Of a stretch of 64,000 nucleotides of DNA, positions 1 to 64,000 are shown piece after piece. Position 1 is the first letter of the stretch. Each line of letters starts with the position of its first letter. Below the pieces are notes generated by a model. It did no database searches and was not told the origin of the DNA. It worked only from the letters and a program-made list of their open reading frames with translations. The DNA lies in contig DF237358.1 of the NCBI GenBank assembly GCA_000708835.1, forward strand, positions 1-64,000, read 5' to 3'. Source of the stretch: Klebsormidium nitens. Its lineage: Eukaryota > Plantae > Klebsormidiophyceae. Made by a program: the position numbers and the translations under genes.

Positions 1-1264
1 TGTGAGTGGCTCAAATTTAACACCGAACTTCATTTGGCTTGCTGATCACAGGTTGGCCAGAACAGGTTGCTGTACAACCAACTTCGGACGGTCGTCCGAA
101 CAAAACTTCCGGGCCGGCGGCGGTGGTCCGAAGCGCGGATTCCAAATTTGGCTCCGGACTTTCGAACTATCAAAATCGAAGAATTCGCGCAAAATCTTCG
201 ATTTCGATACGGTTCGATAGTGGAGTCAACTGAACGCGCGCGCCTGAAACGCGCACAAAGGTTCGGCGACAGCTTTTAGGACCGTCATGGCAATGTCGGT
301 CACGCTGAAGACCGACGGCCACGATTGGTCCATTGGCCCGACATTATCCATCGGACGGACGCGCTATGGACCCAGCTACAGTGCAGGCTGCTTGTGGAAA
401 TCGAACTGCCGCTGCCTAATTCGTGGCAACCGTAGCTAGACTTAGAGGATTAGACTCCACTGGCAAATGAGGGATTCGGGAATGAAAATTTTGGTTTTCG
501 GAGCTTTAAGAATTGTCACTTGACTCCTTAATTGAACCAGACTACAAAATAAACGAGATCTATTGCACGGTTTGCCCGTCATTAACCACTACGTCAGATT
601 AGCAAGTAGGTTGCTTTTATAGATATCATTTACAGCATACTGGCACAGCTTGTTTTGTTGCTTTTGTGTGTTGTGCCCTCAACCGTTTTTGATTCGCAGC
701 CGACTCAACAATTCAATACAATCATTGTGCGTGCAAATCAAATTACAATTGCAAAGCTTCAGAGGCTTCAATGGATGAGTTGGGAATTAAATACTGTTGG
801 CACTGAGTGGTAAAGCAATCTACAATTATTGTTGGCATGACCCGGGAGCTACATTCAAGCTCATGCTGTTACCGTCTCTACTCCAATCTTTGGGATTGAA
901 TAGCTCATATTATAAAGTGCACTAGTGATACAATTCACAGGTGCATGTCGGACAAACGCGCATGCTCCAACAAATGTCCAATGGCTGCACCGACCAAACA
1001 TATAGACTCATGCAAAGGTAGACTCCCAACTAAATTCGGTTAAAGTAAACCGGCATTAAATTAACCATGACAACATGTCCGACCACAGAACCCTAACTGC
1101 CTTACCCTCCTCAAGCAAAAAACGTACTGGTCAATCCGCAAGACCTGACCCCAGCTAGGCTGTTTGCACATTTGCAGAACCTCTATGGTGGCGAGCGAAG
1201 CTGAGGCTAGGCGGAGTTAAGAGGCTTGCTGCTACTGTAGAGGTATCTGTTGGTAGAGGTTCAG

Positions 1265-4200
1265 ATGTCGTCCTCACCTTTTCCCACATGGGGGGGGGAT
1301 GGAGCAAGAGCTGTGAGGAAGCGCAAGCGCCTGTCGCTGATTGCGCAGCAAGCTGCAGAGGCTACTTTCGTGGCAACTGTGGTGGTAGCGGCGGAAGACG
1401 CCGCAAAGCAGGGGGCAGCGGCAAGAGAGAGGGATGCCGCAGCGCGCGCGTCTAGGGCAGCCACTCAAGCTCGGGTTGGGGGACGATTCTCAAAGGCTTC
1501 CACAAGCCAATGCGGGGGTTCAGGGATGACGGTGCGGCCAGCGGAGCAGCAATTGCGTCTGGAGAACAGAAATGTGAAGGCGGAGTTAGCAAAGATGATC
1601 AAGGACAGAAATGCGGAAAAGCGGGAGGAACAAACACCGGCAGAAATAGAGAAAGAGAGAGACGAGCTTAGGGTCAAGCTGGCTCAAAAGGAAAAACAAC
1701 ACAGAATACTGCGGAGAAAGTTCCAGGCCCTCCAATTCGTACACCGCAAAACAGCAGCTGAACTGGCTGTAGGAAATCCCCCTCCCCCACGCCCCATCGG
1801 TGGGGATTCTGCCCCTACTCTGCTTAAGATGGCGGCTGAGCTGAACTCTTTCTTGGAGACAAGATTTGCAAGCCCAGCTGATATCCAAAAGGGCCTTCTT
1901 GAGCACTACTCCCGCAACCGGCACCTCTATTCCCTCATCCTCCAATCTGAGATTACCCAGAACCAATTCGACGAGGTCTGCGCGCGCAATCCAGCGTGGT
2001 GCCAGACTACACAACGGGATTTCGTCAAGGAGATCACTGCCCACTACACTCTAGCTCGGTGCCTCACATTCCAGATCATCTGCCGGGTGGGCCATCAGGA
2101 AAAGTACCAGGACGCAATCAACCTGTTGGCTAAGGTCTTCAACACAAAAACCAAGAAGTGGGACCGGGTTGAGATTGGATACAAGGGGGGGCCTAAGGAG
2201 AGTAGGCTCCACATACCTCTCCTCAAGAGCAAAAACGAAGTTAGCAAGTTCCGGAAGGAGATCCACGCAAAAAACCCGGTGCTGCAAGACGAAGACGGGA
2301 CGGCGGCGTGGCTGCAGGACCTCCCGGCCATCCTTGAGGAGGACATTGTCAACGAGCGCACCCGCGGGTACCTGGAGAGCAGGAAGGGGTTGAGCGAGGA
2401 CGAGCTGCGGGTGCACTTTGGGGGCGATGCGGCGAGCTACTTCAGGGCTGTGAGCACCAGCAAGTTTGCGGTTAAACTGATTGTAGACGGGCAGCAGGTT
2501 AACCATAACCCAAGGAGCATGCGGAGCCTTCTCCAGTTCGAGGGGAAAGACAGTTACGAGACGTGCAAGCGGTACTACAGCCCTTTCATTCCGGTGATAG
2601 ACCAGCTTCAAAAGGAGGGCATCGAGGTGGACAACACCCACTACAAACTTATCCTCACACTCGGGGGCGACTACGTCTGGCTTGCGGAGATTCATGGCCA
2701 CTCCGGCCACTCGCACACCAGCGGCTGCCTATTCTGTTACTGCCCCAAGTCCAACTATGGGGCAGTCGTGGTCAAGAACGGGCGGCGCGTTCCAGAGGGA
2801 ACACGGCGCAGAACCACAGAAGAGATGCACGCAGGCGCTCACAGGCCCCTTAAAACAGGGCCAAACGAAAAATGCCCCCACTGGCCCCAGCGCTTCCCTG
2901 ACCAGGCGACCGTAGACGCACTCCCCGGACCCCAAAACAAAAACCAACATAAAGATTACGCCACCACTCACCACGGAATGAGGTTTGGAACACTGGCCCC
3001 CCTCCTGCCCATTGGCATCCTCGCCGTCTACCTCTGCATCCTCCACACACTACTGCGTTTGGCAGCCACCACATTCCAGCGCACAATCGAGTCCAACCTG
3101 AACACGCAGGAGAAAGTGGACATCATCAACGACTTCATCAAGAAACTGAACCTGGGGTGCAAGAAAGTTGTAATCCGAAAGAGAGACGGGAACTCGAAGA
3201 AAGACACGGAGGCAATCAACTTCATTGGGCGGTGAGTGACAACAAAACCTAAGCTCCTTTTTTGATACTTCGACTTTGTACCATCATGCCTCAACGTTCC
3301 AGCTCAAGCTCAAGCACAGCTGCAGCTCCAATTGGAGCAGAACTGATCATCACATGAGCCCCAATTCAGTAGCTCGCCCAACTGCTCAGCACTCGCACAA
3401 GGAATTCCCAAAATTAACCCAACCGTCAACCTACAAAAGCTATCTTCAACCCAAAATCACCCCCTGATCAGCGGAGTCATCAGATGTAGCTGGGGTTATT
3501 TAAGGGCAGCTCAGGCTTTTCCAGCACCTAAGGATTCGTGCGCCGCGCTCACCTGCCGCATCTGCTCGTCTTGCTGGCCTTCTTGCTTTGTCTTCTGAAG
3601 CTGCGGGCCCATGTGGCCAATCTCCAGGTCGCGCAATTGTCCCTTCTCATTCCCAGATCGTGTGCTCTTATTACACTTCAGATCCCAATAACAGATTGTC
3701 TCCCGAAGCTTTCTCCTTCAATCTTCTGAAGTTGCGGGCCCTTCTTGCCTCTGTCTTGTGCACACAGAATGCCTCTGAGATCTCACTGCTTGGAAGGCCG
3801 CAAAAAGGCAGCAATCTGAATCCTAGAACTCGTGATTGGAAGAATAGAGCACATAGCAAGAGCAGAACAGCAGTTGACAAGAGGAGCATTGACAAGACTG
3901 AGCACTGAAGCAAAGAAAACCTTGAAAGAAACATGTATCTTACAAGCAGGAAAGTATGTTTCTTTCTCTACTGGAGGGCAAAAGCAAGCTCAACAGATCA
4001 GATCACTGCTTGTGACTCATGACTGGAGCTCAAATCCTCTTTTCTTCCTTGTCTTGTGTAGGGAGGCGCTCGTGATCCTGGACGAGAGGGTGTACACAAG
4101 AATCTGTGAGTCGGTCATCGACGAGCCTGACAAGCGAGCAACCTGCATCTTGGTGTGGGCCTCGCTTGCGGCGTTCAACCGGGAGCTCCGTGCTCCTATG

Positions 4201-4677
4201 CTAAACCCCAAGGATGTGGCCCAGCGCACAGCAAAATCTATTCTGGTGCAGAACCTAGCAGTCGGATTCGTTGACGCCTACACAATGGCAGGGTTTGGGG
4301 ACATGTGCACCCTCTATATGCACCTCAGCATGGAGCACATCCCTGAGCAGATTCGAGGGCTGCCGTTAGATCTGAGCGTGGTATCCCAGCAGGGGCTTGA
4401 GCACCTTTTGAAGATGGGAAAAACGGATGCTCACCTGTTCTTCAACAAGCGGAAGCGGGGGGATGGGCAGGAGTCAGGGAGAAACCAGCAGGTTCTGCAC
4501 AAGGAGCAGGAGCGGAAGAGGATGAAGGCGGAGATTGCCCTGCCGAAAGGAAGAACGGAAAGGAGGATGGATGCGGACCAGGATATCCTTGCCCGAAATA
4601 AGGTGGATCGAGCAGAAGCCAGGGGAGTCTTGAGCAGGACGGACGAGATGATAAGAAAGCGGGTGGAAAAGGCATAG
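1265..4677 (+). CDS. RAG1-core/Transib-like DDE transposase, ~860 aa; exons 1265-3231 and 4062-4677
   Basis: GT-AG intron 3232-4061 (gtgagt...ttgtgtag) joins the two ORFs in frame as INFIGR-EALVILDER. Motifs: VHFGGDA (D388, nt 2426), LGGDYVWL (D469, nt 2669), GCLFC (C488/C491), CILHTLLR, TLYMHLSMEHIPEQI (H743/H748), SQQGLEH (E769, nt 4399). N-terminal RKRKR NLS-like motif and a coiled coil. Confidence 0.85.
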
Positions 4678-5403
4678 CCAGCCCTCCAGCTCCTTCTGCA
4701 AGCGCACAATGCGACGCGGGCCTTTCACAGCAGCGATATGGAGGTTGAGCCTGAGGTTGTGGAACCCACCTTTGTTGCCGGCGCGCTGCAAGGCAGCAGC
4801 CTTTGGGATCCCCCTGGGTTGAGTGCGGCTTCAAGCATTGCTGCAGGGAGTGGCTTGCCTGATCGTGGCTTCGCTTCCGCGAGCAGAAACGCTCAAAACG
4901 TGCCAGGTTTCGGGGGGGAGCCTCCGTCGGCTGCGAGGGGTGCAGGGGGGAGTACGGGCAGCGGTGGTGGGAGTCTGCGTAACGGAGGTTTGGGCGGGGC
5001 AGGGATTCCAACTCCGAAGGCTGGCGGAGTTGGGAGCGGGGGGGCGGGCTTGGCGGAAGGGTTGATAGATGTCTCGGCAGGGGAGGTGGAAGGGATGGGG
5101 GCGGAGGTTGGTCGGGGTGGGGGCCAAACTGGCCAGCGAGGCCACGTTGGCCAATTGGATGGGCGAGCAGGGAATGGGGCAGGCGCGCCAGACGCGCTCC
5201 TCCCAGGAACATCGGAAGTTGGTTTGGAAGCTGGCAGGGCACCGGGGACAGGGCCGTTTGCCGCTGGCCCTACACCCTCCTCCAATGGTACAAGGGCAGG
5301 GAGGGGGAGAGGCAGAGGCAGGGGGGCAGTTGGCAGGGGTGGTGGAAGCAGAGTCACGCGGGCTGGGAGGAGGATCCCTGCGTCTGCAAGGATGCAAAGT
5401 TGA
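4678..5403 (+). CDS. Gly/RGG-rich in-frame continuation of the transposase beyond a single TAG (possible original C-terminal tail)
   Basis: The frame stays open from 4678 to TGA 5401-5403 in the transposase frame and contains RAGRGRGRGRGAVGRGGG. AATAAA at 5433-5438 follows the TGA. Confidence 0.45.
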   Translation, partial: PALQLLLQAHNATRAFHSSDMEVEPEVVEPTFVAGALQGSSLWDPPGLSAASSIAAGSGLPDRGFASASRNAQNVPGFGGEPPSAARGAGGSTGSGGGSLRNGGLGGAGIPTPKAGGVGSGGAGLAEGLIDVSAGEVEGMGAEVGRGGGQTGQRGHVGQLDGRAGNGAGAPDALLPGTSEVGLEAGRAPGTGPFAAGPTPSSNGTRAGRGRGRGRGAVGRGGGSRVTRAGRRIPASARMQS

Positions 5404-5807
5404 TTGTTGCTTCACTGTAGATGTTTGCGTTCAATAAATTGAAAGCCTTGCTGTTCTCAAAAACAAAACTTATAGGAAAAAACATTGACAATGTAAAGCT
5501 ACAGTGTTGTTAGCTGACCAGTTCACACTTGGCTTCCTTCGATACCGTCATATGGATATCTGCATAGATCTTGCATGATCAGCATCAAAAATGTGTTATG
5601 CATACCCTGCACACGAGCCTATGCTTCAAGGATTGTCACTCCTCTGCAATGTGTACAGTGCCCAGCGGTTCCAATGTTGTGCCCACCAAATGCGGCTGAT
5701 GGCGAGTAAGCATCTGGTTCAAAGGATTTTGATTCTGGCTCTGATGTAGAAGTTTTAAAAAGGCTGCCAAATGTAAGAAGCTCAAGCAGAAAGCACGCAA
5801 GCTTTTG

Positions 5808-7016
5808 TCACCCAATGTGGGCTCGAAAAGTTAACTTGGTTATCAGCCCTGGCCAGCAGCCTCGTGAACAAAGACCAGAAGGACAGCTTTTGATCAGCCA
5901 ATTGAGCTGGAAATCACCTTCTCCAGAGGCGCCATCTTCAATTTGCTGCAGCTCTCTCCCAGACCGCAGCTTGAACGCCTCGTAAGGATTGGACGCTAGA
6001 TGTATCCGCCAGGGAGACAGCTCCTGGAGCTCATCGAATTGACCCCTCCGAGGCGCAGCAGGAACAGGAGGCGCGACAGGAACATGGAGTGCTCTCGGCT
6101 CTGGGTGCAAAACGTGCGCGCGCCTTGACTCCCTCTCAGCGCGGGCTTCTTCAAACGCCTCTTCTGACGAGTACTTCCCTCGCAGCACCTGCTCTGACCT
6201 CTCAACCATGCCCAAATTGATAGGCATGTCCGGCATCCTTGCAGAAATCAAAGCCGCCAGGTCTCGAACTCTCGCCTCCACATGAGGCCAGCCTTCTGCA
6301 GGCTCGGGCATCCCCTCTGCCTTGTTAATCTCTCCGTGCTTGTTAAGCTTGACCCAGCCCTAAGTTATGGTCACATAGGGACCTTTGACAGCACTTTCGG
6401 AGTGGGTGGCTACAATGGGAGGAACCACAACCAGGAGCTCGCTGCCAATTCCTTTTTCTGGTTTGCAGAGTTTGGCGGCTTGATACCCCTTATCAGGATG
6501 GATGCCTCCGAACCCACAGAATCTCTCCACTGCCCACGTTGTCTCTAGGTACATAATGTTTGTCTCTCTAGCCGCCGTCGAGTAGGACTCCCCCTTCCGT
6601 TCCTTCCGAAACACTTGGTGCCAGATCCAGAAGTCGACAGGCGATTCAGACCTGTACTCAACCTCAGAATGGTAGGGAGATTCTACCCTATTCCAAAGTC
6701 TCCTGCGCCAGTTATCCCAGAAGGTTTTGCTGTCTACCACAACCTGAGATTGCTCTTCTGGCATCCTGACCACCCTCCTCTCCACAAACCCCTTTCCGCA
6801 TGTTGGGCACCGCATCGCTTCCCCATCAAGGGCCAGTCCGTGGTATGGACAGGACTGAATCTCTTTTGATGAGACTTGGTTTCGCGGCACCTGTTCTTTC
6901 TGCCTTTTCCTATTGTCCCTTTCAGCCTGGGTCAACAGTCTCTTAGGCTTTGGTGGATCTGCAAATCTTGGGCCCCCAATATTTTTCCTCTTTCCGGGCC
7001 GCTCTCCTCCCGCCAT
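5808..7016 (-). CDS. Transposon partner gene of unknown function, N-terminal CPYH-x10-CPTC Zn-finger-like motif; interrupted by one in-frame TAG (6362-6360)
   Basis: ATG at 7016 follows a pyrimidine-rich leader. ORFs 6360-7277 and 5808-6311 share a frame and are separated only by the TAG. An optional further Pro-rich exon (5386-4893) is reachable through a donor near 5915. Confidence 0.55.
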
Positions 7017-7273
7017 TGCCAAGAGAAAGAGGCGACGAGACGTAAAACCACCAAAAACACCTATTTGAGAGAGAGCTGCTCTCAAACTCCAGCACCTCCT
7101 TTTCACTTCTGAACAAACCCTGCGGTGAAAAGCTTCAGAAGACCCTTGCGGAGCACATGACCAACTTTCAGGAAAGGAAAAAAAATCTATGCCAAGATGC
7201 CACCGCAGAAACTGATTGGTGGTCTTGCATGGCTGCTCCTGACCATGCACCACAGATGACACGACTGGACAAG

Positions 7274-7636
7274 TCAAATTGCCTCAAGTTGCATCTTCCC
7301 GCTCAAATACGCGTCAGCAAGCCTGATCCTTCGCTCCTGTTCAAAGCTCCCCTCTTTCGCTTTCGAAATGGTCAACTGCGTCAGCAAAAACTGCTGTTTG
7401 AATAGCTCCTGCAACTTGCTCTCTGAAGCAGCTTTCACTGCTGTTCGGAGGTGTCCGCAGGGTGTCCGAAAGTTGGATCTTCCTTTTTCGAACACTGAAA
7501 ATTGATGTAAGAATTCCAAGCCAAACCGACGGCTCAGGATCATTCTTATCGCAGATCTGGAAGGCGGTCCTCGATCTGACGGTCGCGATTGATCTGGCCG
7601 TGATGGCTGTAAGTTGGTTGTGTTGCGTGCAAGCAC
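7274..7636 (-). CDS. Short ORF upstream of the partner gene (possible extra exon or third element gene)
   Basis: 120-aa ORF with a helical, charged second half (AVKAASESKLQELFKQQ...EQERRIRLADAY); an acceptor-like ttttcag lies inside it. No recognisable domain. Confidence 0.25.
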   Translation of the reverse strand: MLARNTTNLQPSRPDQSRPSDRGPPSRSAIRMILSRRFGLEFLHQFSVFEKGRSNFRTPCGHLRTAVKAASESKLQELFKQQFLLTQLTISKAKEGSFEQERRIRLADAYLSGKMQLEAI

Positions 7637-8140
7637 CAGTAGCTCGCCGACAGCTAGCCGAGCTCAATGATCATTAATGGTCCTCAATGATTGTGACGAA
7701 GGATGGTGCTCGGGCAAACCACAAACCAAAATCCTAAACCATTAAATGAAATACCTACGCGCTCCGCACTCGTCCGCACTACCCAGTACCGACCCTAACC
7801 CCCCCACTCAACCCTGTCCGTCTCCCGGGCACTCTCATTCGTCAACCCCAGTCAACACGATATCGAGAAATGGGCGTTCCCTCAAAAACTCAAAGTGGGC
7901 ATAGACGGAACAAGTTAGTCAAGTAACCATCAATTGGCATCGTGCGATACATTCAGCTCACGAGTGCTTGTCTGCCGTCCGTTCTGAAATGCACCCGCGA
8001 GTGCATACGCCCACCTTGACAGCGAGAAAGAGAGCACACCCCCTCAGCTGGGCCCGAGCGGTGATTGTGTGATCTGTTGTAGCGTCGAAGCAGCTCTAAC
8101 CTGTCTTCGTTCGTTGCAAGAGATCATTTGCCAAGCAGCC

Positions 8141-10015
8141 ATGGCGAATCCAGGCGCCTTGCAGCTGGCGGACTGCGTGAGTTGGTCGCAAAAGTATCCC
8201 AACTCTACCAGCGTGTGTTTGAACAAGTTTCACGAGTTCACTGCGTTCTCGCTGGGCTACATCTGCTCCCTTGCAGCAGTTCCTTTCGGGAGGGGAAGCA
8301 GGGGTGCCGCATTTACTAACAGGCAGAAAATTGCCCAGGCGTCATGGCTCATGATAGTGATCGCGCTTTTCTTGGGGTTGATGAGGCGGCGGGCGTTTCG
8401 ATACACGCAGAAGTCCACGGCGCAGATTCTCTGGGAGCCTCTGGCATTCTTCGCAAAGCTGCTCGCCATTGCATTCGCACCTCTCTTTGGCATCCTTGTG
8501 GGGGACATTGACCCGAACAGCAACCTGCTGGAAGTGTTGGTTTGGATTCTACCGGGCCTCTTGTTCCACCGCTACAGTCCTGAGATTATCGAGGACAACT
8601 CCCTAACGGGGATGCTCATCAACACAGTCACCTATGTTCCAGGACTGCTTACAGCAGCATTCAGTCTTTGGTCGGCGGGTGACTTCTCACTCCTGGCCCC
8701 TGAGGAGGTGTGGACAACCAGACACTACTTGCACGATCATAGCGCCAGCCTGGCGATCCGTGTTCTGGCTTCCATGACGATTGCTGTGGCGTTCCTTAGG
8801 CAGACTTTTGGTGCTTACACCAACCTTGTCTTGGCCACTAAGCGGCAGCAGCTAGATTATGACCTGGGTCGAGTGAATAAGAACAGGCGCCTCAGGAAAG
8901 ATAGGAGGAAGCGGCAGGAAGAACGCGACAGAATAATGCAGACCCTTTACAACACGAACGGGCTTCCCCGTCTCAGTGTAGACTTGGATTGGCATTCCTT
9001 CAAGAACCATGTGGTTCTAGCTACTGTAGAGGCCTTGACGTTTATACCCATCGGCGTGTTTGTTATCTGGACAACAACCTTTGTGAGAGGAGTCAGCTCT
9101 TGCTCGCTGAAGGACTCGCAGGCAGCCCCTCCTAGCTTCTTCACATGCCAAGCACTAGCATGTAACACACGGGACTTCAGCTGTGACCGCATTGCACAGG
9201 ATACTCCCACTCTGCTGGAGAAGGAGTTTTGCGACTCGCCATCTTTCAATGTAGCCATCTTCACGGGGTATCTGACTGTCGCATTCACAGCGGCATCCTT
9301 CCTGTGGCTCTTTGTCCAAGCTTGGGCAGTCTATCAGAATCACACTGACGAGAGCCGGCCTGCTTGCAACAAGAGGCTGCCAGAGGAAGTCAGGGGAGAG
9401 TTTGTCAACCAGGTTCAGCATCTTCTGGGGACGTTCCACTCCAGGAGAAGCATGGGGGCTCACTTCTTCGTGCCGTTCCTTATATTGAGTATCTGGTGGC
9501 CCCCGAGGTAAGAGCTTTGTCCACTCAATATCAGAAGAGCATAGGCATATGCCTTGACCACTCTGGTTTGTCTGGCGCTTACTGTTTGACGGCCGTATCT
9601 GGTTGCCACATGCAGATTGCCATGGTGTTTGAGCCTCTTTATCAACTAAGTCGCCGTCTTGCTAATCAGGCGGCTTTATAGGATTCACATTCTAGGTTTA
9701 TGTTGTAGTTGAAGGCCATTCATTTATTCATTCATCCTCATTGGGTTTCTGGTAGATGATCAGAAGGAATAAAGCCTCCAGCCTCGGAGTCCTCTTTCAT
9801 GTCTCCTGGTTTTAGTGATGCAGACAAAGCGGCCTCTTTCTCACCCGTTGTGCTTCAATTTGTCCAGGTCGCTGAGAACAGGCGCGAACCACGTTGCAGA
9901 TTTGGAAAATCCAGATACTTCGGATGCCACGGACGCGGATTCTGAGGTTGAACACTCTGACGGAGAGGATCTGGTAGAAGTCGAGATGCAGGAAACGAAC
10001 ACGAGTGGAAAGTAG
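8141..10015 (+). CDS. Uncharacterised multi-pass membrane protein; exons 8141-9507 and 9868-10015
   Basis: gccATGG start context, several hydrophobic segments, a basic cytosolic stretch and a Cys-rich loop. Phase-2 intron gtaag...tgtccag joins to an acidic C-terminal tail. Confidence 0.7.
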
Positions 10016-10965
10016 GAGCAAGGGGGCCTAAGTAGTGGGTGATATAGTGATAGACCTAGGGGACTTTAGTGCTACAAACCTACTTTTCTACGGTGTCGGA
10101 TAATGTTTTAGTAGGTGTTTGGCAATGTGGAACGAGTAGTTCATGCATGATTGTAACATGCCATGCATTGCGTGGGGTTATATTTATGGGCGGCCAGTTA
10201 GCGAGCCCATACTTTCACTTCGTACTAAGCTTCGTCATAATCGTAGTATAGTTAGTATTGCTAGCTGGCAGATTGACGTGACGTGTTTATGGAAGTTGGT
10301 ACACGTACACTAGTGTCTGAGTCCATGCACTGCCACCTGGGATGCAATCATTCAGACCGACCAGATGCCACATGTAATGATCATGAAGGACATCCAACTA
10401 GGGCGGACAAATGTCAGTCGACCCAAGTGACGTACTCTACGACGACTCAGCAGGCCCTAGCGTCCAATCGAAGGCTTCATCGCTCCGATCTTCAACGAGT
10501 TATTTTATTGCTCGATCAGTGCGCTCCACATTATAAGATGCTCAAAAAGTTGTTAAAGAATCCGTTCTTGCACGTTCCTTGGTGAGGGCCATGCACGCTT
10601 TTTCCAATCATTCAGATCACCATACATGCGATTGTGCAGAATACTCCTCCTGTGCGCGGACCATAATGAGATAGGTGGAAGTGTCGACCTGGCAGGTGTA
10701 TGCGCTCAATCATAACATAGCCTGCCAACGTTAAGTTTCATCCGGACTTGCCGTCACATAGTTCCCTAGCTGGATCCCCGGCAAGAGCTTAGGCCAGAAT
10801 TCACTCGAATAGGATCTCTGAGAACTATATTTGACGTGTATTACACAATCATTTGTACAGAGCCGCCCAGCTCAGATGCGGAAGCAGGCTACGTACATAT
10901 CTTGGACGAGTCTTGCTTTCAGGGCACAGCTTTCGGCATCTGAATAAATGCTGATTGAAAAACCC

Positions 10966-13900
10966 TTACAAACGTGATCTCAGCGGCTTGCTTGGTTCGA
11001 CTCCATCATCTTTCTCCTTGACCTTGCTTGGGAAAAGCGCGGGATCCTTTTCGACGTCTGAACTAAGTGCGCCCTTCACCCGCACGCTTGGATCCAATCG
11101 GATCAGCCCTTCTTGAGCGGTGGACACAACCAGCTCCCCACTCCGGGTGTACATTCTACCCAAGCAGAAACCACGGGAGCCAGAGGAGCGTGGGCTCTCC
11201 ACCTAAGTGGAGGACGGAAACGGAAATGATCAGAAAATCGACAGACAATTTGGCGTGGATGACGTTTTTGGCATGAGGATTGCTGGCCCCGATTCGGCAC
11301 CACTTTGATCGTCTGACCCCCTCCAATGATTCAATTTGCCAGCGTTCTCCTAGCAGGCCTGGGCCTGTTCACCCCCGATTCAAACGTACTTGCAAGCGCC
11401 ATCTATTCAAAAGACCCCCACGCAGTCCCGAGGTTGGGCCCCCCTACCCGGACCAACTCCGACAAGCAGCTACACGTCGTTCATAAGCTAGAGCAGTTCT
11501 TCAAAAGGCCCCACAAAACAAAACCTCAGGTTTCGTGTCAACAGAAATAGGTGAAGACAGCCAGCGATTCGCAGGTTGGCTTTCACTGAATACGTTGCGA
11601 GGAATGTCCCAATCTGGTATACACCAGGCTCAAAAGAACTTTACCAGCGTTCAATCACCACGATCAGCAATCGTGGTTTCCAATCTACGCGGCCCTCACC
11701 TGGTATACCGTATAAGAGCCAATCGTCAGCCCGAAACCTTCCCGTCAGAGATCCGAATCTGGTGGTAGCCCGAAGTCAGATCAAGACTGGTAAAGTATTT
11801 AGCCCCTACGAATCCAGAGGAATTAAGGTCGTTTCTTGGGTTGGCAAACTACTCATCTACGGGGCCCTCACCTGGTATAAGAGCCAATCGTCGGCCCGGA
11901 ACGGTCGGTGGAACCACATGCTGTGGTCGAGGCTGGCGACCACCAGGCGGCGGTCGGGGATGAGGAAGCCATGCGGCAGAAGTGCCGTCTCCAGGAACGA
12001 GAAGTCGGAGGCGTAGGCCGCGGTCGCTTGATGGAGTGCCGGGTCACTGCCCAGATTGCCTCGGGCGCGCCACCAGATGAGCTGCCTGCACAAGATAAGG
12101 CGGGTCGTAAGTTATTCCCCGGTTTCCGGTCCACCCCGCTCTTGGGTGGGTAGGTCGGTCGGGAAAAAATAATAGTTGGTTTCACGGTAGTATGTTCATA
12201 GAGTGGGGTGATTTTGGGGCAATGTCCATAGTTTTGGCCCGAACTCTGCCTATTTCAAAAGATTGTAAGCCGATTCGACTAATCTGGGGCCGAAAGCGGA
12301 CAAAATAAATAAATCTATTTCAAAATCCTTCGGGTTTTGGGACCGGAAACCAGGATCTGACTTTGAATGCCTAAAAGGCGTCTATTCTTCGGCGTAGTCC
12401 CTCACGCAGTGGCTTTTGGCGTGATTCGGGAGAGGGAAAAAGGACTGAGCTTTCTTTCCTTGCCCTGATGAGCACACTCTCCTCAATCGAGGGGTTTTAG
12501 AAGACTCGAGGTATGGTGACGGCCGCTGCAACGTGTGCAAGTGGATGGTTCTGATCGAACCCAGATTTGGCTTCTGCTTAACGTGTAAAAATATTGCGCC
12601 TAGCTTCGATGCTTCTGGGATTTTCCTTTGGCGGAAACTCCCTTCTTCGTGTTGACCAGACTATTCGACCCGTAAACAATTACTGGCTCCTCAGAGGAGC
12701 AATGTAAGCGTTGGTTCCAGCCCAAAGAGAGTTCAGTGCGTCTTCTTATAGCAACAAAAACAAATGCAGAAGGAATTAAGAGTTTCGCTGTACATTTTCA
12801 ATAGCCGGGTGCTAAGTGTTCGTCCGCTTCCTGTGCCCTCCTGTCTTCAAGCAAACCCCTTCGAAATCCAAACATTTTATCTTCCCTTTCCGTCTTACGT
12901 GCTGCAAGCTCCACTGCCTCTATTCCAACGTCGAGCCTTTGACCTACACATTTCTGACCCTTCAGTACGTTAAGAAACACCCAAAGATGAGAAGAAAGAC
13001 GAATCGGATTAGTAAACTCGCCTGGGCGGCCGAGCCTGGGGCTCCACTCTGTCAATGGCTTCGCAAAACTTCATGTCGATCGCAATGGGTCGCTTCCGCC
13101 GGCGCTTGAAGCGCTCGCGCGCTTCCCTGTTTCAGTCGCACCACAATCAGATGAACTGTGGAAACGGAAGTATTTCTAATCTTCAAGCTTGAAGCGAACA
13201 TAACACAGAAAGGCTCTGACGAATGGGACAGGAAAGTTTGCAGAAATTTTGAAGCTTTGATGCAATCGAGCATTGAGTGGCTCATAAAGCTGGGAAGCCG
13301 TTTCGTGCTGCTTACAGAAGCGTTCGAGAACAGGCAAATGCCGAAGGCGCTGGTTGGAAGATTAGTGCGTTGAGAGTATGCAAATCGATGCTAATCGGCG
13401 GCTCACTTAGAGACACGTGGATCGTTGTAGTACTCCTCCTGAAGCTCCTCCCACGTGGGAACCTGCAGACACGTGCCATTCAGTGAGTGAGAAACTTTTG
13501 CATGGCAGGCTCCAAATGAATGCGTCTGAATGCTTGAATACTGCACAAGCGTCTCCCACACCATCATGATGCACCGGAGAAAAGCGGTAAAGTCGTACAT
13601 TTGCGGAGAAGCAGCAGGCGACAACCTTGAAGGGCGCTCTCATAGCACGAAAGAAAACGAGCAACATCGGAACGAGCGATCAGACGAGCGAACCGGAACA
13701 GTCGAAGGCTAAGAGCGGCGACCGAGACTGGCCGTTTCAATGCTGGGGGCCGCCGGCATCGGGTACTGGTGCTCGAGCCCCTCTTCCGCTCTCTGCAGCC
13801 ACAGGGATCTTGACATGTTTGTGGTGTAAGCGGGTCTAAGAATATGGCCTATTAGGGTTTTAGGGTTTTACGGTTTTGGGGTTTTGGGGTTTTGGGGTTG

Positions 13901-16900
13901 GTCCTCAATACTCAGCAGCCGCGACGCAGCACTCAAAGTGCACATTTCAAGTCCAGGAATGATTTGCAACTGTTGCTATTGATGAACCGCAAGGGAGACT
14001 GGGCACCGTCAGTGCGCGCCAATAGGCCAGCCGGGCGGCAATCTCGCTCGCCCCTTGGCGCCACAATACAGACCGCCCAGCCCTCTCTCTCCACCTTCTT
14101 GCCGGCAGGTTTTGGTGATGGCCGCACATGTTTTCGTCTACGTTGTCTTACAACAACTCGTCGACCCATGCTTTCAGCGTCCCCAGGGGTGTCTACACTT
14201 TCCATACCGTCCCCTCAACTTTCTGAAGCCGTTTAAGCAGCGCGACTTGCATGCACCATCTTGAGATTAGATTGCGCATCGACCAAAAGCCAACTTGGCC
14301 TCCAGTGTTGCCTTTGTAATACCGACAGGTAGAAGGTACGGTACTTTTTCGAGCCATGTTACTCCTCTGGTATGTACCTTGGATTACCACGTGGATCTGA
14401 AAAGCCATCCGATTGCATGGCGGAGAAATCTGGAAAGCTTTTCGCAGCTTTTCGGTCGACGTGCATCCTTCGAGTCGGTTTTGCAGCTCTGAATTTGCTG
14501 ACCTGGAATGACGCATGGAGGCTGAAGATGTTGCGGCCCTTTTGGATTGCAACCACGTGGCGGGTGGCAAAGGACTTGCCGTCCCGGATATGATCCACTC
14601 GGTAGATGATGGGGACTGCGGAAAGAGCGCCAGATAAGCGTCACAAACTCGTCGAAGCGGGCTTTTTTGCCAACTGTAAGCAATTGAGAATGTATGAAAG
14701 CCAATCCTGGCCTCCACTCATAGGTTGATTTAAAAAAGATTATTGCGTACTCATCTGTGGCTCATATGAATTTTGTAACCCCTGCTTCGCTCTACACTTT
14801 TTGAATAAGCAGAATAGGGCATGATTCGACTTGGAGCAGCAGGTGCACTGTTTCTGCTCATCGCAGGGATCGAGCCCCGTCCCATACGACCAACAATGAG
14901 CAAGTAAACACATCTAGTAATAAGTGCACCGAATCACGAAGATGCCAAGCTCGAAGATCAGCTGAGTGTTTGAGGTTCTGTAAAAGAGTCGATTCCCAAA
15001 CAGCTTTTGCCACGCGTTTTCAGAGTCGTATCAATATTTGACCCAACTTTGATTCCTTGAGCACTACCACCAACATCACCACCTCTAAGAGTTCACTAGA
15101 GTTCACTGGCCACGCAACTTCGTACGCTCGTTGATTCCTTTTGCCCGCTCAAAGCAATTGCCTGCCCCACTTCGACAGAGGAGCTTCTGAGTGCAGAGAT
15201 CTACGAGAAGATGGCACCTCTGACGGGAAAGCAAAGCGACCACTCACCGTTTGGGTCGCCGGGGAGGAGAAAGTAGGAGTGCAGGCTGTGTACACCCAGG
15301 GAAGCATCCACCGACTGGCAGGCCGCCCAGAGGCCCTGCCCAAGAAGCTGGCCGCCAAACAATCGGGGGTACAGGTTGCCCTCGGGAATCGTCACCCCCT
15401 GGAAGAAGTCCGCCTGGGCAAGAATCAAGGGAAATACGTTCAACCCCGTTGGTGGAGCAGGAAAACCCATTCTAGCTTTGGCAGATGGAACAGTCTGCTC
15501 ATCGAAGCGCTCAAGAATTCGGACATAATGATCTCAGAACCAGGTCGTCTGATACAGATAGTGTGCATATTGGACTTCTCTTAAAGTGTCATACCAGCCT
15601 AAATACTGGGAGTGCTCAAAATTGGAACCCTGTGGCAAAAGACTAGAAATCGAGTTGCTGTCAAAAAGCGGAAATCTTCAAAGTGGAGGAAACAAATGAA
15701 GAAGAACGACGCCTGTACAAAGAAGCGCAGTTAGCTGCCGGGATCGAGAGAGAAACGTGGAGGAGAGGTTATGTTCCTCACCTCAAGTCTGTCCAGGTGG
15801 AGGATGCGCGCTATGAGCGCTTGCTTCTCGCCCTCTGGTTGGACCACGTGGCTGCTGTCTTCGGACAACAGGTGACAGTGCTCATTGGGAAGTAACAAAA
15901 CGGTGACCTGCACAAGTGGTGAATAGACTGTCAGAGCAGCGCTCATTATTCATGTGACAATACAGGGGCTTTGCAAGATCGTCACAGAATGCTGCAATTC
16001 TGAAGGCCCATAAATGCGTGACGCATCCGTCTATAGAAGTTGATCTTTCAAAATACATGCCGTTGTCTTTTTCCAAATGGAAGCAGAGTACGGTGAACTT
16101 TCTCAAGAACAAGACCAAGCTGATCATCGAGAGTGCACTGGCTCCCGTCCAAAACGGGCTGAAAACACTATGGTCCGGCTGGCTACATGGCGGCCGCCTG
16201 ACAATCTGATCATGGCTTGATTGCTTGCTTGATTGCCAGCTTAAGTACACGTACGTTGGCTTACTGCTGTACAATATTCATGACACGTACTGCAGGGGGA
16301 AAGACACAAACAAGCGTGACATCATCGAGCATACCTCCGTGACCGCAACGACGTCGGCTGAATGGAGATGCTGTTTGGAGAAGTCGGTGGCGCAACTGCC
16401 TTGGCCTCCAAAATGGTCCCCAACCGAGAGGACCAGTGCGGTGTGGTCTGTGCTGCCAACGTGGTTTGGGGCCTGGACAACTCGAACCTGCAAGTGTCCA
16501 TGTAGAGTTAGTCTAAACCAGTTGTGCTTCACACGTTGTGATGGTGGAAATTTGTCAAAATGGAACATAACTAAAGTCGGTTGACAGTGCATTCCTCTAC
16601 AAATTTGCCGAAGTTGACCGGTTCAGAAGTAGCCATACAAAGTAGAGGCGCTTAGCTTTCAGCAACGTCATTGTTTAATGTCTCATTCCCTGGATTCCAA
16701 CTTGCATCTTGTCGAGTCGATGGACCAAACACAAAATCTGCTCCCATGTACTCATGAAGCGCCTACTTGCACCATGTGGGAGATTCGTAACACAATTCCT
16801 CGTTTTCAGACAAGTACACACAGCTAATGTGTCGCCAATTCAACTGCCGCCCACTTCTGGATAGTACACTTTGAAAATAAAGCAGGCTTTGCAGACTCTG

Positions 16901-18012
16901 AAAGCCGAGAAAAGACAATACCAACAGTTCTATCTGGAGCCTGACCTGGCCACTGTGCAAGATGTACAGGCCCCTGCTGGGTGTCCCTTCTTTGGCCAAG
17001 ACCTCCTGAGGTCTGAATGTCAACACCTCAATCCGATCTGCAACCTTTTGGACGCATGCAGGGGGCAGCGCCTGGAGGAGCCGTAGAGAGGCTAGAAACT
17101 TTGCTATAACACCTGCGCAGATGTGAATGATGTCTTTCCTTATGCAAGAACGATCGTCAGCAGGTAGGACGCACGAATACTGTCTGTCCTTGGCTTCCAC
17201 AAACAGTGCAGGAGTTCCAACTCTGTGTTGGAAAGTTTTGTTTGAAAGTTGACCAGCGACCTGTCAGGGATAGCTGCTTTTTGCTACTAACCAGGAACTT
17301 TTGGAAGGAAGTTGCAGTACTCGTGATTCACATAGAAAAATAAGAGCCTATGAGATGCCCTACTCCTTCATGTCCACCCCTTGTATATGACTGAGCAGCA
17401 TTTACACAAAGCTGACAGGGTGACTGCTCAACTTCTTGTATGCTGATCAAAGGGAAGCCAGCAAAGAAAGCTTCTGCAACCAAACCCATGATGAAGATGC
17501 CATTGAACAGTGATGATGGTCACGACTAGACACTTGCGAGAAAGATGGACCCAGGCCCGCCACAAGCAATTTAGGCAGATGAAAAAAAAATAAGAGACTC
17601 GACATTTTACAACAGGAATAGGCAAAGATGTAGACTCAACCGCTTAACCCCAAGGACTAGAAGTCAGCAGGTAAAAGCTCAACGTGGACATGCTCCTAAT
17701 GTCATACCACCAAGTAAAACGGCGCATCATCTGTTGTATCCACCAGCATCAAGGAAAGTGATTCTGCTCAAAGTTTTACTATCCAGTGCGTATCACAATT
17801 ACTGCTCTACTTTCAAAACATGTCAGATACTTGTGATTTCCCTTGCATTATATCATAGCACTCACAGCCCCCTTGTGCAATCCTATCTGTTGCGGAACAT
17901 TCCATTGCTACTGTGGAATTTTTGATCCAGACTGCACAGACAATTCTGAAGTTTGCATGGGCAGCAGATCTTCACGAAAAAAATTACCTTCATCTCCGAT
18001 GCAAATCGCCAT
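10966..18012 (-). CDS. ACH2: Peroxisomal acyl-CoA thioesterase II (TesB family) with N-terminal cNMP-binding domain
   Basis: About 11 exons. cNMP domain ([18 protein letters not shown]); TesB motifs [63 protein letters not shown]; C-terminal SRL (PTS1). Confidence 0.92.
13852..13900 (+). repeat. Degenerate 8-bp TTTTAGGG telomere-like tract inside an intron
   Basis: ttaggg-ttttaggg-ttttacgg-ttttgggg x3. Confidence 0.65.
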
Positions 18013-19249
18013 GTCTGGAGATTCTAGCACCTGAAAAGAGCAGCAGGCCACCCCCGATCAAGGCAAAAAATGCATGATTATTGTTGACACCTCGCAGCTT
18101 GCAGGACCAGATCACTTGGCCCTATGACATACAAGCTGCTCAGCTACGATTATGCATCGTCCTGCACCGCTCTAGTAGCCTTCACAGAGAATCCTAGTCC
18201 TTAAATAGTATTAGTAGGACTTGGAGCAGATTGGGAGCACAGCAGTGGTCAAGCGCATGCATTCACTGTGTTGTCATGCTGACTAGACGGACTGCGGCCG
18301 GCCCGGCCGGCCGCCCGGCGGCCGCCACCAGCGCCATTCCCGGCCGAGTCCTGGTATACGGTCTTGAGTTTTAGGGTTCAATGAGAGGTTTCTATTCAAC
18401 GAGTCATCACTCGACACGTGGCAAGCATCAGCCGGCGGCCCGGCCCGTAGAGCGGGCTGGCGGTCACGGTATGCGATCCCCAGGCCCGTGAAGTGGAGCC
18501 GCTCGGCTGACGACGAGCTTTTGTATACCTAGACTGATTGCTGTTCCATGGATGAAAAGTGCATCACGGTAGGAAGCAATCTGAGCCACAACTTTGGCGC
18601 GCGCATAGGTATACGGCTGCATGATTTCCGCCTTCTGATGGTGTTTCACGCAACGATCTGACGCTGTCAGGCGCATGCCAACGACGAAGCTTCTGGAGCC
18701 AAAACCCGGCCGAAGCTGCAGGCAATTCTGGTCGGATGCCTACCGGGCTTGAGTCCTTTTGGCAGTGGGTTAAAACCAGTCACGCTGGAACTGTTCGGGC
18801 GCAAACGAATCGTCCAAACTCATATCCAGCGGTATTTGTGAAGCAAATACTTCCTAGTACTAGAAACTATACTTTTGGTTTGCTGCGCACCAGGCTGGGG
18901 AGTCACACGTTCAATGCTTTGCTGTGGCCACATGCACGCTCTTTAGATGCTGACATCAACGCGTTCAGAATGTCGACCAATCCTGTCTCTACATGGCTCC
19001 AAAGCGGCGTTCCGAGTTCTTTGATAACAATCAATAAAGAATCGTTTTGAACAACTAGGTATGTAAGCAGAGGTTGATAAGTTGAGATCCTCCGAAAAAT
19101 GATTCGAAGGCGGGCTTGTCGATATACAGTAATCTGAAGATGCGCCTTTCAGTAGCTCTACCATACATGACATATTAAGCATGCGCGGCATTACTCCGCT
19201 ACCCGAACATGTAATCGTCCGTCCTCTTTCTCCTTTGGCCCGAATTCAG

Positions 19250-22200
19250 TTAGTAGAGAAGCGAGTTTTGGGTGTTCTGGTCGAACCGCGTCCATGTTAC
19301 CTGCTTCTTGAGGCTGCTGATCTCTTTCTTCAAGCTGTTTATCTCCTCGAGTACCTGCTCTTTGATCCCCTCAACGCCGCTCATGATTTCTCTCATCATT
19401 TGCATCACTTCAGCGTTCCCCGGCTCCGCTTGCCGGGCCTCCTTCCGCTCGACATCCGCGCTCGGCCCTTCGACGCCGACCTCATCATCCTCAACACTAC
19501 CGCTGCGTGCGATACCTAAAGCTGCCGCCGCTAGTTGCCGCTCTGGCATGCTACCTACTCTCGTCAGTCGCTTCTTCGTATTCAGACCGGCTATGTTATC
19601 CTCGCTTGCGCCTACTTTTCGCAGCCTGAACTCTTGGCCTCGTTTGTATTCCCCGGTCACCTTGGCCAACACCCGGCTCGCCGTGACGAGGCTCCACACC
19701 GAGCTGGAAGGGGCCCCTTGCGGTGTCCGGCGGTCCATATCCTCCACCGGTGACGTCACGCTGACGTGCGCGATCACGAAGATGACGTCGTCGCCCGCCA
19801 CGATGGTGCTCGCCACCGGGTTCGTGCAGACCTGTGAAAAGGCAGTCCGTTGGCAGTCACAAGTCGAGTTGGCGGTCAAGAGTCTTGGTGGCGTTGTAAC
19901 GGATCTTTGGAGAAAGAGATACTGGTTGCAAGCGCGCCGCTCAAAATTAGAAGATACCATCTTCGCTTCTTTTCTGGCCTCGCTGAAACTTCGACGGAGT
20001 CTCATCAGTGAACTTCAGAACGTGTGGTCAAGTACACAATAATTCGTGCGCGTACATTTACTCGCACCAGCATGTGTACGATTGATCCGTAATCACAGGA
20101 TTTCCAGTGCCCTTCTTCCTTTGCCAACACAACGGAGGACCCCAACAGCCATAGCGAACTCTGAGATCAGGAGCAACCCCTATCGTAGATTGCTGAAAAA
20201 CGTCAGCCTTCGCCAATGAGGAAGGTGGGGTAAAGCGCCACGTAGATGTGTCGGGAATGTCGCTATGTACACCTGAAAACGCGTGACGTAATCGATTGCC
20301 CTTCCATTCAAAGTTACAGCCATACGGAGGACGCTCGCAACATTAGTTACCCACCACAATCCTAAAACTTGTTCCAAGTTAACAGCTGACCAGTAACGTC
20401 AGGTCTCCTGATGCAATACGAACGTTTGCGACTCAAGACTCACGGAGAGACGCCCGTCACATCCTCCCGTGCCGGCATAGAATCTGGTGTGCCGCTTGGA
20501 GGCAGACGACTCTGGCTCCTTCCATACCAAGACCAGGCAAAAGATCAAGCTACCAATTGTCGTCCAAAAGGTCAACCTTCACTCACATATGGAAACATCC
20601 CAGTGTTCTCTTCTCCCTGCCGGTACAGCCCGAGACACAGCTGCTTCTCCGTCCGGACCATGTGCGCCACGAGCTCTCCGTACGTCCGGCCGTAGAAGGC
20701 GGGCGGAACCGGAACCTGCCGGATGCAGACGCCCTTGGACGGAAACGTGGGCTGGGATGCGCCGTTACCGACCGGCGACGAACCTTTAACGCCCACCAGT
20801 AACTGATGGAGGATGAGCTGGAGATCGCCGTTGTAGAACGTCTGCAAAGACAATGGCAGACTTCTCGCCTTTCTCCCCTCGTGCATTTGCTTTAACGCTA
20901 TTGGCTCTTCTCCCCTGATGCTGAAGCACTGTCTTTCCTATTTCGCAAACAATCATGAGCATCGAGTCAGTACCGAGACTTGGCTTTATGAAAACTGGCC
21001 TGATACGACAATGCAGAAAGAAGGCGCTTCACTGCGCAGCTTTCTGTACCGAAACCATTCCAGCATGGAGCACCTGACCCTTTTTCGTTGACCGTTTGCC
21101 CAGCTTTTACACTAGAATATGCAGAGCATGATTACACAAACTGCGGACTTCCACCGTCTTTCCAACGGAAACGCGACCCAACATCCGACGCAAAGCTAAA
21201 TTCAAGCGCCGGTGCAAAGTCACCACCTCCCATGCTGCCACGTGGCACATACCTGCGGCAGCAGCCGGTCGAGCATCTGGCCAATGAGAACGCGTCCCGC
21301 CGCGAAAGGCGGCGCGGATTGCGGTTCGTGCGCGGAGATGGCGACAGCGCGCGCCGGGCCCGGCAGGAGGAAAGCCAGGTTTGCGGCGCTGACCAATTCA
21401 CATTGCACCTGAGGAAGAGTGACAGAGTCAGGAATGGATGGGTGTGAACGAGTTGCCGTAGGGTCCCGTTGTACAACGAACACACTACGTCGATTCCTGA
21501 AAGGGAGGGCGCTTCTCTTCCCGTCCTCAAGTCGTAGATGCACCCTTCTCCCTGACTTAGGTTCCTCTTCCTGTAATTGATGATTGCTGCGATTGGTTGT
21601 ATCTCGTGACCCCGACTGCTTCTAATGCATCGGGCAACTCGAGTTTTGTGCGCCAAGTTGCTAGTGGAGAAGAAGAAGCTTGACATGACTTTCGCTGAAA
21701 GAAAAGCACCTAGGAGCCTCTCTCCTCTTGAATGCTCGTCGGTTGAAAGCCTGCAATGTGCAAAATCCGAACAAGAATTTTGCACAAGAAGAAAAAAAAT
21801 GATCTCATCGACCTTCGCTCTAAGTCAAAAACATTCAGTGGCCGGAACGACAGGCCTGGCTTGAGTGGGCTCGGAGTCTCTCAAGCGCTGGATTCATCGC
21901 CTTAAAGAACGACGGCATGAATAGGATGCCCATATCACCATGCAGTCGAGGCACTCCTGTCCGGGTCCGGCCTTTGTACAGATTGACGGCTCTTGGAATA
22001 CTAAACGGATGGGGTCGAAACTACGCTCAAATGTGCGAAAGGAGCCCTCACGTTAAGGATCGAGTTGATTCCCTTGATTTGCTGGACCATGGAGCTATTG
22101 TCTGCATCCAGCACGTACTCGAGGCGCTCCCGTCCGAGTTTGTAACTTTCGAACAAACCGACAAAACTCGAAAATAAGTTGAAACCGACAACACGCCAGG

Positions 22201-25200
22201 GAAGAGCCTCTCACCTCGAGCGACGGGTTGATCGCCTTGAAGTGCTGGAACGTAAAAATGGTGTCCGCATCCAACATGTACTCAAGCCGCTCTCGTCCGG
22301 GTCCGTAGCTCTTGGACAGAATGACTGCGCCGGACGCGCCTTGCAGGTTCATGCGCATCAGGTCGTCCGTGCTCTGGGGGGATCCCTGGAAGAAGTACAG
22401 CCCCGGGAAGATAGACAGCCGCTCCCACTGCACGGAAGGGAAGTTTGCGGGTTGAAGCGTCGCCAGAATTGATTTGCTGCACAAGAGTGGTTTTGGTTAC
22501 CGGGCGTGCAGTCGTAGTTTTGGGGTCGGGAGGGCCTGAGGAGACCGAAGATAGGGGGCTCTCCGGAACCTAGACAATTTCTGCAGCGGAACAATGGAAC
22601 GGAACGGAACGCTCACCTGCTCGCGCAGCGGAAGCACGTCGTCTATGTCACGATCGGGCGCATCATGTCCGAGCGGCTCGCGGCGCAGCAGGGAAACGAG
22701 GTCCCGACGATTCGTGCAGCGGAAAGTAGCAAACGGAACGGAACGGAAATGAACGGAACGCATCGCTTGCCTGCTCGCGCAGCGGAAGCACGTCGTCCAT
22801 AATGACGATCGGGCGCAGCTTGTCGAGCGTCTTGCGGCGCAGCGGGGCGATGAGATGGAACAGCCCTTCCACTGGACCGCACACCACCACGTGGCCGTCG
22901 AATGTCACGCGGCCGAGACGGCACTCCTCCAACGGGTTGCCCTGTGGACAAGATTATAGGGTTTGGAAAACCGGGTTTCACAGGTTAACAGCAGTAACAC
23001 TTACATGGTAATCACTAAAGGCTGGCACAGAAGCTTGGAGCCCAGGCGGCGCTTTCCAGCCGGGTCGACGCTTATTAAACTAGGGTGAAGATGCTGAGCG
23101 GCCGATCGTTGGTGTCTCTGTGTATAGAAGAGTGGACGGGATAAATAATCGATCCATCAGGAAAAATGTGTAGCTTCGCCAGTTGAGCTAACGCGATGGC
23201 AGAACTAGAACGGCGAGCAATTTCCTACCTCCGAGTCTAGGTGGTACAGTTCCCCGAGAGCTTCCAGGGGCTCCTGCGCCGCCCGGTCCCAGTACTCCCT
23301 CTCCGACTCCGCGCCGCTGATCCGCCTGCCACGTGGCGCCTCTGCCGCGACGCTGACGTCACTCTGACGCGACGGCCGCTGCGACGGGCGGCGCTCCAGC
23401 AGCCCGACCTCGTCGTCCAGGTCCGCGGACGCGCGGACCCCCCCGAAACGAAACAGGGCGCTTTTCGGCGGCCGCTGTTCGTCCCGGGGGGTCGCCGTCC
23501 CGGGCTTTGGCGTGGTGGGGCGACTGCGGCTAGGGGGTTTCAGGTCGGGGGTCGCCGGAATAAAGCTACGGGTGCGCAGCGCGGTGAGGGCGAGGTTCAT
23601 CGCGCTCGGGATCGCGGCGGGGGGGAGCTTGGCGGTCTTGACCGGAAGGGGGGGCTTGTCGCGGAACAGGTGGAGGGCGGACAACCTGCAGGCGGTCATG
23701 CTTACGTCAGCGACTGGCGGGTAGGAGCTAAATAATAGCCTTTGTCAGCTGTCGGAGTAGGGGAGAAGCAGCCGGGAGTAACAGTAGGAAATTTTGAGTT
23801 CAAGCACGAGAATCGTGGTCGAAGGATAATGAAGTTAAGGAAGCAGCTACTTGTTGCATGCATGGGATGGTCGCCAGCCAGCAGCACAATGCTTTAAGAA
23901 GGGTAAGGTCCTAATTGACCTTGGTCGCTGCATCCAGGAACTTGTATTCCATCCTGAACATCACGTTCAGTGTCAGGTTCCCTCGTTATCTGCTCTCGTT
24001 GGTTTTTCATAAAGGAAGTAAAGCTTGCGGCGAAAAAACATCGTAAGTATGACCACACAAACCCGTAGCAAGAATCGGTCAGGCACTGCTTACTTTGCTG
24101 CAGACAGCTTTCCAAACGAGTTGATCCGATGCAAGATCCCGTCGGAGCTTCGCCGCTTTGGGTTCCGTTCCGGCGGTCTAGGAGGCCGGACGGAAGCCCG
24201 GGGACTAGAGTCTTGAAAGCGCTCTGCGTCGGCTTCAAAGTCTTCTCGGCGGGTGTACGTCCGATGAACGTCCCATTCGGGGGAAAACTGCACGTAAAGG
24301 ACCGCATCAGCCTTCATTGTTTCTCTGGGCAAATCCTTGCTTAGCTGCGCGTTTCACCCTCGCCCTTTCGGATTCTTTGCGCCACAGAAGTTCTACTTTC
24401 ATTTTTTAAGTTGCGATAAGAAGAATGGGCACTAAAAACCGGAGAGGTCAAAATGTTGGGAAGAGAGTGTGCTGTCGCCCACTTTTTTTTGGATTCCAGC
24501 GACGAGTAAAATAGACTCTCTCTGAAAGCGGGCAATCTTTGTTGGATACTGTCTCTGTAGGGGCCACGAGAGAAAAGCTAATGGCGGTAGGGCCGCGAAC
24601 ATGCGGAGCCATACCTTCTTAAGAAAATTAATTTAGCCCGTCTATTTTGGCCCGTCAAGCACACACTCTTGTTAGTATATCCAGCTGCTCCTTGCAGAGC
24701 AAAAAAAGTGTGAAAAGGCACCTGCGGAGCCAGGTACGCGTCCGGGAGTATCTTCTTGGGGCTTATTTTCAGCCCGAAGTGCGCGACGACGAGCGACGCG
24801 CCCACGTCCTGCGCGACGATAAACCCCAGGGTTCGCCGCACGTCTTCGATCACGAAACCCCAGGGGTTTAGCAGGATTTCGCGGTCGCCTGCTTCGAAGC
24901 TCTCGCCCATCACGGCCAGCCCGATGAGAAGACAGCCGCAGCCCTCGTAGACCAAAGCGGCGACCTGACAGCACAAGCAATTTAGAGTCCAGGTCTTTTG
25001 ATGCTAAACTGACTTTTCCTTTGAAAGATACGCTTTGAAAAGTCGGATGACTTTCCTGTGAATTTCGATTGATAGGAGCGGACTCCTTCTTAGTGTCTGT
25101 TCCAATTGATTAGGTCAGCCCTCTCAGTTAGCGGATCTTGTTAGTTGAACAACCTTTTCGCCTTCGCTGACCCCGCAAAGCAGCCAAAAGCGAAGTGTAT

Positions 25201-28200
25201 CTGCTTGGATTTGAAGTACTACAGGGGAGGAAGAGGAGGCTTACTTACACAGCAGGGCCTTTCTAGGGACTTGACATGCGAGCAATAAGCGACCCAACAA
25301 AGCGACCGTCCTTGAGAAACGTCGTAGCTTCTTTCAGATACTGAGAATTGCAATTCTGTTGTCGCAAACGGTCAGGCTTAAGCGCTTACCTCTTCGAAGC
25401 GCATGCCCTTGAAGCCTGCGGATAGGGGCGTCCGGTAGATCTCCTGCGTGGCCCCGTGCATGTACTCCTGCTGCCAGGGCTCCCGGTGCTTGCTGCTCTT
25501 GCGTGACACCTGGAAATATAGTCACGGTCCAATTCTGACAGAGGATACTTCTTCTGCAGCCTTTCTGTGGCTCAAATGAATCTTGTAACCATTGGTTACG
25601 TCAGACATACCATCAACGGGCTCATTCGTGACTGGAAGAAAGGGCCATAGGCACAGCACTATACATAGAGGAACACGTTTTACTTTTCCGTAGTTGGTGA
25701 GCTTGAAGGGAGTCGCTTCGAGTAAGCCCGCAGTCGACCTGCGCAAAAGTAAAGCGCTGCAACACTTCGAACCTCTGGGGTCTCGCGCAAGCCACAGGTT
25801 TTCGTCCGGAGAAGCGATTGACAGTTTTATAATGTCTCCAGGGCATCCTTTACATTCTGAGATGTTGTCGCTGCCTTCGACGGTGACTGCTCCCAGCTTG
25901 GACAGCGCTGATTCGGCAAGCACTCTCTAACCACAAATGAACGAACCATCAAAACGCGGGAAACCATCAAATTGTTACTTGCAAACAGTAAAAAAGCGGA
26001 AAAACCCAGATTGCGCTCTCACCCTGGTCGACATGCAGAGATTGGTGATCAGTGTGCTCAGCCCCGGCGTGTGACAAGCGGCGCCCAGCAGCGCGAGCTT
26101 GATCTCATTCACACAGACGACGTCGTGACCGTTCAGGCACGCCGGCTCCAGCCCGCTGTGCACTGCCATGTTGGCAATCAGGTGCTCGCGGTTCTCGGGT
26201 TTCAGGAGCTGGACGATAAGCCGGGGACTGCGGGGGAAACCAATGGAAGGGAGACTCATCTTGTAAGAGCGGAGAGTTAGAGAAAAGAAAGAGTCAGTTC
26301 CCAAAAGACGATAAAAGAGAATCCTACGGTGTCTTGTGAAAGGATGTGAAAGGATTTCAAAGGAATTGCTGCCTGCACTCCTCCTCGCATCTCCCAAACA
26401 TCCTCTACGAAACGGAAGGGAAGAAAGCGGAACGGAAATGCGCACCTAAGAGTTGCTTCAGTGCTGTTTGCGTGGTCACTGAGGGGGCCAGCACAACGCG
26501 GCTGCTTCTTACCGTCCAACTCCGGCCAAAAATAAAAGACTAATTGAAGGAACGGAACGAGTCCCATCGGAACGGAACGGATTCTGATACCTGTGCGTCG
26601 CTCCTGTGCTGTTGGAGTGGTCTTTGAGGGAGTGCTGCACGGCGAGCGCGAGCATGGTGCTGCTGCAGTCATCGTCGCTTGCGTCGCTGCAGAACCAAAA
26701 TTGGCACGCAACGGAACGGAAAAAGACCGGAACGGAAAGCCGCACCTGTGGTGTCGCTCCCGTGCTGTTGGCGTGGTCCGTGAGGTACTGCTGCACCGAG
26801 CGCGAGCATAATCCTGTCGCTGTCCTCCTCGCTCGCGTCATAGCTAAAATTTGATCTGGCACGAAACGAAACGGTAATCGAGCGGAACGGAAATCCGCAC
26901 CTGTGGGTCGCTCCCGTGCTGTTAGTGTGGTCGATGGGGTACTGCTGCACGGCGAGCGCGAGCATGTTGCTGCTGCATCCCCTGGTTTCTGGTTGAAGGT
27001 TAATGGAACGGAACAAAACGAAACAAGCGGGACGCCGCACCTGTGCGTCGCTCCCGTGTTGTTGGCGTGGTCCGTGCTGCACGGCGAGCGCGAGCATGAT
27101 GCTGCCGCTTTCTACTCTGCCGCCCTGGGATTCTGGCAAAAGGCAGAAGGATACATAAGAATGAACGGAACGAAGCCGAACGGAAGGGGAACTGCGTACC
27201 TGTGCGTCGCTCCCGTGCTGTTGGCGTGGTCTTTGAGGTACTGCTGCACGGCGAGCGTGAGCATGATGCTGCTGCTGTCATCGTCGCTCGCGTCGTGGCA
27301 GAACCAAAATTGGCACGCAACGGAACCAGAAAAGGCCGGAACGGAAAGCCGCACCTGTGCGTCGCTCCCGTGCTATTGGCGTGGTCCGTGAGGTACTGCT
27401 GCACAGCGAGCGCGAGCATGATGCTGCTGCCGTCCTCCTCGCTCGCGTCGGGGCAGAACCAAAATTGGCACGCAACGGAACCAGAAAAGGCCGGAACGTA
27501 ACGCCGCACCTGTGCGTCGCTCCCGTGCTGTTGGCGTGGTCCGTGAGGTACTGCTGCACAGCGAGCGCGAGCATGATGCTGCTGCTGTCCTCCTCGCTCG
27601 CGTCGTGGCAGAACTTGTCGGTCAGGAAGAAGCACGCGCTCGCGCGCTCGACGGCGGCGCGCCGCAGGTCCTTGGCGAACATGGGGGATCCCTCCACGTA
27701 CTGCATGTGCCGGCTGTGCACGGACGCGCGCATCAGCAGCTCCAGCTGCCGCGAGGGGGCCTGCCGGGAAAACGTGTGTGGGTCAGTCTACTATCGTGCG
27801 TGAATCGAGAAAAGTCGTTCGAACATCTCGACGTTCGCGATCGGGACTGCATAAGGTGTCGGCTTAGGCGGTCGCTGGGGCAGGAAACGATTAGATGCCA
27901 GACGTTGCTCATCTGATCAAACCGGCCACGTTTTCCAATCCACTTGAGGTAGGTATGTTCGCGCTTGTTGTCAAAAATGGAGAGCGTCGACAGGAACAAG
28001 GCGGTGCATCGACATGTGCTCTTCCATTTTTCTTCTGTAGGTACAGTTCAGGTGACTCTTTGGTTCAACTCACCTGTGGGGCCAAGAGGACGAGGTCCTG
28101 GTCGCCAAAGCCATGGTCTTTGTCGAAGAACTCGGTGATGAAGTCTGAAACTCCCTGAAAGCGACACGAAAACAGGTTAGAGAAAAGTAATTACCCAACA

Positions 28201-31200
28201 GAACGTTCGACCAACAAAGTAACTCCAAGCCTAAGACGTATCTTGTCGTAAGTAAAGGCGCAGCATTTCCGGCCAATCCTCCAGACTTCGTACTCTGACT
28301 TTTGTGAGGGGCACCATCCATGAAATGCGTCCCATGATAGACTTTGTCCACTGTGAACCTTTGGCTTCAAAAAGCAGACACATCAGAGCCCGACTGGGTA
28401 GCAATGGAAGGACCGGCGGCTTTCTTTGCGAAGGAAGCAATGCCGATAGATTGGAAGCTTCAAAGCCGATAAGACGTCAGATAAAGAACAACAAATTTCT
28501 AGGAGATGCAACCATCACAACAAGACGCACCCTGGTTGTAAGGTTTCCGCAGAGCACCACGTGGCTACCTGTGCGCAGGGGACGGTACCAGATGCGCGCG
28601 TAGACTGCAACCACGTCAATGCGTAAGCCTCTCCACATAAAATCCGGAATTTGAAGCCCCAATAGGCGAATTAGCGAGCACTTGCTCAGCCTTTCTTTCG
28701 CCAAGCACGAAGTATCCCTCTTGTGTGAAACAAGCGGAACTGAACGAACGAAGTAAGACTTGCAAGCTGTCGTCTGCGATAATGACTGCGTCGCATGAGA
28801 TTGCGGGAACCTTGGGCTTGAGGATGAGAGTAGCAGAGAACACAAGCTCAGTAGAAGCTCAGGGAGGCATAGGTTGTAAGCAGAGTATACGAAGCCGGCT
28901 TACGTGAACTAAGGGAGAGCAGGTTGAAGAGCGATGTCGTCTGCACAGAGGAAACGTCAACAAGGTGCCAGAGATCAGATTTTCAAAGAATCTTCATTGA
29001 GGCTGTATTCAAGTTTGCAGCGCCTTTCTCACGGGTCGAGAGGTCAACCAAACAATATTCTTGACGGCTTTTGAGGACCGAGGATGCTTGACCGGGCGGC
29101 ATCATTCTTTGTTTCGGTGTAACCTCTGCTAATCCAAACAGGCTGGTGATCTGCGCCTATTACCAATCTCAGAGGCTTCAAATTGGAGAAAGTATGATTG
29201 CGTTGGGATTAAAAGTGGCCGGCCTCACCTGATACGGCAACACGATAAAGATGACTGCGAGCATGCCCAGGATGATGACCTTGCCAGCATCAGACTGCAC
29301 AGGAACGTTGAGAGGTTTTTAAGGTGCCGCTTCTGGGAAGGCTCTGCAGGTTCTGACGCTAGAGTTGGGTTGATTTGCACAGGTCACATCGTCCAATCTG
29401 GATCCGGAGAGAACGCATAGAGAGCAATGTCTCCACCTCTTGTCATTTGTGGAACCGCACACTTCGCCAATCCTACGACCACACTAGGACCACACTGCGA
29501 CCACTGATTGCAGCATTTCCTGCGGTTTCAGAAGCTGGTCATCAATCAACATCAAACGCAGCCGTTCAAACTAGGCCCGCTTCCCCCTTGATCAAACTAG
29601 GCCCGCTTCCCCCTTGATCAAGCCGCTTTTGAAGAGTTCTGCTCCTCAAAACCAATCAACATCCAAGAGGAGACACGAGCCGAATGTGATGCCCCTCAGC
29701 TGAAGGACCAACAATACAAAGGAAAAGCAGAACAAGTGAAAACAAGTGAAAGCAAGTGAAAAACAAGTGAAAACAAGTGAAAGCAGAACTGGCGAACAGA
29801 TGACGGTCAGCACACTACCTCTGGATGGATGTCCCCATAGCCTATGGTGCTCAGCGAGATGCACGTAAGATAGACCGCGTTCAGGAAGGATAGATGCTGC
29901 CGCCGCTCCGCGATATTGAGCAGGCCCGCCGTCACAAAGATCGTGCAGACGACCGTATACGCCAGCATCATCACCTTGCGGTGCACCTCTGCGGGGGCAT
30001 AGCGTTTTCCGTTCAGGAAAAGAGATGGTCCCAGGTCTTGTCACAGCGATCAGCAACCAACATGAGTAGGCCAGCTGCGCAAAGGTCAGGCAGCCAACAG
30101 TGTGTGCCAGCATTATCCGGAGGCATAGCGGATCCCGGTGAGGAATCGCAATGGTGAAAGCGATGATAAGGTTCTGTAATTGCAATTGGTCTTGCTCGGA
30201 CAAAGGGTGGACTATATCTATCGCAATTTCTAAGCGAACGGACTGGAAGCTAGGTCAAGCGATTGGTGTAGAGCTTCAATCAGGATACCTCTTGCAAAAT
30301 AAAAAAACCAGTTCAGAGCGAAGAAAGGGCCTCCTCACCTGCATCGGTGCGGCTCAGCAGACGATGCACTCGCAAGACGCGAGTGATCCGCAGGATCCGG
30401 ACCTGCAACAGCAGTACAATAGAGCGTAAACAGAACTATCACGACACGTCTTGTAACAACGGCATGCTTCAAAAGCCTCTAAGTATCGCCACAACAACCA
30501 AGCTTCTTATCTAACCAAGAGAAGCTTCAAGCGACTAGAGTACGAAGGCTTGAGAAGCAGTACTCCAGAGCGGGTGCGAAAACCTGATCCAATAAAATCA
30601 TAAAAACCTCTGACTATCTTAGGTTCAGGGCAACCTGCAGGGGCTGCGCAGCATGGAAGCGAGGAGAAGGATCACAAAAAAAGCTCAAATCTATGTCGCT
30701 TACCACTCTCAGGAAGTTGAGCGTTGTACTCGCGTTTTGAATTGCAGCAAGGAAGGTGGGAACGATGGTCAGGACATCAACAATGCCCGCCAAGCTGAAG
30801 ACGTACACGAGGCTGCGAATGCAAGGGGAGAGAACTGAGCGACTTCCCGAGTGATAGTTTAGCGGTTGATATCTGTTGCAGCTTCTGCAAAGACTCGCTT
30901 CAAGTCAGTGTTGTTGGCTGATCGATTCAACAGCAAGCGATCGACGTTCTTTTCGAAAGAGTTTGTCCCTGCAGCAGGCAAAAGCCTCTGATGAAAACCA
31001 TAGCGAGTGTGCCGCAGAGACGCCGGTCTGTTCTTGAGAGAATGATCAGATCCAGCGTTCACACACAGTCAGCACACCAAGCTCACCGGTTTTCTGCGAC
31101 GTAGAACCTTAGAAGGTACTCCAGCAGGAAGAAGCTAGAGATGACGAACTGCATTGGAGAAACGCACGCACAGGTCATGACGTCTGTCTCATTCTTTGGG

Positions 31201-33269
31201 TTCTCTTTGGATTGGACGTCCCACGGTTCATTATTCTGGACCGGACGTCTGAAACCCGAAAAAGAGCTTAAAGGGCCAGATGAGCATTTCAACGACCGAC
31301 ACTAATGTTTCGAGCATCGAGCATCCGTTACAGGGAGCCGTGGCAATTATTGGAATAGTCGCACTCAGCTCTTGACCAGGTAAATCTCAGTTCCTTTGCA
31401 CCGTTAGTTTCAAAATTCAAGGAGGCGATCAAGAGTCCCTAGTTCTTGAAGTTCCAGTCTCAGAGTGCCTCCTGAGAAAGTTCAGCGTCTCAGTGCTTTC
31501 TCCTTTTACAGACGGTGGGGACTTTTGGTGGGCTTCATCGGTGCAGACGACTAACCTACTCACGCTTGTTCAATATCAGCAGAGGAACAGTTTGCAAACG
31601 AATTGAGTGGTCTTCGAAGCGCACCTCGACAACGAACTCCCAAGCGGACCAGTTGACAACGTCCCCTGAGAAAGGCTCCACTCGATACGTCTCAACTATG
31701 TACAGCAGGACTGCCAGCATGCTCAGCCCCGTCGAGAAGAGGTCCTGTTCAAATTGCAACCAATGGTTAGACATCTTGATTCTCGAGCCGAGCGGGAGGA
31801 AGCTTCAGAGCTTTACAAACTTCCTTCCCGACATGCTCGTGTAGATTAAAAGCTACTGCTCAAGTAAAATGCGTGTCAAACAAATGCATATCAATTTGAC
31901 CTGACTGAAGAAACGAGTGAGACTCTTGTCTTTGAAAACCAGAGGCAACACAGGATGAAACTTCTGACGTAGTACTTGTAATCCGTATCAGGAAAAGGGG
32001 AAAGAAGGAAATGGAGTAGGGAAGAAGAGGGAAAGGATCTTCTGACACGAGTTGAAACCTCCTCAAAGCCATCAAGACACATGCATTGGTACTGCCACTT
32101 TTCAGGACACTTGACAAACACACTGCTCAGTACAACTATTGTTGAGAAGCAATCTCCGGCTTTCAGGGAACGGCACAGATTTCTGCTCGGTCATAAGGTC
32201 TTTATAAAAACAATCTGCAAATACTGGTGTCGACAGATTCGAGGGTCTTGAGCAGCTTTAGAAGCAATGAGATCGCAACCATAAGGGAAGGCGCAACGTA
32301 CAAGGAACAGACCAGCCCGTGACACCTCCAGGTACTTGCGTAGTCTCTGTCGGAACGACACCGCTGCAAAGATGGCTGCGTCACTCTCTGGCCCATGTGG
32401 ACTGGAGGGTTGAGGCAGGTCCATGCCAGCAGAGCTTGAAATCTGCAAAGAAACCACTGACATAAGTTCCTTCGCTTCTTAATTCCTTGAACACCCGTTT
32501 AAAAGTTCCAGGATGGTTCCACGTTGTTTTCAAACAGTTGGGGTTATGCTTACAATCAATTTCAAAAGGAAAATGAAGCATAGAGATGCAGGATGGGAAC
32601 AAAAAGCTGGGAGTGTATAGTGGCGCTGGAACAGCCTGCTAGTCTCATGCCCTTTTCTTATTCCATCTCATGGGCGTTTGTGGAGAAGTAGCATATAGAC
32701 ACATCTGTAAATTTTGGCATAGCAAACGACCATGCGTGAGCTAATAGCGAGCAAACCCGTTGTCAGATTCAAAGATAGGACCTGATGAGAGTATTGCAAG
32801 CCTCCCTAGCTTTGATTTAAGTTAGAAGGCCAATCCTTATCCAAGCAGAAACACCAATCTGCAACACAATAGGCACCGTCAAGGTTTGACAAAGGGCTGA
32901 CGGAGATCCGCACCACTTGAGAGCTTTGTCACTTGCATCAAGCCAGTGTTTTAAAGTTTGATGAAATCTTTTCCAGGAGAAAAGCTATCATGACTTTCGT
33001 ATTCAGCCCCTTCTGCATGGGGCTTGTTACAACCTCAACTGCCCTACCCTACTCTTTCGCACCACCGACTACTCCCTGCTTGAGCACTTGGTGGGTTTGA
33101 AGCCACAAAAAGGGTGGTACAACTTGTAGGCAACTTCTTTCACCTGCTCAATCTCTGTAACGCGCTTCCTGTACAATGGACTGTCAGAGCTGCCAGCAAC
33201 CCTTGGAGGTGCCCTCCCTTCTTCGGCGTCTGGGACTGCTAGCCTCAGGAAAGGGCCTGTAGCTGCCAT
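19250..33269 (-). CDS. BK/Slo-family potassium channel (6TM pore, two RCK domains, C-terminal coiled coil)
   Basis: About 20 or more exons. S4 [16 protein letters not shown] (~30340-30400), filter TIGYGD (29848-29831), RCK1 HVVLCGN and [31 protein letters not shown]2 [12 protein letters not shown] and YGRTYGEL. Confidence 0.92.
26440..27600 (-). repeat. Tandem array of ~140-160 bp units, each the 3' end of a BK RCK1 exon plus donor plus GGAAC-rich intron start (real copy plus 7)
   Basis: Donor marker cacctgtg/tacctgtg at ~27508 (real), 27353, 27198, 27039, 26899, 26744, 26589 and 26444 (decayed). Confidence 0.95.
29568..29619 (+). repeat. Perfect 26-bp tandem duplication in a BK intron
   Basis: aaactaggcccgcttcccccttgatc x2. 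Confidence 0.9.
29731..29781 (+). repeat. 10-bp minisatellite in a BK intron
   Basis: About five copies of aacaagtgaa. Confidence 0.85.
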
Positions 33270-34122
33270 TCTCCGTGCTTGTTCCAACTGGCTAGCAATG
33301 CTGCACCACTTCAAAAGAAGAGAGGCAGAAGTAGCTGGTCAACTCGCAATATGATTCGTGGACACCTGTTGCGGTGCCTCCAAGCAACCCAGTCCTGACA
33401 ATCTCTCTCCACCTTAGGATCTCTCGTCAGCTCTCAGAATTGACATCCACAATCTTTTGCGCACGTTTTTTCACGTTCAATCACCAGCTGATTCGAGCTC
33501 TCTGAGGCTTGAGCTCTGTGGCATGACTAACATGTGATCAGGGAATGATGTAATGAGTTGTGGTGAATTGTAGTACACTACTGGTAGTGTGTCATAGAAT
33601 GTGGTGAGTTACATACATATGCAATTGTATCAGAGGAGTGCCGCAGATGGAATTAAGGCAGCCTGCCAGAGCCGCTGTCCTGAGAAGAGATGCACGGATC
33701 CTGATCAGTGCGCTGTCCTACCTAAAAAACGTGAACTTTAACCGTTCTGTGAGCTACTCCAAAAAGAGCTTCCTGAGGAGCTCGATCAGCGAGCTGAGCT
33801 CACACAGGCACGCACAGAACGACATTTTAGGGTTTCGAACTAGAGCCGGCTTAAGCGTTCCAGCAGTGTCCCCTTTCCCTATATATTGTGAGCCGTTCGA
33901 TGAGTTCAAGCGACGGTTCGATGGGCTTGTTGTGGCGAATTACATCTTACAATCTAGCTTCATCTACGGTACGATCGGATCCTGGTCAGAGTCGTGACAA
34001 TTGACGGTTACAAAGCCTCTACCAATCGGTCCATCGTTTGTACAACTAGGGGCGACGACCCGTGCGTGCATTGTGCATGATGAGGCTGGCCTGCGAAAGA
34101 AGAAACGAGCTGGCAAGCCACG
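33270..34122. promoter_or_regulatory. Divergent promoter region between the BK channel and HPPK-DHPS, with a telo-box
   Basis: Head-to-head ATGs about 850 bp apart; TAGGGTTT (AAACCCTA on -) at 33828-33835. Confidence 0.5.
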
Positions 34123-41567
<7,445 letters not shown>

Positions 41568-43094
41568 AGTGTTGTCCCATCTTGGTCTTCCGTTTTATCC
41601 AGCCTTTCGGTAGCGAAGAGGTTTAATTCATCATCAGCTACTCTTGATGCTCGATCATCAACACCTAGGTATGACAACCGCTTGTCATGATGCTTGGCAT
41701 GCTTGGTGCGGCAGTGATCTGTACGGTCCCGCATCAGTTGGGATGTAATGGGCCATTTGTGCTCCCCTAGCTGCGCGCAAGTGTCCAATTGCGTACCTAC
41801 CAGCTTTCAAACTCAACAGGATCCCAATGTTGATTAGATGATCGCTTCAAGTTTGGCGCATTTGGAGGAGCTTCGATTGTCGAGCGCCCTGCTAAGATCA
41901 TCATTCAATCGCGGTGCACATTGCGCAACATGCGCCGTGCATGTATCCCATAAACTAAGTTAGTAACCTTTTAAGGCTAAGATGCTTACGCACTAGGCAT
42001 CACTAGGCGGTCGCTGAGCGGTTGGCAGCTCTATTCCATGCCACTGAGTACGTGACGGTCGTTAGATCGGTCACATGTATACGTACATACAAGTCACAAC
42101 AATGCAAAGGAATGGTAGATCTCGCACGCTAATGGCCATTGAGGCCAGACTCATGATCTGCAAACATGTTTGAGATTCAGATTTCAAAATAATTTGCAAT
42201 GATCTCATGCTTGCACATGAGCCCGCTGCGAATGGATTTCTACATCTCTAGGCTAGCTACACGCCCGTGTATAACGTTGAACGTGGAAATACCGTTGTGA
42301 TCGTGATGTTCCGCTATAGTAGCCAGGCTGAGTCCCGTTGCATCCCCTGTGATATTTAGGTAAGCTTCAGCTCAACTTTGCATGAAAGCTTCGATCAGCT
42401 CAAAAGTTGCCAGGTGGCAGATGCTCGAAGGACCGTACACATATCACGCCGCGGTTTTAGGCCCATACGTCAAACAGAGCTCAAAAACTTCATGATCTCA
42501 TCAAACGGTTGCTTTGAGCTGCAACAGCCGTCCGATTGATGCAGCGGCCGCTTTCGACGGCCAACGTTTCGTCCCCCAGCCTACCATCATGACTTTCCCT
42601 CATCACCAGATAACCGTTGCACTTTTTTAGATTCTCCCGGGCAATTCCTCGGATCAAAATTCAGGTTTGAAGTGTTAATTTAATGATGTTTGGCGTTCCC
42701 GTTTGACGCTTGACACTATATGAAATCTGTGGTCGGTAGGTGCAAGCGAACGTGTTTTCGAGCGCTCGGGAAGCGCGCAAACCACAACAGCTCGAATCGT
42801 GCTGATTTGTGACCCGACGCTGTTGCAACTGTAACAGCTCGCAGCTCGGCGGAAGACTTTCAAAGTCACTTCTGAACTTTGAAGGGACAAGCTAGGACGC
42901 GCGGTGCGTCTCTCCTCCAGCTGGCTCGTTGCACGGTTGCCTCTCACAAGGGCATCTGGAGACCGCCATTTCTTTGCACGCATAAAGAGCTCTTGCATCT
43001 CCTTAGTGCGGATCCAGTTTTTCCTCTTCACGCGTCTGGCCTGCTTTGCATCTGAATCGAAAAGCAGGAAGCGCTCTCTCTTGAAGCGGCAATC

Positions 43095-46000
43095 ATGTCG
43101 TCGCAGTACGTGCCAAAAACCGTGTTGATCACTGGGGCAGCGGGGTTCATCGCTTCCCATGTTGCAAACAGGCTGGTCCGCAAGTAAGTTGCTAAAGCAA
43201 TTTCGGTCTCAGAAGTGCCTCCTTCAATTTTAAGTGCTAGACCTGCACTGCAGCAATTTGCAGAGTAAATTGCCGTGCAGAGTACATGCCTCTTTAGATC
43301 TGCTTCTGCTGAAATAATCAGTGGTATGAGAAAGACATCAAGCACTGGATCTGTGAGAATCTGTCTCTGACTTTCACGCCTTGGCTTCTGGTTGCTGAAA
43401 GGAATTCTTCCCCTGCAGGTACCCGGACTACAAGATCATTGTCCTAGACAAGTTGGACTACTGCTCTGACATCAAGAATCTAAATCCCTCTCGAGGAAAG
43501 CCAAACTTCAAGTTTATCAAGGGAGACATCGGCAGCGCCGATCTGGTCAACTATGTTCTCATGTCAGAGAACGTGGATACCATCATGCATTTTGCTGCAC
43601 AGACGCACGTCGACAACTCCTTTGGAAACTCCTTCACCTTCACGCAGAACAACATCTACGGCACTCATGTGAGTCTGGCAATTTTGTCCTCAATCGGCGA
43701 GATCTCAATGTGCTCCTGCTTAGCTGATCAATTGCCTCTGGTTATATCAGTGGTGCATCCGCAACCCAGCTTGGATTGTAGAATGGTTAAGCAGTTCTTA
43801 TTTTTTCCAAGTCAAATCATGAATATTGCGCCTCATTCCAATCCAATTCGTGCAGGTTCTTCTCGAGTCTTGCAAGCAGCTTGGAACCATCAAACGGTTC
43901 ATCCACGTGAGCACGGATGAGGTTTATGGTGAGCCTCTCCTCTTTCAGAAGAAACTTCCAGTTTCCTCTGCAAATTCTGTTGGTGACAGCTGAAGCTTTA
44001 GATGTGTCAACCATGGATCTCATGTGCAGCATCATAAGTGCCTTTGCGGATGAAGAGTGGTGCACAAACCTAAAGTGATCAACTTGAGAGCAGAGGCTTA
44101 GTCGCAGAAAACAGTTTTCATTCTGACGAGTCTGGCTGTCCTTGCAGGCGAGACTGAAGCAGATGCTCAGGTTGGCAACCACGAAGCTTCTCAGCTCCTT
44201 CCAACCAACCCCTATTCTGCTACTAAGGCCGGCGCTGAGATGCTTGTCATGGCTTATGGCCATAGCTACAAACTTCCCTTCATCACCACCCGGGGTAACA
44301 ACGTGTATGGTGAGGAGAACCCTAACTTTCTGCAAGCATTAGGAGAAGGTCATTCTTGCTCTGCAACTCTAGTCGATGATTCTAACGTACTTTAGGATCT
44401 GGCTAAACTCTTTTATTGTTGAACTTGCCTCGTTTTCGGAAGATGAGACTTTGACCAATACAAGCCATTTGCTGCAGGTCCCAATCAGTTCCCTGAGAAG
44501 CTCATTCCCAAGTTCCTCCTCCTGGCCATGGCTGGCAAGCCGCTGCCAATCCACGGAGATGGCTGCAACGTGCGCAGCTACCTGTATTGCGAGGATGTTG
44601 CTGGTATGAATCTCTTAACCCCTTGTCACATCATACTTGATGGTCGTCTGAAGCTGCCTACTTTCTGAAGATTGAATTTAGCAACGCTGTTTGATTTCAA
44701 ATTCCCCTGACCAGAAGGTGGTGCACAACAGGAATTCCAGCAGAAACTATGAAATTCGCCGGAGTCCCATCAACTGATCAAAGGTTAACGCAGTGTTTTT
44801 CTTTGATGCATTCTAGATCAGGTTGGCTGCATTCGCTGAGCTTCACATGTGTCTGTCTGCTCTGAAAGGGTGGTATGTAAGCTTATGTTTCCTGGTTGCA
44901 GAGGCTTTTGAGTGCATCCTCCACAAGGGTGAGATTGGCCATGTGTACAACATCGGTACACAGAAGGAGCGCCGGGTGAAGGATGTCGCTGGAGGTAAGC
45001 TAGATGACAAGTTATCGGTTTATGCTCTGATTGGATTCAACTTGCTAAGAGGACACTCTCCCTGCTGCGCCCTTTACCGTCAAAGGTATCTGCCGTTTTT
45101 TCCTGCTCCCTGTGATTGATTTGACAGCTCCGTCAACACCTTACTGATGCTTTCCTTCTGTGATAGCTCCACATAGGATCTGGTCTTAGTTCTACATCTT
45201 TGGTGCTGATTCTAGAATCTTGCACTAAATCCTCTCATTTTCCGCTGTCCAGACATCTGCAATTTGGTGGGCGTGGATTCGGAGAAGGTGGTTCACTTCG
45301 TGGAGAACCGGCCTTTCAATGATCAGCGGTACTTCCTGGACGACAAGAAGTTGAAGCAGCTAGGCTGGGAGGTGAGGTCCTCTGTGCCTGTCTGTTCTGC
45401 CTGAGACCTGGTGTTTCAAAGACATGTTCACTTTCCGGTCCTGAAACAGACACTTCCCATGAGAGTACCACAGGTCTGTGGTTGCGTGATGCGTCATAGC
45501 TGGGAGGATATAGTTTCCTGTCTGAATACTGTCATGGCTGAGTCAATGTGTAGTGGCTAGTTGCCAAAGCTGCACTTATGGCTAACTGTGGTTTGTACTT
45601 GGCTTGTTGCCCAAACTGCGCCTATGGATAAGATTGATTTGTACTTATTCTCTTTCTCAAAGACAAGGGCAGAAGGAGCGCAGCATTAAGAGTGACTCTT
45701 CTTCTGTAAGTGTAGACAAGAGGGGCGCATGAGCCAAATATGCATTCAGGAATGCGTGATGATTCTGGAATGCGAGATCCTGGAATGCAAATGATTTGAC
45801 ATGTACTCTTCCCAAGCATCGATTTTGAAGACGAGTTTTCGTGTCTGCCATCTCAGCCTTTGTGCTATGCGCTCATGCTAATTATTGAATTGACCCAGAA
45901 TTTGACCAGAGGGGGCCCAGGGGGACCCAAAGTTTGTTTGTTGTGTCTATTTGCGAGAGTTTGCAAGGGTCCCTGCTCAGTTGCACGCATATATTTGGTT

Positions 46001-48952
46001 CGCTTGTTTTCTGCTTGTCATCATTTGAATAACGTCAAACTCAGCTGAATGTGTGACACGCATCCAATCATGGAATAGAGGAGCGACAAATCCAGGTGCA
46101 GACCTTTCCTGAATCGACGAGTCACCTAAGCAGAGGTCACATCTTCTGTAGTTTTTACCCTGCAGGAGCGCACCTCGTGGAAGGATGGCCTCCAGAAGAC
46201 CATGGAGTGGTACCGCGACAACAAGGACTGGTGGGGTGATGTCTCTGGGGCGCTCGTTGCCCACCCTCGCCTTGGCGCAGGCGTCGGAAGCGCCTCCAGC
46301 AAGGACCTCAAGCTGGCCGTTGGAGTCGAGGAGGAGGAGAAGGCGGCCGGTGCCAGCAGCCCGCCCCCGACCACGACTCCCAAAATGGTGCACCCTTCCA
46401 TCACGCCCATCAGCGCCAAGGACAGCAACAAGCACCTCAAGTTCCTGATCTACGGCAGGTGAGCGTTGTGGGGGCTTGGCAGATGCGGGTGGTTCCGTTA
46501 ATCTACCTAGATCAAGGGTGGTTCAATGATGGTGTTAGTTTTGGATAATCTGCATGATTGGAAGAAGTCTCACTTGGCTGTGGCGATGGAGAGGAAGACA
46601 GGGTCTGGCTGAGGTGTCTTTGATCACTCGTGGAAGATATTGGTTGGGCTTGAAAGCGCGTGGCTAATAAGCTTGTGTTGAGGTCAGATATCAATGGCTT
46701 TGACTCGGGAGAAGTTTCTTACGGAAGTATGGTTAGTTCAAATCGAAGGACTACTCGGGCAGGCAGGCTGTATCAGAGAGCTGCTGTGAGGCTATTTTAT
46801 TGGTAACCGCATGTTGACTTGGAAACCGTTCCTCTCCCAGGACCGGCTGGATTGGTGGCCTCCTCGGCAAGATGTGCGCAGAGTTGGGGATCGACTACGA
46901 GTATGGCGCCAACAGACTGGAGGACCGGAGGGGAGTCGAGGAGGACATTGAGCGCGTGAAGCCGACGCACGTTTTCAACGCCGCTGGGGTCACTGGCCGG
47001 CCAAACGTCGACTGGTGCGAGACGCACAGACCCGAGACCATCAGGGCCAACGTCGTTGGGGTGCTGACGCTCGCCGATGTCACGCGAGAGCACAACCTCA
47101 ACCTGGTGAATTATGCCACCGGGTGCATCTTCGAGTACGACGACAAGCATCCCGAGGGTGAGGCGGCTAAGCTTCTCAGAGACCTGCAGCATTTGAAAGT
47201 GGTTGGAATGATGACAAGCTGTGATGTCACTGTCCTGTTTTGGACGATGTAGAGCAAGTGTGGCAGTCTCGTTGCTGGTTGTTGGAAACTGACAATCCGT
47301 CCTCCTTGTGCACTGCTCGGGTCACCTTTAGTCGGACAGACTGGTTGGTTGATCAAAGAGGAGATGCATCGTTGAATATTCGGAAGAGTTCAAATGCTGA
47401 ACGCCTCACTACATCCTCTGTGTCAATGTCGAGCTCGAAGTACTCTTGTCTTTGTCTACATGGATGAAAGCACGACCTGTACTTCGCATCTAAGCAAGCG
47501 CAGGATCCGTGTCACTTCTTGCGCAGGTTCGCATCCTCTTGCATACAATTGACGTTTGCAACCGATTGCAGGAAAGGGATCGCTGCGTTACATGAAAGGA
47601 TCAGCTGTGGAGCAATGTCTTACCGGTCTCCGCTGCTTACCCTTGCAGGCAGCGGCATCGGCTTCAAGGAGGAGGATTTCGCCAACTTCCGGGGCAGCTT
47701 CTACTCCAACACCAAGGCCATGGTGGAGGAGCTCCTGCGTGAGTACGACAACGTGTGCACGCTGCGCGTCCGGATGCCCATCAGCATCGACCTCGCCAAC
47801 CCCCGCAACTTCATCACCAAGATCGCGCGCTACGAGAAGGTCGTCAACATCCCCAACAGGTAAGCCAATGCTGCTGATTATGTGGGAATGGAGTCGTGCT
47901 AGGCCCTTGAAGCTCGGCACTTGTCCGGATTTTACTTCTCTGCCGGAGGGCGGGCTACCTGCCACTGGTGGAGCTTTTGAGTGCTATGCACAGACTGTCC
48001 ATCTGCTGTCAGTTGGTTTTGATTTGGCGTCGCTGTGCCTGCTTCGACATTCTGTATCTTTTGGCGTCATTATTTGCACGTGGCTTTTATTCTTTGTATC
48101 CTGAACTCTGCATCTGCATTGGAGCATTGTGGATTTTATCGCTCACCCTCAATGGACTCTGGTTCCGTTCTCCTGCTGTTCTGGTTCCATTCTGATTCCG
48201 TGTCTTGATGATCACTGCTAACATCCTCGAATCCTCTGCGCCATCCAGCATGACTGTCCTGGACGAGCTCCTCCCGCTCTCCATCGAGATGGCCAAGCGT
48301 GGCCTGACTGGCATCTGGAATTTCACCAACCCTGGCGTCATCAGCCACAACGAGGTGCTCCAGCTCTACAAGGAGTTCATCAAGCCCGACTTCTCCTGGA
48401 AGGTACGCGCACAAAGTGCTCAATTGGGTTCAAGACGTTCTTGCGCCTCTGAAGAGCCACCCGTTTACGTTGTCTCAAGCAAAGTCGTCCGATCTCTGTT
48501 GAGTGGTTGCTGATCAGTTATATGGAGGTTCGCGTTGTGAACAGAGCGTCTGATTGAAAGACAAAACCACTAAGGGTAAGACAACCGGGTAAGACTTCGT
48601 TTTCAGCCAATGCCTCAGTTATTGTCCCTGAGGCATAGGTTTCGTATCTGGAAATCGCAAAATGTTGCAGCCAGGCGATTCCACTGCCACAACAAATCTC
48701 TAAACGCCCCTTCTCCATCTGCCGCAGAACTTCACCCTCGAGGAGCAGGCCAAGGTCATCGTGGCTGCCCGGAGCAACAACGAGTTGGACATGTCCAAGA
48801 TGAAGAAGGAGTTCCCCAGCCTCCTCGGGATCAAGGAGTCCCTGGTCAAGTACGTCTTCGAGCCCAACAAGAAGGCCCTTGAAGCGCAGAAGGCCAATGG
48901 AGGATCTCTGAACGTCGTCCCGCCTCCCACTCCTGACTTCAGCCGCAAGTAG
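43095..48952 (+). CDS. RHM: UDP-L-rhamnose synthase (UDP-glucose 4,6-dehydratase fused to 3,5-epimerase/4-reductase)
   Basis: TGAAGFIASHV, HFAAQTHVDNSFGNS, PTNPYSATKAGAE, TRGNNVYG; second domain KFLIYGRTGWIGG, GVTGRPNVDWCE, PRNFITKI, RSNNELD. Confidence 0.96.
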
Positions 48953-49030
48953 ATAACGGCTAACTCAGCCCAAGTAACTACTAGTAGCGCTGACATACTG
49001 CAGATTCCAAACCGTATCCGGGAACGGTGC

Positions 49031-49112
49031 CCTTGTGGCTTTCATGGTTCGTTCTAGGACTGTGTACGAGAACCTTGTGGCTTTTAGGGTTCGTTCTAGG
49101 ACTGTGTACGAG
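49031..49112 (+). repeat. 40-bp direct duplication in the RHM 3' region
   Basis: ccttgtggcttt(c/t)a(t/g)ggttcgttctaggactgtgtacgag at 49031-49070 and 49073-49112. Confidence 0.9.
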
Positions 49113-50785
49113 GTGACAGACAGGCTCTAGGCTACTTCTGCAGTATATCCTGGTTCCATCACAAGCTAGTCAATGTAGAAATAAGCGACGTGCGACCATT
49201 AGTATGTGGTCGTATTTATGCTAGAAAGTTTACAGAACCGTCCATTACGTAAAGCGCTGCCAAGAGTCTGGATCCACCAGTATCCGCTAAACCGAGTTTG
49301 ATCTTGATCGTTCGTACGAGCTCCATGACATGTAGTTGAGGTGTATCAATATTGGCCGGGTGTGGTCATTATGATGCATTGCATGCGAGAAAAATGATCG
49401 TACGCACCAGCTTCGGATTTCTACATGTACGTGGTTAGTGGCAACAGTGACTTGGTGATTTGTCGAATCAGTTTAATAAGGATTCGTTGTTTGGGCGGCT
49501 TCATGCATTATGCATTGAATTAAGCCTGAAGGTCTAGTAGTTTAGTGTTCCATATGTTGTCCAGCATGTCTTCGTTTTATGGGCCCCAGTCACGTCACTG
49601 CATGCGCGTACCAAATGACTCATCATTCAGATTCACATTGAGAATGCCAGCTTGCAATTGCAGGCCGCTGCTGGGTCACTGTGATATATATATAGCACTG
49701 CAGGCAGGCTGAGCTGGCATGTCGCGGTGGGTAAGTTAATTGACGTTTCGCATGCAAGTCTTGAAGATATATGGATCGAGTTATTTATCACGTATGTCAC
49801 TCATGCACTAGCTCGATCTAGCTTATATATCTTTTGGCACTCAAAGTAAGCTAGCCTGGCAATGAATGATCGCATGCATCATCAGCTATGCAAAAGTGCA
49901 TGAGTACGTGCAACCTTTATATGTCTTTTCATACACGGTGTAAAAAAGATATATACCGTATATCGCACTAGCCCGCCACCGGGCCGCGCGGCCACCATCC
50001 GATCACGTGCTTGCCACAATCTCACAGGCGAGCCCGACTTCCGAGTTGCCTGGCAAGTTAACTTAGCAATGAGTCAGATACAGGCGGTTAGTACGCATGC
50101 CGCAGGGCGCGCAGGCCAGCTGTGCAAAGGCCGGCCAAGATTGATTGGTAGTTCCAACGGTTGAGTCCTCACTGTCACTTGGCGGCGACATGCCGCGCTT
50201 GCAGTTCATCGAACCTTTGCATGCTGGACGGCCGCACTGTCTTTGACACACATTATACTATCGGCACATGCTCGGCGATCGAGTTACATATTGATTAAGA
50301 TGCTTCGATGCTCGTCGGGCAAAGGGCACTGCTCATTAGTCGAGCAGATGCAGTGCACCATTGACTCACTGCCACGTTGGGGGACTGAGCAGTCCGCCGG
50401 GCTATCCATGAGTAGGGCTCGCAACTTGTGTGTGCACTGAACTTTTAGCGGCAAGATGCTCCGCTTTCATTACGTTAATCATGCTGTAAATCAAAAACTG
50501 ATCGAGACGAGCGAGTCCTTTTCTACAACGCCCGGGAATCAAATAGAGTTGCTCGAAAGTTGAGTACTGGAGAGAAAACGTCATCCAGACGTGCACATGT
50601 ATCAAACAATGTATGGATAAAGTCACAGCTGAGAAGGGACCCAATGCCCGCAACCCCCTCGCCTCAAGCTAATAAGAACTCGCAAGTAAGCTTGTACTGT
50701 AATTAATTCGCAGGTTGTGCGCAAGAATATTTACGCTTTCGTACACCTGCACAATTCTTTCGTATTTTAACAGCGGCAAATATTG

Positions 50786-53700
50786 TCATCTCCAGATATG
50801 TATCTTGCCCCCCGAGACCCCCCCCGCTATGATTGGCATCAACGGATGAACCGCATTCCGGGCAGGGATTGTGGGCATTTGCTCGCTAGCCAGCCTCTTC
50901 AAGTGCTTGCTTTCGACGTTGACGATGTCGATTGCCTGCAATATATATAATGTCAGAATCACTTTGAGAAAAGGTATAGCCATAAAATACGGCAATCTTG
51001 TACTCCTCTTGATGCGCACCGATACAACTGAACGATATGCGCGAGAAGCTACACCGATCACCGGCTGCGGTCCTGAAAGAAGAGGGGTTACCTTCAGGGA
51101 ACTGTACGAAGCTCCTCCCGCCACCACCCTTACGGAAAAGTCAGAGAGACGCCCTTTCTTTGCTGTTCGCGACAAAAGAGCGCCATGCGGCGAACGAGCG
51201 TCGAAACGTCCGATTGCTCTTTCTCAACCAGAAAGAAAAGCACTGCTCTCTCAACAATCACGCTGTTCAGCTACTATTGACTGTCAAAGGTGACCAAGAT
51301 TGGGGGTCTCTAGTTTGACCAAGCTTACCCGGTTCATGCTCCCAACTGCCACGTGCCGGTTATCCCAGGTCCACACGGCCCGGAAGGACGAGATCCAACG
51401 GCCCGTGTTGTTGTAGTGGCTGATCAACAACGGCTGTGGCGGCGTAACTTTGGAGACGACATGTTCGAGAGAGTCGAGCATGCCGTCGTAGATGCGGATG
51501 TAGTTATCGTAACTGCAAACAGGGGTTTTGACTAACAGGGGTTAATAAGAGGCATGACTTGAAAACGATTCTAATTTCAGTGCTGGAAACGAGAAGCGAT
51601 GACAAGAACGTTAGCTAAAACAAACACTGGGAAGTGGAGAGCACCAAGCGGATAACGAGGGCACACACAAAGCAGAAACTCCGGACAAGTGACGATGATC
51701 CAAGTTTGGGCACCCAAGCTCGATCGCTGCGCCCTTTTTCCGAGTTTCGGAACAAAGTGTCGCGGGTTTTTCTGCACCGGTTTGCAGCGAACCTCGTTTG
51801 CCAAGCTCAATGTGAAACTGTGACGAAGTAATTACTACAACGGTGAAACTACAGACTCCTGACGTCACGGTTTCTCGAAACTTCCATCTCAAAATTCCAT
51901 CTCAAAACCATCCCATTCCTAGTATTCCATACCTGGTCGAAGCGAGTTTGTCTCCGTCCGGGGAGAAGTAGATGGAGTTGACCGCCTTCACGTGCGGCAG
52001 ACTGGCCAACGGGTGGATCACTTTCTTCGTCCCGCTCTCGGGAAGTTTTCGGACGTCCCAAATGTGGGCCATCGCGTCCGTTCCGCCCGTGACGAAGATG
52101 TGGCTGCGGTGTGGGTTAAACTGCAACCCGAGGTTCCATCGTCATCTACTTTGACCAACATGAAGTAAAGTGGTTTGATACATATTTCAATCAAAATGAG
52201 TGGAATTCAGGTTGATTCACAATGCTTGAGGCAGTTTTCGGACGTCCAAATGTGCGCAAATGTACCGCCCGTGACGAAGATGTGGCTGCGGTGCGGGTTA
52301 AACTGCAAATACAAGGTTTATATTTGTAGGCTTTGACGAACATAAAGCTAGCGTGGTTACCAAAAGGTCTCAATCAAGACTGTTAGAAACAGGTTATGCA
52401 ATCTGCTGAGGCAGTTTTCACCCTCCGTTTTCAGACGAGTCAAAAATAAGCAACCACGCCCATACATCGCGAAAGGAGGGCGTGACTGCGGGTGCGCCCC
52501 AAGTAGTTATGCTCCAGGTTAGTGATGACCTGGGTCTCGATTTGCCCCAAACGCGGTTCGCAGACGCCCTCCGCTACGTCATAAGTGCGCATGCGAGCGG
52601 TGGAACAGGCTTTACTGTTTGAGGTTAGGAATCATATAATAGAGCTCACGGAATGTGTCCAAGATCTCGGCAGCTTAAGCAAACCCGTCTGACAAACATC
52701 GCAACAGCTCCACGAAGCTTGCTGACAGTCCTCCACTTTAATCAAAAAGGAGAGCTACGTTCGATCTCAGATGAAAGCGGAAATCGGAACGCGGGATGCA
52801 TAACCGGAAGCTGCAAAGTAAAGGTGAAATTTGGAACCTATATGGGGACGAGGACGGGAAACTCAATCGTGATCTAAACGGAAGCGAGAGCAGGACCTGA
52901 GAATGAAAAGGGAAGATGATTAAATCCGCAGCTCACGTCAATGGTGTTGATCTTCCGCCCGTGCATCTGGTACGTCACCTGGGCCGTCGATGCCCTCAGA
53001 TCGACGACCGTGAGCGCGCCCAGTCCGTCCCCTACGTACGCCACGTGGCCGCCGTCCACTGGCCCGAGACTCATCGCGCTGAAATCCGACTCTTCGTCTA
53101 CGTACGCCTCGTCGAAAACGCCCTTTTCGACGTCGAGAACGCGGAGGGAGCCGTCGAAGCTGCACGAGTAGAGCTTGGTGCAGTCGCGGTTCGACACGGC
53201 GAGCGCCGAAATGGGTTTTGGCCCCACGTTGAACACGTGGACGCCGTCGTTCTGTAATGGGAGGGACCAGGTTGTCAACGACTGCGTAGATTGAAGACCT
53301 CAGATTGTACTTGCAGACGGCTTGCTGTGCAATCGTATAATGACGGTAAACATTGCAACATGCTTTCACATTAGGCGTGTGTGGTAAGCTTTCCCACTGG
53401 GGGCTCTGCTTGCCGTCTTCTGGGCAGACTCCTGTGGCTTTGAAAGTGCATGATCTTTGAGTTCATACACAAAGCAAGAAGTTGGTAACGAGAGGAGCCG
53501 GGTGCAGAATTGAGGGCCTGAAAAATAGGCTTCACTAAGTGCAAACCGATCCAACAGCCGGCTCCTCCAGGGAGGAGAAAGCGGATGGGTCATGATGTCC
53601 AAGAGAAAAGAGACTGGCCCCCAACTCAACAAAGGGCACAAACCAAGTTAAAAGGCCGTCGGGTAGGGTATGGAAGTATGTTTACGTCTCAGGGAGCGGA

Positions 53701-56700
53701 ATTTTTTCGACTTTTAGAGGCCACTCGAAGGAGCATCTACTGTAGGAAATGAAAGCAACGAGAGAATGGCTTCTCAAGAACACTTGACTGCAGAAATAGA
53801 GAAACGATCTTTAGAAAAATCGTGTAGGAGCGGTGGACACGGTAACTTTGACTCTCTTCTTACAACGGAACGGGTTTTTACAGCGGTATGGAGAGCATTG
53901 TAATGCATGCGTTTACTGGTCTGGATTACAAAGCGGAAGCCACCAGGTATCGCAGAGTGCGCAGTAAGTATCAAGCGAGAGAGTCCACATGTATTCACTC
54001 TCGTCACCGAAACCAATCCGTATATTGGGGATATTTTTCCAGAACATACCCCAGACAACCCAACACCAAAGTCTGTTAGAATTGCAACCTTAACGCAACC
54101 GGATGCCTGCCTCCACGTCCCAATATCCGACGACTCACGCTCTTTTCCCCGCCGCCAAAACCAGTTTCGTCAAAATCCCCTCCAATACCCAGTCTCAAAA
54201 CATGTCATATCTTCTCACAGACAACCCACTACAAAAAACAAGCAGTTCTTCCCAAAGTAACCCACTCTCGATTACTGAAACGTACCGTGTCTTTCGCGTC
54301 AACGTCCCAGATCCCGAGCCCCCCGCTCTTATCCCCCGCCGCAACGATCACTTTCTCGGTCGTGGGAAAAAAGGCCACAGCAAATATGCGATCTTTCACC
54401 ACTCGTGCCACGTCACTCTCGCGCAGCGTCAGCTTTGTCGGATCCACGGATGGGGCTTCCGCCGCTCTGTACAGGAAGAAATTGATAGATAACCATTAAA
54501 TTCTATCCAAAACCGGCAAGAGTTTGACGTCAACACGCACGCCGCGTCACTCTCGCGCAGCGTCAGCTTGGTCGGATCCACGGATAAAATCTCCGCCGCT
54601 CTGCACAAAGAAGAAGTTTCGACGAGCTTAAAACCCTTTGGTTGTCGGCAGAAGTCTGACGTCACTACCCAGGCCACGTGTCTCTCGCGCAGCGTTAGCT
54701 TGGCCAAATCCACAGCTGAGGCTTCCGCCGCTCTGCACCAAAGGTAAGATCAACACCTTTTCAGTAATTTCCGCTCACTCAATTCTTGACCAGGTTGTGC
54801 GCGTTACTAGCTGCAACACATCGCTCTTGCGGAGCGTCAGCTTTGCGGACCTACCGACGAGGCTTCCGGCAGTGAACCAAAACAGAACGACCTGGCGTCA
54901 TCAATAGCCCGAAGGTAATATGACCACCTCAAGTAGCCGACAGATCACCAAAGGACTGGCCTGCCAATTCCGTTGATGGGTTCTCCGTGGCTTAGCCGTA
55001 TTTGTGAAATCAGTTTTGCTGTCGTCATCACTGTGCGAAAGCTGCTGATCTAGATTCATATCGTTCACAATCACCTCCATCCGGGACCTTTTTTTTTCTC
55101 TGCTTTTAAAAGTTGGATCTTTCCGAAAGTAAAACCGCTGCTTCTATTGCTGAAGTCACAATCGAACCAGTCGAAAATCTGATTCAACGAGTACGACCGC
55201 AATGAACCTCGCAGAGCAACCGCTTTTACTCCCCGCAACGCGGGACGAGGTCTGTTCCACAACCCAGAGATTTCGAAGACTTAGTTGTCAGCACTAACCC
55301 TCATGCCGCAGCTCGAAGATTTCTGCCCAGCACCCCCGATCGCCCTCACTTTTCTCAAGGGCCGGTCATTCTGATCCACCGTTTCACCCATTGGCGTCAA
55401 ACGTCGATGGTCCTTGATTCATGATTTTCAGCAGAAGGCCTCACTACTCGAGATGCTACACCCACCTCTTCCTCAGCGGTTGGTCGTCCCTCAACCGCTT
55501 CAAAACGTCCAAGAACGCAGCGTCCGACGCCGGATCGTCCGTGTTACTGCTTTCGAATTTGATGGGGCCCTGTATCCGCCGCTTCTCCTCCCACGGGGCT
55601 GGCGTCGCTGCCGCCGGCCGCCGGAACGGGGCCTCCTGCCCGTGAAGCACGACGGAGCCGTCGCGGTTCTCGCGCTCGATGCCGAGAGACTCGGGCGCAA
55701 TGTGCTGGAATGGAAAAAGTGACCGGCATTGCATTCAAGTTCGAAACGTTGGAGCTTAACAATGGTCTAGGATGTGGTGGACTGAAACAGTACCCGGTTT
55801 CGATTTTGAAACGTTGAAAAAGCAGACTCTTTTTGGTCGGTCCAGATGTGCTGGAATGGAAAGAATTGACCGGGTGCCGATTCGATACATCAAAGAACTT
55901 GGATCTCTTATGGTCCGTTTGTTTTGATTGCTTGAAGCGGAGCTGGTTTGAGAGGAGTGACTGGAATATTGAGCAGACTGGGATTTGTCGAAGTCGAGGT
56001 TCTTGCAAACTTCAAGTCCGATCTTCTGATCGGTTTGGATTGTGCTGCATGAAATGGAAGAGGTCACCAAGTTCCGATTCCCACACGTCAAAGGGTTCGG
56101 ATCCCTTGCAGGTCTAATTTGGATCGGTTTAGGGTGTCCTGGAAACTGTGGATTCGAGCAGAAAAGCGAGTCAAGCTACTCAAGCAGCTAAACAGTAGTG
56201 ATCATCGAAACCCTCGATGTCCACTTTTACACAGATCTGGACAGTTCGTCTGCGAGTTCTCGTCAGAGTAACCCCGAAACCCCTAATCAAATCCTTAAAA
56301 ACACTGAACTTCTTGATCTGGAAGCCGGACTATCCAAGAACCGTAGGATATGAAAGTTTAACCAACCTGGATTCTAGACGACCTCCGGACTTCCACCGGT
56401 TCCTTCTTCTCTTTCTTTGCTCGCACCGTCTGCAACCCTTTGGCGGCCGCCCTGCATCCAATATATATTCATCGACTTAGACGAATCAAAATGCGGCTTA
56501 AAGCCTTCAACAGGTCCCCACGCGGGCTTTGAACAGTGTTTAGTTTGACAATACCGTTGAAAGGCCCTTGGCAGCCGCTCTCTCCAGGCGAAATAATCTA
56601 CTTGCACAAATCCTGCAAGTGACGGCTTGCACAACCTGCAATACTATTGTCCCTCAACAACCCAAGATAGTGACAGTTGTGGTTTATGGTCTCACGGTCG

Positions 56701-57972
56701 ACAAGTCAGCGCAGCTTTTGGAAAAAAGCGCATGCGTGCATTATGGGCAATGCAGCAGGCCATTCGCTCGCTACTTTACTATCCGTGTGGTATGTGGTGC
56801 ACTAGGCCACAACAAACAAATTTCTTGCGAAAGCGTCATGGTTCTCAATTCCACGCTCAAGTGCAACACTTGGCATCCCATGCTGTAAAAGCCAAGGAAA
56901 GAGAAAATGGACAAAACCTCCCACTGTCCAAACCATCTGAGAAATCACAGGCCCTCTCAAAATGTTAACGAGAAATTTCAAATCATCCTCCCCAGCTTCC
57001 AAACCAGATCTCTGAGGTTGAAAGACGGGGAACTTGCTCCAGTCTCTGGCCGAACACTCATATCTCATGATTCATCAGAGAAGGCGTGAATGTGTTTCTT
57101 GCTATGATCTGTCGGCTGGTTAATGCCTGGGAAAGCCCGCTGTCCCTTATCGTAGACTTCGGCCCCTCCCCAAGCCCTCTTTCTTCCCACCCAACTCTTG
57201 GAGACAACTTCACTTTCTCTTCTAGCATCATCACAGCAAGGATAGGTCCAAAATGCACAAAAGATTCAACGTTTGCTCATCTCTTCCCACCAGTTCAATG
57301 AGGCTTGAGCTCTTCAAACTCGCCCTGCTAGCCTGCATTGATGCCCCCACACAGGATCCTCCGTAGCTTTCCCTTCACATTAACCCGAAGCTCTTTGCTG
57401 ATAATTTACACTGCCAGAATATGCATCAGATCACGTTTCAAGAACGACAGCTTTTCTTACCTTGACCTTTTGGCTTGGATTGACGCCCCCAGCCCTTCCG
57501 CAGCCTCTGTCACTCCCAGTGACATCAGCATGGCCTCGTTCTTCGCCATTGTTTCTCTGCGCGCCCTCTCGTACTCTGTCAACTCCTCCCCATTCTCGTT
57601 CTTCGTCCGCTCATTCTCTGGCTCCTCAGAAACAGTCTCAGATTCAGGCACCTTGGACCCACTTTTCGACTTCGATATTTCGGACAAAGGCTCAGAGTTG
57701 GACACAGGCCCAGACTCACTTTCAGACACCTTGGAATTGTCCGGCGTTTGCAGCTGACTCTTCACACCCCTCAAGCTCCTGGTCGTTCGCACTGCACCGC
57801 CAGGTGGCGAAATGCCCACCGTCTGTTCATTGCCTGCCTTTTGGTCAGTAGGTTGATCCCCAGATAGGGGATCAGACTCTGCTTTTATCCGCTTGCTTCT
57901 TGTTGTCGTGCTCGTGTCAACGGCAAGATCCGCATGCTCTTTGCCCCGCTTGGATTGGCGGCGGGGAGCCAT
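50786..57972 (-). CDS. WDR76: WD40-repeat protein of the WDR76/CMR1 family
   Basis: N-terminal low-complexity region, then LTEYERARRETMAKNEAMLMSLG. WD repeats RIFAVAFFP...AGDKSGGLGIWD, YSCSFDGSLR, DAMAHIWDVRK, HYNNTGRWISSFRAVW; C-terminal GGVSGGKIHIWR. Confidence 0.88.
54420..54875 (-). repeat. Array of ~133 bp units, each an acceptor plus the 5' end of a WDR76 exon (real copy plus 3)
   Basis: Acceptor AG at 54468 (real), 54602, 54734 and ~54870 (decayed); shared core tcgcgcagcgtcagctt. Confidence 0.9.
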
Positions 57973-58815
57973 GATCCTTACAGACTCGCAATGCAAGAAG
58001 TTCCAATGAAAGTTAATAATGACCAGCTAATCTAAAGTTGTGCCACTTCGAAGTTATCTAATATGCGCATGCAATTGAAAGGGCCCACTCTCTCTGCTCC
58101 GATTGACCTTACCCAAAATGCACGCCTTCCTGACCAGAATGTGTAAGCGTAGAAAGCCCTGCAGACTCACTTCAATTCGTTTCCTCGTGCACCAAAAGCC
58201 AACGTGGCTAACAAAAGTGGGCCAGAAGCCTCAGAACCGCACGGTCTGACGAGCAGATTAGATTGCGCATTACCAAGTACTTTAGAAACTCAATCACTTC
58301 GCTGGAATTCTTCACAAGAGCGCGCTGTCTGATCCTGATTGCAGCAAAACATGTACAAACCTGCAAAACTTTGCAAGCTGCACTGCATGAGAGCTGCTTC
58401 TTGAAAGCTTATGGCGCGAAGGTGGAGCTCGCTGATTGGTTAAAAGTTCCTGCCTCTCGTCTTCCCACGTCACCTTCTTTGGGCAGTCATCGTTTCGGTG
58501 CTCGGGGGAGAGCGCCGGGAGGCGCGCTAATGCCAGCCAACCGATAATTGGGTGTCGCTCAGTGTAGTGTGACCGGTTGGCCCCCTTCACTGTCAGGCAG
58601 GGTACCGGGCCGGGTAATTCGCGGTTTTTGTCGGAGAACTCTGGAATTAGGGTTTTGGTGAAGCATATCCAGGCTGGTGGACTCGATTTTGAGGCCCCCA
58701 CAGCCTGCTCAGAAGAAGTGAAATCAGGCCCGCTTTGTGAAGCCTCAAGCAACGTGCTGGAGTGCTCTTGGCGTGCTTGGAAGAGAAGAGCTAGACCTCA
58801 GGGCAAATCGCAAGA
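57973..58815. promoter_or_regulatory. Divergent promoter region between WDR76 and SRT2, with telo-box and site II-like motif
   Basis: Head-to-head ATGs about 840 bp apart; TAGGGTTT at 58648-58655 and TGGGCC at 58218-58223. Confidence 0.5.
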
Positions 58816-61800
58816 ATGCTGTCCCCGCGCCTGGCCTCCGTAAGCCGACAGCTGTGCGGGGGCGGATTTCAGAGGTATTCAGAGCGTTGGGGACCAACGA
58901 AGACTGTGTCTCTTGAGGCAGTCTTGATTCAGCAGCGGCACCCGTTTGTGGAAAGGGAGGTAACCCGGATGTTAAGCAGGGGGTTTGCATGGCCAGCTAG
59001 TAACCCAGGATGTTTAACCCAGGTGCCACCGCAGGGGGTGTTGTGCTCGCATGCGTCAGCAAGCATTGCGCCCTCAGAAGGCCATCGTCACTTCCATTCT
59101 GCAGCTGACCACTCCAAAAGGCACTCTTTCGTCAGTTTCATTGATTGCCAACTCCTGCAAAGAAGCAGAACACATCATGTGTATTCGCTTCAGTCACATT
59201 TGCAATCAACGACACCGCCTACGTCATTTCCTCCATATGGCAGCACAATTAGGGCCCCCATTCCACTCGATTCCTGTCAACCACCCATGTATAACCCTTC
59301 CATAAACACTTCCTTTCAGAATTCAGCAACACCATTTCTGACCTCAGTCACTAGATCCTACGCTACTGGAAATGCCGAGCTGGAAATGCATGACGCCTCT
59401 GTCTCAGTCCGAACTCCTCACGGTGCCGGAACCGAGGGTTTAGCCGGAACCGATGGTTTGGCCTTTCAAACCCTGAAACGAGTAGACACTGATCAAGCTG
59501 CAAGTCAGTCTTCCGCCAACCCTTCAGCAGTGAAGGACGTTCTGTGGGGGAAAAACCAGCAGGCATTTACCCCCTCTGCGCCCCCCCCAACTGACGAAGA
59601 GATCCAGGCGTTGCATGATTTCATAGTAGAGAGCGAAAAGTTGTTGATAGTAACGGGAGCGGGGGTGAGTACTGAGAGCGGGATCCCGGATTATCGGAGC
59701 CCGACGGGCGCTTATAGCACGGGGTTCAAGCCCATGACGCACCAGGTGAGAGCATTCACTAGGATCATAGGCCTTGAAAGAAGTGCTTGGTGTCAAATTC
59801 GTCAGGAGGTCAAATATGTACTCTTTTGTTTGCGTATCTCCGTTGTTTCGCTGGTGATGTTAATAGTCGATTTTAGAGGCGGGCAAGCGGGGACACTGTG
59901 AATGCTGGCGTTGAGTCGTCCGTGGGTTATTCTGATCATTGGGTCTTCTTATCAGTCCCCTTACAGCCACTGTCGAATACAATTTTCTGCTTTCGCTCTG
60001 CCTTTCATAAGAGCTGCTTAAAACATTGGGAACAGATCATACTCGACTGCCGGACTCTAAATCCGACTTGAGCCGATCGGAAAGTTGGGCTCGGTGTACT
60101 CAAATTGTGCCATCAGATGAAGTGCCTCGAGATCTGCAACTGGTGCAAAATCTGCTTCGAATGCCAAGTTCTGCAACCACTAATCTCGAAACTCGGTCAC
60201 ACGGCCAGATTACTTTAACCAGTACTTATTGCAGCTGCTTTCATCGGTTTCGGAACCTGTTAACACACAGCGCCCACAGTATGTCGTCGAGCGGTGAAGG
60301 ATTTGTGAGCAATACATGTGGATACACATGGGCTGCCCTTGAAGTTTGGACTTTGTGGACTTCTTCTCAAGAATTTGTTGCCATCTTCTGTCGGGACTTC
60401 CGGACACGGAGCGGAGCAATGAACACGGTCAGCCGCAAGCCGTCAGCGCTGCTTGGAAGAAAGCTACGTCGTTACTGTTGATCTCCCCCTTGACTCCGCT
60501 TCACCGAGTAGACACATTGAATCTACGATTTTTTCTTGATTCCGGTTCAACGAGCTGTCACGTTGTATCTACGATTCCGTCTTCCTTCCAGCCGTGATAT
60601 GTCGATCCACCCCTGGCCAGAATGGCGCTGAGGCACGAATACTTGGTCCTGTTTGCGCTGACCTCTCAGCTCTTCAACGGACGCAGCTTTGTCTCTCAAA
60701 ACTCTCAACCCGAGTTTGACTTGACTTCTGTCTGTTATCAATCTTTTTGTGAGAGTCCCTTTTGGTCCCACCATCAGGCTAGACCTTACTCGAGTCGATC
60801 CCTCTTCTGAAATGTCGAAAGGTCTTTCCGCTTCCTCGTTCCGTTTCTATTGTACAAAACTCTGTCTGATCTGCCGTACGCAGCTTATTCTGGTTATCCC
60901 CTCTTCTGCAAACAATCGTCGCCTCAATTTTAAACCTCAAATACAATTCCTCAATATCTTTCCCGTTCGTCTGTTCTGCCGCCAGCCAACAACGCTTTTG
61001 GGCCTGGTCTTACTTTGACTGGTCCTCTGCGGATTCTCTTGGCGAATGCCGCCGATTTTGAGACAGGTAAACGCCTCTTATACAAGTCCATTTCCGTCGG
61101 GCAGGATTCCGTCCGTTCCGCTGCGAGCCGACAACCGCTACTGGGCACGACTACTTCGGCTGCCGCAGGCTGGCGCCGTTACCTTTTGACTTGATTCTCA
61201 AATGCCAACGCTGTTCTGAAGACCCCGCTTCCTTGAATCCGTTTCCGTTTTGCCGGCTTTCACCCGCGCTGGAATTAGCCGTCAGCATTCCATGGCTCGG
61301 CCCTGCTTCGGCTGGCGACATATTTTTGCCCTCTTTTTCGTTCATTTCTCTCCTCAGGAACCCATTCTTTTGACGATACGTCTGATCACATTCGTATCTT
61401 ATCGCACAGGAATTCGTTCGCTCTGCCACCAATCGCAAACGCTACAGGGCCCGGAGTCACTTCGGCTGGCACCGTTTCTTTGACCCCTTCGTCGAATGCC
61501 GGCAATCTGCCCGGATTCCGCTGCCTCATTCCGTTTCCGTTGTTGCAGAAGTTCGTCCGTTCCGCCGCGAGCCGTCAACGCTACAGGGCCCGGAGGTACT
61601 TCGGCTGGCACCGTTTCTTTCACTCTTTCGTTGAATGCCAGCCATCTGCCCGGATTCCGCTGTCTCATTCCGTTTCCGTTTTTGCAGGAATTCGTCCGTT
61701 CCGCCGCGAGCCGTCAACGCTACTGGGCCCGGAGCTACTTCGGGTGGCGCCGTTTCTTTGGGACTCAGCCCAACGAGACGCACCGCGCGCTGGCGACGCT

Positions 61801-63409
61801 GGAGGAACGGGGGCGGGTGCGTGGGGGTATGATAACGCAAAATGTTGACAGGTACATGTCTGAAAACGTTCTTGCCTTGAGATTTGTTTGAGGGCGTTTC
61901 GAACTGGGATTCCGAAGGTAAATGGAACCTCATTGTCAATTGCAGCTTGTAAGTTGCTTTTCCGTCTTCTCCCCGGTTCTCGTTTTGAAGACGGCGCAAC
62001 ATGAGTTAGGTGCCAATCCGGATGTTCTGGATTGCGCAAGGGCGTTGTGATTCAATGTATACTGGCCTGCGGTTGCGCTCTTTGTGGAGTCATTTGACGC
62101 TTCCGACGTCGATGGTTTATTTCCTTAAACATTTGGAGTCGGCTATTTGGACACAATTTTCAGCAGATCCGGTCCAAATGATCCTTGATTTTTTTCACCC
62201 TCTTCGTACCGCCTCCGCTGTTACATGATTCCACGTGGTCACAACAACGTCCCTTTGTTTGGTTGCTTTATCAAGGACGATCCGTTCCCTCCACGTCAGA
62301 AGAGGGTTTCTGTTTTTTAGTAGTTGGTCTCACCTACAACGGTTTTCTACCGTCTTCAATTGGCACAGAAACCGATTGAAGCATAGAATCTGTGCAGATT
62401 ACATCATGCGTGTGGCAGCAGTCCCTTGGAGCTCCACGGGACGACCCATCACGTCGTCTGCATGAACTGCCAGGACCTTACCGACCGACAAATGTTCCAA
62501 GTAAGGCACGGAGCATGTTCGGATTCAACTCTCAGCATCCTCGCAAATGGCCATCAAATGTCTCGCAATACGTTGGGAGAGAGCGAGGCTTTGCAGCCCC
62601 TCGTGAGTCTCTGCCCTCGCAAAGTCGCGGGTGTTCTGAAAAGTGCACACCATTGAGCAGTTCGGAATTCCTCAAAAGGAACTGCGAAACACTATGCTTG
62701 TTCCTCCGGTGAGTTCTTGTTGCGCTCCGTGAACATGGGTTCGTACGTTGCCCTGTCACTGCGCAGTCGCCGTGTTGCCTTTTAAAAGGGTCTTACGGGC
62801 CGTGATATAAGGAGCGACGCAATTCGAGCCGTTTCACAGTCGACTTTGGGGCAAAGTTGCAGCCAGCAATGTTTCTGTCGACGCTCGGAGACGCGTTCTA
62901 TCTGAGACCTCGAGACCGCTGCCCCGTTTAAGCAGCCATCTCCTCCGATTCTTTGCCGTTAGCCCCAACCATTACCCCCTGTCACCCCATGTTTGAAACC
63001 TGGTTTGGCCCCTGGGTTAGGGACGCTATTCACGAACTTCAAATTGTTCCGCATTTGAGTAACCAGGCAGGACTTTGTTATGTCTTTCCATTTGATCTCG
63101 TTGTAGCGCATCTTGTCCAGGAAAAGCTCGCAGCGATGAATCCCCAGTGGATCGACTCCATCGAAGCGGCGGAGCGAGGAGAGGACGTGTTGGCCGTTAC
63201 ATGCTTTCAACCTGTAGAGACGGTGCATGACTTCATTTCTGCCTTTATCCATTTTCCAGGAAAAGCTCGCAGCAACGAACCCTCAGTGGATCGACTCTAT
63301 CGAAGCGGCGGAGCGAGGAGAGGACGTGTTGGCCGGGACCCCCGGACTGCAACGGCCGGACGGGGATGTTGAGATTGGGGAGGAGTTTCTTCGAAAGGGG
63401 CTGTTTAAG
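58816..63409 (+). CDS. SRT2: Class II sirtuin (SIRT4/SRT2-like NAD-dependent deacylase), 3' part beyond the window
   Basis: Exons 58816-59745, 61688-~61851, ~62399-62510, 63260-63409. Motifs TGAGVSTESGIPDYRS, RQRYWARSYFGW, ITQNVD, LELHGT, VVCMNC, QRPDGDVE; long N-terminal presequence. Confidence 0.93.
60700..61780 (+). repeat. Array of ~139 bp units, each an acceptor plus the 5' end of SRT2 exon 2 (real copy plus at least 5 decayed)
   Basis: Unit starts at 61688 (real), 61549, 61410, 61272, 61105 and ~60965, with fainter traces near 60830. Confidence 0.9.
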
Positions 63410-64000
63410 GTGGGTCAAGTAGCACTCATGTAAGCTTGCAGGAATTCATCACAGCACTAATATATTATAGCATTATTCAAGCATTATTATCTGCTCTACA
63501 ATTCTGGAGATATTATTTGCGGGCTTCGTGTCCGTCCAGAATTCTCAGACGCTCCGTTGCGCGAGACTTGGACGAAGGTGTTTTTGGAAGGGGCTGTTCA
63601 AAGGAAGCTTTTAGCGGCAAGAATCGACGTGCGTAGCGCTTCGCTTTGCAAGAATCCATGACGCGGACGACACGCGTTGTGCTCAGCCATGCAGGAGTCC
63701 GCATGTGACGTTTGCGAATCTTCTACCTCGGGGCTTTGCAATATTTACGGGATGTTCCGACTTGGAGTTGTGTAAGCAAAAGTGTACAAATGACAGTAAA
63801 TGCACACAAATTTGTACGGAAATTCCGGATTCGGAATCTCGTGTACAACTTTGTACGCCCATATAAGCCCATAAGGTCAGAATTTGAACTCGTAAAAGCT
63901 GTTGGGCAAAGAGTTTTCTCCTTGATGTTGACTGCTTGTGCCAGCTTGCTTCATTTCTTGGAACTTCGACAATCAAAGCATCTGCGGAGATGCTCCAAAA

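Follow-up and report, generated by a model that had tools for sequence, protein, structure and literature searches.

The element and its genes

An element of 7.55 kb is delimited at ~73-7622 of the window (the whole stretch of DNA that was analysed, 64,000 nucleotides of contig DF237358.1 of the alga Klebsormidium nitens); copies of its family measure 6.4-7.6 kb. The transposase gene is on the plus strand and has two exons. Exon 1 (1265-3231) specifies residues 1-655 plus 2 nt, and exon 2 (4062-4677) specifies residues 656-860, with the stop codon at 4675-4677. The open reading frame at 1250-3235 runs on past a predicted sense-strand intron (3232-4061; GTGAGT...TAG) into 4062-4677, and the exon junction (FIGR/E) is uninterrupted in the aligned sequences of intron-less relatives. 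Klebsormidium-type copies L001 and L002 have an intron at the same position. The 860-residue spliced product matches, with 100% identity, KFL_004090010 of the K. nitens protein annotation, which bears out the spliced frame of ~860 residues proposed in the initial annotation of this DNA (made from the sequence alone, and also correct in assigning it to a streptophyte alga).

The partner gene is convergent with the transposase gene, the two lying tail-to-tail. Its conserved part is found at 6102-7016 on the minus strand by tblastn with the partners of copies L001, L003, L004 and L006, and encodes an orphan zinc-ribbon protein; a partner of ~300 aa is present in every Klebsormidium-type copy. In the window copy the gene is broken by an in-frame TAG at 6360-6362. 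(An intron removing this stop codon was considered and is ruled out: RNA contigs read through the stop unspliced.) The partner has no match in Pfam, PDB-profile or Atlas searches, and no Kelch, RAG2 or PHD signal. Open reading frames homologous to it adjoin distant relatives of the transposase (hhalign 1.9e-6 and 2.2e-5); the similarity of a convergent frame beside copy L009 is not significant taken alone. Some relatives have histone-reader (zf-CW) partners.

Termini and target site duplications

The left terminal inverted repeat is at 73-84 (T-ACAACCAACTT, plus strand) and the right one at 7611-7622 (AAGTTGGTTGT-G, plus strand), with a perfect 11-bp inverted match between the left end and 7611-7621. 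The left-end motif also terminates copies L002, L003, L004, L006 and L010. Family ends are 5'-CACAACC…GGTTGTG-3' with inverted repeats of 11-17 bp, and three complete copies are flanked by 2-bp target duplications: TC/TC (L010), CG/CG (L006) and TT/TT (L004). Termini of the form 5'-CA...TG-3' together with a 2-5-bp duplication characterize the CMCT clade of transposons; the family has both, and the window copy has them imperfectly, the terminal C of the left consensus being T. The window junction can be read in two ways, either as the perfect 11-bp repeat with duplication GT/GT or as a family-type end (terminal C>T) with TG/TT. The first of these, generalized to a family rule (ends starting ACAACC, duplication GT), fits the window only: a C precedes this sequence in 8/9 observed ends, and in copies L004 and L010 the 2-bp duplications are perfect only if the ends are taken as CACAACC.

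Initial inverted-repeat searches detected no ends. A candidate pair at 76-93/5207-5224 is attributed to chance, since it consists of G-rich coding-like sequence and is absent in other copies. A 36-bp terminal/subterminal motif (74-109, plus strand) contains a small palindrome (TTCGGAC..GTCCGAA) and is identical at 34/36 positions to 8707-8742 of copy L002, the coding regions being only ~70% identical. The motif AACTTCGGAC is not enriched as a subterminal repeat, and no subterminal repeat arrays were found.

Catalytic and zinc-binding residues

A homology search finds 135 relatives of the transposase; conservation was assessed, and a profile HMM constructed, on the basis of 26 relatives. Exon 1 contains the codons of D388 (2426-2428), D469 (2669-2671), C488 (2726-2728) and C491 (2735-2737), and exon 2 those of H743 (4321-4323), H748 (4336-4338) and E769 (4399-4401), all on the plus strand. 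D388 (26/26), D469, C488, C491 and H594 are invariant among the 26 relatives, and E769 lies within a conserved QGLE motif. The profile HMM pairs EGxDxY with DESDHET of RAG1, GGD(469)...C488xxC491 with GYDEK...CTLC, YMHxxxxH(743/748)IPEQI with YLHKTLAHVPEIV, and SQQGLE(769) with SEGNE, and so reproduces four of the motif pairs that had been matched to RAG1 by eye. In this register D469 corresponds to RAG1 D708, C488/C491 to C727/C730, H743/H748 to H937/H942, and E769 to E962 (D708 and E962 numbered as in the initial annotation). The D-to-C spacing is 19 in the K. nitens protein, the RAG1 spacing set against it being likewise the figure of that annotation.

D388 is outside the HMM alignment to RAG1. 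In the AlphaFold model it is placed on strand 1 of an RNase H-like sheet; D469 is found where strand 4 ends, and E769 on the last catalytic helix. Alignment and predicted model together present an RNase H-like fold that bears a DDE triad, and the C488-x2-C491 plus H743-x4-H748 signature is of the kind that marks members of the CMCT clade. A second, family-specific CxxC...H...H site lies in the insertion domain (C537, position 540, H569 and H594; exon 1, plus strand). At position 540 (codon 2882-2884) the consensus Cys, near-invariant elsewhere, is replaced by Trp in the window copy only. The initial annotation had spoken of an intact catalytic and zinc site: this holds for the DDE and CCHH residues, all of which are present, but not for the family's second site, which carries C540W. 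The evidence supports a DDE transposase that shares with RAG1 its core architecture as well as its catalytic and zinc ligands.

Fold

Neither direct Pfam comparison, PHMMER against the PDB nor single-sequence AlphaFold gave anything usable for the window protein alone. The family profile, in contrast, matches RAG1 in the PDB with E 7e-12 and amphioxus RAG1L (BbRAG1L) with 5e-9, its alignment to RAG1 consisting of two collinear stretches that span the second D, CxxC, HxxxxH and E; HzTransib is not reached at E <= 3.5 in this search. The alignment-based AlphaFold model of the transposase (pLDDT 92, pTM 0.85) finds RAG1 in all of its best 44 Foldseek matches in the PDB (E ~1e-11 to 1e-12), with BbRAGL at 1.6e-9 and HzTransib at 1.9e-6, so that the comparison with RAG1 and HzTransib advocated in the initial annotation comes out in favor of the proposed likeness. 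Superposed on residues 459-987 of mouse RAG1, the model gives Z 23.5 (rmsd 3.6, 449 residues); BbRAGL gives Z 20.9 and HzTransib Z 20.4, and the next fold, that of the P element transposase, only 12. The predicted model shows the RAG1 core architecture, beginning with the dimerisation/DNA-binding domain and ending with the C-terminal domain. N-terminal helices of the model can also be superposed on a portion of RAG1 that lies upstream of residue 459, where its nonamer-binding domain is placed. What the superposition of cores signifies is fold likeness and not membership of the RAG1/RAG1L family.

In the AlphaFold database the neighbours of the model include the Caenorhabditis elegans PHD-finger protein Q9XWD9 (3.4e-13), which we take to be a DUF1280 protein, and RAG1 (2.2e-12). 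Q9XWD9 and many unnamed proteins, presumably from cnidarians (Stylophora) and Rhizophagus, to judge by their UniProt accession prefixes, score equal to or better than RAG1. The best structural neighbours of the model belong to Streptophyta, Mucoromycota and Cnidaria clusters. The neighbours in the AlphaFold database and the Atlas, and the literature, suggest that the RAG1 fold is probably shared by the whole CMCT clade, of which the EnSpm, Chapaev and Mirage lineages are without a solved structure.

Probable placement within the CMCT clade

The reading that we favor, with a probability of about 0.8, is that the element at ~73-7622 is a copy of a family of 6.4-7.6-kb two-gene cut-and-paste transposons of green algae belonging to the CMCT clade. 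It explains a group of K. nitens proteins annotated as "hypothetical" as products of transposon genes. The clade comprises EnSpm/CACTA, Mirage, Chapaev and Transib, together with Plavaka, ESTA and Lanisha, and RAG1 is a domesticated offshoot of it; likeness to RAG1 has already been published as a property of the clade, and further members, the fungal ESTA elements among them, match RAG1 in HHpred too (Kojima 2025, PMC12730594). Lanisha is a proposed superfamily with a plant lineage named from the moss Ceratodon purpureus and with Repbase families from Rhizophagus and Stylophora; it lies between Transib/RAG1 and Chapaev in Kojima's tree (PMC12730594). Its named representatives include Lanisha-1_RhIr, Lanisha-2_StPi and, for Ceratodon, GenBank MT647524. 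The premise of the initial annotation that CACTA elements are the sole plant members therefore no longer holds. The K. nitens family is no new kind of enzyme, and the overlap of host groups suggests that it may be included in the Lanisha lineage.

No Pfam model scores above threshold for any member examined, and placement within the clade consequently rests on remote homology and fold. The RAG1 models (PF12940, PF26100, PF26101 and PF26104) do not match the window protein; relatives P0046, P0150 and P0152 match RAG1 models over ~50 positions with E 8e-4 to 2e-3 and at most 18.1 bits, against a threshold of 25. Among sub-threshold matches, DUF1280 (PF06918, Chapaev) is found in 8/26 members and RAG1 in 1/26. 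The DUF1280 matches fall only in the EGxDxY stretch, located after the first D and before the second (profile positions 180-218); no more than 38/220 model positions match, and the best score is 20.8 vs 25 bits. DUF1258 (PF06869, Mirage) is matched once in 26 members (E 0.078).

A different placement, as a true deep Transib/RAG branch in green plants that would have Transib plus RAG1 as nearer relatives than Chapaev, Lanisha or EnSpm, is unlikely in our estimate. Both the profile and the fold comparison with the PDB put RAG1 and BbRAG1L first, but RAG1 and HzTransib are the clade's only solved structures, so that heading a PDB list does not discriminate. Moreover, the profile misses HzTransib, Q9XWD9 and unnamed proteins equal or beat RAG1 once the AlphaFold database is searched, and the weak Pfam matches favor DUF1280. 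The superposable N-terminal helices and the CACA at the ends, as in RSS and Transib heptamers, speak for such a branch; the 2-bp duplication and the lack of a heptamer-spacer-nonamer arrangement speak against it. (Duplication length by itself cannot exclude Transib, since a 2026 preprint describes elements of the Transib lineage whose duplications are 3 bp or TA.) The two-gene tail-to-tail layout recalls ProtoRAG, but the partner is without Kelch, RAG2 or PHD signal. Of the RAG1/Transib-like character claimed in the initial annotation, the RAG1 core and the DDE and zinc ligands thus stand, while the 5-bp duplication and RSS-like ends of classical Transib are not found.

State and transcription of the window copy

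RNA runs labelled as the same species hold the sequence of the locus at 99-100% identity. The spliced RNA seen is antisense only: RNA contigs of runs X1-X4 define a minus-strand transcript at 1200-7150 that is spliced and lies antisense to the transposase gene, with introns at 1559-2216, 2370-2969, 3096-3550, 4077-4433, 4495-4769 and 5384-5917 (six CT..AC joints). The sense-strand splice 3232-4061 is absent from all RNA contigs examined, 6/6 of the joints seen belonging to the opposite strand. Because of the stop codon in the partner gene, C540W, the imperfection of the left end or of its duplication, and antisense-only spliced RNA, the window copy is probably no longer autonomous.

The gene pair might alternatively have been domesticated, as a transposase-derived recombinase and cofactor that serve the alga rather than a transposon. 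The locus is transcribed, the transposase frame is open over 860 codons with intact DDE and CCHH residues, and the K. nitens paralogs are divergent (44-53% identical) rather than near-identical. This explanation is nevertheless very improbable: inverted-repeat ends and 2-bp duplications bracket the gene pair in three other copies, paralogs are many per genome with flanking genes that vary from copy to copy, the transcripts seen are antisense, and the window copy has a stop codon in its partner gene and lacks a conserved Cys in its transposase.

Host range

As a green-algal transposon, the family is multi-copy in Streptophyta and Chlorophyta. Relatives come from Mesostigma, Tetraselmis, Cymbomonas and Pterosperma, and also from marine metagenomes and from Nematostella; a metagenomic scan using P0001 gave no match. 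Separate K. nitens scaffolds carry at least five paralogs. (Word-index searches were swamped by the low-complexity N-terminus; the query restricted to residues 375-780 recovered four more paralogs in K. nitens, one of which had been detected before.) The copies from Klebsormidium are recovered as a clade (SH-aLRT 100) within a subtree that includes Mesostigma, Pterosperma and Cymbomonas, the forks that join them being unresolved. The Nematostella protein is nested inside the family, which disposes of the suggestion of a lineage restricted to green plants. In the literature on Transib or RAG1 in Klebsormidium and green algae we found no description of the family. Contamination (named in the initial annotation as what would refute it) or recent acquisition by horizontal transfer from an animal or fungus, for which it may be said that the nearest non-algal relatives are cnidarian, has a negligible probability in view of the paralogs on separate scaffolds, the intron position common to Klebsormidium-type copies, the well-supported Klebsormidium clade in its algal subtree (notwithstanding those unresolved forks), and the presence of the sequence in same-species RNA.

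Possible function of the partner and a possible mechanism

Conservation of the zinc-ribbon partner from Klebsormidium to distant marine relatives suggests that it may be an accessory factor. More tentatively, and with low confidence, it might serve the transposase as an obligate second subunit and be a functional counterpart of RAG2, in which case a two-subunit, RAG-like tail-to-tail machine would not be an animal invention but an old or recurrent solution of the clade, dating to early green algae. The zf-CW histone-reader partners of some relatives would fit chromatin-guided targeting like that by the PHD finger of RAG2. By analogy with RAG1 and HzTransib, a transposase dimer would pair both CAC-ended repeats and nick the DNA adjoining CAC, the element would be freed via hairpins on the flanking DNA, and its 3'-OH ends would be joined to target strands 2 bp apart.

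RAG1 is the recombinase that assembles antibody genes, and its ancestry is usually framed by the Transib and ProtoRAG elements of animals. A complete RAG1-type core and a conserved second gene, with defined ends and a 2-bp footprint, in both green-algal arms (Klebsormidium and Mesostigma in one; Tetraselmis, Cymbomonas and Pterosperma in the other) provide non-animal material for two questions: what an accessory subunit does in a RAG1-fold transposase, and how the spacing of target cuts (2 vs 5 bp) is set on one fold.

Comparison with known systems

Like EnSpm/CACTA, the family has the C(2)C/H(3-4)H signature and ends that start CAC, each element carries two genes, and the duplication is short. 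The initial annotation was nonetheless right that this is not a classical CACTA element: Transposase_21 (PF02992) has no match in 26 members, the duplication is 2 bp and not 3 bp, the ends are CACAACC and not CACTA, and a search for subterminal repeat arrays found none. In length the duplication agrees with the 2 bp known for Mirage, DUF1258 having a single match (E 0.078); the likeness to Chapaev consists of the weak DUF1280 matches, all of them below the gathering score. Lanisha is likewise a CMCT lineage in a streptophyte, and its host groups appear to overlap those of the model's best structural neighbours.

Transib, as represented by HzTransib, agrees with the family in the RAG1-type core fold, in the signature of DDE with C2/H2, and in its CAC termini. 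The Foldseek match to HzTransib is weaker than that to RAG1 (1.9e-6 vs 2e-12), the K. nitens family has two genes, and the classical 5-bp duplication and ~37-bp RSS-like ends (CACAATG-type heptamer, spacer, nonamer) are missing. Only the first CACA of the ends is held in common, the repeats of the K. nitens family extending over 11-17 bp.

From RAG1 and RAG1L the transposase differs in its sequence (~12% identical, with Pfam RAG1 models unreached) and in the additional CxxC...H...H site of its insertion domain; the family differs in its 2-bp rather than 5-bp duplication, in its short ends without 12/23 heptamer-nonamer structure, and in its ~300-aa zinc-ribbon orphan partner, which has no Kelch or PHD signal. 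They agree in fold, the match beginning at the dimerisation/DNA-binding domain and ending at the C-terminal one (for the predicted model, Z is 23.5 and 20.9 over ~445 residues). The second D aligns in register, as do CxxC, HxxxxH and E; the ends begin CAC; and, as in RAG1L/ProtoRAG, a second gene is placed tail-to-tail.

The transposase gene and its relatives

The transposase reading frame at 1250-3235 (+) closes at a GTGAGT donor. An 830-bp intron with TAG at its 3' end follows, reading resumes in frame at 4062, and the stop codon lies at 4675-4677. The spliced 860-residue product matches the annotated Klebsormidium nitens protein KFL_004090010 without a difference, so that the reading frame, its length and the guess of a streptophyte alga in the initial annotation were right. 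The exon junction (…NFIGR/EALV…) is unbroken in intron-less relatives, and an intron also occupies this site in two further Klebsormidium-type copies (L001 and L002).

No Pfam family scores above threshold for this protein. Exhaustive searching of 1.8 billion representatives with phmmer yields 135 relatives; the named ones belong to K. nitens, Mesostigma viride, Tetraselmis striata, Cymbomonas tetramitiformis and Pterosperma, and most of the others are from metagenome or run assemblies that carry no taxon label. A Nematostella protein is also recovered by profile search, and a search limited to the catalytic part adds four K. nitens paralogs (44-53% identical). A quick maximum-likelihood tree unites the Klebsormidium-type copies in one clade (SH-aLRT 100), inside which the window copy is a separate branch; the clade shares a subtree, through unresolved forks, with sequences of Mesostigma, Pterosperma and Cymbomonas. 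A description of the algal family was not found in the literature on Transib or RAG1 with Klebsormidium or green algae.

Likeness to RAG1

The transposase is RAG1-like both in sequence profile and in modeled fold. Across 26 aligned long relatives, D388, D469, C488, C491 and H594 are invariant and the YxHxxxxH…QGLE block is conserved. The profile of these 26 matches zebrafish and mouse RAG1 (E 7e-12 to 2e-8) and amphioxus RAG1L (E 5e-9). The match falls into two collinear stretches: GGD469…C488xxC491 pairs with GYDEK…CTLC, and YMH743xxxxH748IPEQI…QGLE769 with YLHKTLAHVPEIV…SEGNE (motif pairs that had been proposed by eye and that the profile alignment bears out for the D469/CxxC and HxxxxH/QGLE stretches).

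A single-sequence AlphaFold model is useless (pLDDT 39); the model of residues 176-800 with 142 aligned relatives reaches pLDDT 92 and pTM 0.85. In its predicted RNase H-like β1-β2-β3-α-β4 unit, D388 lies in strand 1, D469 at the end of strand 4 and E769 in a late helix. Of the PDB matches in Foldseek the top 44 are RAG1 chains (about 1e-11 to 1e-12), followed by BbRAGL (1.6e-9) and HzTransib (1.9e-6), with Hermes at only 1e-2. VIA-align superimposes the model on mouse RAG1 459-987 over 449 residues (Z 23.5, rmsd 3.6), with Z 20.9 for BbRAGL, 20.4 for HzTransib and 12 for the P element transposase.

Ends of the element

Divergence among the copies rules out aligning their flanks, and shared terminal motifs were therefore sought instead. 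The 36 bp at window 74-109 are identical at 34 positions to 8707-8742 of L002; in either copy they lie ~1.2 kb upstream of the gene. Their first 11 bases return in inverted orientation at 7611-7621, just past the second gene. The copy on K. nitens DF237217 (L010) has ends at 5048 and 12255, a 17-bp inverted repeat and flanks TC/TC; L006 ends at 959 and 7384 (flanks CG/CG) and L004 at 4612 and 11002 (flanks TT/TT). Only left ends are seen in L002 and L003, and only a right end in L011, because its scaffold stops before the left one. CACAACC stands at 8 of 9 family ends; as a rule, then, family elements run 5'-CACAACC…GGTTGTG-3' over 6.4-7.6 kb, with 11-17-bp inverted repeats and a 2-bp duplication. 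Under this rule the junction of the window copy is imperfect: its left end reads TACAACC, with flanks TG/TT (an alternative reading has an 11-bp repeat with flanks GT/GT).

In L002, segments 7325-7478 and 14740-14893 form an inverted duplication (~170 bp, 80% identity). The right arm overlaps partner-gene coding sequence at the 5' end, which hints that part of another copy lies upstream of the element in opposite orientation. Just left of the L010 copy (DF237217.1, 1-4342) one gene weakly matches KDZ transposases (PF18758) and another has a D5_N primase domain, so that other mobile or virus-like DNA is clustered there.

The partner gene

Every Klebsormidium-type copy has a tail-to-tail gene downstream of the transposase. 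Its product, with ~300 conserved residues, is basic at the N-terminus, contains a zinc ribbon (C…CxxC) as well as the conserved blocks LETTxAVExFCGF and VVPPIxVxH, and is without a match in Pfam, a PDB profile search or the Atlas. Distant marine relatives have homologous convergent ORFs at their side (hhalign profile-to-profile, 2.2e-5 over 170 collinear columns; 1.9e-6 for L008 and 0.017 for L012; the similarity of the L009 ORF alone is not significant), so that the transposase-partner pair is old within the family. Conservation makes the partner a candidate accessory subunit. The arrangement recalls the RAG1L-RAG2L layout of ProtoRAG; Pfam, PDB profile and Atlas searches show no RAG2-likeness of the partner.

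The convergent downstream neighbor of one distant relative (P0083) carries zf-CW (PF07496), a histone-tail reader reminiscent of the RAG2 PHD finger. At L008 (marine metagenome ERZ25071359, 6111-13879) two family transposase genes, 6952-9633 (-) and 10001-12847 (+), stand head to head 368 bp apart, each with its own convergent partner ORF on the outside; this is either a rearrangement or two elements in mirror image.

State and transcription of the window copy

The transposase ORF of the window is open. The "intact catalytic and zinc site" of the initial annotation holds for the DDE residues and C2H2 ligands, but not for a second, family-specific CPxC…H…H site, in which Cys540 (Cys in all 13 other aligned Klebsormidium-type paralogs covering the stretch) is replaced by Trp (TGG). 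The partner gene has an in-frame TAG at 6360-6362, within a conserved block, and RNA contigs traverse it unspliced. Across window 1200-7150, six splice joints (1558/2217, 2369/2970, 3095/3551, 4076/4434, 4494/4770 and 5383/5918) are seen in RNA contigs of four runs from this organism. All are CT..AC and thus belong to a minus-strand transcript, which has multiple introns and carries on beyond the partner gene, antisense to the entire transposase gene; it may be read-through or silencing-related antisense RNA. The sense splice 3232-4061 is not seen in these contigs, which show presence, not absence. The spacer between the genes (4738-5403) is G-rich on the plus strand, with long Gly-rich (+) and Pro-rich (-) ORFs, and is without homology to other copies; its part 4770-5383 is an exon of the antisense transcript.

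In this family a DDE transposase of RAG1 fold goes with short inverted repeats ending in CAC, 2-bp duplications and a conserved partner gene. By analogy with RAG1 and HzTransib biochemistry, a transposase dimer would pair both ends and nick at CAC, hairpins on the flanking DNA would release the element, and integration would proceed with a 2-bp stagger. The window copy would at best be mobilized in trans.

Transib/RAG lineage or wider CMCT clade

Likeness to RAG1 is not enough for placement in the Transib/RAG lineage. RAG1 and HzTransib are the sole members of the CMCT clade with solved structures, and must therefore lead any PDB search; ESTA elements of the same clade also match RAG1 in HHpred (PMC12730594). 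Among predicted structures (AFDB) the top-ranking neighbors are unnamed proteins (6e-18 to 4e-15); these and the C. elegans PHD-finger protein Q9XWD9 (3.4e-13) stand above or level with RAG1 (2.2e-12). The unnamed ones we take, from their accession prefixes, to be cnidarian, rotifer, Rhizophagus and amphioxus proteins, and Q9XWD9 is presumably a DUF1280 protein. In the Atlas, clusters of Streptophyta, Mucoromycota and Cnidaria equal RAG1 clusters in their match to the model. Weak Pfam matches are to DUF1280 (Chapaev) in 8 of the 26 members, to RAG1 in one and to Transposase_21 in none, and HzTransib is not reached by the family profile at E <= 3.5.

Sequence and model together place the algal family, in all probability, in the CMCT clade. 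Of the RAG1/Transib-like assignment the profile and fold stand; membership of the Transib/RAG lineage is unlikely, given the 2-bp duplication, the absence of RSS-like ends and the excess of DUF1280 over RAG1 matches. A categorically new green-plant RAG lineage is not borne out.

As to the named lineages, Chapaev and EnSpm differ from the algal family in their tested defining features, the Pfam comparison goes against RAG1/RAG1L, and Mirage has only duplication length in common with it. Classical Transib, with its 5-bp duplication and RSS-like ends, is set apart by the algal 2-bp duplication (a criterion to be read with the caveat that duplication length varies within the Transib lineage; 2026 preprint) and by the absent RSS-like heptamer-spacer-nonamer. 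Lanisha, proposed from the moss Ceratodon and with Repbase families from Rhizophagus and Stylophora, branches between Transib/RAG1 and Chapaev in the tree of Kojima (PMC12730594). Its host groups coincide with those of the model's best structural neighbors, and it may be the named lineage likeliest to contain the algal family.
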